Part shown: one piece after another, positions 1 through 32,000 of the stretch
Layout of the letters: every line of letters begins with the position of its first letter
Numbering within the stretch: position 1 is the first letter of the stretch
Assembly: GCA_963706795.1 (NCBI GenBank)
Contig: OY970170.1
Coordinates: 570,001 to 602,000, forward strand
DNA length: 32,000 bases
DNA from: Candidatus Saccharimonadota bacterium
GTDB taxonomy: Bacteria; Patescibacteriota; Gracilibacteria; BD1-5; UBA2023
Direction of reading: 5' to 3'
The notes under the pieces: generated by a model
Seen by the model: the letters and a program-made list of their open reading frames with translations, nothing else
Database searches by the model: none
What the model was told of the DNA's origin: nothing
Program-made: the position numbers and the translations under genes

Positions 1-9
1 AAAGACCAT

Positions 10-552
10 ATGTTTGAGAATCATGAAAAGACTATGCAAAAAGATTGCTTGATTGAAAATTTGGACCATGAAACTACAGAACTTGACCAGAAAGTGATTT
101 TAGTAAGATTAAAAAATATGGGGATCGTAACTTTAAATAATATGAAAGTCATTTTTCTGCTCAAACACACTAATTATACAAATTTTGATGGCAAAAATAT
201 AGGCTATTTCTCGTCTTACGAAAAAGCTCGGTCTGCGTGTTTGACTGTATCACATCAATTAGGCTTTCGAGATTATCCAAATGACTTTGAGATCATTTGT
301 GTACCACTTTATCATCAAAAAGATCAACTACCTAAGCATGCATATGAACTGGTTAAATCAACAGAATTGGATGATGTAGAAAAAACGTATTATCTTGGAA
401 TATTTTGAAAACGTGTAGATGCTGAGCGACACAAAAAAGGGATTTTAAAAGAGAAAAAATCCCAACTTGGTGTATATCGCATAGAAATTGATCGAATCTA
501 CTGGGAGGAAGGATTTATCAGTGTGGAAGAAGCATCGAGTGAGTTTTTGTAA
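10..552 (+). CDS. Hypothetical protein. The small domain resembles orphan immunity-type proteins (KVIFLLKH...DGKNIGYFSSYEKA...GFRDYPNDFEI...YRIEIDRIYWEEGF).
   Basis: ORF 10..408 continues in frame through TGA 406-408 to TAA 550-552. The frame is also open back to base 1, so the true start may lie upstream of the window. Confidence 0.5.
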
Positions 553-566
553 GGATATTACGTTTA

Positions 567-863
567 ATGGCATTTATGAAAATTTCTCTAAATAGTAGAA
601 TTCTTTGCTGTAGTGTACTCTTGATAATCGGCCATTTTTTCCTCTATGACCAACTGACAGTATTAACCGATACTCAAATGCGAGAAGTCGCTGATATGAA
701 TGTAATAAACAACTGAGGCAGTATAAGGCCTCAGTTGTTAGAAGTAGAAGAATGAATCTCCGGCAGCAAAATTTTCACTTATATCATCTCGTATCACAGA
801 TATACAAGACAGACTATCGAAGTCGATAGAAAGTGATACTGTGACACATCGGCCATTTACTAG
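567..863 (+). CDS. Hypothetical small protein with a hydrophobic N-terminus (MAFMKISLNSRILCCSVLLIIGHFF).
   Basis: ATG 567 to TAG 861-863 is open only if three in-frame TGA codons are read as sense. It sits 14 nt after the previous gene and 7 nt before the next. A 10-bp hairpin lies inside it at 710-737. Confidence 0.3.
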
Positions 864-870
864 ATACTGC

Positions 871-1227
871 ATGAAAACCTATTTTTCTGATATTAAAGGT
901 GTCCTCAAGATTTATCTAATAGAGCGATTTGTTTACGCTCTCTGGCTTATGTTTGTTCCTGGCCCAGGATCTATGACGCGATTACCATACTTTTCATTTC
1001 TCGAATCATTTTTTTGATATAACTACTCTCCAATAATCGCTCTCATCTCAAGCATAATCGTTATTCCCACTTTATTTTGGTTATACGAAAAGTTTCTAAA
1101 GAAAACCATTGCATTGTCGTATAGAACCTTATATATCTTAATTGGATACATAGCTTTCCTTCATCTATTTTTATACCTACATAGGGCATTTTTTGGATGC
1201 ATATCGTATTGTCTAGCCTTCCATTAA
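871..1227 (+). CDS. Hypothetical small membrane protein.
   Basis: ATG 871 to TAA 1225-1227 has one in-frame TGA near 1012. It contains hydrophobic stretches (YSPIIALISSIIVIPTLFWLY, LYILIGYIAFLHLFLYL). Confidence 0.45.
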
Positions 1228-1242
1228 AAATCCTCAACAACT

Positions 1243-2043
1243 ATGTCATATCTCGGACTTTCATTTTTCTCAAAGAGTGAGTATATTACCATACCTCAGG
1301 ATAACTATCACATATATACAAAGCTCTTTAGTAACTGTTTTTGAGCTATTAAAGTGCCCGATGTACGAACTCGGGGATACGGTCAAGATAATTTCTTGAA
1401 CATTTGGCTAACGACTGGTCCAAGTCTTCCAATAAATAGGGAGGCTTGGGAGTGATTTATGGAACTTCTCGAGTGAGATCATTCAATAGTACCTTGATTT
1501 CAACTCAGAGATGCAGTCATGATTGGTCACATAGATTGGGAACACTATTTGGTGCTTGAATCGCCATTAAATATTGAACAAATAACAAAGAACCAGTCAT
1601 TCATAGAATTTGTTTATCTACCAAATAAACAAGCATCTAGCATTTGAGGTATTTTTGATTTGGCGCAAGACGATATCATGCGTGATATTATTCAGGGCAA
1701 ATACGGTGCTTTATTTCTTGGTTTAAAGTCCTATCCAATACCGAGCTTTACATGCCCATGCTGCGGATTTATAACCCTCCATGAGGATCATCATGTATAC
1801 GAAATATGTGAAGTCTGTGACTGGGAAGATGATCCAGTGCAATTTGAATTCCCTGATTCTCCATCTTGAGCTAATAAGTGATCCCTTCGACAGAATCAAA
1901 ATTCTTTTCTTTCCACCCAATTTTCCGATCAGGAAAACTATCTTGGTTATTTAAAGGACAAAAATTGGAAACCTCTTTCTCCAACTAGTGCACCGAAAGA
2001 TGGAGGAATATCTAGCGGATTAGATTATTTTAATGCTGCTTAG
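1243..2043 (+). CDS. Cysteine-rich CPCC-domain protein with a roughly 140-aa N-terminal extension.
   Basis: An 801-nt frame in AT-rich DNA has no TAA or TAG and seven in-frame TGA codons. The C-terminal part reads CPCCGFITL...YEICEVCDWEDDPVQ...SPS-G-ANK-G-SL, which matches the CPCC zinc-ribbon family pattern (CPCCG..T.....YEIC.VC.WEDD...GGAN..SL). Confidence 0.7.
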
Positions 2044-2083
2044 GACCCAATGAAGTTGCAAATGTTCACACTGACGGCACAAT

Positions 2084-2509
2084 ATGATCCTACTTTATCT
2101 TAGAGAAGAAGCCGATGGCACAATTTATTCAAGAAAACTTATAACTAATCTATCTATGAAACATGCTTGTCCCTGCTGTGGATTTCAAACAATAGATTCG
2201 TACTGAGACTACGATATTTGCGACGTATGTTTTTGGGAAGATGATCCTGCGCAGGCTGCACGCCCGTACTCACCATACTGAGCAAACTGAGAGTCCTTAG
2301 TTGATTATCATGTAGCGGCACTTGCTAATGTGCCTGAAAATATACTCACGTTTACAAAGTGAGGTGTTATCTTTCATCGTACTCAGAACTGGAAGTATAT
2401 ATTTGACTCATTCATTAAAAGTAGGTCAAACAGTGATTCAAACGACATGAACAGATATATACAAGATACTGAATTTATTTATAGTTTTGATGATATATCA
2501 AATGAATAG
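2084..2509 (+). CDS. Second cysteine-rich CPCC-domain protein.
   Basis: It reads MKHACPCCGFQTIDSY-G-DYDICDVCFWEDDPAQ...SPY-G-AN-G-ESL, with four in-frame TGA codons and stop TAG 2507-2509. The start is ATG 2084 or ATG 2156. Confidence 0.65.
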
Positions 2510-2643
2510 TCATCTGTCGTCTTTACTTCCACCCCACTCCTCCCTATAATCCCCCCATGACTCACACATCTCTCCTCCCCGTTCCCACAATCCCTCGCCG
2601 CACGGCGTAGGTTTTTTGGGTAGGTAGAAGAATGTATCCAAAA

Positions 2644-2676
2644 ATCCCCGTGCAACTCGCACGGGGATTTTTTTTA
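2644..2676 (+). terminator. Intrinsic terminator closing the low-GC island.
   Basis: Stem ATCCCCGTGC / GCACGGGGAT has a 5-nt loop and is followed by a T8 run. An A-run lies upstream, so it may act in both directions. Confidence 0.7.
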
Positions 2677-2817
2677 ATTATCAAATATGAGCAGGATCCA
2701 AATATATATTCGAATTCCCTTTGGGGTGTACAGATAGTCTTCCGTAGCATCTGCGCTACTCCCCATTGCCTTCCGTAGGCTTTTCTATACACTTTATGAC
2801 CTAAACCATTCTCATTT

Positions 2818-4041
2818 ATGCTACATCTTTCGCGATACCCTTTTTCTACGCTCAAAAATCTCCCTACCGGTTCGGACAACAGGGGGACGGGGCTTCTCAC
2901 GCAGGCGGCTTATGTGCGTCGCGAACTTGCGGGTGCATATAGCTACCTTCATATGGGTAAAAAAGTACTCGATCGCATTACGCAGATCGTCCGAGAAGAG
3001 ATGAATGCTATCGATGGAACCGAGATCGTGATGCCATCGCTCGGCTCAAAAGAGCACTGGATGACCACTAATCGCTGGAATGAAGTCGATGTTCTCTTCA
3101 AACTTCCTGCATCTGAAGGTGGTGAACCACGCGAGTATGCGCTCAATCCTACACATGAGGAAATCGTTACTCCACTCATGAAGGAATTTATTCAGTCCTA
3201 CAAGGACCTCGATAGCTGTGCAGTATATCAGTTCCAGACAAAATTCCGCAATGAGAAGCGAGCGAAGTCAGGTGTGCTTCGGGGGCGAGAATTTATTATG
3301 AAGGACCTCTATAGCTTCCATACTTCGCAAGAATCACTCGATATCTATTTTGAGCGGGTTCGCGAGGCATACGTGCGAGTTTTTGAGCGTCTTGGAATTG
3401 GAGCAATCACGCACTATGCGTTTGCTTCGGGGGGTGATTTTTCAAAATATAGTTACGAATTTCAGACTGAACTCGGTATTGGCGAAGATGTCGTATATGT
3501 CTGTGATGCCTGTGACCAAGCGCACAATACAGAAATTATTGAAGCCAGTGGATTTGTCTGTGTATCGTGTGGATCGACCAAATATCACGAGTCGGTTGTC
3601 AGTGAAACTGGCAATATCTTTAAGCTCGGGACTCGATTTTCTAATGCATTTGGACTCTCATACACTGATGCAGAAGGCAAAATGAAGGAAGTCTATATGG
3701 GATGTTACGGAATTGGTATCTCACGACTCATGGGAGTGATCGCAGAGCGACTTGCTGATGAGAAGGGACTCGTATGGCCAGAGGCAATCGCGCCATATAC
3801 GCACTATATCATCGCATTCCCTGAGACTATTGTCGAGGCAACCGAACTTGCTCGCAAACTCGAGAGCGAAGGCGCGAGCGTAATCCTTGATGATCGTACA
3901 CAGGGATTCGGACATAAGGCAGGAGATGCTGATCTGTTCGGTATCCCACACCGAATTGTCGTTTCAAAAAAGACACTCGAAAATGGTGGATATGAGTACA
4001 AATCGCGTACTTCGGATGCTGTAGAAATCAGAGCTTTGTAA
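2818..4041 (+). CDS. proS: Prolyl-tRNA synthetase, short form without the large editing insertion.
   Basis: The 407-aa ORF is intact. The N-terminus (LSRYPFSTLKNLPTGSDNRGTGLLTQAAYVRRELAGAYSYLHMG) and class II motifs (FRNEKRAKSGVLRGREFIMKD, GCYGIGISRL) are typical of ProRS. Confidence 0.9.
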   Translation: MLHLSRYPFSTLKNLPTGSDNRGTGLLTQAAYVRRELAGAYSYLHMGKKVLDRITQIVREEMNAIDGTEIVMPSLGSKEHWMTTNRWNEVDVLFKLPASEGGEPREYALNPTHEEIVTPLMKEFIQSYKDLDSCAVYQFQTKFRNEKRAKSGVLRGREFIMKDLYSFHTSQESLDIYFERVREAYVRVFERLGIGAITHYAFASGGDFSKYSYEFQTELGIGEDVVYVCDACDQAHNTEIIEASGFVCVSCGSTKYHESVVSETGNIFKLGTRFSNAFGLSYTDAEGKMKEVYMGCYGIGISRLMGVIAERLADEKGLVWPEAIAPYTHYIIAFPETIVEATELARKLESEGASVILDDRTQGFGHKAGDADLFGIPHRIVVSKKTLENGGYEYKSRTSDAVEIRAL

Positions 4042-4068
4042 TCAAAAACTCATCAAACCGCATAAAAG

Positions 4069-4093
4069 AGGCCTCCGCAAGGGGGCTTTTTTT
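4069..4093 (+). terminator. Intrinsic terminator after proS.
   Basis: Hairpin GCCTCC-GCAA-GGGGGC has one G-U pair and is followed by a T7 run. Confidence 0.7.
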
Positions 4094-4110
4094 GAGTTTT
4101 GTGCGGAGTC

Positions 4111-4119
4111 TGCTATACT
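4111..4119 (+). promoter_or_regulatory. Extended -10 element TGcTATACT.
   Basis: It is a TGn plus TATACT match. It ends 10 nt before ATG 4129, so the transcript would be leaderless or nearly so. Confidence 0.35.
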
Positions 4120-4128
4120 CGGATAAGT

Positions 4129-6543
4129 ATGCAGGAAGTCCTTCTCGTTCTCGCAGTTTTGCTCATCCTCTGAATTTTTGGTGGGGGCTTTGTATTTTTA
4201 CAAAAAAGACGCCGTTTTGACCACATGCTCGGCATGGTGTTTTTGCGTGTTCTCCTGCCACGCAAGGACAGCGATGCAGACGAAAAAAAGGAAACGAGTC
4301 GTGACTTTAAAGAGCAAGTGAGTCTCATGGAACAGCTCTTGTCATCACTTCGCTCCATCGGTCAGGGATCAATTTTTGCTCGTGCACTGGGTGGTAGATC
4401 CTTTTCGCTCGAGATCGTAGCAAATGAGCAGGAGATATTCTTTTATGTGGTCGTACCCAAAGAGATGCGACTCCTCTTCGAAAAGCAGATCACAGGATTT
4501 TATCCAGATGCGGTGATCGATGCGACTCCAGAGGTGAATATCTTTGAATGACGCAAGAGTGTCAAAGGTGTCGAACTTGTCCTTAAAAAGCCATATTTCG
4601 AGCCGATTAAGACCTATCAAAAGCTCGAGTCCGATCCTATGAATCCTCTCGTAGGTGCTTTAGGGAAGCTCTCTATGGGTGAATCCGCTGTAGTGCAAAT
4701 TCTTCTCCGACCGGTGGCAGATACGTGGCAATCAAAGTCATTTAAATACGAGTGAAAACTTGGTGGTGCACATTTTAGTTGGAATCCATTGGATATTCTC
4801 TCCAAATTTTTAAATGGCGTTGATGAAAAGTCTGCCGATCCAAAATCCGAAGGAGGCGATGAAAAAGCCAATACCCGCGAGCTCGTCAAAGAGAAGGCAA
4901 AAAAGAGCGGATTTGAAGCAACTCTGAGACTCATTGCGAGCGGTCAAAATGACATGATGACTGAGTCGATCGTATCTAATATTGCATCTGCGTTCTCCCA
5001 GTACAGTGCACCAGGATTTAATAGTATCAAGGTGTCAAAGCCTCACTATTTTGACGCATTTGTCCGAGATTATGTATTTAGAGCCTGTCATGGTGGATTT
5101 TTTGCGCACCATGATATTTTTTCGGTTGAGGAAATCGCTTCACTCTTCCATTTTCCACACTCAAAATACAACCGCTCGGCCGAGATCAAATGGCAGAATT
5201 TTAAGATCATGAAGGCACCAGTAAATATTCCAACTGAGGGGATATTGCTTGGGTATAACAACTTCCAGGGAAATACGCGGGAGATTCGCATCAAGAATGA
5301 GGATCGATTCCGGCACTTCTATGTTATTGGACAGACGGGTACGGGTAAGTCGTCGATTTTGCAGGTTATGGCGAGACAGGATATTAGTCTCGGACATGGG
5401 ATGTGTGTGATTGACCCGCATGGAGACCTTGCCATGGATCTCTTGCCATTTGTTCCACGAACACGTGCGGATGATGTCATCTATTTTGATCCGGCAGATG
5501 TCGCTCGACCGATGGGTATTAATATCCTCGAGGCTTCGACTGACGACGAAAAGCAGATGGTAGCACAGGACTCGCTCAATATCATGATTAAGCTCTTTGG
5601 TCCCGAGATATTTGGTCCGCGTATTCAGGACTATTTCCGTAATGGAGTACTGACACTTATGGATTACCCGGGTGGGTGTGCGCTTACGGATATCCTCCGA
5701 TTGTTTACGGATGATGAATTCCAAAAAGAACGCCGTCGAACGATTAAGGATCCGGTGGTGCGCGCTTGGTGGGACTTCACATTTGCAAAGATGGGAGATC
5801 GAGAAAAGGGTGAGATTATCCCATACTTTGCGGCGAAGTTCGGTGGATTTATTACGAACAAGCTGATGCGTAATATCATTGGTCAGACGAAGAGTTCCTT
5901 CGACATTTTGGACAGCATGCAAAGCTCAAAGATCCTCTTTGTAAATCTCTCAAAGGGAGTACTCGGAGACTTTAATTCGAATCTCTTGGGTCTGATCCTC
6001 GTATCTAAAATCCAGATGGCGGCCATGCGTCGCCAGACATTAGAAAAAGAGCTCCGCAAAGACTTCTTCCTCTATATCGACGAATTCCAGAACTATATCA
6101 CCGAATCGATCGAATCCATCCTCTCCGAAGCTCGTAAATATCGTCTCGGACTGATTGTAGCCCACCAGTATCTTGGTCAGCTCCAAAAGTCAGATTCACT
6201 CACGAAGTCCAATGTTAATCTTAAGGATGCGATCTTTGGTAACGTCGGATCTATGATGTCTTACAAGGTCGGACCAGAGGATTCTGAATTTCTCGAGAAG
6301 CAGTTCGCACCGGCATTCACCGGACGTGATCTCGTTAATATGGACAAATTTAAGGGCGTGATGAAGCTTGCGGTCGACGGACAGCCAACACCAGCATTTA
6401 GTATGACGCCCGTCAATCCATATCTCGAGCTCGGTGATAAAAAACTCGCAAAGGCCTTCAAGGAATTATCCAGACTCAAATACGGCCGCGAACGAGAGTT
6501 TGTTGAGAAGGAGATTAATTTCCGTATCGGGGCTTCGCAGTAG
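4129..6543 (+). CDS. Membrane-anchored FtsK/HerA-superfamily P-loop ATPase of VirB4/VirD4 (type IV secretion) type, paralog A.
   Basis: Three track fragments join in one frame through TGA 4171, 4549 and 4753. It has an N-terminal TM helix (VLLVLAVLLILGIFGGGFVFL), Walker A GQTGTGKSS, CVIDPHGDL, Walker B FFLYIDEFQNY and ARKYRLGLIVAHQY. It is collinear with the gene at 21573..24497. Confidence 0.8.
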
Positions 6544-6568
6544 GAATCGATTCTAAATATTTTAAAGT

Positions 6569-7540
6569 ATGCGCGTTAAATCTCTCTTCGCTCTCGCTAC
6601 CTTTGGTGCGTTTTTGATGGTGCACGCGGACAATGTCGATATTGGTACCTATGACGCCTATAAAGACGAGGTCAAAAACTTCTGTGAAAGCAAGGACCGA
6701 CCATGGAATAGCAGCCAGGTGAGAGATACAAAAAATCCTCTTCTCAAATACAGCTCGATTATCTATCCCGATATCACGAATCCAAACTCGGATGCGCAGT
6801 TTACAGGACTACTGGATACGACAAAAGGGAGTAAAGAAGAACTCAATGCCATCCTCGATCTCCAGAGCAAATATATGCCTCTTGCGAGCGAAATCGAAAA
6901 ATCGTCCGCTATTTACAAAGAGCGAATGAACTCGATATATGCCTGTGCTGTGCTCAATACAAAGCTTCGTATTCATACAAAGCTCATGGATACGTTCAGG
7001 CCTACAGGATCAAATATCGTAAATCGATTGAAGCAATCATCTGATCAAATTACTCGTCGTATTGATGAGCTTCAGTGTCGAAATATTGCCAATGATGGCG
7101 GCGATGGAGCAGAGCTTTCGCTCAAAAAAGAAATCATCGGTCAAACGACCTACGAATACTGTAATTATCGCCACTATCTCTACTATGTAGATTATAGCGT
7201 GAAGCACCGCCTTGGAGATGTGCTCTCCACGATGAAAAAAAAGAAGGCACTCTTGAATGGTGCTACAGACGAATACGATCAATTTAAAACGACTGATTCT
7301 GTTGCGAAGGGGCTCGCGGAGGTGGCAACCAGAGCTGATAGCGAAATTGCGAGAACTCGAGATGTGTATAGTGCCGCATTTGATTCGTATACAGACTTTG
7401 AGCGTAACTATGCCTCACATGTTATCATGATCCTGATTGAGGATCGTTATGCGCTTTTGCGAGATTTTTTGAGAGAGACGATGAATCCTATCGGACAAGT
7501 TATCTACCTAGCATCCAATGCCACAAGCACAGGGAAGTAG
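6569..7540 (+). CDS. Secreted hypothetical protein.
   Basis: The 323-aa ORF is intact and starts 25 nt after the ATPase. It has a Sec-type signal peptide (MRVKSLFALATFGAFLMVHADN) and several Cys residues. I recognise no family. Confidence 0.6.
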   Translation: MRVKSLFALATFGAFLMVHADNVDIGTYDAYKDEVKNFCESKDRPWNSSQVRDTKNPLLKYSSIIYPDITNPNSDAQFTGLLDTTKGSKEELNAILDLQSKYMPLASEIEKSSAIYKERMNSIYACAVLNTKLRIHTKLMDTFRPTGSNIVNRLKQSSDQITRRIDELQCRNIANDGGDGAELSLKKEIIGQTTYEYCNYRHYLYYVDYSVKHRLGDVLSTMKKKKALLNGATDEYDQFKTTDSVAKGLAEVATRADSEIARTRDVYSAAFDSYTDFERNYASHVIMILIEDRYALLRDFLRETMNPIGQVIYLASNATSTGK

Positions 7541-7916
7541 GAGATTCAAAATAACTTCGAACTTCACATTCAACACTCCGTTTCCTCGTGCGGAGTAGCT
7601 ACCGCTACACCTTACTCCGGTACTCGTGTTTCATGCGAATTTCTTTGTTCTTTTGAATCTAAAGACCTTGAGGGTTGTAGAATTTGAGGCCTCTTCAGAG
7701 AGAAAAAGATTTCCTCGTGCTCCCATCGCAGCGCGGCCATGATCGATCCGATTTCTTTTTGTGCAGTGAGGCACCTAGATAACGAGGGAGATAAGTTAAT
7801 CAAATCTCTACCCTTGTTGAACAAACAAAAAGAAACGGACGATACCCAAGGGCACAGGTCCACGAGACAGCGAGATCCACAGAAATTCAGTAGCAGCAGG
7901 CTAAAACACCAATCCT

Positions 7917-8879
7917 CTATTTAAAAAATACATCAATAAATCGCTGCATATCCTCTGGTACTGGCGCCTCAATTCGAAGGCGTTTTTTTGTCATTGGATG
8001 AGCAAATTCTAGGCGTCGGGCGTGGAGGAGTTGGCGGGTGATATTGTGTTGCTTTTGGGCATCTCGGTTTGCGGCGATATCGCCATAGGTTTTGTCGCCG
8101 ATCACCGGTGCTCAGAGCGATGCGAGATGTACTCGGATTTGGTGCATGCGTCCAGTTTCGAGCTCGAGTTCGATGAGAGAGAGCTTGGACTCCATATTTT
8201 TGGCGAGCACGGTAAAGTGAGTGACGGCTTTTGCACCTTCAGAATCTATTCGCACTTTGTTCTCATTTTTGGCATTTTCGATGCGGAGAAGCGGTGCATT
8301 GATTGTACCCTTTGACTCTACAGGAATGCCAGCAGCACAGGTGAGGTAGATTTTTTTAATCTTGTCTGACTGGAGATCCTCGAGGACTGCATTGAGTGCA
8401 TGTCGAGATTTGGCAATAATGAGCACTCAGGAAGTATCTCGATCGAGACGATGCGCGAGAGATGGCTTCCAGCCAGTGCTGTTATATTTTTTGCCAAGAT
8501 AGTCCTGGATCAGCTCGATGAGTGAAGCCTCGGTTGTTTTGTGATCACCAGGATGGACATTGATACCAGGCGGTTTGTTGACGACGAGCAGGGTTTCATC
8601 TTCGAATAAAATACTCGTAGGATCAAATTTTGCCTGCGTTGCGGGTCGGATTTCTTTTTGTTCGCCAAATTCGATAATTTCGACATCGTTCAAGTAGAGA
8701 GCGATTTCATCTCATTCTTGGATGCGCATTTCGGGTTCTGCCTTTTTGCCATTGAGCCTCACTTTTTTGGTGCGCCCCATTTTGTAGAGGAACGAGAGCG
8801 GAGCATTAGGGAAGAGTTTCCTGAGATAGCGATCGAGGCGCTGATCTGCGTCAGCGGCGCTTACCGTCAATAATTGCAT
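7917..8879 (-). CDS. rluD: RluA-family 23S rRNA pseudouridine synthase with an N-terminal S4-like domain (RluD/RluC type).
   Basis: Four fragments join in one frame through TGA 8712, 8427 and 8112. Motifs are HRLDRDTS-G-VLIIAK, HQIRVHLASL-G-APVIGDKTYG and RQLLHARRLEFAHP. The start is ATG 8877-8879. Confidence 0.85.
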
Positions 8880-8880
8880 G

Positions 8881-9948
8881 CTATTGGAATACGGTAAAGT
8901 CGAGTGCTTCAGAAGTCGTAAGTTGTTGGATTTTTTTGATGCGAGTACGCTTAAATCCTGATCTATATCCTTCGGCCGAAACACTTGTGTACTGCGAAGG
9001 AATCAAAGTATTTAACTCGAGATTTTGATTGGTGATTGTATCGACTCCGTAGCCAAAAAACTGAATAGCCGACAGTCCGCCGATATTGTTTGCCACACGC
9101 CTAACTCGGTATTCGAGATAGGGAAGCACTTGTCCGGTTTCACTCTTCAAAACATTAGCGACCGTGAGCTTGAGCGTACATCCTGACGCAACACAATTAC
9201 CGAGCTCAGAACTATAGAGCGAATCCAGTGATCCTGTATTTCCGAGAACATTGTCGCGGGCAATCATGTTTTTAAGCTGCGGCGTGGGATCGGTGTTGAT
9301 GCGATTGATACTGCTCGCATCGTAGACTGCAGTGAGTCCAGTTGTACCAACAGAACTCATATTTGGCATGAGTGTGGTCTTGCCATCCGAAATCACCCAA
9401 AAGACGACTGGATAGAGTGTACTATTGGTAAAAAACCGAGTTGCGGGCGAATCAAGCGGCGTAAGAATATCAGTATTCGTCGCTGTTTTTGACTGAACTT
9501 TTGGCACTCGTAAATCGAGCTGAAATTCATTTAAAAACGTTGCCCCGTAATTCTTGGGAATAAAGAGCTGTACAGGAGCTCATGGACCTATTTGATTCCA
9601 GTTTTTGTCGTATTCGCTGTTACCCGTTCATGGGAGCGGTATAGCATTGGTGAGTTCAGAAATATTGTAACCACCTGTAGCGGTAGTCATACTTGTGGGT
9701 AGGGTATTCGCATTTTTGGGACCAGAAATGCTGTGTCCTGGATTGCGAAGATTGAGAGTAGCGAGGGCTTTTTCGATTTGGGCGGAGGCTTCGTAGTAGG
9801 CGATGGTGGAATTCTCGATACCGCGGACATTTCGAGAGAGAGGAACTATATGATCCAAGAGCCCGATCATCACGATGATGAGGGTTCCAGTGATGAATAT
9901 ACTCACTAAGAGAGCAGATCCTCGAGATTGTCGCGATAGATTTCTCAT
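8881..9948 (-). CDS. PilX-like minor pilin / pseudopilin-associated protein.
   Basis: ORFs 9628..9948 and 8881..9507 join through two TGA codons. The N-terminus (SRGSALLVSIFITGTLIIVMIGLL) resembles the PilX N-terminal segment. Its stop lies 1 nt before the rluD-like start. Confidence 0.5.
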
Positions 9949-9949
9949 G

Positions 9950-11449
9950 CTAATTATCGAGCGTTACGGTAGTGGCGATCGTGACTTCTGGATTTTGGAT
10001 TTTGAGTTTGCGGCGGCGTTCCCATCCAAATCCGAGTGTTGTCGTAAAACGTACATATCCTGCGATCGAATATCCAGGACTTACTTCTTTCCAAGAAAAG
10101 TGATAGTCCTTTGCAGGCACGGGGAAGAATTTGATATTTCGCACATCGACATCCGCATCGAACAGGCTTACCCATTCTGAGTCTTTGCCAGTGGGAAGAT
10201 TGCGGGTAATTGAACCAATGGTAATTGGAGTGCAATTAAAATCCGGATGACATTCCCATGTATCAACCTTACCATCAAAGAGACCTCCAGTATTGCTCGC
10301 AGTGATTCATTCGTGGGCGAAACCGGCGTCCTTTCAGACGAGACGGAGCATTTCGAGTCGACCGATACAGCCACTTCCGGTACCATTTTGGGTGTTGCAT
10401 CCATAGCCTGCTGGAGCATTTGGATCGAGTTCTACACGTCTACGAAGCAGGATTCGTTCGAGCCCGCGATCGGTTTTTTTAATGAGGTAGAGTTCGGAGA
10501 GTCCACTGCTTCCCGAAAAAGCTTCTGGACCCACTCCAAGGTCTTCGTCATCGTCATCTCCGGTGATATTGCCGTCACAATTGGCATCTCCGAGGTCTCA
10601 AGTCTTCCCTTTGGCAGTACAGACATTTATATCGTTGTTTTCGTCGCTGTTATAATCAAAGAATTGTGTCTTGTATTCGCCATATCTTTGCGGGCTGCCA
10701 ATCTCTACCGCTTGTGCATTATTAAAAGTGCTGATCGAAAAACATCCGTTAGTCCCCATATTGACGCCTACTCCGCTTCTGCAAAAATAGCTTCCAGATC
10801 CAAATTGCGAGGTACCGATTGAGCCGCCATTTCAGTAGTTTCCATAGCCTGTGGGATCGCGGTAGTGTCCACCTGAGAGAGTGAGTCCGACCATTGTGCG
10901 ATTAAAATATTCCTCATAGTCGATAGTTCCACCTTCCTTAATAGTCGTGGCGAGTTTTTCGCTCGCGGTATAGAGTTGTTCATTGATATCGATACGTCAT
11001 TCAACGAGATTGCGAGCTACACCTATATTGCCAAGGGCGGTAAATGCCATGACCATCAAAATGGCAAAAAGCGTAATCGACATGATCATTTCGATCAATG
11101 TGAAGGCCTTCGGCTTCTTGGTATTTTTGTGAATCTCAGAGGATTCAAACGAACTATTTTTCTTGAAGAAGAAGGAAAGAAATGATCCAATGCTGCGTCC
11201 TATACCAATACCGGTAGGGAATTTCCAAAATGTCTTTGGCCAGTCATGAACAAAGTAGTGAAGACTCTCAAGAAAATGACTTTTTCGGAGGAGTTTTCGT
11301 TCTTCTTTCGTGAAGGGTATAGTTACAATAAGCCAGAGACTATGAATGATCGCTTCGAAAAATCCGTAGACAATACGGAGGAGCGAAAAGAAAGAGTTTT
11401 GCTCGAGTGGATGGCGATTCATGCGGACATCTAACGACATTTGATGCAA
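9950..11449 (-). CDS. Large type IV pilin-like protein (pseudopilin) with an internal prepilin motif.
   Basis: One frame runs through five TGA codons to TAG 9950-9952. It carries HKNTKKPKA-FTLIEMIMSITLFAILMVMAFTAL, the class III signal / N-methylation motif with Glu5, followed by a Cys- and Asp-rich globular part (DANCDGNITGDDDDED). The start is uncertain: TTG 11449 or ATG 11440, with no canonical start near the motif. Confidence 0.7.
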
Positions 11450-11510
11450 AAGTCAATCCGCTCCTCGTTTACTATTTGAACAAATTCAGTATACCTTCGG
11501 CATTCCAATT

Positions 11511-12128
11511 ATGAATTACCAAATCAACTCCAAAAATCGAAAGCTCCGCTATCGATTTCATCAGATACTCTGAAGTCTCTCATTCAACTTCCTCCACCTC
11601 AGAGGGAGTTTGAAGCTGGTGCTTTTGGGTGAGATATTTCTCATTGCATCGCTCTTCTTCCCTTGGTTTTCGATCGGGACAGATTTGACGGCGACGGCAT
11701 TTTCTTCGTTTTTAGGGCGATCGGGATTTATACTCATTTTCCTCGCATTAGCGCTCATGGCGCTCATTCTCTCTAACCGTACAAAAGAGATGATGAAGAC
11801 GCGAATGGGAATCAATTTTGCTGACCATACAGCGATTGTATTTTTTGGTCTCACAAAGCTCTTCCTGGTGATTTCGGCATTTTCGTTTATGCGCAGTATC
11901 GTCTATTTTACCAAAGATATCGTGTATTACGATGCACCAATTTTTGGGATTATTGGGTCGATCTTGGTCATTGCAGGTGGCGTATTTGCCTATCGTGAAG
12001 TCAAAAGAGAGACACTCTCAACCCTCTATATCGAGAATAATCAGGCCACTGATGCGCTCTTTAGAGAATACGAGTCTATCCTCTCGAAAAGCGCTCCAGA
12101 GAAGAAGAACATGACACTTCCTATCTAG
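11511..12128 (+). CDS. Hypothetical polytopic membrane protein.
   Basis: ATG 11511 reads through TGA 11571 into ORF 11610..12128. It has about four hydrophobic helices. Confidence 0.55.
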
Positions 12129-12137
12129 GCTTTTTTC

Positions 12138-12165
12138 TTGACTTTTAATTATTCCGCCCTATACA
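12138..12165 (+). promoter_or_regulatory. Sigma-70-like promoter candidate.
   Basis: TTGACT (12138-12143), a 16-nt spacer, then TATACA (12160-12165), about 35 nt upstream of ATG 12200. Confidence 0.35.
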
Positions 12166-12199
12166 TTAGGATAATTGATATTTTATTTCTCCCCCTTCC

Positions 12200-13237
12200 A
12201 TGACAATGCTTCATAGTGAAGTTCAAAAGGGCTTCCTCGCGATTCTTGAGGGTGGTCTCACGGACAAGGAAAGATCCGTAATTGAACGACGTATCGAAGG
12301 AGAGACGTTGCAGTCGATCGGTGATAGTCACTCTATTACCCGCGAACGAGTTCGTCAGATCGAAGATGTTGCCATCAGAAAGGTTGGTCGCATGGTGAAG
12401 TCGTCCAATCTTCTCTCGATCCAATCTTCTGGTGAAAAGATGCTCGCCCTTCATGGTGGACTTCTCACAAAGGACAAGCTTCTCTCTGCAGTTATCAACG
12501 ACCTTGCGATCACTGGTCCAGTCAATGAGGCAATTATTGCCATCGTTCTCCAGTCAGATTTCAATATCCAGAAGTCAAAGCCTCAGCTCGGAACACACAC
12601 GTATTTCACACTTCCTGAGGTAAACAAGAAGGCGATCGTTGAGATCCATAAAGAAGCCATCAAGATCCTCAAGAAGCGCGGAGATATCATGGAAAATACC
12701 GTGCTCCACGAGATGATCAAGATCAATCTCTTCGCACAATTTGGCAAGATTGATACGGTGCTCATCGACTCTGCGCTCGATGTCTTCATGGATATCGTAA
12801 AGGGAGAAGAGCGATTTGTAGGACTCGAAAAATGGAAGATCCTCAATCCTTCAACCCTCAAGGACAAGGCAATCTACATTCTCAAGAAAAAGAAAGAAGC
12901 TATGCATTTTGTGGATATTACTAATGCCATTGCTGACCACTTCAAGGAGTCTGTAAAGGTGGCAACGATCCACAATGAGCTCATTCGTAATAACGAATTT
13001 GTACTCATCGGACGCGGAATCTACGTTCTCAAAGAATGGGGATACCGACCAGGAACGGTGCTCGATGTTATCATGGATATCTTCCAAAAGGCAAAGTCGT
13101 CTCTCTCGACTGAGGATATCATCTCTCGCGTTCTCAAGGTTCGCCAGGTGAAGACGAGTACAATCTACATGAATCTCCAAAATCGTCAGTACATCGAACG
13201 TGTCGGACGAAATATGTATCAGATCAAAGCACGATAG
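12200..13237 (+). CDS. DNA-binding protein with an N-terminal sigma-70 region-4-like HTH and a C-terminal HARE-HTH-like winged helix.
   Basis: The 345-aa ORF is intact. The N-terminal part is LTDKERSVIERRIEGETLQSIGDSHSITRERVRQIEDVAIRKV. The C-terminal part is MHFVDITNAIADHF...EFVLIGRGIYVLKEWGY. Confidence 0.65.
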   Translation: MTMLHSEVQKGFLAILEGGLTDKERSVIERRIEGETLQSIGDSHSITRERVRQIEDVAIRKVGRMVKSSNLLSIQSSGEKMLALHGGLLTKDKLLSAVINDLAITGPVNEAIIAIVLQSDFNIQKSKPQLGTHTYFTLPEVNKKAIVEIHKEAIKILKKRGDIMENTVLHEMIKINLFAQFGKIDTVLIDSALDVFMDIVKGEERFVGLEKWKILNPSTLKDKAIYILKKKKEAMHFVDITNAIADHFKESVKVATIHNELIRNNEFVLIGRGIYVLKEWGYRPGTVLDVIMDIFQKAKSSLSTEDIISRVLKVRQVKTSTIYMNLQNRQYIERVGRNMYQIKAR

Positions 13238-13251
13238 TTGCTTCAAACATA

Positions 13252-13297
13252 AAAATCCCTTCCGGAGCTCATAAGAGCAAAGGAGGGGATTTTTTTA
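13252..13297 (+). terminator. Intrinsic terminator.
   Basis: Outer stem AATCCCTTCC / GGAGGGGATT encloses inner stem GCTC-ATAA-GAGC and is followed by a T6 run. Confidence 0.65.
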
Positions 13298-13419
13298 ATA
13301 ATGTGGGAGACTTCATTTCAATCTTCTTTACAATTCCAAAAAACTCAAACGAAACTTAAATAGGGTCATGAGTTTTAAAACTAGTTTCTCATCGTCGTAT
13401 CTCAGGTTAATATAGGGGT

Positions 13420-14100
13420 ATGAAATTACTCCTTGTAGAAGACCACCCGAAACTCAGGACTAATATCCGGCAATATCTCTCGCCAAAGGGGATATTTGTT
13501 GACGAGGCTATTACCTGAGTTGAAGCCCTCGCTCAGATTGAGCGCGGTGGATATGATGTGATCGTACTCGATCTTGGGCTCCCACTTTTGGATGGTAAAG
13601 AAGTCACTCGCGAAATGCGACGCAATGATAATCGAACTCCAGTGTTGATACTGACTTCGAGTAATTTGCTTGAGGATAAAATCGAACTTTTGGAACTTTG
13701 AGCAGACGACTATCTCACGAAGCCATTCGCACTCGAGGAGCTCTATGCTCGTATTCGCGCCATCACGAGACGCGCCGAATCACCTATCGAATCTCGGGTT
13801 CACAAACTCGGTGATATTCAGATCGACTTCGATCGCGCTGTCATTACACACGGCAAGCGAGAAGTAGTTCTTGTAAATAAAGAGCTCCAGATATTGGAAT
13901 ATCTCATTAAGAAAAAAGGCGTCATTGCTTCAAAATCTGAACTGATCGAGGCTATTTGGGGAAGTACGGATGAAGAATTATTTTCTCAGTCGACGACTCT
14001 TGAGGCGCATATTTCGAGTATTCGCAAGAAGCTTACAAAAGACATCATAACTACCCGTCGGGGAATCGGATATGCTATTGGACGAAAAAGCGGAGCATAG
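13420..14100 (+). CDS. OmpR/PhoB-family response regulator.
   Basis: It reads MKLLLVEDHP...VIVLDLGLPLLDG...ELGADDYLTKPF plus a winged-helix C-terminus. In-frame TGA 13516 and 13699 fall on family-conserved Gly positions. Confidence 0.9.
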
Positions 14101-15274
14101 GCTCGCATTTAAAATTTCGGCTTCGATTCTAGCGATTCTGGTGGTAGTGGCATCGATAATCTCGGTGGTGTTTTATGTGCTTAAAAAAAACGGTGACCAA
14201 GAGATTCTTACTAATTGGCTCTCTCTGGTCGTCAATGACTCGAATTTTGGTCGACTTTTGACCGGTGGAACCGCCGATGAGATCGACCTTTTTTATTCAC
14301 AGAGCAAACGAATTCCACCGCCGTTTCGCAATATTGTCATCCACTTTAATGGGTGAGATTTCCATGTATATTGACCCCTCGCTCTTGCCGAAACAAGCGA
14401 GTTACAACTTGAGCAAATAGATGATCCTATTGGCTCCTTTGAGCACAATGTCTCCGATCGCAAATTTATCTTTTTTGGGAAGAAATTTCAGGATCGCACT
14501 ATTTATGTATATGCGGCTCAGGATGGTGAGCTCGGACATTTTTCACGAGAAATGCTCTCGATAGCACTCGCGTGCTTACTCTTTACTATCGGCCTCTATT
14601 TTGTAGCGAGACGCATTGCGAAGCGATCGTTTGCTCCGCTCAAAGAAAGTCTCACGATGATGGGTCTCTATAATCGCAATATTGCGCATGAGCTTCGTAC
14701 GCCTCTTGCTGTGCTTAAATCAGATCTTGAGCTCGTATCTGCAGAACATCCGTCACCACACATTACATCAGCCCTCGAAGAAGCCTGAAGCATCGAGAAA
14801 ATAATTGATAGTCTGCTCTTCCTTACCGAAAATAATGCTACTGGTAAGAAAGATTCAATAAGTATCAAAGCTGCTATAAAAAAGAAGCTTGAAATGCTTG
14901 AACGCAAATATCCCGAAAAGCTATTTAAGGTCGATATTAAAACTAAGAAGCAGCTTGTGTGAAATCCTGAGCTCATAGAAATCCTTCTTGGAATCCTGTT
15001 TGAAAATGCCTATGTACACGCTAAAAATGAGTCGATCATAGCGATTCGTGATACGGAGACCGGCATCGAAATTGAGAATGTATGCGACAAAGTCATACCA
15101 GAATGAGTGCTTGCGCATATCTTTGAGCCCTTCATTAAATTTAATAGTGGAGGCTCGGGACTTGGACTCTCCATGGCTCGCAAGATCGCAGAAATGCATG
15201 GCTGGCAGCTTCGAATCCTTCAAGTAGACAAAAAAATCTCGGTGACGCTCGATACTCAAACCCTCTCTTCTTAG
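14072..15274 (+). CDS. Sensor histidine kinase (HisKA + HATPase_c) with two TM helices.
   Basis: One frame runs through about five TGA codons. It has H-box NIAHELRTPLA, N-box LFENAYVHA and G-box GGSGLGLSMARKIAE. It overlaps the response regulator by 29 nt and ends at TAG 15272-15274. Confidence 0.85.
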
Positions 15275-15276
15275 TT

Positions 15277-17355
15277 ATGAAAATCTCAAAAACGAAAATC
15301 GCACTTATTCTTGTTGCTCTGAGTATCTCGGGGGTTGTTGCATATAAATATATGACGCCAGCAAAGGCGACTCCAATCGACTTCAAGGATATTGCTGTGG
15401 TTTCGACCGGCTCGATCGAAAGTCGTATCGATGTGGTTTCAAAGATTGCGCTTTTGGATAAAGAAACTCTGACCTTTAAGCAGACTGGTAAAATTACAGC
15501 GCTGAACGTTACTGAGGGGCAAACTGTAAAGGCGGGAACGGTTATGGCGTCGGTTGATACTGCAAATCTCGATCGTGATATCGCAGCACAAAAAATCAGT
15601 CTCGATAATGCTCGTATTGCTCTCAAGCGTCTATACGAAGCAAGTGATGCTACCGAGCTTCTCAAGGCAAAAAATTCTCTCGATCAATCCAAGCGCAGTC
15701 TAGAGGGTGCGAAAATCGACCTTGATACTCTTGGTCGTGAACAGGTTCAAGCTCTACAGGACGGAAAGACTAGTATTAGTGAATCCGAGCAAAATCTCGA
15801 TACGATGAATAAAAAGCTCGACAGCATGAAACTCGACCTCGAGTACACAAAAAAGACCGAACAAGAAACTATTGCGCAGACCAAGGCAGATGGCGACTCT
15901 CGTATTAAGACAACTCTCAATAATGCGAATTCGCTTATTAAGGATGTGAGAGATGCGATGGTGACCTATAAAAAGATCCTCATGGTTGATGATCCAAATA
16001 ACGCGATATTGGTGCAGCTCGGCAATACCCAGCTCCGCTCTGAGGCAAATTTTGCATATGTTGGTATCCAAGACGGGATAACAAAACTTGAGGATGCTTC
16101 AGATAATTTTAATCCTGCGAGCGCGAGTATTTCGGATGCAAATGGGCTCGCAAATCAGACCGAAGACGTCACCAAAAAACTCGCGGACTTTAATACGACT
16201 ATGAAGAAGTTGATCGAAGCTTCAGTTGTTGGAGGGGCTCTGAGCTCGACTATTCTTGATGGATATCGTTCGAGTATCTCGAGTTTTAATTCAAAGTTTT
16301 CGGGCTGGATAACGAGTGTAGATAACAATATCCGCGATCTCGCAACCGGTACGACTGTGAGTACAATCGAGCTCTCTACACAGAGTTCGGTAGCATCCAA
16401 AGAAGCGAGTCTCTCAAGCAGTCAGCTTGATCTCCTCAAGCTTCAAAACTCTATCAAAAAGATGAAGTCCGATCTTATCAAAACTGGACTCGATTATGAC
16501 GCAAAGATTGCCGCCAAAAAGCTCGATATTTCTGGTTACGAAGATGCTATTCGAGCTGGACAGGCTACCTATGATGATCTCGTTGCTGGGCCAAAATCGA
16601 CGGAAATTGCCCAAAAAGAAAATGACATCAAAAGTACTGAACTCAATATGGCGAAGCTCGAGGCTACACGCGCGGACTATCGACTCATCGCTCCTGTTGA
16701 TGGTGTTATTAGTGCAGTTGCTATCCGCAAAGGACAGCAGGCAACTACGACCGCAGGAATTACTGTCGAAAATCGCAATATCGTCCAACTCACCGCGCTC
16801 GTTGACCAAACGCAGGCAGTTAAAATCCAGATTGGAATGCCCGTAAAGGTTACTTTTGATTCGTATCGCATGAAATCTTTTGATGCAAAGGTTTCATTCG
16901 TCGAGTCTGTTCCGACCGAAACCTCAGGAGTTGTGAGTTATACAGTTAAATTTGTACTCGCAAAGCCAGATGGAGTTGAGCTCTATGACGCAATGACGGC
17001 TTCGGCGCGTATTATCACGGATCGTGTAGATAACGTTGTGGTAGCTCCACTGAGCGCTATTCAAGATGGCAAAGAAAATAAATTCGTACAGGTGTTCTCG
17101 AGCGGTAGTCTCAGGACTCAGACAGTCAAAATTGGTAAATCTGACTCAGATAAGATTGAGATTACTGAGGGATTAACTCCAGGTCAGCGTATCGTTATTC
17201 GCCCATATGCCGCAACGAGTGGGGTCGCATCTGGTGGATTTAATATCTGAAGTATCTTCGGTGGACAGCGTGGTGGAGCAGGTGGAACAAGACCTGCTGG
17301 AGCAGGGGGGCAAGGATGAGCGGCAGGTGGAGGTGGTGCAAGAGCTGGAGGATAA
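15277..17355 (+). CDS. HlyD/MacA-type periplasmic adaptor (membrane fusion protein) with a Gly/Ala-rich C-terminal tail.
   Basis: It has an N-terminal anchor, a lipoyl-like motif (GKITALNVTEGQTVKAGTVMASVD), a long coiled coil and a beta-barrel C-terminal part. Under code 25 it reads through TGA 17248 and 17317 to TAA 17353-17355. Confidence 0.8.
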
Positions 17356-17367
17356 TTCAAACAGTCT

Positions 17368-18042
17368 ATGAAAAGCAAAATGATTGAACTGAGTGACATC
17401 AAAAAATCCTACATCGTGGCAGGAGAAGAGATCTATGTACTCACAGGTCTCTCACTCTCGATTGCAGAGGGGGATTTTGTCGCGATCATGGGACCATCCG
17501 GATCAGGGAAGTCGACACTTATGAATATCATCGGACTCCTTGATACGGCGACTTCTGGCAAATATCTCCTCGGTTGAGTCGATGTTGCGACTCTCGATGA
17601 TGAGGCGCTGACGAGATTTCGAGGCGAATCAGTGGGGTTTGTTTTTCAGGGATATAATCTCATTCCTCGTGTGAGCGCAATTGATCAAGTAGCTCTGCCA
17701 CTCTCATATAAAGGTGTAAAGAAATCTGAGCGTACAGTGCTCTCTAAAGCAGCACTTGAGCGTGTTGGTCTTGGACACAAGTTGGATTCTCTGCCAAATC
17801 AGCTCTCTGGAGGACAGCAGCAGCGCGTTTCGATAGCACGAGCGCTCGTTGCCAATCCAAAATTGATCCTTGCGGACGAACCAACCGGTGCGCTCGACAC
17901 CAAAACAGGTGAAGAAGTCATGGAGCTTTTTGAGCGCCTTAATAAGGAGTGAATCACCATTGTCCTCATCACCCACGAAGAAGAAGTTGCCGCAAGAGCC
18001 ACCCGTATTATCCGTATTCGCGACGGTAACATTTTTGAATAA
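17368..18042 (+). CDS. ABC transporter ATP-binding protein, MacB/LolD/FtsE type.
   Basis: It has Walker [10 protein letters not shown], signature LSGGQQQRV and Walker [12 protein letters not shown] 17575 and 17950 are read as Gly. A GGAGGA Shine-Dalgarno lies 15 nt upstream. Confidence 0.9.
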
Positions 18043-19259
18043 TGACCATTTTTGAGCACTCTGCGAACGCTATTCGCACCTTTACTTCGAATAAGCTTCG
18101 AGCCGGACTTTCGAGTCTGGGGATTATTATCGGAGTTTTTTCGGTGGTGGTACTTTTGGCAATTGGTCAGGGTGCACAAAATAGCATCCTCTCAAATGTT
18201 CAGTCGTTGGGTTCTAATTTGCTCACGCTCACTCCTGGTGGCTCGAGACAGTCTGATGTACGCAGCAAAACCGCTGGTAAATCACGAACTGACATCCTCA
18301 CTCCAGCCCTCGTTGAGCGTATCAGAGAAGTGCCTTGAGTGGTCGACGTCTCGCCTGAGATGTCGACGCGTAAACAGATCATCAATGCGGATAAAAATCT
18401 CTCTATCACCATCTACGGTGTTGAGCCGATCTATGCAAAAGTCCGAAATACGGAGCTCGCATCTGGTACATTTTTTACGGATGATCAGGTCAAAAATAGT
18501 GAATCCGTAGCAATTCTTGGTTCGAGCACAGCTTCTACGCTTTTTGGAAGTGGTGCGAATCCACTCGGGGCATCTGTGCGTATTGGATCGTCACTTTTTA
18601 GAGTCATTGGCGTCACAAAATCCAAAGGACAGCAGTCGTTTGGAAATGCCGATGAGACGGCTTATATTCCGGTATCAACCGCACAGGACCAGCTTTTAGG
18701 GACAAGTTATTATTCTACGGTTGCGATTACTACAGCCACGACCGATGATCTCACGCCCACAAAAGAACGCCTCTTGCGCGTGCTTGATGGCTATTTTGCG
18801 ATCACCAATGAAAACGATCGTCCATATTCGATCAATAATCAGGCGGATTTGATCTCTACGGTCAGTCAGATCACTAGTGCACTTACGCTCTTTTTAGGAG
18901 CAATTGCCGTTATCTCGCTCGTTGTATGATGAATCTGAGTCATGAATATCATGCTTGTTTCCATCACTGAACGCACGAGAGAAATCGGTATCCGAAAGGC
19001 TATCGGTGCTCAAAAAATCGATATCATTCTCCAATTCCTCACAGAATCCCTCCTCCTCTGTCTCTTTGGCTGATGAATTGCGATCGCGCTTTCGTATCTC
19101 ACGGTTTTTGCGCTTTCTTCGGTGATTCAGTGAGTGATTACACTCTCCACACTTGGTCTCGCAGTAGGGTTTTCATGTTTCGTCGGGATCGGGTTTGGGA
19201 TTTATCCGGCGTATAAGGCCGCGAGCTTGAAACCAATCGATGCGTTGAGATTTGAATAA
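18042..19259 (+). CDS. MacB/FtsX-type ABC permease.
   Basis: Its start overlaps the upstream stop (TAATG). It reads [31 protein letters not shown] and LFG-GG-IAIAL. Seven in-frame TGA codons include two TGATGA doublets at conserved GG positions. Confidence 0.9.
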
Positions 19260-19355
19260 AGAACCTCTTTTAAAATTCAAAGAATTTTTTTATCTGGGCA
19301 TTTTTATTTCGTATTCGATCATATAATCACGTCATGAATTGTTAAAACAAAAAGC

Positions 19356-19718
19356 ATGGTGGGGAAAGATCGAATATTAGAAACAGTAACAGGGGCTCAG
19401 TTAGATACGAAAATCACTGAATTTTGTAGTGCGCATACAAAAATTGTTGCGAAGTCACTCAAAAGACCTGTTTTCCTTGCTCACTATTTGGATGTTGTAA
19501 ATACAAAACATGATCGAACAAAGCGTAAACAGGTCTTTTTTTGTGCCATTGAATCAATAAGAATCATTCCATTTTTTACAATGAAATTGATTAACGGAAG
19601 AAGAAATTTTGAGATACGTGATACTTCAAAGTGTTGAGTGGAATATGGGATACATATTCGTGAAGAAATATCCGGAAAAGACAAGAAACTCTTTCTTATC
19701 TCAACGTTTCGAACATAG
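19356..19718 (+). CDS. Hypothetical protein in a low-GC patch.
   Basis: ORF 19356..19637 extends through TGA 19635 to TAG 19716-19718. I recognise no family. Confidence 0.35.
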
Positions 19719-19926
19719 AAAAAGCATAGGATTATTCTCGGACGTATCCAGAAACACCTATGCTTAATGAGATGGTATTGAATAGAACACGGCAAGCCAT
19801 GATTTTGCATCTATTCCGTAGTCATCTCATCTGCAGATTCGGGTTGATTCGACTGCCTTGGAAGAATAGTGGAGTTTTGTGCTTTTGCAAAACTTTCAAA
19901 GACATCAATGCAATTTTTCTTTGAAT

Positions 19927-21434
19927 TTACTTCTCCCCTCTATATGACAGCGCTTCTGCGACATGTGCAAGGGTGATTTCATCGGCGTCTTCGAGATCGG
20001 CAATGGTTCGGGCTACGCGGATAAGCCGGTAGTAACTGCGCATGGAGAGTGAGAGTCTCGCGACGGCGTCTTTGAGCATCTTCATGCCGTCGGGGCGGAT
20101 GTAGCAGAGTTTTTCGACTTCTTTGGGGGTGATTTCACTATTACATTCCTTGGCAAGACCAAGGAATCGCTTTCGCGCCTTTTGACGAGCAGCATTGACG
20201 CGGATCTGGAGTTCTTCGTGGTTGCTGGTGTGCGGGTGCTTTCGATTTCTTCGACTTTAAGTCTGGGAACATTGACGAAGAGATCGATGCGATCAAGAAT
20301 AGGTCCAGAGAGTTTGGCGCGGTATTTTTCGATATCACGTTCACTGCATGAGCAGGGTTTTTCGGGATCTCAGAGATAACCACAGGGGCATGGATTCATG
20401 GCTCCGATGAGGAGGAATTTTGCCGGATAGGTAAAACTTGCATGGACTCGCGTGACCGTGATTGTGCCATCTTCGAGTGGCTGTCTGAGCATTTCGAGGA
20501 GGTGTCCATCAAACTCGAGGAATTCATCCAAAAAGAGTACTCCGCGGTGCGCGAGACTGACTTCTCAGGGGCGAGATTTGGTTCCGCCGCCAATAATACT
20601 TACTCCGCTTGCCGTATGATGTATTTTGCGGAATGGACGAGTTTCAATAAGTGGAGTTTTGCGGTCCAGAAGTCCTGCGACGGAATAGATCTTTGATACG
20701 TCCAAAATCTCATCAAAGCTCATCTCCGGAAGAATCCCTTCGAGTGCTTTTGCAAGCATAGTTTTGCCCGATCCTGGTGGCCCCTCAAGGAGAATATTAT
20801 GTCCTCCAGCTGCGGCGATAAGGAGCGCTCTTTTTGCTCGATCTTGCCCACGAATGGATGCAAAGTCTACTTCGGGAATGGAACGTTCTTTTGGTTTGTG
20901 AGGGGTGGGGGTAGTGAGTTCACCGGTCTTTTGGATGTATTCGACAACCTCGTTAAGGCTTTCGGCTCAGAGCACGCTGATCCCTGGGACGAGCGATGCT
21001 TCGTCGAGATTTCATTTGGGAATAACCACACAGGATGCGCCGTGAGATTTTGCAAATAGGATCGCTGGAAGTACTCATGCAATCTCTCTAATTTTGCCAT
21101 CGAGTGCGAGTTCTCATAAAAAATATGTCGTAGCGAGATCGCGTTCGCTTACGATATTTTCACCCAGCAAAATCCCGAGAGCGATGGGGAGATCAAAAGA
21201 AGGTCCGGATTTGCGAGTGTCTGCGGGTGCGAGATTTACCGTGATTCGCTTTGATGGAAAACTATACCCAGAATTCTTTATAGCACTGCGAACGCGCTCA
21301 CGACTTTCTTGTACAGCAGCATCACCGAGTCCAACAATTGAAAAAGCGGGAATACCCGTTGCGATATCCACTTCTACGTCTACTCGTTGTCCCGACAAAC
21401 CCTGAATGGCAATAGAACCGATCAATTGCATCAT
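19927..21434 (-). CDS. comM: ComM/YifB Mg-chelatase-like AAA+ ATPase with an apparent frameshift (possible pseudogene or assembly error).
   Basis: The N-terminal part is [41 protein letters not shown]. It has Walker [13 protein letters not shown] and [17 protein letters not shown]. The conserved C-terminus ([13 protein letters not shown]...[32 protein letters not shown]) lies in the -1 frame from about 20256 down to TAA 19927-19929. Confidence 0.8.
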
Positions 21435-21572
21435 GCGCACAAAAAAAGGAGATAAATGCGCGCTATTTCTCCGAGAATACACACGATTTTGTGTCTGTAA
21501 AGGCAAAAGCACATGCACAAATTTGCGACAGCCCTCGCTTCGTGGTAGCATAAAGGAAACGTAACCTTCGAT

Positions 21573-24497
21573 ATGTTCTTCGAACTCATTGCTACTGCCC
21601 ATGCGGCAGGTATTGCTGGTGCAGGAAAAACTGCCGGTAATGCTCCCCAAAAAACTACACAAGCTACTGCATCAGGTGGTACCGACTTTGTGGATATTCT
21701 CATGAATGTCCTTTCGGTGATCTTTAATGTCGTCTTGCTCCTCATTCTTTTGTTTCTCCTGCTCAAGCTGATACGCGTGATGTATGAGATCTACAATGCT
21801 CGACGCCTTGTCTATATGCGCGTCACACTTCCACGTGCGGACTCCAAGCTCGACAAAGAGAAGGAAACCAAAAAAGACTTCAAAGAAAAGATGGGAATCA
21901 TGTCCATTTTTTATAAGTCGATCCACAAAGTTTCAAATATCACTTTTTGGGATTCACTCAAGGATTTTATATTTGATCATGCGAAAGTTTCGCTCGAGCT
22001 TATCTATTCGGATGGTCAGCTTTCGTTTTATATCGTGACTTATCGCGATTACGCGAGCCTGATTACACAGCAGATTACTTCTAACTATCCGGATGCGGAG
22101 GTATGTATTATTAAGGCTTCGCAATTTCCTGATATCAAGCCTGCGGGCTTCACGCTCCGAGCAGCTTCGATTGGAAAAGTAAATGATGATATTTTCCCGC
22201 TTAAGACCTACAAATATTTTGAAGACGATCCACTCTCGACGCTTACTAACAATTTTGGTTCGCTTAAAAAGACGGACAAGGCAGCATTCCAAATTGTTGT
22301 AAAACCGCGTGGTTCTTCTTGGAATAAAAAAGCCAAAAATGCTGCCGGAATGGTAGCAAAAGGACAATACAAGAAGGGCTCCAAGGACAGTTTTGTATGG
22401 GAGGCGATCAAGATGCTTTTTGCACCGATCGTTTGGATATTTGATATGTTCACGAATACGCCAGGCGATGGTTCGACTGCGGCTCCAGGTGCGGCTTCTG
22501 GTGACTCGTACAAGATCTTTAATCAGGCAGAACAAGAATCCCACAAGGCTGTCGGTGAATCCGCAGGTCAGCCAGGATATCAGGCTTCGCTGCGACTTCT
22601 GGTCTCGTCCGATGACTCGATGAGTGCAAAAAATGCGCTCGAAAGTCTCGTCGGCGCTATGTCGATGTTTACTGACGAATACAACAACAAGCTCGATAAT
22701 CCTCAGATCGAAGACGCACTGGCATTCTTTTTTGCTCCGATCCGCTACTTTGCGTATAGATTCCGAATGATTGGGTTTTTGCAGGCAAAGAGCGTGTTTT
22801 CGGTTGATGAACTTTCGACGATTTACCACTTTCCAGACATTAACTACAACAAGTCGCCGATCCTGAAGTGGCTCGAATACAAGATGATCGCTCCACCACA
22901 CAATCTCAAAGTACTCAAAGATAAGCTCGTTCTCTCAGATTACCGACGCGATGCAACTGGAAATGTCCTCACCGAAGATCCTACCGTTGTCCTTGCTGTA
23001 GACGAAAACAAGATTTTAAAACGCGATGAAGGTCGCAATTTTGTGAGTACCACCGGCGAGATTGTGCCAATCCATCAGGATGGTCCTGATAAGGGGAAGG
23101 CGATTGATCCGACTAAAAATCCAATTGCCGAAGAAAAGCATCGTCATCTCGGTGGCTTCCCACTCTATACCGATGGAGTGCTCATGGGATGGAATGAATA
23201 CCGCAATACCAAAACTCCGATTTATTTCTCTCGTAAGGACCGAGGACGTCACCATTACGTCATTGGTAAATCAGGAGGAGGTAAGTCAGTATTCCTCTCA
23301 TACCTTGCTCGCCAGGATCTCTGGAATGGCGATGGACTCTGTGTGATTGATCCGCATGGCGATCTCGTAGAAGATATCATTGCGTATGCTCCAAAAGAGC
23401 GTGCCAAGGATATCATCATCTTTAATCCTGCCGACTACGAGCGCCCAATGGGACTTAATATGCTCGAGGTTATCTCGACGGATCCTGCCCTCCGTGCTGT
23501 CGAAAAAGACCGTGCCGCCCTCGATGCGACATCGATATTCATCAAGATCTTTAATGAAGAAGTCTTCGGACCACGAATCCAGCACTATTTCCGAAATGGA
23601 TGTCTCACTCTCATGGATGACGAAGACGAAGGAGGAACACTCATCGACGTACCACGTCTCTTTGTCGATGATGCCTTTATGAAATACAAAGTCTCCAAGG
23701 TTAAAAATCCAGTCGTAAAGGCCTTCTGGGAACATGAATACGCCAATACAGGAGATCGTGAAAAACAAGAAATGATCCCGTATTTTAGCTCGAAGTTCGG
23801 ACCATTCATTACAAATACAACCATCCGTAATATTATCGGTCAGCCAAAGTCGGCCTTTAATCTCAGATCCGTAATGGATGACCGTAAAGTGCTCATGGTC
23901 AATCTCTCAAAGGGTATGATCGGTGATCTCAACGCTCAGCTTCTCGGTCTGATCTTTGTCTCAAAGATCAATATGGCAGCGATGTCTCGTGCCGATATTC
24001 CAGAGGATCAGCGAAAGGATTTCTTCCTCTATGTCGACGAATTCCAGAACTTCGCGACCGATACTTTCGGCGAAATCCTCTCCGAAGCCCGCAAGTACCA
24101 CCTCGCCCTCATCATGGCGCACCAGTACATCGCACAGATTGGCTCAGCGAAGGGTAAATCCGACAAGCCATCGATCAAAGATGCTGTATTCGGGAATGCC
24201 GGAACTATCATGAGTTTTAAGGTGGGTGCCGAAGATGCCGAATACCTCGAAAAGGAATATGCTCCACTGCTCTCACAGCAGGACATTATTGGTATCGCCA
24301 ATTACACAACCTACTGCAAACTCAATATCGACAATGCGACGACTCGTCCATTCGATATGAAGACCATCTGGGATAACAGTTACAAAAACCCAGAAGTTGC
24401 CAAGATCATCAAAGAATATTCTCGAAAAATGTATGGGCGCAAAAAGGAATACGTCGACATGGAGATCGAGGCACGTCTTGGAATTATGCCGAGTTAA
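21573..24497 (+). CDS. Membrane-anchored VirB4/VirD4-like P-loop ATPase, paralog B.
   Basis: The 974-aa ORF is intact and has no in-frame TGA. It has a TM helix (VLSVIFNVVLLLILLFLLLKLI), Walker A GKSGGGKSV, CVIDPHGDL, FFLYVDEFQNF and ARKYHLALIMAHQY. It shares with paralog A the N-terminal block (Y/F)(M/L)RVxLPRxDSxxDxxKETxKDFKE and the FSV(D/E)ExxxxxHFP block. Confidence 0.85.
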   Translation: MFFELIATAHAAGIAGAGKTAGNAPQKTTQATASGGTDFVDILMNVLSVIFNVVLLLILLFLLLKLIRVMYEIYNARRLVYMRVTLPRADSKLDKEKETKKDFKEKMGIMSIFYKSIHKVSNITFWDSLKDFIFDHAKVSLELIYSDGQLSFYIVTYRDYASLITQQITSNYPDAEVCIIKASQFPDIKPAGFTLRAASIGKVNDDIFPLKTYKYFEDDPLSTLTNNFGSLKKTDKAAFQIVVKPRGSSWNKKAKNAAGMVAKGQYKKGSKDSFVWEAIKMLFAPIVWIFDMFTNTPGDGSTAAPGAASGDSYKIFNQAEQESHKAVGESAGQPGYQASLRLLVSSDDSMSAKNALESLVGAMSMFTDEYNNKLDNPQIEDALAFFFAPIRYFAYRFRMIGFLQAKSVFSVDELSTIYHFPDINYNKSPILKWLEYKMIAPPHNLKVLKDKLVLSDYRRDATGNVLTEDPTVVLAVDENKILKRDEGRNFVSTTGEIVPIHQDGPDKGKAIDPTKNPIAEEKHRHLGGFPLYTDGVLMGWNEYRNTKTPIYFSRKDRGRHHYVIGKSGGGKSVFLSYLARQDLWNGDGLCVIDPHGDLVEDIIAYAPKERAKDIIIFNPADYERPMGLNMLEVISTDPALRAVEKDRAALDATSIFIKIFNEEVFGPRIQHYFRNGCLTLMDDEDEGGTLIDVPRLFVDDAFMKYKVSKVKNPVVKAFWEHEYANTGDREKQEMIPYFSSKFGPFITNTTIRNIIGQPKSAFNLRSVMDDRKVLMVNLSKGMIGDLNAQLLGLIFVSKINMAAMSRADIPEDQRKDFFLYVDEFQNFATDTFGEILSEARKYHLALIMAHQYIAQIGSAKGKSDKPSIKDAVFGNAGTIMSFKVGAEDAEYLEKEYAPLLSQQDIIGIANYTTYCKLNIDNATTRPFDMKTIWDNSYKNPEVAKIIKEYSRKMYGRKKEYVDMEIEARLGIMPS

Positions 24498-24526
24498 TAC
24501 GGATTAATGCTATGTTGCCATTTATG

Positions 24527-24562
24527 AATCCCGCGCTACAATGTGCGGGATTTTCTTTTTTC
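24527..24562 (+). terminator. Intrinsic terminator or attenuator between the ATPase and the pilin-like gene.
   Basis: Stem AATCCCGC / GCGGGATT has a 10-nt loop and is followed by TTTTCTTTTTT. It ends 6 nt before ATG 24568. Confidence 0.6.
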
Positions 24563-24567
24563 TTCTC

Positions 24568-25581
24568 ATGAATCGCCTCCTTTCTCGAGTACTTGCGACG
24601 TTGATGCTGACTTTTGCATTTGGTGGAATAGCTTTGCCAGTCTTTGCGGACACGGTATTTACACCGACGAGCAGTCGTGAAGAGCTCGACTTCCAAAATG
24701 GTCGCCGAGAATGAAATGCCCGCGAGAGCTATGCGGATACTGATTTTATATCCTCGATTGAATGATCTTTTGGATCTACTTTTGGAAATACATTCTCATA
24801 TTTTAGAGCGAGTAGCACTGGAGAGCGAGGCGCATATGCACTGTTTATAAATATCGCAAGGGATGCTAAAAACCTCTTTGTATTTGTCGCGATTCTTTAT
24901 TTGGTTATCTCAGTCCTCCGCATGCTGTTTTCGGGTGGATCGGACGAAGACATCAAAAAATGGCGCAATACGATACTTTGGACGACGATCGGTATCATCG
25001 TCATGCAGGCAGCCTTTGTCTTTGTAGATACGCTCTATAACAAGAATGTAAACGGATTTACGTCGATGCTCTTCCTCGACAAAATGGTCTATCCATTTGT
25101 CCATTTACTCGAGATATTGGCATCATTTGGATTTCTCGCAATGGCGTTCTTTGCATTCTTCCGCATTGTTACAGCTGGAGGTGACGAAGAAATGGTCAAA
25201 AAAGGAAAACAAACCATCATTTCTGCGCTCATTGGATTTATTATTATGAAGCTCCCTGCGGTCCTCGTTAAGAGCATCTACGGAGAAGCAAAGTGTGATG
25301 CACCACTGCTCTTTAGCATCTGTCGTATTAAAGATCCAAATCTCTCAGGCGCGATCAGCGTGATGACGAGTATCATAAATTACATTAATGGATTTCTCGC
25401 GATTGTTATCGTTGTGCTCGTCCTCTATGCAGGATGGCTCGTCCTCAGCTCTGGCGGCGACGATGAGAAAATTAAACAAGCAAAAAAGATCCTTCTCTAT
25501 ATCGTTATTGGAGTTGTGCTCTTGGTGTCGAGCTATATTTTGTTTAACTTCTTTGTACTGAAAGACGTGTCTGCCAGTTAG
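24568..25581 (+). CDS. Secreted or membrane protein with three tandem VirB2/TrbC-like T4SS pilin hairpins.
   Basis: ATG 24568 joins ORF 24901..25581 through two TGA codons. It has a signal peptide (MNRLLSRVLATLMLTFAFGGIALPVFA). A TM, polar loop, TM unit occurs three times: LFSGGSDEDIKKWRNTILWTTIGIIVM, IVTAGGDEEMVKKGKQTIISALIGFIIM and VLSSGGDDEKIKQAKKILLYIVIGVVLL. Confidence 0.7.
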
Positions 25582-25594
25582 ATTCACCAAAAAT

Positions 25595-25625
25595 AAAAGA
25601 CCTCGCTGTGAGGTCTTTTATTTTG
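25595..25625 (+). terminator. Intrinsic terminator.
   Basis: Stem AAAAGACCTC / GAGGTCTTTT has a 5-nt loop and a T-rich tail. Confidence 0.7.
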
Positions 25626-25718
25626 TCTCAAAAAATTAAGAAATAATTAACTATTAAATCTATAGTGAGAACAGTGATCGTTGTATCACCAAATGCAGTG
25701 ACGATTTTTTTTTGAAGG

Positions 25719-26105
25719 GTGAAGAAGATGGGAACGCCGAAGCGAAAAAAGGTAGTAATACTGGATGACGGACCACCTGAAAGAGGGATTCTTGCCTTTC
25801 AGATGACACTCTTATCGAGTATGCTTGAAATCAAGCAATATACATCTCCACGTACGTGTATGGATGGACTTACTGGAGAAGAAAGTCTTTGTATCTTGGA
25901 TGTCAGTATTGCAGGGCTCAAGGTTGCCTTTGAGCTCTGCAAGGAAATAAAACAAAAATTTCCAAATCTGCCCGTATTCTTTCTCTCGGGTGATGCCAGT
26001 CAGGAATCCCAAAACCAAAGCCAAGAAGTCGGCGCCGAGGCATATATTATCAAACCAGTTACATCTCATGTCTTAGGCAAAAAGATGCAATCTTGTTTGG
26101 GATAA
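25719..26105 (+). CDS. Stand-alone receiver (CheY-like) domain protein.
   Basis: It reads KVVILDDG...LCILDVSIAGL...PVFFLSGDAS...GAEAYIIKP, which gives the DD, D, S and K receiver signature. The start is GTG 25719 or ATG 25728. Confidence 0.7.
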   Translation: MKKMGTPKRKKVVILDDGPPERGILAFQMTLLSSMLEIKQYTSPRTCMDGLTGEESLCILDVSIAGLKVAFELCKEIKQKFPNLPVFFLSGDASQESQNQSQEVGAEAYIIKPVTSHVLGKKMQSCLG

Positions 26106-26112
26106 TGTTCTC

Positions 26113-26141
26113 AAAAAACCCAGTGTAATACTGGGTTTTTT
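26113..26141 (+). terminator. Intrinsic terminator after the receiver gene.
   Basis: An A6 run, then CCCAG-TGTAATA-CTGGG, then a T6 run. Confidence 0.6.
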
Positions 26142-26151
26142 CATGACTGTA

Positions 26152-26196
26152 TTAAAAAAATCCCCTCCTTCGCTCTTGCGAGCTTGGGAGGGGATT
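26152..26196 (-). terminator. Intrinsic terminator of rpmE.
   Basis: Stem ATCCCCTCC / GGAGGGGAT encloses an inner CGC-TCTT-GCG hairpin. A T-run follows on the minus strand. Confidence 0.65.
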
Positions 26197-26211
26197 TTGA
26201 GATCGGGGAGA

Positions 26212-26427
26212 TTATTTTCCGAGACCTGCAGTCTTTTGCTGACGAGCGTAGAACTTGTCGACACTTGATGTCTTGAGAATACGCTTCTCACCAGTATAGA
26301 ACGGGTGACACTTCATGCAGCTTTCCACCTTGATGTCATCCTTGAGGGTAGACTTGGTGTCGAATGTGTTTCCACATGAGCAGATTACTTTAACGTCGTG
26401 AAACGCTGGGTGAATTGCTTTTTTCAT
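26212..26427 (-). CDS. rpmE: 50S ribosomal protein L31, Cys-containing (zinc-ribbon, C+) form.
   Basis: It reads MKKAIHPAFHDVKVICSCGNTFDTKST...CMKCHPFYTG. Confidence 0.9.
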   Translation of the reverse strand: MKKAIHPAFHDVKVICSCGNTFDTKSTLKDDIKVESCMKCHPFYTGEKRILKTSSVDKFYARQQKTAGLGK

Positions 26428-26543
26428 AAAAAGGGTGTTTGCCGCGCTTCGCTTAATACGATAACGCCGGTATAAAAAAAGATTTCAGAAGAGAAATCGT
26501 TTGAATCTGGAATGTGTTCCCAACTCTCACGAGTTATCTTCTC

Positions 26544-26627
26544 TGGTGCCCGAAGAGAGACTTGAACTCTCACACCTTGCGGCAACGGCTTCTAAGACCG
26601 TCGTGTCTACCATTCCACCATCCGGGC
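26544..26627 (-). tRNA. tRNA-Leu (anticodon UAG), class II with a long variable arm and encoded CCA.
   Basis: Hand fold of the minus strand gives acceptor GCCCGGA/TTCGGGC, anticodon stem ACGGT/GCCGT with loop CTTAGAA, and T arm GAGAG-TTCAAGT-CTCTC. Confidence 0.85.
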
Positions 26628-26745
26628 GGAAACTTTCGATCTTTAGGGTGTACTTTTATTTTGCCCGTCCTTCGCTAAAGCTTCGGAGGGCATTTTTCGC
26701 TTAAACTTAATGGCGTGCTGTTTGGAGCTCCGAAGGAGCGAAAAA

Positions 26746-26830
26746 TGGTGGGCCGGGTAGGGATCGAACCTACGAAGGCGAAGCCAAAGGATTTACAGTC
26801 CTCCCCATTTGACCACTCTGGAACCGACCC
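26746..26830 (-). tRNA. tRNA-Tyr (anticodon GUA), long variable arm and encoded CCA.
   Basis: Acceptor GGGTCGG/CCGGCCC, anticodon loop CTGTAAA, variable hairpin GGC-TTC-GCC, and T arm GTAGG-TTCGATC-CCTAC. Confidence 0.85.
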
Positions 26831-26838
26831 GAAAAAAA

Positions 26839-26914
26839 TGGAGCCACCAGTCGGAATTGAACCGACGACCCACGGTTTACAAAACCGTTGCTCTACCAAC
26901 TGAGCTATGGTGGC
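26839..26914 (-). tRNA. tRNA-Thr (anticodon UGU), encoded CCA.
   Basis: Acceptor GCCACCA/TGGTGGC, D arm GCTC/GAGC, anticodon stem ACGGT/ACCGT with loop TTTGTAA, and T arm GTCGG-TTCAATT-CCGAC. Confidence 0.9.
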
Positions 26915-26995
26915 GAAAAAAGTGGCTACATAGTATAAAAAAGGAGTGGTGTGTCAAAGCAAAATAACTACAATGTGATCTTCTTCTTTTTTATT

Positions 26996-27457
26996 ATGCG
27001 CGTTATCGCAGTCTCAGACTCATTTTCTCATTTCGACAAGGCGATCAGCGAATACAAAAAACGCCTTTGAGAGAGCGTTCAAATCGTCATTATCAAGCCC
27101 GAAAAACTCGCAGAATCCCAAATTATTCCTAAGCGTGAGACTGAGCGAATTGTGGAATATCTTCGCAAAGAAAAACTCAAAATTGTCCTGCTCGACGAAT
27201 TTGGTAAAAAATTGTCCACCATGGAATTTGCAGGCACGCTCCGTACAAAACTCGATCGCGCAGAGGATGTAACCTTTGTGATTGGAGGGGCATTCTGAGT
27301 CGATAGGGAGATGATTGCTCCGTACATCGATACAAAATTTTCACTCAGTGATCTCACTCTTCCGCATTCTCTCGCGCTACTGATGGTGCTTGAACAAATA
27401 TATCGCGTTAAAGAGATATGGAAGGGTTCGAAGTACCATCATGGAGCCGCGTTCTAA
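26996..27457 (+). CDS. rlmH: 23S rRNA (pseudouridine1915-N3)-methyltransferase RlmH (SPOUT).
   Basis: It reads VLLDEFGKKLSTMEFA...VTFVIGGAF-G-V...LSDLTLPHSLALLMVLEQIYRV...KYHH. TGA 27068 and 27296 are read as Gly. Confidence 0.85.
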
Positions 27458-27473
27458 CTGAACTCCAGTTCCC

Positions 27474-27559
27474 GTCATTGCGAGGTACGAAGCAATCCAG
27501 AATAGATCAATTCAATAGATACTCACCTTCCTGGATTGCCGCGCTTCGCTCGCAATGAC
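27474..27559. repeat. 86-nt imperfect inverted repeat (long hairpin).
   Basis: GTCATTGCGAG..CGAA..GCAATCCAG pairs with CTGGATTGC..TTCG..CTCGCAATGAC in helices of 11, 4 and 9 bp around a 30-nt loop. It begins 17 nt after the rlmH stop. Confidence 0.6.
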
Positions 27560-27581
27560 AAAAGATACCTCTTGACAGCTG

Positions 27582-27590
27582 TGGTATACT
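27582..27590 (+). promoter_or_regulatory. Extended -10 element TGgTATACT.
   Basis: It has the same TGnTATACT form as at 4111 and lies 24 nt upstream of ATG 27614. Confidence 0.3.
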
Positions 27591-27613
27591 CCCAGAAATC
27601 CTTACTTATTGCA

Positions 27614-28834
27614 ATGTCCAAACACATAATTCCCGTTACGGTTCTCTCAGGCTTTTTGTGAGCAGGTAAGACAACTCTGCTTACGCATATTCTCCATAAT
27701 CGCGATGGATATAAGGTGGCACTCATCGTGAACGATATGAGTGAAATCAATATCGATGCAAAGATGGTCAAAAATGATATTGAGCTTTCTCGTACAGAGG
27801 AAACTCTCGTCGAAATGACAAATGGATGCATTTGCTGCACGCTTCGATGAGATCTTTTAAATGAGGTAAAGCGCATCACACAAAATGGTGAATATGATGC
27901 CATTATCATCGAATCTACCGGTATTGCCGAGCCTGTTCCTATCGCTCAAACATTTAGCTATGTAGACGAAGAAACCGGCATTGATCTCTCACAATACGCA
28001 CGACTTGATACTATGGTGACAGTTGTGGATGCTCTTAATTTTTTGGAGGATTTCTCAAGTGAGCAAAATCTCGAAGATCGTGGACTCAGTGCTACAGAAG
28101 ACGACCACCGAAATATTGTCGATCTGCTGGTTGAACAGATTGAATTTTGTGATGTTCTCGTTGTTAACAAAATCGATTCGCTCGACGAAGATCAAAAAAC
28201 AATCCTCAGAAAGATTCTCAAATGACTCCAGCCGACTGCGAAATATATCGAAACGAACCATGGCCGTGTCGAATTCACTGACATCGTTGATACCGGACTC
28301 TTCGACTTCGAAAAAGCAGAATCCAGCCCGCTCTGGCGTAAAGAACTCGAAGAAGGTGGTCATCATACTCATGCTCCAGAATCAGAATCCTATGGCATCA
28401 CTTCATTTGTATACCGTCGTAACAAGCCGTTCCATCCAGAACGATTTTTAGAAGTTGCCAATGGCGATTGGCCTGGAGTAATCCGCTCAAAGGGTGTATT
28501 CTGGCTTGCTTCTCGCAATGATATTGCTGGAAGTTGGGGGCAGGCAGGTTGATCAGTTCGAGTGGATCCTGCTGGCCGCTGGGCAGCAAGTTTCACACAC
28601 GAAGAACTCGAATGATATCCTGATATCATTGCTGAACTCGAGGATTTTGCAGCTGAGCCTTACGGAGATCGACGCCAAGAACTCGTTGTTATCTCGATCA
28701 ACGAAAATAAAACATATATGGAACAACTCCTCGATAGTGCGCTCCTTACTGACGAGGAATTCGCCCAAGGACCCGAAGTATGGGCAACCTACCAAGATAA
28801 TTGGCCAGAATGGCTCAGAGAAGAGAATGAGTAA
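27614..28834 (+). CDS. COG0523 (CobW/YjiA/ZigA-type) metal-chaperone GTPase.
   Basis: It has P-loop GFL-G-AGKTT, metal motif [15 protein letters not shown] and the His-rich stretch GGHHTHAPE. Five in-frame TGA codons are read as Gly. Confidence 0.85.
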
Positions 28835-28867
28835 AAATACAACCATCTGACCCCGTAAATCTCACTT

Positions 28868-29836
28868 ATGAAACCACCTATTTCGATCACTATTCTTACC
28901 GGCTTTCTCTGAGCTGGTAAGACCACACTCCTCAATCACATAGTCCGAAATGCCAATGGCCGTAAACTCGCCATCGTCGAGAATGAATTTGGCGAAGAAG
29001 GCGTCGACGGCGATCTCATCGAGCGCTCAGACGAGGAAGTAGTCGAGATCAATAATGGTTGTATCTGCTGTGTCGTCCGCAAGGATTTTATTTCGGCGAT
29101 TGACCGACTTCTTAATTCAGGTCGCCAGATTGACCATATTATCATTGAGGCTTCTGGAATGTCTGAGCCACTTCCTATTGCACAGAGTTTTCTCATGCAG
29201 GATATGGAAGGTCGCGTAAAGCTGGATTCGATTATCTGTCTCATTGATGCTGAGAATTTTGAGGCGAAAGTGCTCACTGATATCAAAACTACGCTCGAAC
29301 AGATCGAATTTGCAGATTTCGTCGTCATCAACAAGGCCGACCTCGCCGAACCAAGCCGTATCGAAGAAATCAAAGAAATTATCCGCCGCGTCAATTACTA
29401 TGCAACCATTGTTGAAGCGGTAAAAGGGGAGGTCGATATGCGGTATCTGCTCGATTCTGGTAGATTTGAACTCACTGACGAGATCGAAGAAGAGCTCAAA
29501 ATACAGGGGACACAGGGGCATACACATAATTCGGATATCACGCAATTTCTCTATAAGTCTGAGAAGCCATTCATCGCTGACGAGCTCAAGTGATTTATTG
29601 ATTCACTCGATAATGACGTATTTCGCGCGAAGGGTTTTGTGCAGATTGCGGGTCATGGGCGATTTATTCTCCAACGTACTGGTGCACGCATGACGATGGT
29701 GCCTGACACCAAAGAAGACCGAAAAGATGGCAATATGAGTAAGCTCGTCTTCATCTGAAAAAATATGGATGAAATGGCCATGCGTAAAGCCCTCGATGAG
29801 GCCACCGATGCACCAAATGTGATGTTTGCGAAGTAA
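28868..29836 (+). CDS. Second COG0523-family GTPase.
   Basis: It has GFL-G-AGKTT, GCICCVVR, INKAD, GTQGHTHNSD and LVFI-G-KNMD. Three in-frame TGA codons are read as Gly. Confidence 0.85.
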
Positions 29837-29852
29837 TGATTAAAAGGTCTTT

Positions 29853-30008
29853 AGAAAGAGGGGATATTTGATTTCTGGAGTGCAGCGAGGACTGTGCGAG
29901 CAAAGGCTCAAGAGTCAGTTCATTCACTAAACACACCCAAACAAGCTCTCCATAACGAAAGGTCCGCGAGTTCCACAGCAAACGAAGAAACAAGTATTCC
30001 CTCTTTCT
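29853..30008. other. 156-nt element closed by a long helix: a candidate structured RNA or a small inverted-repeat element.
   Basis: AGAAAGAGGGGATA (29853-29866) pairs with TATTCCCTCTTTCT (29995-30008), 13 Watson-Crick pairs plus one G-U. The helix is extended by TTGATTTCT / AGAAACAA. Internal hairpins include GAGC-AAAG-GCTC. Confidence 0.45.
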
Positions 30009-30083
30009 ACGAAGGAAGTCTCATAGATAAAGAGAATATCCCATCCCATTTGCCAAATCCTCGCTTTCTATAAAATACCCCTC

Positions 30084-30791
30084 ATGATCTTCATTTCTCT
30101 CGTACTCGTCCTTCTTGCAAGCCTGACAGGTCTCTTGCTCGCACGGACAAAATTTATCGAATCCCTCTCCCTTGAGCTCATCGCTCTTGGCGCTGGTGCG
30201 ATGACGAGTGTGGCGCTGGTACATATTTATCCTGAGGCTATCGCGACAAATCCCCATGCGGTCTATACATTTTTGCTCGGATTTCTCGTAGTCTATGTGC
30301 TCGAAAATGCCAGTATTGTACATCCATGTGTTGAGGATCATTGCCACTTTCATTCGCTTTCACTCTGGTCATTTAGTGGACTCATCGTCCATACGCTCTT
30401 TGATGGAGTAGGAATTTGGGCCTGATTTTCGTCTGGTGTCGAGCTGGGAATGCTCGTAACACTGGGTGTTTTAGTGCATCAGATTCCAGTTTCACTCTCG
30501 CTTGCAGGCCTCGCAAAGCGAGCACATTTCGACGCAAAGAAACGTAAATTACTCTTCGCTTTTTTTGCTCTTGCGGCTCCAATTTGAGCACTTCTTGCGC
30601 TTTTTGCTCTGAATGGTCTCTCGCCTGAGTTGCTTGCATATCCGCTCGCATTTGCAGGAGGAAGTCTGCTCTATATCGGTGCCTCTGATCTCTTGCCGCT
30701 CGTACACAAAGACTCCCATAAACATCTTGCACTTATAAGTATGTTTATCCTCGGAATGGCGCTTTCGGTTATTGCTAAGTTTTTTGAATAG
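30084..30791 (+). CDS. zupT: ZIP-family (ZupT-like) divalent metal transporter.
   Basis: It reads HTLFDGVGIWA-G-F, LVHQIPVSLSLAG and GGSLLYIGASDLLP. It has two in-frame TGA codons and about seven or eight hydrophobic helices. Confidence 0.8.
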
Positions 30792-31462
30792 TGCATAGCG
30801 TTTTTGCTGATCGTATCCTTGAAATATCTGGCCCAGCAGAGATATTTCAATTTCGAATGCCTCTCACTTACGAGTTCGGAGGCATTTTTGATATGGGTAA
30901 GTTTCTCACGGAGCATCACAATCCAGAGCTCCTCCGTACAAAAATCCCAAAGCAGTACTCAGAAGTCTATCCCGAATCCCTCGAGCTTGCCTGCTTTGAG
31001 TCACTCTTGGATAACGCTCTTGCCACAGGTATTCCACTCCATCTTGAAAATATCTCTCAAAAAGCTATCGCTGATCGAATCAAAAATCTCTATATCGAGC
31101 TTGGATATTTTGTACCAGAGCTCAATGCATTCGTGGTCGATTTTGAGCATGCGCCAGTGACTCTTGGTGTCAATTTAGCCAGTCTCATCTATTCGACCAA
31201 GGATATTTACCTCCTGGACGAACAACTCTTCTCGCTCGTTCCACCACCGAGATCGCCAACACATCAAAAGGCTCTTATCGCCGCAGTAAACTCAGGTATC
31301 ATCTCTCGAATTCGTGTTGATCAACCTCAAGAATGACTCCTCGGTGACTTTCTCGCGAACGAAAATATTGCTCTGACAAAGGCAGCAGCTCAACTCTATG
31401 ATCACTATCAAAAAATCGGAAACCCAGAGGATTTCCGATTGTTCGATTTGCATCTCGATTAG
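30791..31462 (+). CDS. Hypothetical protein downstream of the ZIP transporter.
   Basis: ORF 30791..31336 continues through TGA 31334 to TAG 31460-31462. GTG 30791 overlaps the upstream stop by 1 nt, and later ATG starts are possible. I recognise no family. Confidence 0.45.
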
Positions 31463-31749
31463 GCTGCAGCCTTTTCTCTGAGCGCCGTACGAATCATTGC
31501 CTGCTTCATTTCTTCGTCGATTTCGGATTGGATTTCTTTCATCATTATGAGATCATTGAGCGCTTGTTTCTTGATGATTTTATTCTTTTTTGCGATCATT
31601 GCGTCGTAGGCGTCCGTAATAATCGGCAGAAGCAAATAAGCCCCAATGGCACATATGAGCACCCCGCCCGCGATGATATATTCATCTGGCGAGAATGGCT
31701 TTTGAAGTGTCTGAACACTGAGGATGTATGGTGTCTCGAGGAGATTCAT
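31459..31749 (-). CDS. Small single-pass membrane protein.
   Basis: The 96-aa ORF is intact, with TM helix IIAGGVLICAIGAYLLLPII and a charged C-terminal helix. It lies 3 nt downstream of the sortase stop. Confidence 0.5.
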   Translation of the reverse strand: MNLLETPYILSVQTLQKPFSPDEYIIAGGVLICAIGAYLLLPIITDAYDAMIAKKNKIIKKQALNDLIMMKEIQSEIDEEMKQAMIRTALREKAAA

Positions 31750-31752
31750 AGA

Positions 31753-32000
31753 CTATTTATGAGAAGTTTCTTGAAGCTCTGTAAATACGAGCATACGCTT
31801 GAGGGTAGTTCCGACTGGCCAGCATGTCATGAGCGAGAGTTCTTTTTGTGCTGGATCACGGTCGAGTACTTTAACATCACCTGGCTTTACAACCTTCTTT
31901 TCTTTGACGACGTAGACGAATTTTTTTTGATTGTAGTAGACGATGATTTGATCGCCGAACTCGAGGTCGTCGAGGAGGGCAAAGATATCATTATAGCTCC
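31753..32000 (-). CDS. Sortase, C-terminal part only (truncated by the window edge).
   Basis: It reads LEFGDQIIVYYNQKKFVYVV...LSLMTCWPVGTTLKRMLVF, which gives the TLxTC catalytic Cys motif and the conserved Arg. The stop is TAG 31753-31755. Confidence 0.8.
   Translation of the reverse strand, partial: SYNDIFALLDDLEFGDQIIVYYNQKKFVYVVKEKKVVKPGDVKVLDRDPAQKELSLMTCWPVGTTLKRMLVFTELQETSHK

What the first reader, a model, noticed from the sequence alone, without database searches (positions are those of the whole stretch)
21573..25581. Module B: paralogous ATPase plus a multi-pilin protein, divergent from comM; a candidate CPR-specific pilus or DNA-transfer system
Paralog B (974 aa) is collinear with paralog A. 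The shared blocks are YMRVTLPRADSKLDKEKETKKDFKE, FSVDELSTIYHFP, the Walker A and B motifs, and AHQY. It carries an insertion of about 80 aa before Walker A.

A hairpin plus T-run follows it, ending 6 nt before the next gene. That could work as an attenuator setting ATPase-to-pilin stoichiometry. The next gene encodes VirB2-type pilin hairpins.

The module is transcribed divergently from comM, a transformation-associated helicase. An ATPase, a pilin-like substrate and a DNA-processing neighbour together fit an uncharacterised minimal DNA-uptake, DNA-transfer or host-attachment apparatus in an episymbiotic lineage.
Basis: inference. Interest (0 to 1): 0.72.

Follow-up and report, generated by a model that had tools for sequence, protein, structure and literature searches.

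The report
Secretion ATPase plus fused triple pilin
This gene pair from a tiny, host-dependent Gracilibacteria genome encodes a conjugation-type (type IV secretion) motor ATPase and an unusual protein made of three pilin units fused in a row; it belongs to a secretion system already described in related bacteria, not to a new kind of machine.

Summary
The window uses genetic code 25 (TGA = Gly). Gene 21573-24497 encodes a 974-aa membrane-anchored ATPase of the VirD4/TraG coupling-protein family, with an N-terminal DUF8128 domain. It is collinear with paralog A (4129-6543) and carries an extra ~87 aa. A hairpin plus T-run follows it. The next gene (24568-25581, two in-frame TGA) encodes a signal peptide plus three tandem T4SS_pilin (PF18895, VirB2-like) helical hairpins. 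comM lies divergently upstream.

In Gracilibacteria orthologous loci, 40 of 55 have the triple pilin directly downstream. The others have SpoIIE-VirB4 there, and three have both. So this is a detached piece of the Patescibacteria type IV secretion system described in 2023-2025, not an autonomous minimal apparatus.

comM adjacency is confined to one subclade (21 of 47), and comM is frameshifted here. The hairpin is not conserved. Its loop is a TACAAT -10 box, which fits a terminator overlapping a separate pilin promoter better than an attenuator.

Two features appear undescribed in the papers I could search: the ancient three-in-one pilin fusion and the coupling-ATPase-pilin operon. Verdict: new variant of a known kind, moderate interest.

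The parts
19927..21434 (-). comM (Mg-chelatase-like AAA+ helicase), transcribed divergently. It carries a 1-nt deletion near 20218/20219 that shifts the C-terminal Mg_chelatase_C part into another frame.
   Evidence: Pfam PF01078 at 302 bits and PF13541 at 156 bits. Sequence and frames. DNA alignment to L002 shows ACCA-CG against ACCACCG.
21435..21572 (.). 138-nt divergent intergenic region between comM and the ATPase gene. It is presumed to hold both promoters.
   Evidence: Coordinates. One minus-strand promoter-like match at 21501-21474. Function is inferred.
21573..24497 (+). ATPase B, a 974-aa VirD4/TraG-family (coupling-protein-like) ATPase. Layout: one TM-like segment at aa 37-75; DUF8128 domain at aa ~79-445; lineage-variable insert at aa 446-532; P-loop ATPase at aa 533-974.
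   Evidence: PF02534 at 46.3 bits (cut-off 20.1) and PF10412 at 27.5 bits. PF26449 DUF8128 precomputed on the identical database protein P0001. Hydropathy. Foldseek top hits are TrwK/VirB4 then Cag-beta. PDB sequence hit to TrwB.
23265..23288 (+). Walker A motif (GKSGGGKS, aa 565-572) of ATPase B.
   Evidence: K571 and S572 are invariant (G570 too in the 8-sequence alignment).
24021..24050 (+). Walker B region (FFLYVDEFQN, aa 817-826) of ATPase B.
   Evidence: D822, E823, F824, Q825 and N826 are invariant.
24515..24542 (+). Sigma-70-type promoter-like site, TTGCCA-16 nt-TACAAT. The -10 hexamer is exactly the hairpin loop.
   Evidence: 10 of 12 consensus matches. The same element is present in L002. 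TANAAT hexamers are enriched 27-39 nt upstream of pilin starts in related long spacers: 15 of 20 against 7.9 +/- 1.8 in shuffles.
24526..24561 (+). Intrinsic-terminator-like hairpin (11-bp stem, 6 G-C pairs, 6-nt loop) plus T-run, ending 6 nt before the pilin ATG.
   Evidence: The identical stem is in L002. It is not conserved in most other loci.
24568..25581 (+). Triple pilin gene, 337 aa under code 25. Signal peptide (aa 1-27, VFA|D), a ~65-aa exported N-region, then three tandem VirB2-like helical hairpins (aa ~96-156, 173-239, 262-334) with turns at GGSD, GGDE and GGDD. Two conserved Cys lie between hairpins 2 and 3. In-frame TGA (Gly) codons at 24712-24714 and 24763-24765.
   Evidence: PF18895 x3 at 63.4 bits, PF04956 at 19 bits (below cut-off), NF045849 at 50.3 bits. 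The AlphaFold model has six long helices forming three hairpins, pLDDT 72. Seven hydrophobic segments. Alignment A3.
25590..25624 (+). Strong terminator-like hairpin (15-bp stem) with a U-run after the pilin gene.
   Evidence: -18.7 kcal/mol, z = -6.2, 0 of 200 shuffles fold as well.
4129..6543 (+). Paralog A of the ATPase (804 aa, three TGA codons). It lies outside the finding and is followed by an unrelated secreted 323-aa protein (6569-7540).

Best explanation

Gene 1 encodes a membrane-anchored P-loop ATPase of the VirD4/TraG/TrwB coupling-protein family. It carries a family-specific cytoplasmic N-domain (DUF8128). By analogy with TrwB it would act as a ring ATPase at the cytoplasmic face of the secretion channel.

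Gene 2 encodes a Sec-exported polytopic membrane protein made of three different VirB2-like pilin hairpins joined in one chain. That fixes a 1:1:1 ratio of three pilin types. It is the likely building block of the pilus or conduit this system makes, which is unusual for a single-membrane bacterium.

The remaining parts, VirB4 above all, are encoded elsewhere in this genome. They sit next to the pair in relatives.

Expression is decoupled. The ATPase gene ends in a terminator-like hairpin. A promoter-like site has its -10 box in the hairpin loop. Transcripts starting from it would begin inside the 3' arm and so escape termination, letting the structural pilin be made in excess of the motor.

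Shown: family assignments, domain anatomy, conserved gene linkage, and the sequence signals. Inferred: ring assembly, pilus formation, the role of each ATPase, promoter use, and the transported substrate.
For: ATPase family:
- PF02534 at 46.3 bits against a cut-off of 20.1, and PF10412 at 27.5 bits.
- The only PDB sequence hit is TrwB.
- tblastn finds 230 plasmid records at 25-35% identity, annotated as T4SS DNA-binding or conjugative DNA transfer proteins.
- A B. subtilis plasmid homologue lies directly upstream of a Replic_Relax relaxase, TcpC, TcpE and a VirB4-like ATPase.
- The Foldseek top 14 hits are R388 T4SS inner-membrane-complex entries, 13 of them near-full-length TrwK/VirB4-size chains (E down to 6e-7), followed by Cag-beta.

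Pilin:
- PF18895 in three stretches (63.4 bits) and NF045849.
- The model shows three helix-turn-helix hairpins.

Linkage:
- 40 of 55 Gracilibacteria orthologous loci have a 3x pilin gene directly downstream. Many have 3x + 3x + 1x pilin genes, confirmed with Pfam for L037.
- VirB4 lies 1-4 genes downstream in 17 loci, including 3 with the order ATPase-pilin-radA-rpmE-SpoIIE-VirB4.

Age of the fusion: same-rank hairpins are 41-52% identical across genomes; hairpins within one protein are 18-21% identical.

Chromosomal, not mobile: neighbours are proS, rluD, a two-component system, an ABC exporter, tRNAs, cobW and ZIP. There is no relaxase or integrase, and GC is even.

Expression signals.

Literature: the T4SS and its pilin array are essential in Southlakia (PMC10633639). 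The survey found 5,713 VirD4 homologues in 2,918 Patescibacteria genomes, mostly far from virB4 (PMC12102498).
Against: - No VirB4, VirB6 or other channel gene lies within this 32-kb window. I could not show that this genome has VirB4 (one search was saturated by close relatives).
- Canonical coupling proteins are not needed for pilus biogenesis, so a tight operon with a pilin is not what that family predicts.
- The ATPase domain was modelled poorly (pLDDT 40-67). The fold matches have low TM-scores (0.18-0.25), and the best ones are VirB4 rather than VirD4.
- Foldseek found no significant PDB match for the pilin model.
- The promoter is only a consensus match.
- In Southlakia the VirD4 homologue was reported as not essential, whereas the pilins were (PMC12102498).
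Confidence: 0.7

Rival explanations
1. The ATPase is not a substrate-coupling protein. It is the dedicated motor for the pilin, doing a VirB4-like dislocase or assembly job: it extracts the triple pilin from the membrane and feeds it into a growing fibre. The pair would then form a pilus-biogenesis unit within the larger system. This overlaps with the best explanation and differs only in the role given to the ATPase.
For: - Spacers between the ATPase and pilin genes are as short as 2-4 nt, and 22 of 42 are 31 nt or less.
- The linkage holds in 40 of 55 loci.
- The best fold matches are full-length VirB4/TrwK (about 800-890 aligned columns, E 6e-7), ahead of the VirD4-type Cag-beta (E 0.018).
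- The two-domain layout (N-domain plus C-terminal ATPase) resembles VirB4.
- Coupling proteins have no known role in pilus biogenesis (established knowledge of VirB/D4 systems).
Against: - Sequence profiles place it with VirD4/TraG (46 bits), not VirB4 (TIGR00929 at 13.8 bits).
- hhalign of this family against the co-resident VirB4 family finds only the Walker motifs (probability 60%). The DUF8128 profile shows nothing against the VirB4 N-domain.
- A separate bona fide VirB4 exists in relatives.
- One clade lost the pilin from this position but kept the ATPase next to VirB4.
- The Bacillus homologue sits next to a relaxase in a pilin-less system.
Confidence: 0.2
2. One reading: the ATPase, the pilin and comM form an autonomous minimal DNA-uptake or DNA-transfer apparatus. 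comM would process the DNA moved by the ATPase along or through the pilus.
For: - comM is divergently adjacent in 21 of 47 evaluable loci.
- radA, another recombination helicase, sits just after the pilin gene in L007, L030 and L051.
- Competence and recombination genes (comF, recG, radA) near T4SS genes are reported for the ABY1 class (PMC12102498).
- The ATPase family is DNA-translocating in conjugation (established knowledge).
Against: - comM adjacency maps to one contiguous part of the ATPase tree and is absent from the other large Gracilibacteria clade, from the SR1/Absconditabacteria-type loci and from the Peribacteria-type loci. That fits inherited gene order rather than selection.
- comM is frameshifted here.
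- There is no channel, relaxase or DNA-binding receptor in the pair.
- VirB4 co-localises in relatives, which argues against autonomy.
- In Southlakia, DNA uptake depends on type IV pili and ComEC, not the T4SS (PMC10633639, PMC12857230).
Confidence: 0.07
3. The 24526-24561 hairpin is a regulated attenuator. It would set the ATPase-to-pilin ratio by controlled read-through of a single bicistronic transcript.
For: - A canonical stem plus T-run lies 6 nt before the pilin ATG.
- It is conserved in the closest relative, L002.
- Hairpins with T-runs occur at the same position in about 10 other loci.
Against: - The hairpins in other loci are unrelated in sequence.
- 22 of 42 loci have spacers too short for any hairpin.
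- No alternative antiterminator pairing or leader peptide was seen in the 70-nt spacer.
- The loop is a TACAAT -10 box with TTGCCA at the right spacing.
- -10-like hexamers cluster 27-39 nt upstream of the pilin start in loci with long spacers (P about 0.0005). That favours a terminator plus a separate promoter.
Confidence: 0.1
4. The pair is a decaying remnant of an integrated conjugative element and has no present function.
For: - The closest non-CPR homologues are on plasmids.
- The adjacent comM is frameshifted.
- ATPase B uses no TGA codons, unlike its neighbours (P = 0.0016).
Against: - Both genes are intact.
- They are 60-90% (ATPase) and 36-74% (pilin) identical to the listed Gracilibacteria homologues, in conserved chromosomal positions.
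- No integrase, relaxase or repeats flank them, and GC content matches the surroundings.
Confidence: 0.03

Closest known systems
Patescibacteria (CPR) type IV secretion system, e.g. Southlakia epibionticum SEML1_0006-0019 (Wang et al. 2023, PMC10633639; survey by Quinonero-Coronel et al. 2025, PMC12102498; review PMC12857230)
   Same: - A chromosomal T4SS derived from single-membrane conjugation machinery, with no relaxase nearby.
- It carries VirB2-like pilins (PF18895), which Gram-positive systems normally lack.
- VirD4-like homologues are usually encoded away from virB4.
- Several sequence-divergent pilins are present per genome.
   Different: - Here the divergent pilins are fused, three per polypeptide, instead of forming an array of separate small genes.
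- The VirD4-like gene is directly coupled to the pilin gene.
- The published survey was centred on virB4 and notes that Gracilibacteria components are mostly not near virB4. It does not describe this pair.
VirD4/TraG/TrwB type IV coupling proteins (Pfam PF02534, PF10412; TrwB structure 1E9R)
   Same: - An N-terminal membrane anchor.
- A P-loop NTPase with Walker A and B motifs.
- A helical insertion between the two motifs.
- A family HMM score above the curated cut-off.
   Different: - A ~370-aa DUF8128 domain and an 87-aa insert lie between the anchor and the ATPase.
- No relaxase partner is present.
- It forms an operon with a pilin.
- Two paralogs exist per genome.
DUF87-annotated 886-aa ATPase of Bacillus subtilis plasmid NZ_CP032854.1 (Tcp/ICEBs1-type conjugation cluster)
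   Same: - Collinear two-part architecture: 26% identity over 412 aa of the ATPase domain (E 9e-31), plus a weak N-domain match in the same order (E 0.005).
   Different: - The plasmid gene is followed by a Replic_Relax relaxase, TcpC, TcpE and a VirB4-like ATPase.
- That cluster has no pilin.
VirB2/TrbC/TraA conjugative pilins and the Mbov_0395 pilin-like family (PF04956, PF18895, NF045849)
   Same: - A signal peptide.
- Two hydrophobic helices joined by a short charged loop.
- The predicted topology puts both ends outside the cell.
   Different: - Three such units sit in one 337-aa chain, each with its own conserved sequence.
- Two conserved cysteines lie in an exported linker.
- There is no evidence for processing or cyclisation.
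VirB4/TrwK ATPase of plasmid R388 (PDB 8RTD, 7O42, 7O43)
   Same: - It is the best structural match to the whole-protein model, aligned over about 800-890 columns.
- It has the same layout of an N-domain followed by a C-terminal ATPase.
   Different: - TM-scores are only 0.18-0.25.
- There is no profile-level sequence similarity beyond the Walker motifs.
- A separate true VirB4 exists in relatives.

Membership tests
Type IV coupling protein (VirD4/TraG/TrwB) | Match to the family profile above the curated threshold | tested here: met
   PF02534 at 46.3 bits against a cut-off of 20.1, covering aa 559-895. PF10412 at 27.5 bits against 20.5. NCBIfam TraD and CD1115 models match only partially and far below their cut-offs.
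Type IV coupling protein (VirD4/TraG/TrwB) | N-terminal transmembrane anchor followed by a cytoplasmic P-loop domain with Walker A and B motifs | tested here: met
   Hydrophobic segment at aa 37-75. GKSGGGKS and FFLYVDEFQN have invariant core residues (K571, S572; D822-N826) across 49 sequences.
Type IV coupling protein (VirD4/TraG/TrwB) | All-alpha domain inserted in the nucleotide-binding domain | tested here: inconclusive
   The model shows seven helices at aa 638-755, between Walker A and Walker B. pLDDT there is only 40-68. The PF10412 match covers only its first 70 positions.
Type IV coupling protein (VirD4/TraG/TrwB) | Genetic association with a relaxase and/or a VirB4-containing T4SS | tested here: inconclusive
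   Neither is in the 32-kb window. VirB4 lies 1-4 genes downstream of the orthologue in 17 related loci. No relaxase was seen next to the pair in the relatives whose flanking genes I read (L001, L011, L051, L066, L079).
Type IV coupling protein (VirD4/TraG/TrwB) | Recruits substrates (DNA-relaxase or effectors) to the channel | not testable with these tools
   This needs genetics or biochemistry.
VirB2/TrbC-like T4SS pilin (PF18895 T4SS_pilin) | Match to the family profile above the curated threshold | tested here: met
   PF18895 at 63.4 bits against 26.6, in three stretches. NF045849 at 50.3 bits against 40. PF04956 reaches only 19.1 bits against 27.9.
VirB2/TrbC-like T4SS pilin (PF18895 T4SS_pilin) | Signal peptide plus a hairpin of two hydrophobic helices with a short loop | tested here: met
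   Signal peptide with a VFA|D site. The AlphaFold model has helices 20-55/60-92, 97-136/141-172 and 193-228/233-269, each pair joined by a 4-residue turn. Hydropathy.
VirB2/TrbC-like T4SS pilin (PF18895 T4SS_pilin) | Small single-hairpin subunit (about 70-150 aa) | tested here: not met
   The protein is 337 aa with three hairpins. The three-hairpin form is conserved: 66 of 103 pilin ORFs in the loci have exactly three domains.
VirB2/TrbC-like T4SS pilin (PF18895 T4SS_pilin) | Structural similarity to solved conjugative pilins | tested here: inconclusive
   Foldseek against the PDB gave no match with E below 0.5. Short helical hairpins are poorly discriminated by this method.
VirB2/TrbC-like T4SS pilin (PF18895 T4SS_pilin) | Polymerises into an extracellular pilus | not testable with these tools
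   This needs cryo-ET, proteomics or multimer modelling.
Transcription attenuator | Terminator hairpin plus a competing alternative structure or a sensing element, conserved among orthologous loci | tested here: not met
   The terminator-like hairpin is present, but it is conserved only in L002. 22 of 42 spacers are 31 nt or less. No alternative pairing was found.
ComM (YifB) transformation helicase | ChlI N-domain + Mg_chelatase AAA+ domain + Mg_chelatase_C in one reading frame | tested here: not met
   The first two domains are present. The C-terminal part is in another frame because of a 1-nt deletion relative to L002. This could be an assembly error.

The most novel reading that the evidence does not exclude
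In Gracilibacteria the several divergent VirB2-like pilins, which other Patescibacteria encode as arrays of separate genes, have been welded into three-in-one polypeptides. These have been stable since before the sampled radiation, and they are co-transcribed with a DUF8128-VirD4-like ATPase.

Read as a Rosetta-stone fusion, this would mean two things:
- The divergent pilins of CPR arrays co-assemble as obligate hetero-oligomeric building blocks of one fibre or conduit. They would not serve as antigenic or host-range alternates, as has been proposed.
- The extra VirD4-like ATPases of CPR genomes, whose role is unknown and which were non-essential in Southlakia, are pilin-handling motors rather than DNA or effector receptors.
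Probability: 0.2. Interest if true: 0.65.

Novelty: new variant of a known kind. Interest (0 to 1): 0.42.

Why it matters
The T4SS is one of the few machines shown to be essential for the epibiotic life of cultivated CPR bacteria. What it transports, what its pilins build, and what the widespread stray VirD4-like ATPases do are all open questions.

This locus gives two handles on those questions:
- A conserved fusion fixes three different pilin hairpins in one chain. That argues for co-assembly and is directly testable by multimer modelling, junction-spanning peptides in existing metaproteomes, or cryo-ET.
- A conserved operon ties one VirD4-like paralog to the pilins and, in relatives, to VirB4.

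It also shows that annotating Gracilibacteria with the standard code hides the N-terminal third of the pilin gene.

Tried and rejected
- The standard-code ORF list breaks many genes. I replaced it with code 25 after checking TGA positions.
- The look-up of encoding contigs had no record for the exact ATPase protein.
- I tried to show VirB4 in the same genome by searching with a relative's VirB4 and looking for the 1,267,896-bp contig fingerprint. The top 120 hits were saturated by 70-93% identical proteins and none carried it. This is unresolved, not negative.
- I tested DUF8128 against the VirB4 N-domain by profile-profile alignment, twice. Only the Walker motifs aligned (probability 60%), and the N-domains gave nothing (probability 0.4%). 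The VirB4-like reading therefore rests on Foldseek alone.
- A PDB sequence search with the pilin profile gave only weak matches to three chains of unannotated (one of them Helicobacter HP_1076) proteins.
- Foldseek of the pilin model gave generic helical bundles.
- radA linkage is present in only 3 closely related loci.
- I looked for pilins next to the SR1/Absconditabacteria-type and Peribacteria-type ATPases. None were adjacent. L079 has two single pilins 4.5 kb away on the other strand.
- I looked for a pilin in the Bacillus plasmid cluster and found none.
- An integrated-element origin is rejected for lack of an integrase, a relaxase or a GC shift.

Full report
**Genetic code and gene map**

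The standard-code ORF list fragments the window. Allowing TGA as a sense codon restores long genes. TGA falls on the P-loop glycine of both CobW paralogs (GFLgAGKTT) and on conserved glycines of RluD and the response regulator. All 16 complete genes checked end in TAA or TAG. The window therefore uses code 25, and the closest database proteins are from Gracilibacteria.

Pfam on code-25 translations gives the gene map:
- proS
- ATPase A (4129-6543) and a secreted 323-aa protein
- rluD
- two type IV pilin-like proteins
- a sigma-r4/HARE-HTH protein
- a two-component system
- an HlyD-ABC-MacB exporter
- comM (minus strand)
- ATPase B
- the pilin gene
- three tRNAs
- two cobW genes
- a ZIP transporter

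There is no relaxase and no integrase. GC content is even across the module.

**The observation**

- ATPase B (21573-24497, 974 aa) is collinear with A. Identity is 50% over the C-terminal 442 aa and 27% over 373 N-terminal aa. B residues 446-532 have no counterpart in A.
- The hairpin (stem 24526-24536 / 24543-24553, T-run to 24561) ends 6 nt before the next ATG, which is at 24568.
- The next gene runs to 25581 and contains two in-frame TGA codons.
- comM lies at 19927-21434 on the minus strand, 138 nt from the ATPase start.

**What the ATPase is**

- The C-terminal half matches the coupling-protein family PF02534 above its cut-off (46.3 against 20.1 bits), and also PF10412. VirB4 and HerA models score far lower.
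- The identical database protein carries PF26449 (DUF8128) over the N-terminal half.
- One hydrophobic segment (aa 37-75) anchors the protein.
- The DUF8128 region alone finds 1,070 representative clusters at E <= 0.001. The full-length members are 750-1,080 aa with the domain at the same position.
- The profile hits only TrwB among PDB sequences.
- The ATPase domain finds 230 plasmid records at 25-35% identity, annotated as T4SS DNA-binding or conjugative-transfer proteins.
- In B. subtilis plasmid NZ_CP032854.1, the homologue is 886 aa with 26% identity in the ATPase domain and a weak collinear N-domain match. It lies directly before a Replic_Relax relaxase, TcpC, TcpE and a VirB4-like ATPase. 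That is the position of a coupling protein in a Gram-positive conjugation cluster.

An AlphaFold model built on 49 sequences is confident for the N-domain and the insert (pLDDT 70-92) but poor for the ATPase domain (40-67). Its best PDB matches are full-length TrwK/VirB4 of R388 (E 6e-7, about 800-890 columns, TM 0.18-0.25). Cag-beta follows at E 0.018.

Profile-profile alignment against the VirB4 proteins of the same lineage finds only the Walker motifs, and nothing for DUF8128. I therefore file the protein as a VirD4/TraG-family ATPase with an extra N-domain. The VirB4-like layout remains an open lead.

**What the downstream protein is**

- PF18895 (T4SS_pilin) matches in three stretches at 63.4 bits, and NF045849 at 50.3 bits. 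PF04956 (TrbC/VirB2) is below its cut-off.
- The protein has a signal peptide (VFA|D), then six more hydrophobic segments.
- The AlphaFold model (pLDDT 72) has six long helices paired into three hairpins, with four-residue turns at GGSD, GGDE and GGDD.
- Two cysteines in the exported linker between hairpins 2 and 3 are nearly invariant.
- Foldseek found no significant PDB match. I treat this as uninformative for short helical hairpins.

**Comparative evidence**

A scan of one genome per species returned 80 loci. I translated them with code 25 and searched them with the window proteins and with an iterated single-hairpin HMM.

- Among Gracilibacteria B-type orthologues with enough downstream sequence, 40 of 55 have a three-hairpin pilin gene immediately after the ATPase gene.
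- In one large clade the order is ATPase, 3x pilin, a second 3x pilin, then a 1x pilin. Pfam confirms this for L037.
- Fourteen of the loci without the pilin have a SpoIIE-type phosphatase and a VirB4 gene directly downstream instead.
- L007, L030 and L051 have ATPase, 3x pilin, radA, rpmE, SpoIIE, VirB4.

The pair is therefore physically tied to the signature T4SS ATPase in relatives. The SR1/Absconditabacteria-type and Peribacteria-type homologues group with B rather than A in a rough neighbour-joining tree, which suggests an old A/B duplication. They have no adjacent pilin.

Hairpins of the same rank are 41-52% identical across genomes. Hairpins within one protein are 18-21% identical. The triplication is therefore old, and each hairpin is individually conserved.

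**comM**

Divergent comM adjacency occurs in 21 of 47 evaluable loci, all in one part of the tree. Here comM carries a one-base deletion relative to the 90%-identical relative L002. The deletion separates the C-terminal domain into another frame. radA adjacency is confined to three close relatives.

Published work notes competence and recombination genes near T4SS genes in another CPR class (PMC12102498). A DNA-related role is therefore not excluded, but the present data fit inherited gene order.

**The hairpin**

- Of 42 adjacent ATPase-pilin pairs, 22 have spacers of 31 nt or less and some only 2-4 nt. Roughly ten have terminator-like hairpins, and these are unrelated in sequence.
- Only L002 shares this hairpin.
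- The loop is TACAAT, with TTGCCA 16 nt upstream.
- In the 20 loci with spacers of 40 nt or more, TANAAT occurs in 15 (shuffles 7.9 +/- 1.8) and TGNTANAAT in 6 (shuffles 0.5). Most lie 27-39 nt before the pilin start.
- A strong terminator follows the pilin gene (z = -6.2).

The best reading is a terminator for the ATPase gene overlapping a promoter for the pilin gene. This decouples their expression without attenuation. It remains an inference from sequence.

**Comparison with what is known**

The Patescibacteria T4SS is published. Its features include a relationship to single-membrane conjugation machinery, VirB2-like pilin arrays essential in Southlakia, no relaxase, and thousands of VirD4 homologues mostly far from virB4 (PMC10633639, PMC12102498, PMC12857230). 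T4SS subunits are detected in Gracilibacteria proteomes (PMC11452946).

The papers I could search do not describe pilins fused three per chain. They also do not describe the VirD4-like-pilin operon of Gracilibacteria. The survey was centred on virB4 and remarks that Gracilibacteria components are mostly not near it.

**Verdict**

The finding is real and correctly read at the level of its parts. It is a lineage-specific variant of a known system rather than a new apparatus.

- The most likely mechanism is a membrane ring ATPase working with VirB4 and a heteromeric three-hairpin pilin subunit that builds the T4SS fibre or conduit. The pilin would be expressed from its own promoter.
- The main live alternative is that this ATPase paralog is itself the pilin-handling motor.
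- Interest is moderate. It rests on the fusion as evidence that the divergent CPR pilins co-assemble.

Noticed in passing
window 20218-20219 (comM, minus strand, 19927-21434): comM has a single-base deletion relative to the 90%-identical relative L002 (ACCA-CG against ACCACCG). The Mg_chelatase_C end is therefore read in a different frame. This is either a pseudogene or an assembly error.
   Followed up: partly
window 21573-24497: ATPase B uses no TGA among its 61 glycine codons. The other 16 genes use TGA for 49 of 489 glycines (P of zero = 0.0016). Orthologues in other genomes do contain TGA. proS and the 323-aa secreted protein also lack TGA.
   Followed up: partly
window 1-2509: A low-GC stretch (0.35-0.36 against 0.42-0.51 elsewhere). 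It has short ORFs in shifting frames and two Cys_rich_CPCC (PF14206) proteins, at 1228-2043 and about 2084-2509. It may be a foreign island.
   Followed up: no
window 4129-7540: Paralog A is followed by a secreted 323-aa protein with no family match. The same pair recurs in L003, L009 and L018. So 'module A' is also a conserved pair, but its partner is not a pilin.
   Followed up: partly
window 8881-11422 (minus strand): Two adjacent genes for type IV pilin-like proteins. One has an N_methyl motif (PF07963, KAFTLIEM). They belong to the type IV pilus or type II secretion class, which is a different pilus system from the T4SS pilin.
   Followed up: no
L007, L030, L051 (about 1 kb to 6 kb downstream of the ATPase gene): These relatives show the gene order ATPase B, 3x pilin, radA, rpmE, SpoIIE-type phosphatase, VirB4. 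A membrane PP2C phosphatase always precedes VirB4 in these loci, which hints at phospho-regulation of the system.
   Followed up: partly
L083 6032-8692 (B. subtilis plasmid NZ_CP032854.1): An 886-aa protein annotated only as DUF87 is a collinear homologue of the CPR ATPase. It sits in the coupling-protein position before a Replic_Relax relaxase, TcpC, TcpE and a VirB4-like ATPase. The plasmid is typed as non-mobilizable by MOB-suite, as are 204 of the 230 plasmids with a homologue.
   Followed up: partly
window 24568-24765, and database protein P0124: The database copy of this pilin protein from the same 1.27-Mb contig is only 192 aa long. The N-terminal part, including the signal peptide and the first hairpin, appears to have been lost in gene calling.
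   Followed up: no
window 26544-26914 (minus strand): A tRNA cluster, Leu(TAG), Tyr(GTA) and Thr(TGT), lies about 1 kb downstream of the pilin terminator. It separates the module from the cobW genes.
   Followed up: no

What the first reader, a model, noticed from the sequence alone, without database searches (positions are those of the whole stretch)
24568..25581. Single polypeptide carrying three tandem VirB2/TrbC-like pilin hairpins
After a Sec signal peptide, the 337-aa protein repeats one unit three times. The unit is a hydrophobic helix, then a [ST]xGG(S)D(D/E)(D/E)xxKxxK loop, then a hydrophobic helix. The loop motifs lie at nt 24931-24951, 25171-25191 and 25447-25467.

The third copy (YAGWLVLSSGGDDEKIKQAKKILLYIVIGVVLLVSSYILFNFF) closely follows the C-terminal pattern I know from Gram-positive and CPR T4SS pilins (..TSxGDxxxxxxAKxxILYxxIGLxxxxxxxxIxxF). 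Those proteins normally contain one such hairpin.

A covalently triplicated pilin could be a precursor cut into three subunits, or a pre-assembled pilus base. I am not aware of either being described.
Basis: partly seen in the sequence, partly recalled or inferred. Interest (0 to 1): 0.7.

Follow-up and report, generated by a model that had tools for sequence, protein, structure and literature searches.

The report
Three fused VirB2-like pilin hairpins
A Gracilibacteria (CPR) gene, readable only if TGA codes for glycine, makes one exported membrane protein from three diverged copies of the small "T4SS pilin" helical hairpin that other ultrasmall bacteria encode as separate tandem genes; this fused form is the rule in its lineage but I found no paper that discusses it.

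Summary
ORF 24568-25581 (+) encodes 337 aa: a Sec-type signal peptide, then three tandem hairpins. Each matches Pfam T4SS_pilin (PF18895; 63 bits against a cutoff of 26.6, three stretches), and internal similarity has z = 9-13 against shuffles. The genome uses code 25 (TGA = Gly), and public table-11 gene calls truncate the protein to 192 aa.

The triplication is not unique to this gene. All full-length homologs (about 46 clusters, Gracilibacteria) have exactly three units with position-specific conservation. A unit profile finds about 52,900 representative proteins, and among the top 150 copy number runs from 2 to 16 per polypeptide. Other Patescibacteria carry arrays of single-hairpin genes, which is the only form described in the papers I found.

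The gene is chromosomal and syntenic, and almost always adjacent to a TraG/VirD4-like (T4CP-like) ATPase. Linkers of conserved length, a conserved extracytoplasmic Cys pair and the lack of conserved cleavage motifs favour an intact 6-TM single-chain "heterotrimer" over a cleaved precursor. Whether it polymerises into a pilus is untested.

Verdict: a new variant of a known kind (a fused pilin array), of moderate interest.

The parts
24568..25581 (+). Gene for the 337-aa triple-hairpin T4SS_pilin protein (code 25; TAG stop at 25579-25581)
   Evidence: The start at 24568 is preferred over the ATG at 24541, which lies inside the upstream hairpin, and homologs begin at the equivalent Met.
24568..24648 (+). 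Sec-type signal peptide, aa 1-27 (MNRLLSRVLATLMLTFAFGGIALPVFA | D)
   Evidence: Sequence inspection. A helix at aa 2-19 in the AF2 model of homolog P0001. The conserved ...FA|[DE] pattern in homologs.
24712..24714 (+). In-frame TGA (aa 49) read as Gly
   Evidence: Gly in P0001, P0002, P0004, P0005, P0008 and P0012 at this column; W in P0003, as expected if its source read a TGA with code 4.
24763..24765 (+). In-frame TGA (aa 66) read as Gly
   Evidence: Gly in P0001, P0002 and P0004 at this column.
24832..25047 (+). Hairpin unit 1 (aa 89-160); loop SGGSDEDIKKWR at 24931-24951
25048..25071 (+). Linker 1 (aa 161-168), fixed length in 29 of 32 homologs, predicted extracytoplasmic
25072..25287 (+). 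Hairpin unit 2 (aa 169-240); loop TAGGDEEMVKKGK at 25171-25191
25288..25350 (+). Linker 2 (aa 241-261) with a conserved Cys pair (C243 at 25294-25296, C252 at 25321-25323), modelled as a beta-hairpin
   Evidence: Cys present in 28 and 29 of 32 homologs; strands at residues 241-254 of the P0001 model; coordinates.
25351..25563 (+). Hairpin unit 3 (aa 262-332), the most canonical copy; loop SSGGDDEKIKQAKK at 25447-25467
   Evidence: Single-unit AF2 model with pLDDT 85.7, helices 2-33 and 38-69.
21573..24497 (+). 974-aa membrane-anchored TraG/VirD4-like (T4CP-like) P-loop ATPase, the conserved upstream partner
   Evidence: Pfam T4SS-DNA_transf, TrwB_AAD_bind, DUF87 and TraG-D_C. The nearest solved structure is TrwB, P-loop region only. 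Synteny across loci.
24526..24553 (+). Terminator-like hairpin plus T-run between the ATPase and pilin genes; overlapping promoter-like match TTGCCA-16-TACAAT at 24515-24542
   Evidence: dG -18.7 kcal/mol, z = -5.0. Function is inferred only.
25590..25624 (+). Terminator-like hairpin downstream of the pilin gene
   Evidence: dG -18.7 kcal/mol, z = -6.5.
4129..6543 (+). Paralogous 804-aa T4CP-like ATPase; its orthologs lie immediately downstream of the triple pilin gene in most other Gracilibacteria loci
6569..7540 (+). 323-aa secreted protein with no family match; conserved partner of the 804-type ATPase

Best explanation
The gene encodes a Sec-exported polytopic membrane protein built from three diverged copies of the two-helix T4SS_pilin (PF18895) hairpin. 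It is the Gracilibacteria-typical fused version of the arrays of separate VirB2-like pilin genes found in other Patescibacteria.

Shown: three hairpin domains sit in one ORF. The architecture is conserved, with position-specific sequence identity. The gene has conserved chromosomal adjacency to T4CP-like ATPases. TGA codes for Gly.

Inferred: after signal-peptide cleavage the chain stays intact with the N-terminus outside. The three acidic/basic GG-D/E-x-KK turns face the cytoplasm, and the two linkers (one disulfide-stapled) face outside, giving six membrane-spanning helices. This single-chain 'heterotrimer' is the fixed 1:1:1 building block that oligomerises into the pilus-like conduit of a chromosomal, non-conjugative T4SS-derived apparatus. 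The neighbouring TraG/VirD4-like ATPase(s) power or dock onto that apparatus, which is used for interaction with a host cell.
For: Domain identity: PF18895 scores 63.4 bits against a cutoff of 26.6, in three stretches; 26 of 27 isolated units hit PF18895; NCBIfam NF045849, a Mycoplasma ICE pilin-like protein, scores 50.3 against 40.

Repeat significance: z = 9-13 against shuffles.

Conservation: every full-length homolog has three units, and 74 three-unit ORFs occur across Gracilibacteria loci. Units are orthologous by position, with about 100 bits on the cognate unit against about 30 on the others.

Structure: AF2 gives three long helical hairpins at pLDDT of about 80, and a single unit at pLDDT 85.7.

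Intact chain and topology: linker 1 has a fixed length in 29 of 32 homologs. Both linkers show about 0.5 mean column identity. The Cys pair is conserved in 28-29 of 32. K+R are enriched at the hairpin turns. There is no consistently conserved small-x-small motif at the unit boundaries. The 6-8-unit relatives have Gly/Ser/Thr-rich spacers without a common cleavage motif.

Partner: a T4CP-like ATPase lies next to the triple gene in nearly all loci, in a conserved order bounded by comM on one side and rpmE/rlmH on the other.

Literature: arrays of 2-11 separate VirB2-like genes are reported in Patescibacteria, and a six-gene array is essential in Ca. Southlakia epibionticum; most of these T4SS clusters lack a relaxase (PMC12102498, PMC12857230).
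Against: No experiment shows a pilus in any Patescibacterium (PMC12857230). The link to VirB2/TrbC is sub-threshold by sequence and undetectable by Foldseek or by PDB sequence search. No VirB4, VirB3, VirB6 or VirB8 gene is in the window. The ATPase partner is the T4CP type, and the literature suggests this type may have been exapted for other roles. The relative packing of the hairpins is uncertain (pTM 0.49). Absence of a recognisable cleavage motif does not exclude processing by an unknown protease. The signal peptide and the topology are inferred, not predicted with dedicated tools.
Confidence: 0.45

Rival explanations
1. Membrane-resident channel or platform. The six-helix protein never leaves the membrane. 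It oligomerises into the translocon or docking platform for the T4CP-like ATPases, doing the job of a polytopic VirB6-like subunit. 'Pilin' is then a misnomer.
For: VirB6 homologues are reported as absent in Gracilibacteria (PMC12102498). The above-cutoff NCBIfam match is to a Mycoplasma ICE component, and the conjugation systems of Gram-positive bacteria are described as lacking VirB2 pilins. The gene is tightly linked to one or two membrane-anchored T4CP-like ATPases rather than to VirB4. Position-specific conservation of three different hairpins suggests a defined hetero-complex. Related giant proteins use a single hairpin as an N-terminal membrane module.
Against: There is no sequence similarity to VirB6/TrbL. 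The helices are 31-40 residues long, more than a bilayer needs and typical of extractable pilins (established knowledge of the F and T pilins). Reviews treat the family as candidate pilins.
Confidence: 0.3
2. Polyprotein precursor. The chain is cut at the two linkers, by signal peptidase or another protease, into three separate mature pilins made in strict 1:1:1 ratio.
For: Each second helix has the same N-in/C-out orientation as a signal peptide, so cleavage after it is topologically possible (inference). In this window, linker 2 begins with YGEA|K, which fits the small-x-small rule. Other Patescibacteria use separate pilin genes.
Against: The small-x-small pattern is not conserved across homologs: GKV, GSV and GTV also occur. 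Linker 1 has no such motif. The linkers are conserved in length and sequence, and linker 2 carries a conserved Cys pair modelled as a structured beta-hairpin. Recently duplicated 6-7-unit relatives have flexible Gly/Ser/Thr spacers rather than a repeated processing site.
Confidence: 0.15
3. A generic small-helix membrane protein unrelated to type IV secretion. The repeats would be low-complexity hydrophobic helices and the Pfam name would be misleading.
For: Foldseek and PDB searches return only generic helical hairpins. Weak hits to many unrelated transmembrane families appear at high E-values.
Against: The loop motif and many helix positions are conserved. The PF18895 and NF045849 matches are above their cutoffs. 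TrbC is consistently the second-best family (10 of 27 units). Adjacency to T4CP-like ATPases is conserved in about 50 loci.
Confidence: 0.05

Closest known systems
Patescibacterial VirB2-like pilin arrays (Pfam T4SS_pilin PF18895): for example the six-gene essential array of Ca. Southlakia epibionticum ML1 and the 'Sec secreted array' of Ca. Nanosynbacter lyticus TM7x (PMC12102498, PMC12857230)
   Same: The same Pfam family. The same unit of signal peptide plus two-helix hairpin with a GG-D/E-K-rich turn. Several sequence-divergent paralogs side by side (13-25% identity between units here; an average of 25% within published arrays). Chromosomal, without a relaxase nearby.
   Different: Here the paralogs are fused into one reading frame with a single signal peptide and conserved linkers. 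The gene is adjacent to T4CP-like ATPases, not virB4. The copy number is fixed at three across the lineage.
VirB2/TrbC/TraA conjugative pilins of diderm T4SSs (Pfam PF04956)
   Same: A small hydrophobic helix-loop-helix after a signal peptide. Sub-threshold TrbC hits cover the same hairpin region.
   Different: The Pfam cutoff is not reached. No structural match was recovered. Known members have one hairpin per polypeptide, and some are cyclised (established knowledge). No VirB5, VirB6 or other core-complex genes are present here.
Mbov_0395 family pilin-like conjugal transfer protein of Mycoplasma ICEs (NCBIfam NF045849)
   Same: The score is above the model's cutoff (50.3 against 40). A monoderm host. 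A hairpin module of about 80 aa.
   Different: That family is a single hairpin encoded on an integrative conjugative element. This one is a triple hairpin in a conserved chromosomal core locus with no ICE features.
Archaeal Ced/Ted DNA-import systems (a VirB2-like CedA1 pilin with a VirB4/HerA-like ATPase; named from my own knowledge and mentioned)
   Same: A minimal pairing of a membrane-anchored conjugation-type ATPase with VirB2-like hairpin proteins, used for something other than plasmid conjugation.
   Different: No sequence relationship was tested here. Those hairpins are separate small proteins.

Membership tests
Pfam T4SS_pilin (PF18895) | HMM score above the gathering threshold | tested here: met
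   63.4 bits against 26.6, in three stretches. 26 of 27 isolated units match, best E = 8e-12.
Pfam T4SS_pilin (PF18895) | Two hydrophobic helices joined by a short charged turn, preceded by a signal peptide | tested here: met
   Hydropathy segments. AF2 hairpins. The signal peptide is inferred by inspection and conservation only.
Pfam T4SS_pilin (PF18895) | One hairpin per polypeptide (the form described in the literature) | tested here: not met
   Three units per chain here and in all full-length homologs. 2-16 units occur elsewhere.
TrbC/VirB2 pilin (PF04956) | HMM score above the gathering threshold (27.9 bits) | tested here: not met
   19.1 bits for the whole protein and 20.5 bits for unit 3. 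10 of 27 units give sub-threshold hits.
TrbC/VirB2 pilin (PF04956) | Fold match to solved T4SS pilins (TraA, VirB2) | tested here: inconclusive
   Foldseek with the whole chain and with a single unit gave only non-significant generic helical hairpins (best E = 0.84 and 1.8). A two-helix hairpin is too simple for this test to discriminate.
TrbC/VirB2 pilin (PF04956) | Polymerises into an extracellular pilus with bound phospholipid | not testable with these tools
   This needs filament isolation, cryo-EM or cryo-ET. Reviews state that a pilus in Patescibacteria is only a possibility.
Patescibacterial T4SS pilin array (Quinonero-Coronel et al. 2025) | [quoted passage not shown] | tested here: not met
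   The window has one pilin gene with three domains. Related loci have 3+3+1 or 3+1 gene arrays.
Patescibacterial T4SS pilin array (Quinonero-Coronel et al. 2025) | Located near virB4 and other MPF-FATA components | tested here: not met
   The scanned neighbours of the gene are a T4CP-like ATPase, ComM and a response regulator, with an L31-like ORF (by sequence) and tRNAs beyond. No VirB4, VirB3 or VirB6 was detected among the window genes scanned. The rest of the genome was not available.
NCBIfam NF045849 (Mbov_0395 pilin-like conjugal transfer protein) | Score above the curated cutoff | tested here: met
   50.3 bits against 40, in two stretches; the best covers aa 264-329.
NCBIfam NF045849 (Mbov_0395 pilin-like conjugal transfer protein) | Encoded on an integrative conjugative element | tested here: not met
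   The chromosomal order comM - ATPase - pilin - rpmE - rlmH is conserved across many MAGs. No relaxase or integrase was seen among the window genes scanned.
Genetic code 25 (Gracilibacteria/Absconditabacteria) | TGA occupies conserved Gly positions, not Trp positions and not stops | tested here: met
   Two P-loops of the form GFLxAGKTTLL. Gly in homologs at both TGA sites of this gene. 37% Gly at 238 TGA positions in the family, with Trp outside the top eight residues. Homologs translated by their sources with code 4 carry W in the GG motif. No tRNA with anticodon UCA lies in the window, so the decoding tRNA was not seen.

The most novel reading that the evidence does not exclude
Concatenation of VirB2-like hairpins into one chain is a general and so far undiscussed way of building T4SS-type filaments or conduits. 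The Gracilibacteria protein would be a natural single-chain heterotrimeric pilin whose three non-equivalent hairpins occupy defined neighbouring positions in the polymer. Chains of 2 to 16 hairpins in other bacteria and in Altiarchaeales archaea would be further cases of the same principle.
Probability: 0.3. Interest if true: 0.7.

Novelty: new variant of a known kind. Interest (0 to 1): 0.5.

Why it matters
Patescibacterial T4SS pilin arrays are essential for the epibiotic lifestyle in the one system tested. It is not known what they assemble into, or why so many divergent paralogs are needed. A lineage in which three paralogs are welded together in a fixed order, with each position conserved separately, argues that the paralogs are non-redundant parts of one hetero-oligomeric structure rather than antigenic variants. 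It also gives structural biologists a stoichiometrically defined object to model or purify. It would be the first T4SS pilin-type subunit known to be multi-domain, which constrains models of how such subunits are extracted from the membrane and polymerised. On the practical side, standard-code gene calling truncates these proteins: the public entry from this genome has 192 of 337 aa, so surveys of Gracilibacteria secretion systems under-report them.

Tried and rejected
1. Standard-code translation breaks the ORF at two TGA codons. It was rejected in favour of code 25 after the P-loop, homolog and column-spectrum tests. Code 4 (TGA = Trp) was rejected because Trp is rare at those columns.

3. 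Foldseek of the whole chain and of a single unit against the PDB gave no significant or specific hits. A PDB sequence search with the unit profile also gave nothing. The fold is too simple for these tests.

4. I looked for conserved signal-peptidase-like motifs at the unit boundaries and found none conserved.

5. The idea that the fusion is an artefact of reading through TGA stops between tandem genes was rejected. The three units lie in one table-11 ORF, and several orthologs have no TGA at all in the gene (L002, L007, L008, L009, L018).

6. ATG 24541 was rejected as the start codon. It lies inside the terminator-like hairpin, and homologs start at the equivalent of 24568.

7. Cluster look-ups for the 5-16-unit proteins gave a taxon name for only one cluster. 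The look-up of encoding contigs returned only a 2.3-kb contig, not the 1.27-Mb one, so the rest of this genome (VirB4 and other T4SS genes) could not be inspected.

8. The supplementary tables of PMC12102498 list one row per protein, so they neither show nor exclude that the authors saw multi-domain pilins.

Full report
**Observation.** Read with the standard bacterial code, the frame 24568-25581 (+) is interrupted by two TGA codons, at 24712-24714 and 24763-24765. TGA is frequent in every frame of the window. Long ORFs that tile the window appear only when TGA is treated as a sense codon.

TGA occupies the invariant Gly of the P-loop GFLxAGKTTLL in two CobW-like genes (27614-28834 and 28868-29836). 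Both TGA positions of the target gene align with Gly in the closest homologs. Across 74 three-unit relatives, the alignment columns that hold a TGA are 37% Gly in the other sequences, followed by Ala and Ser, and Trp is not among the eight commonest residues there. Homologs whose sources translated them with code 4 carry W inside the otherwise invariant GG motif.

The window therefore comes from a code-25 organism, a Gracilibacteria-type member of the Patescibacteria/CPR. The homologs that carry a name are labelled Candidatus Gracilibacteria, Peribacteria or Patescibacteria. The public protein from the same genome (P0007, 100% identical, on a 1.27-Mb contig) has only 192 aa because it was called with the standard code.

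**The repeat is real.**
- Pfam T4SS_pilin (PF18895) matches the protein at 63.4 bits against a gathering cutoff of 26.6, in three separate stretches.
- The three units score 72-85 against each other in local alignment, while shuffled controls average 25-30 (z = 9-13; 0 of 1000 shuffles reach the observed score).
- The loop motifs lie exactly at the coordinates given.
- All three units lie in one stop-free standard-code ORF (24766-25581), and several orthologs contain no TGA at all. The fusion is therefore not produced by reading through stops.

**Anatomy.** The N-terminus (MNRLLSR, hydrophobic core, VFA|D) looks like a Sec signal peptide, and the ...FA|[D/E] pattern recurs in homologs. This rests on inspection, not on a predictor.

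An AlphaFold2 model of the 68%-identical homolog P0001, built on a 32-sequence alignment, has mean pLDDT 69.7 and pTM 0.49. It shows:
- a signal helix;
- a low-confidence, largely unstructured N-terminal region;
- three long helical hairpins at pLDDT of about 80 (helices 86-121/126-156, 163-202/207-238 and 259-294/299-330);
- a short beta-hairpin in the second linker.

A single unit modelled on its own is a confident hairpin (pLDDT 85.7).

Four family-wide signals bear on topology. The second linker carries a Cys pair present in 28-29 of 32 homologs. The first linker has the same length in 29 of 32. Both linkers are moderately conserved. Basic residues concentrate just after each GG-D/E turn.

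With a cleaved signal peptide, this gives an N-out, C-out, six-helix topology. The three charged turns would face the cytoplasm, and the linkers, one probably disulfide-stapled, would face outside. This topology is an inference.

**Distribution.** The word-indexed search found 46 clusters, and all full-length members (300-350 aa) have exactly three units. Shorter entries are N-terminal truncations.

The units are orthologous by position. Against the window's unit 3, the unit 3s of other species are 28-70% identical and units 1 and 2 are 13-25%. Position-specific HMMs give about 100 bits on the cognate unit against about 30 on the others. So the triplication predates the divergence of these lineages and each position has been kept distinct. 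Free-standing single-hairpin pilins of Saccharibacteria, Uhrbacteria and Magasanikbacteria score best against unit 3.

In 79 loci from reference genomes I counted 74 ORFs with three units, 63 with one and 5 with two. Gracilibacteria often have 3+3+1 or 3+1 gene arrays. Other CPR classes have runs of six or seven single-unit genes.

An exhaustive HMM search with the unit profile found 52,902 representative proteins at E of 0.001 or better. The 150 best all had two or more units: mostly three, but also 4-8, 10, 11 and up to 16 in one chain. These are uninterrupted sequences, and one such cluster is from an Altiarchaeales archaeon. From score scaling I infer that most of the approximately 48,000 weaker hits are single-unit proteins. 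Multi-unit chains would then be a small minority family-wide but the rule in this lineage.

**Context.** The gene follows a 974-aa, membrane-anchored P-loop ATPase (21573-24497). That protein matches T4SS-DNA_transf, TrwB_AAD_bind, DUF87 and TraG-D_C, and its only solved relative is the coupling protein TrwB. A paralog (4129-6543), followed by a secreted protein of unknown family (6569-7540), lies 17 kb upstream.

Across loci the pairing is conserved:
- In the window's closest relatives the order is prepilin(-), sigma-like, ComM(-), ATPase-974, triple pilin, L31(-), RlmH.
- In most other Gracilibacteria it is (third ATPase), triple pilin, ATPase-804, g6569-like, L31(-), RlmH.

This is a vertically inherited chromosomal core locus, not a mobile element. 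No VirB4, VirB3, VirB6 or relaxase gene was detected among the window genes scanned.

Strong hairpins flank the pilin gene: 24526-24553 with a T-run, and 25590-25624 (z = -5.0 and -6.5). A promoter-like match overlaps the first hairpin. The pilin may therefore be transcribed separately from the ATPase, but this is only a pattern match.

**What is known.** Quinonero-Coronel et al. 2025 (PMC12102498) searched 3,035 Patescibacteria genomes with PF18895 and VirB2 profiles. They report 441 arrays of 2-11 separate pilin genes with an average identity of 25%. They find abundant T4CP homologs mostly far from virB4, VirB6 apparently absent in Gracilibacteria, and a relaxase absent from most T4SS clusters. 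Their tables list one row per protein.

The 2025 FEMS review (PMC12857230) calls the six-gene essential pilin array of Ca. Southlakia epibionticum remarkable and says that a pilus is only a possibility. None of the papers retrieved mentions fused multi-hairpin pilins. NCBI already names one homolog 'pilin'. The protein also passes the cutoff of NF045849, a pilin-like conjugal transfer protein of Mycoplasma ICEs. The TrbC/VirB2 Pfam model is consistently the second-best family but stays below its cutoff. Fold and PDB sequence searches are uninformative.

**Interpretation.** The best-supported reading is a fused pilin array. Three non-redundant VirB2-like hairpins are kept in one chain as a fixed 1:1:1 building block, working with the adjacent T4CP-like ATPase(s) in a chromosomal T4SS-derived apparatus. 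I favour an intact chain over a cleaved precursor for four reasons:
- the linkers are conserved in length and sequence;
- one linker holds a conserved Cys pair in a modelled beta-hairpin;
- no cleavage motif is conserved;
- recently duplicated multi-unit relatives have flexible Gly/Ser/Thr spacers rather than a repeated processing site.

Whether the building block polymerises into an extracellular filament or stays in the membrane as a channel or platform cannot be decided here. I lean slightly to the filament or conduit, because the helices are longer than a bilayer requires and because of the family relationship. The membrane-resident alternative is serious, given the reported absence of VirB6 in Gracilibacteria and the Mycoplasma ICE match.

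**Verdict.** The architecture appears to be undiscussed in the literature I could search. I class it as a new variant of a known kind, with moderate interest (0.5).

Noticed in passing
whole window; e.g. 27614-28834, 28868-29836, 24712-24714, 24763-24765: The window uses genetic code 25 (TGA = Gly). Standard-code gene calls fragment most genes. The public protein P0007 from the same genome is a 192-aa truncation of the 337-aa pilin.
   Followed up: yes
window 4129-6543 (+) and 6569-7540 (+): A second T4CP-like ATPase (804 aa) is followed by a 323-aa secreted protein with no Pfam or NCBIfam match. In most Gracilibacteria loci this pair lies immediately downstream of the triple pilin gene, but here it is 17 kb away.
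   Followed up: partly
L052 8798-13615; L057 3312-7784; L064 1653-6206; also L056, L060, L071, L076, L078: Giant ORFs of 1400-1800 aa carry one T4SS_pilin hairpin near the N-terminus (about aa 70-150), followed by a very large, presumably extracellular region. Three of them lie directly after a pair of triple-pilin genes. They could be pilin-anchored adhesins.
   Followed up: no
proteins P0067, P0080, P0091, P0159; P0159's cluster includes MCK4491598.1: Chains of 9-16 concatenated hairpins with Cys-flanked units. One cluster is annotated Candidatus Altiarchaeales archaeon, so hairpin concatenation extends to archaea.
   Followed up: partly
proteins P0047, P0048, P0049: Concatenates of 6-8 units whose units are near-identical, indicating recent tandem duplication. 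They have Gly/Ser/Thr-rich spacers. The taxon is unknown.
   Followed up: partly
proteins P0073, P0105: Gracilibacteria-type triple hairpins preceded by an extra N-terminal extracellular domain of about 340 aa, including a Pro/Thr/Ser-rich spacer.
   Followed up: no
window 24515-24565: A strong terminator-like hairpin with a T-run lies between the ATPase stop and the pilin start, and a promoter-like TTGCCA-16-TACAAT overlaps it. There is no obvious Shine-Dalgarno sequence before ATG 24568.
   Followed up: partly
window 9950-11503 (-) and 8881-9948 (-): A large protein with a prepilin N-terminal methylation motif (type IV pilus or pseudopilin class) and an adjacent 355-aa protein with no family match. 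Together with a sigma-like gene (12200-13237) and comM, they are syntenic with the ATPase-pilin pair in related MAGs.
   Followed up: partly
window 20013-21434 (-): A ComM/Mg-chelatase-like gene diverges from the ATPase. No Mg_chelatase_C domain was detected and the last 80 or so residues look unlike ComM, so there may be a frameshift or a degenerate C-terminus.
   Followed up: no
window 27614-30791 (+): Two tandem CobW/GTPase-type metallochaperone paralogs are followed by a membrane protein that looks like a ZIP-family transporter (by sequence only, not scanned). This may be a zinc-homeostasis cluster.
   Followed up: no
window 1243-2043 (+) and 2033-2509 (+): Two adjacent proteins with a Cys-rich CPCC motif. 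The first matches PF14206; the second is judged by sequence only. Each has 6-7 in-frame TGA codons.
   Followed up: no
L028, L030, L039, L042, L045-L047: In these Gracilibacteria/Peribacteria loci the triple gene is followed by a second, highly divergent triple gene, and in all but L046 then by a single-hairpin gene (3+3+1). Many MAGs also hold a separate 3+1 locus. The window shows only the first gene of this set.
   Followed up: partly
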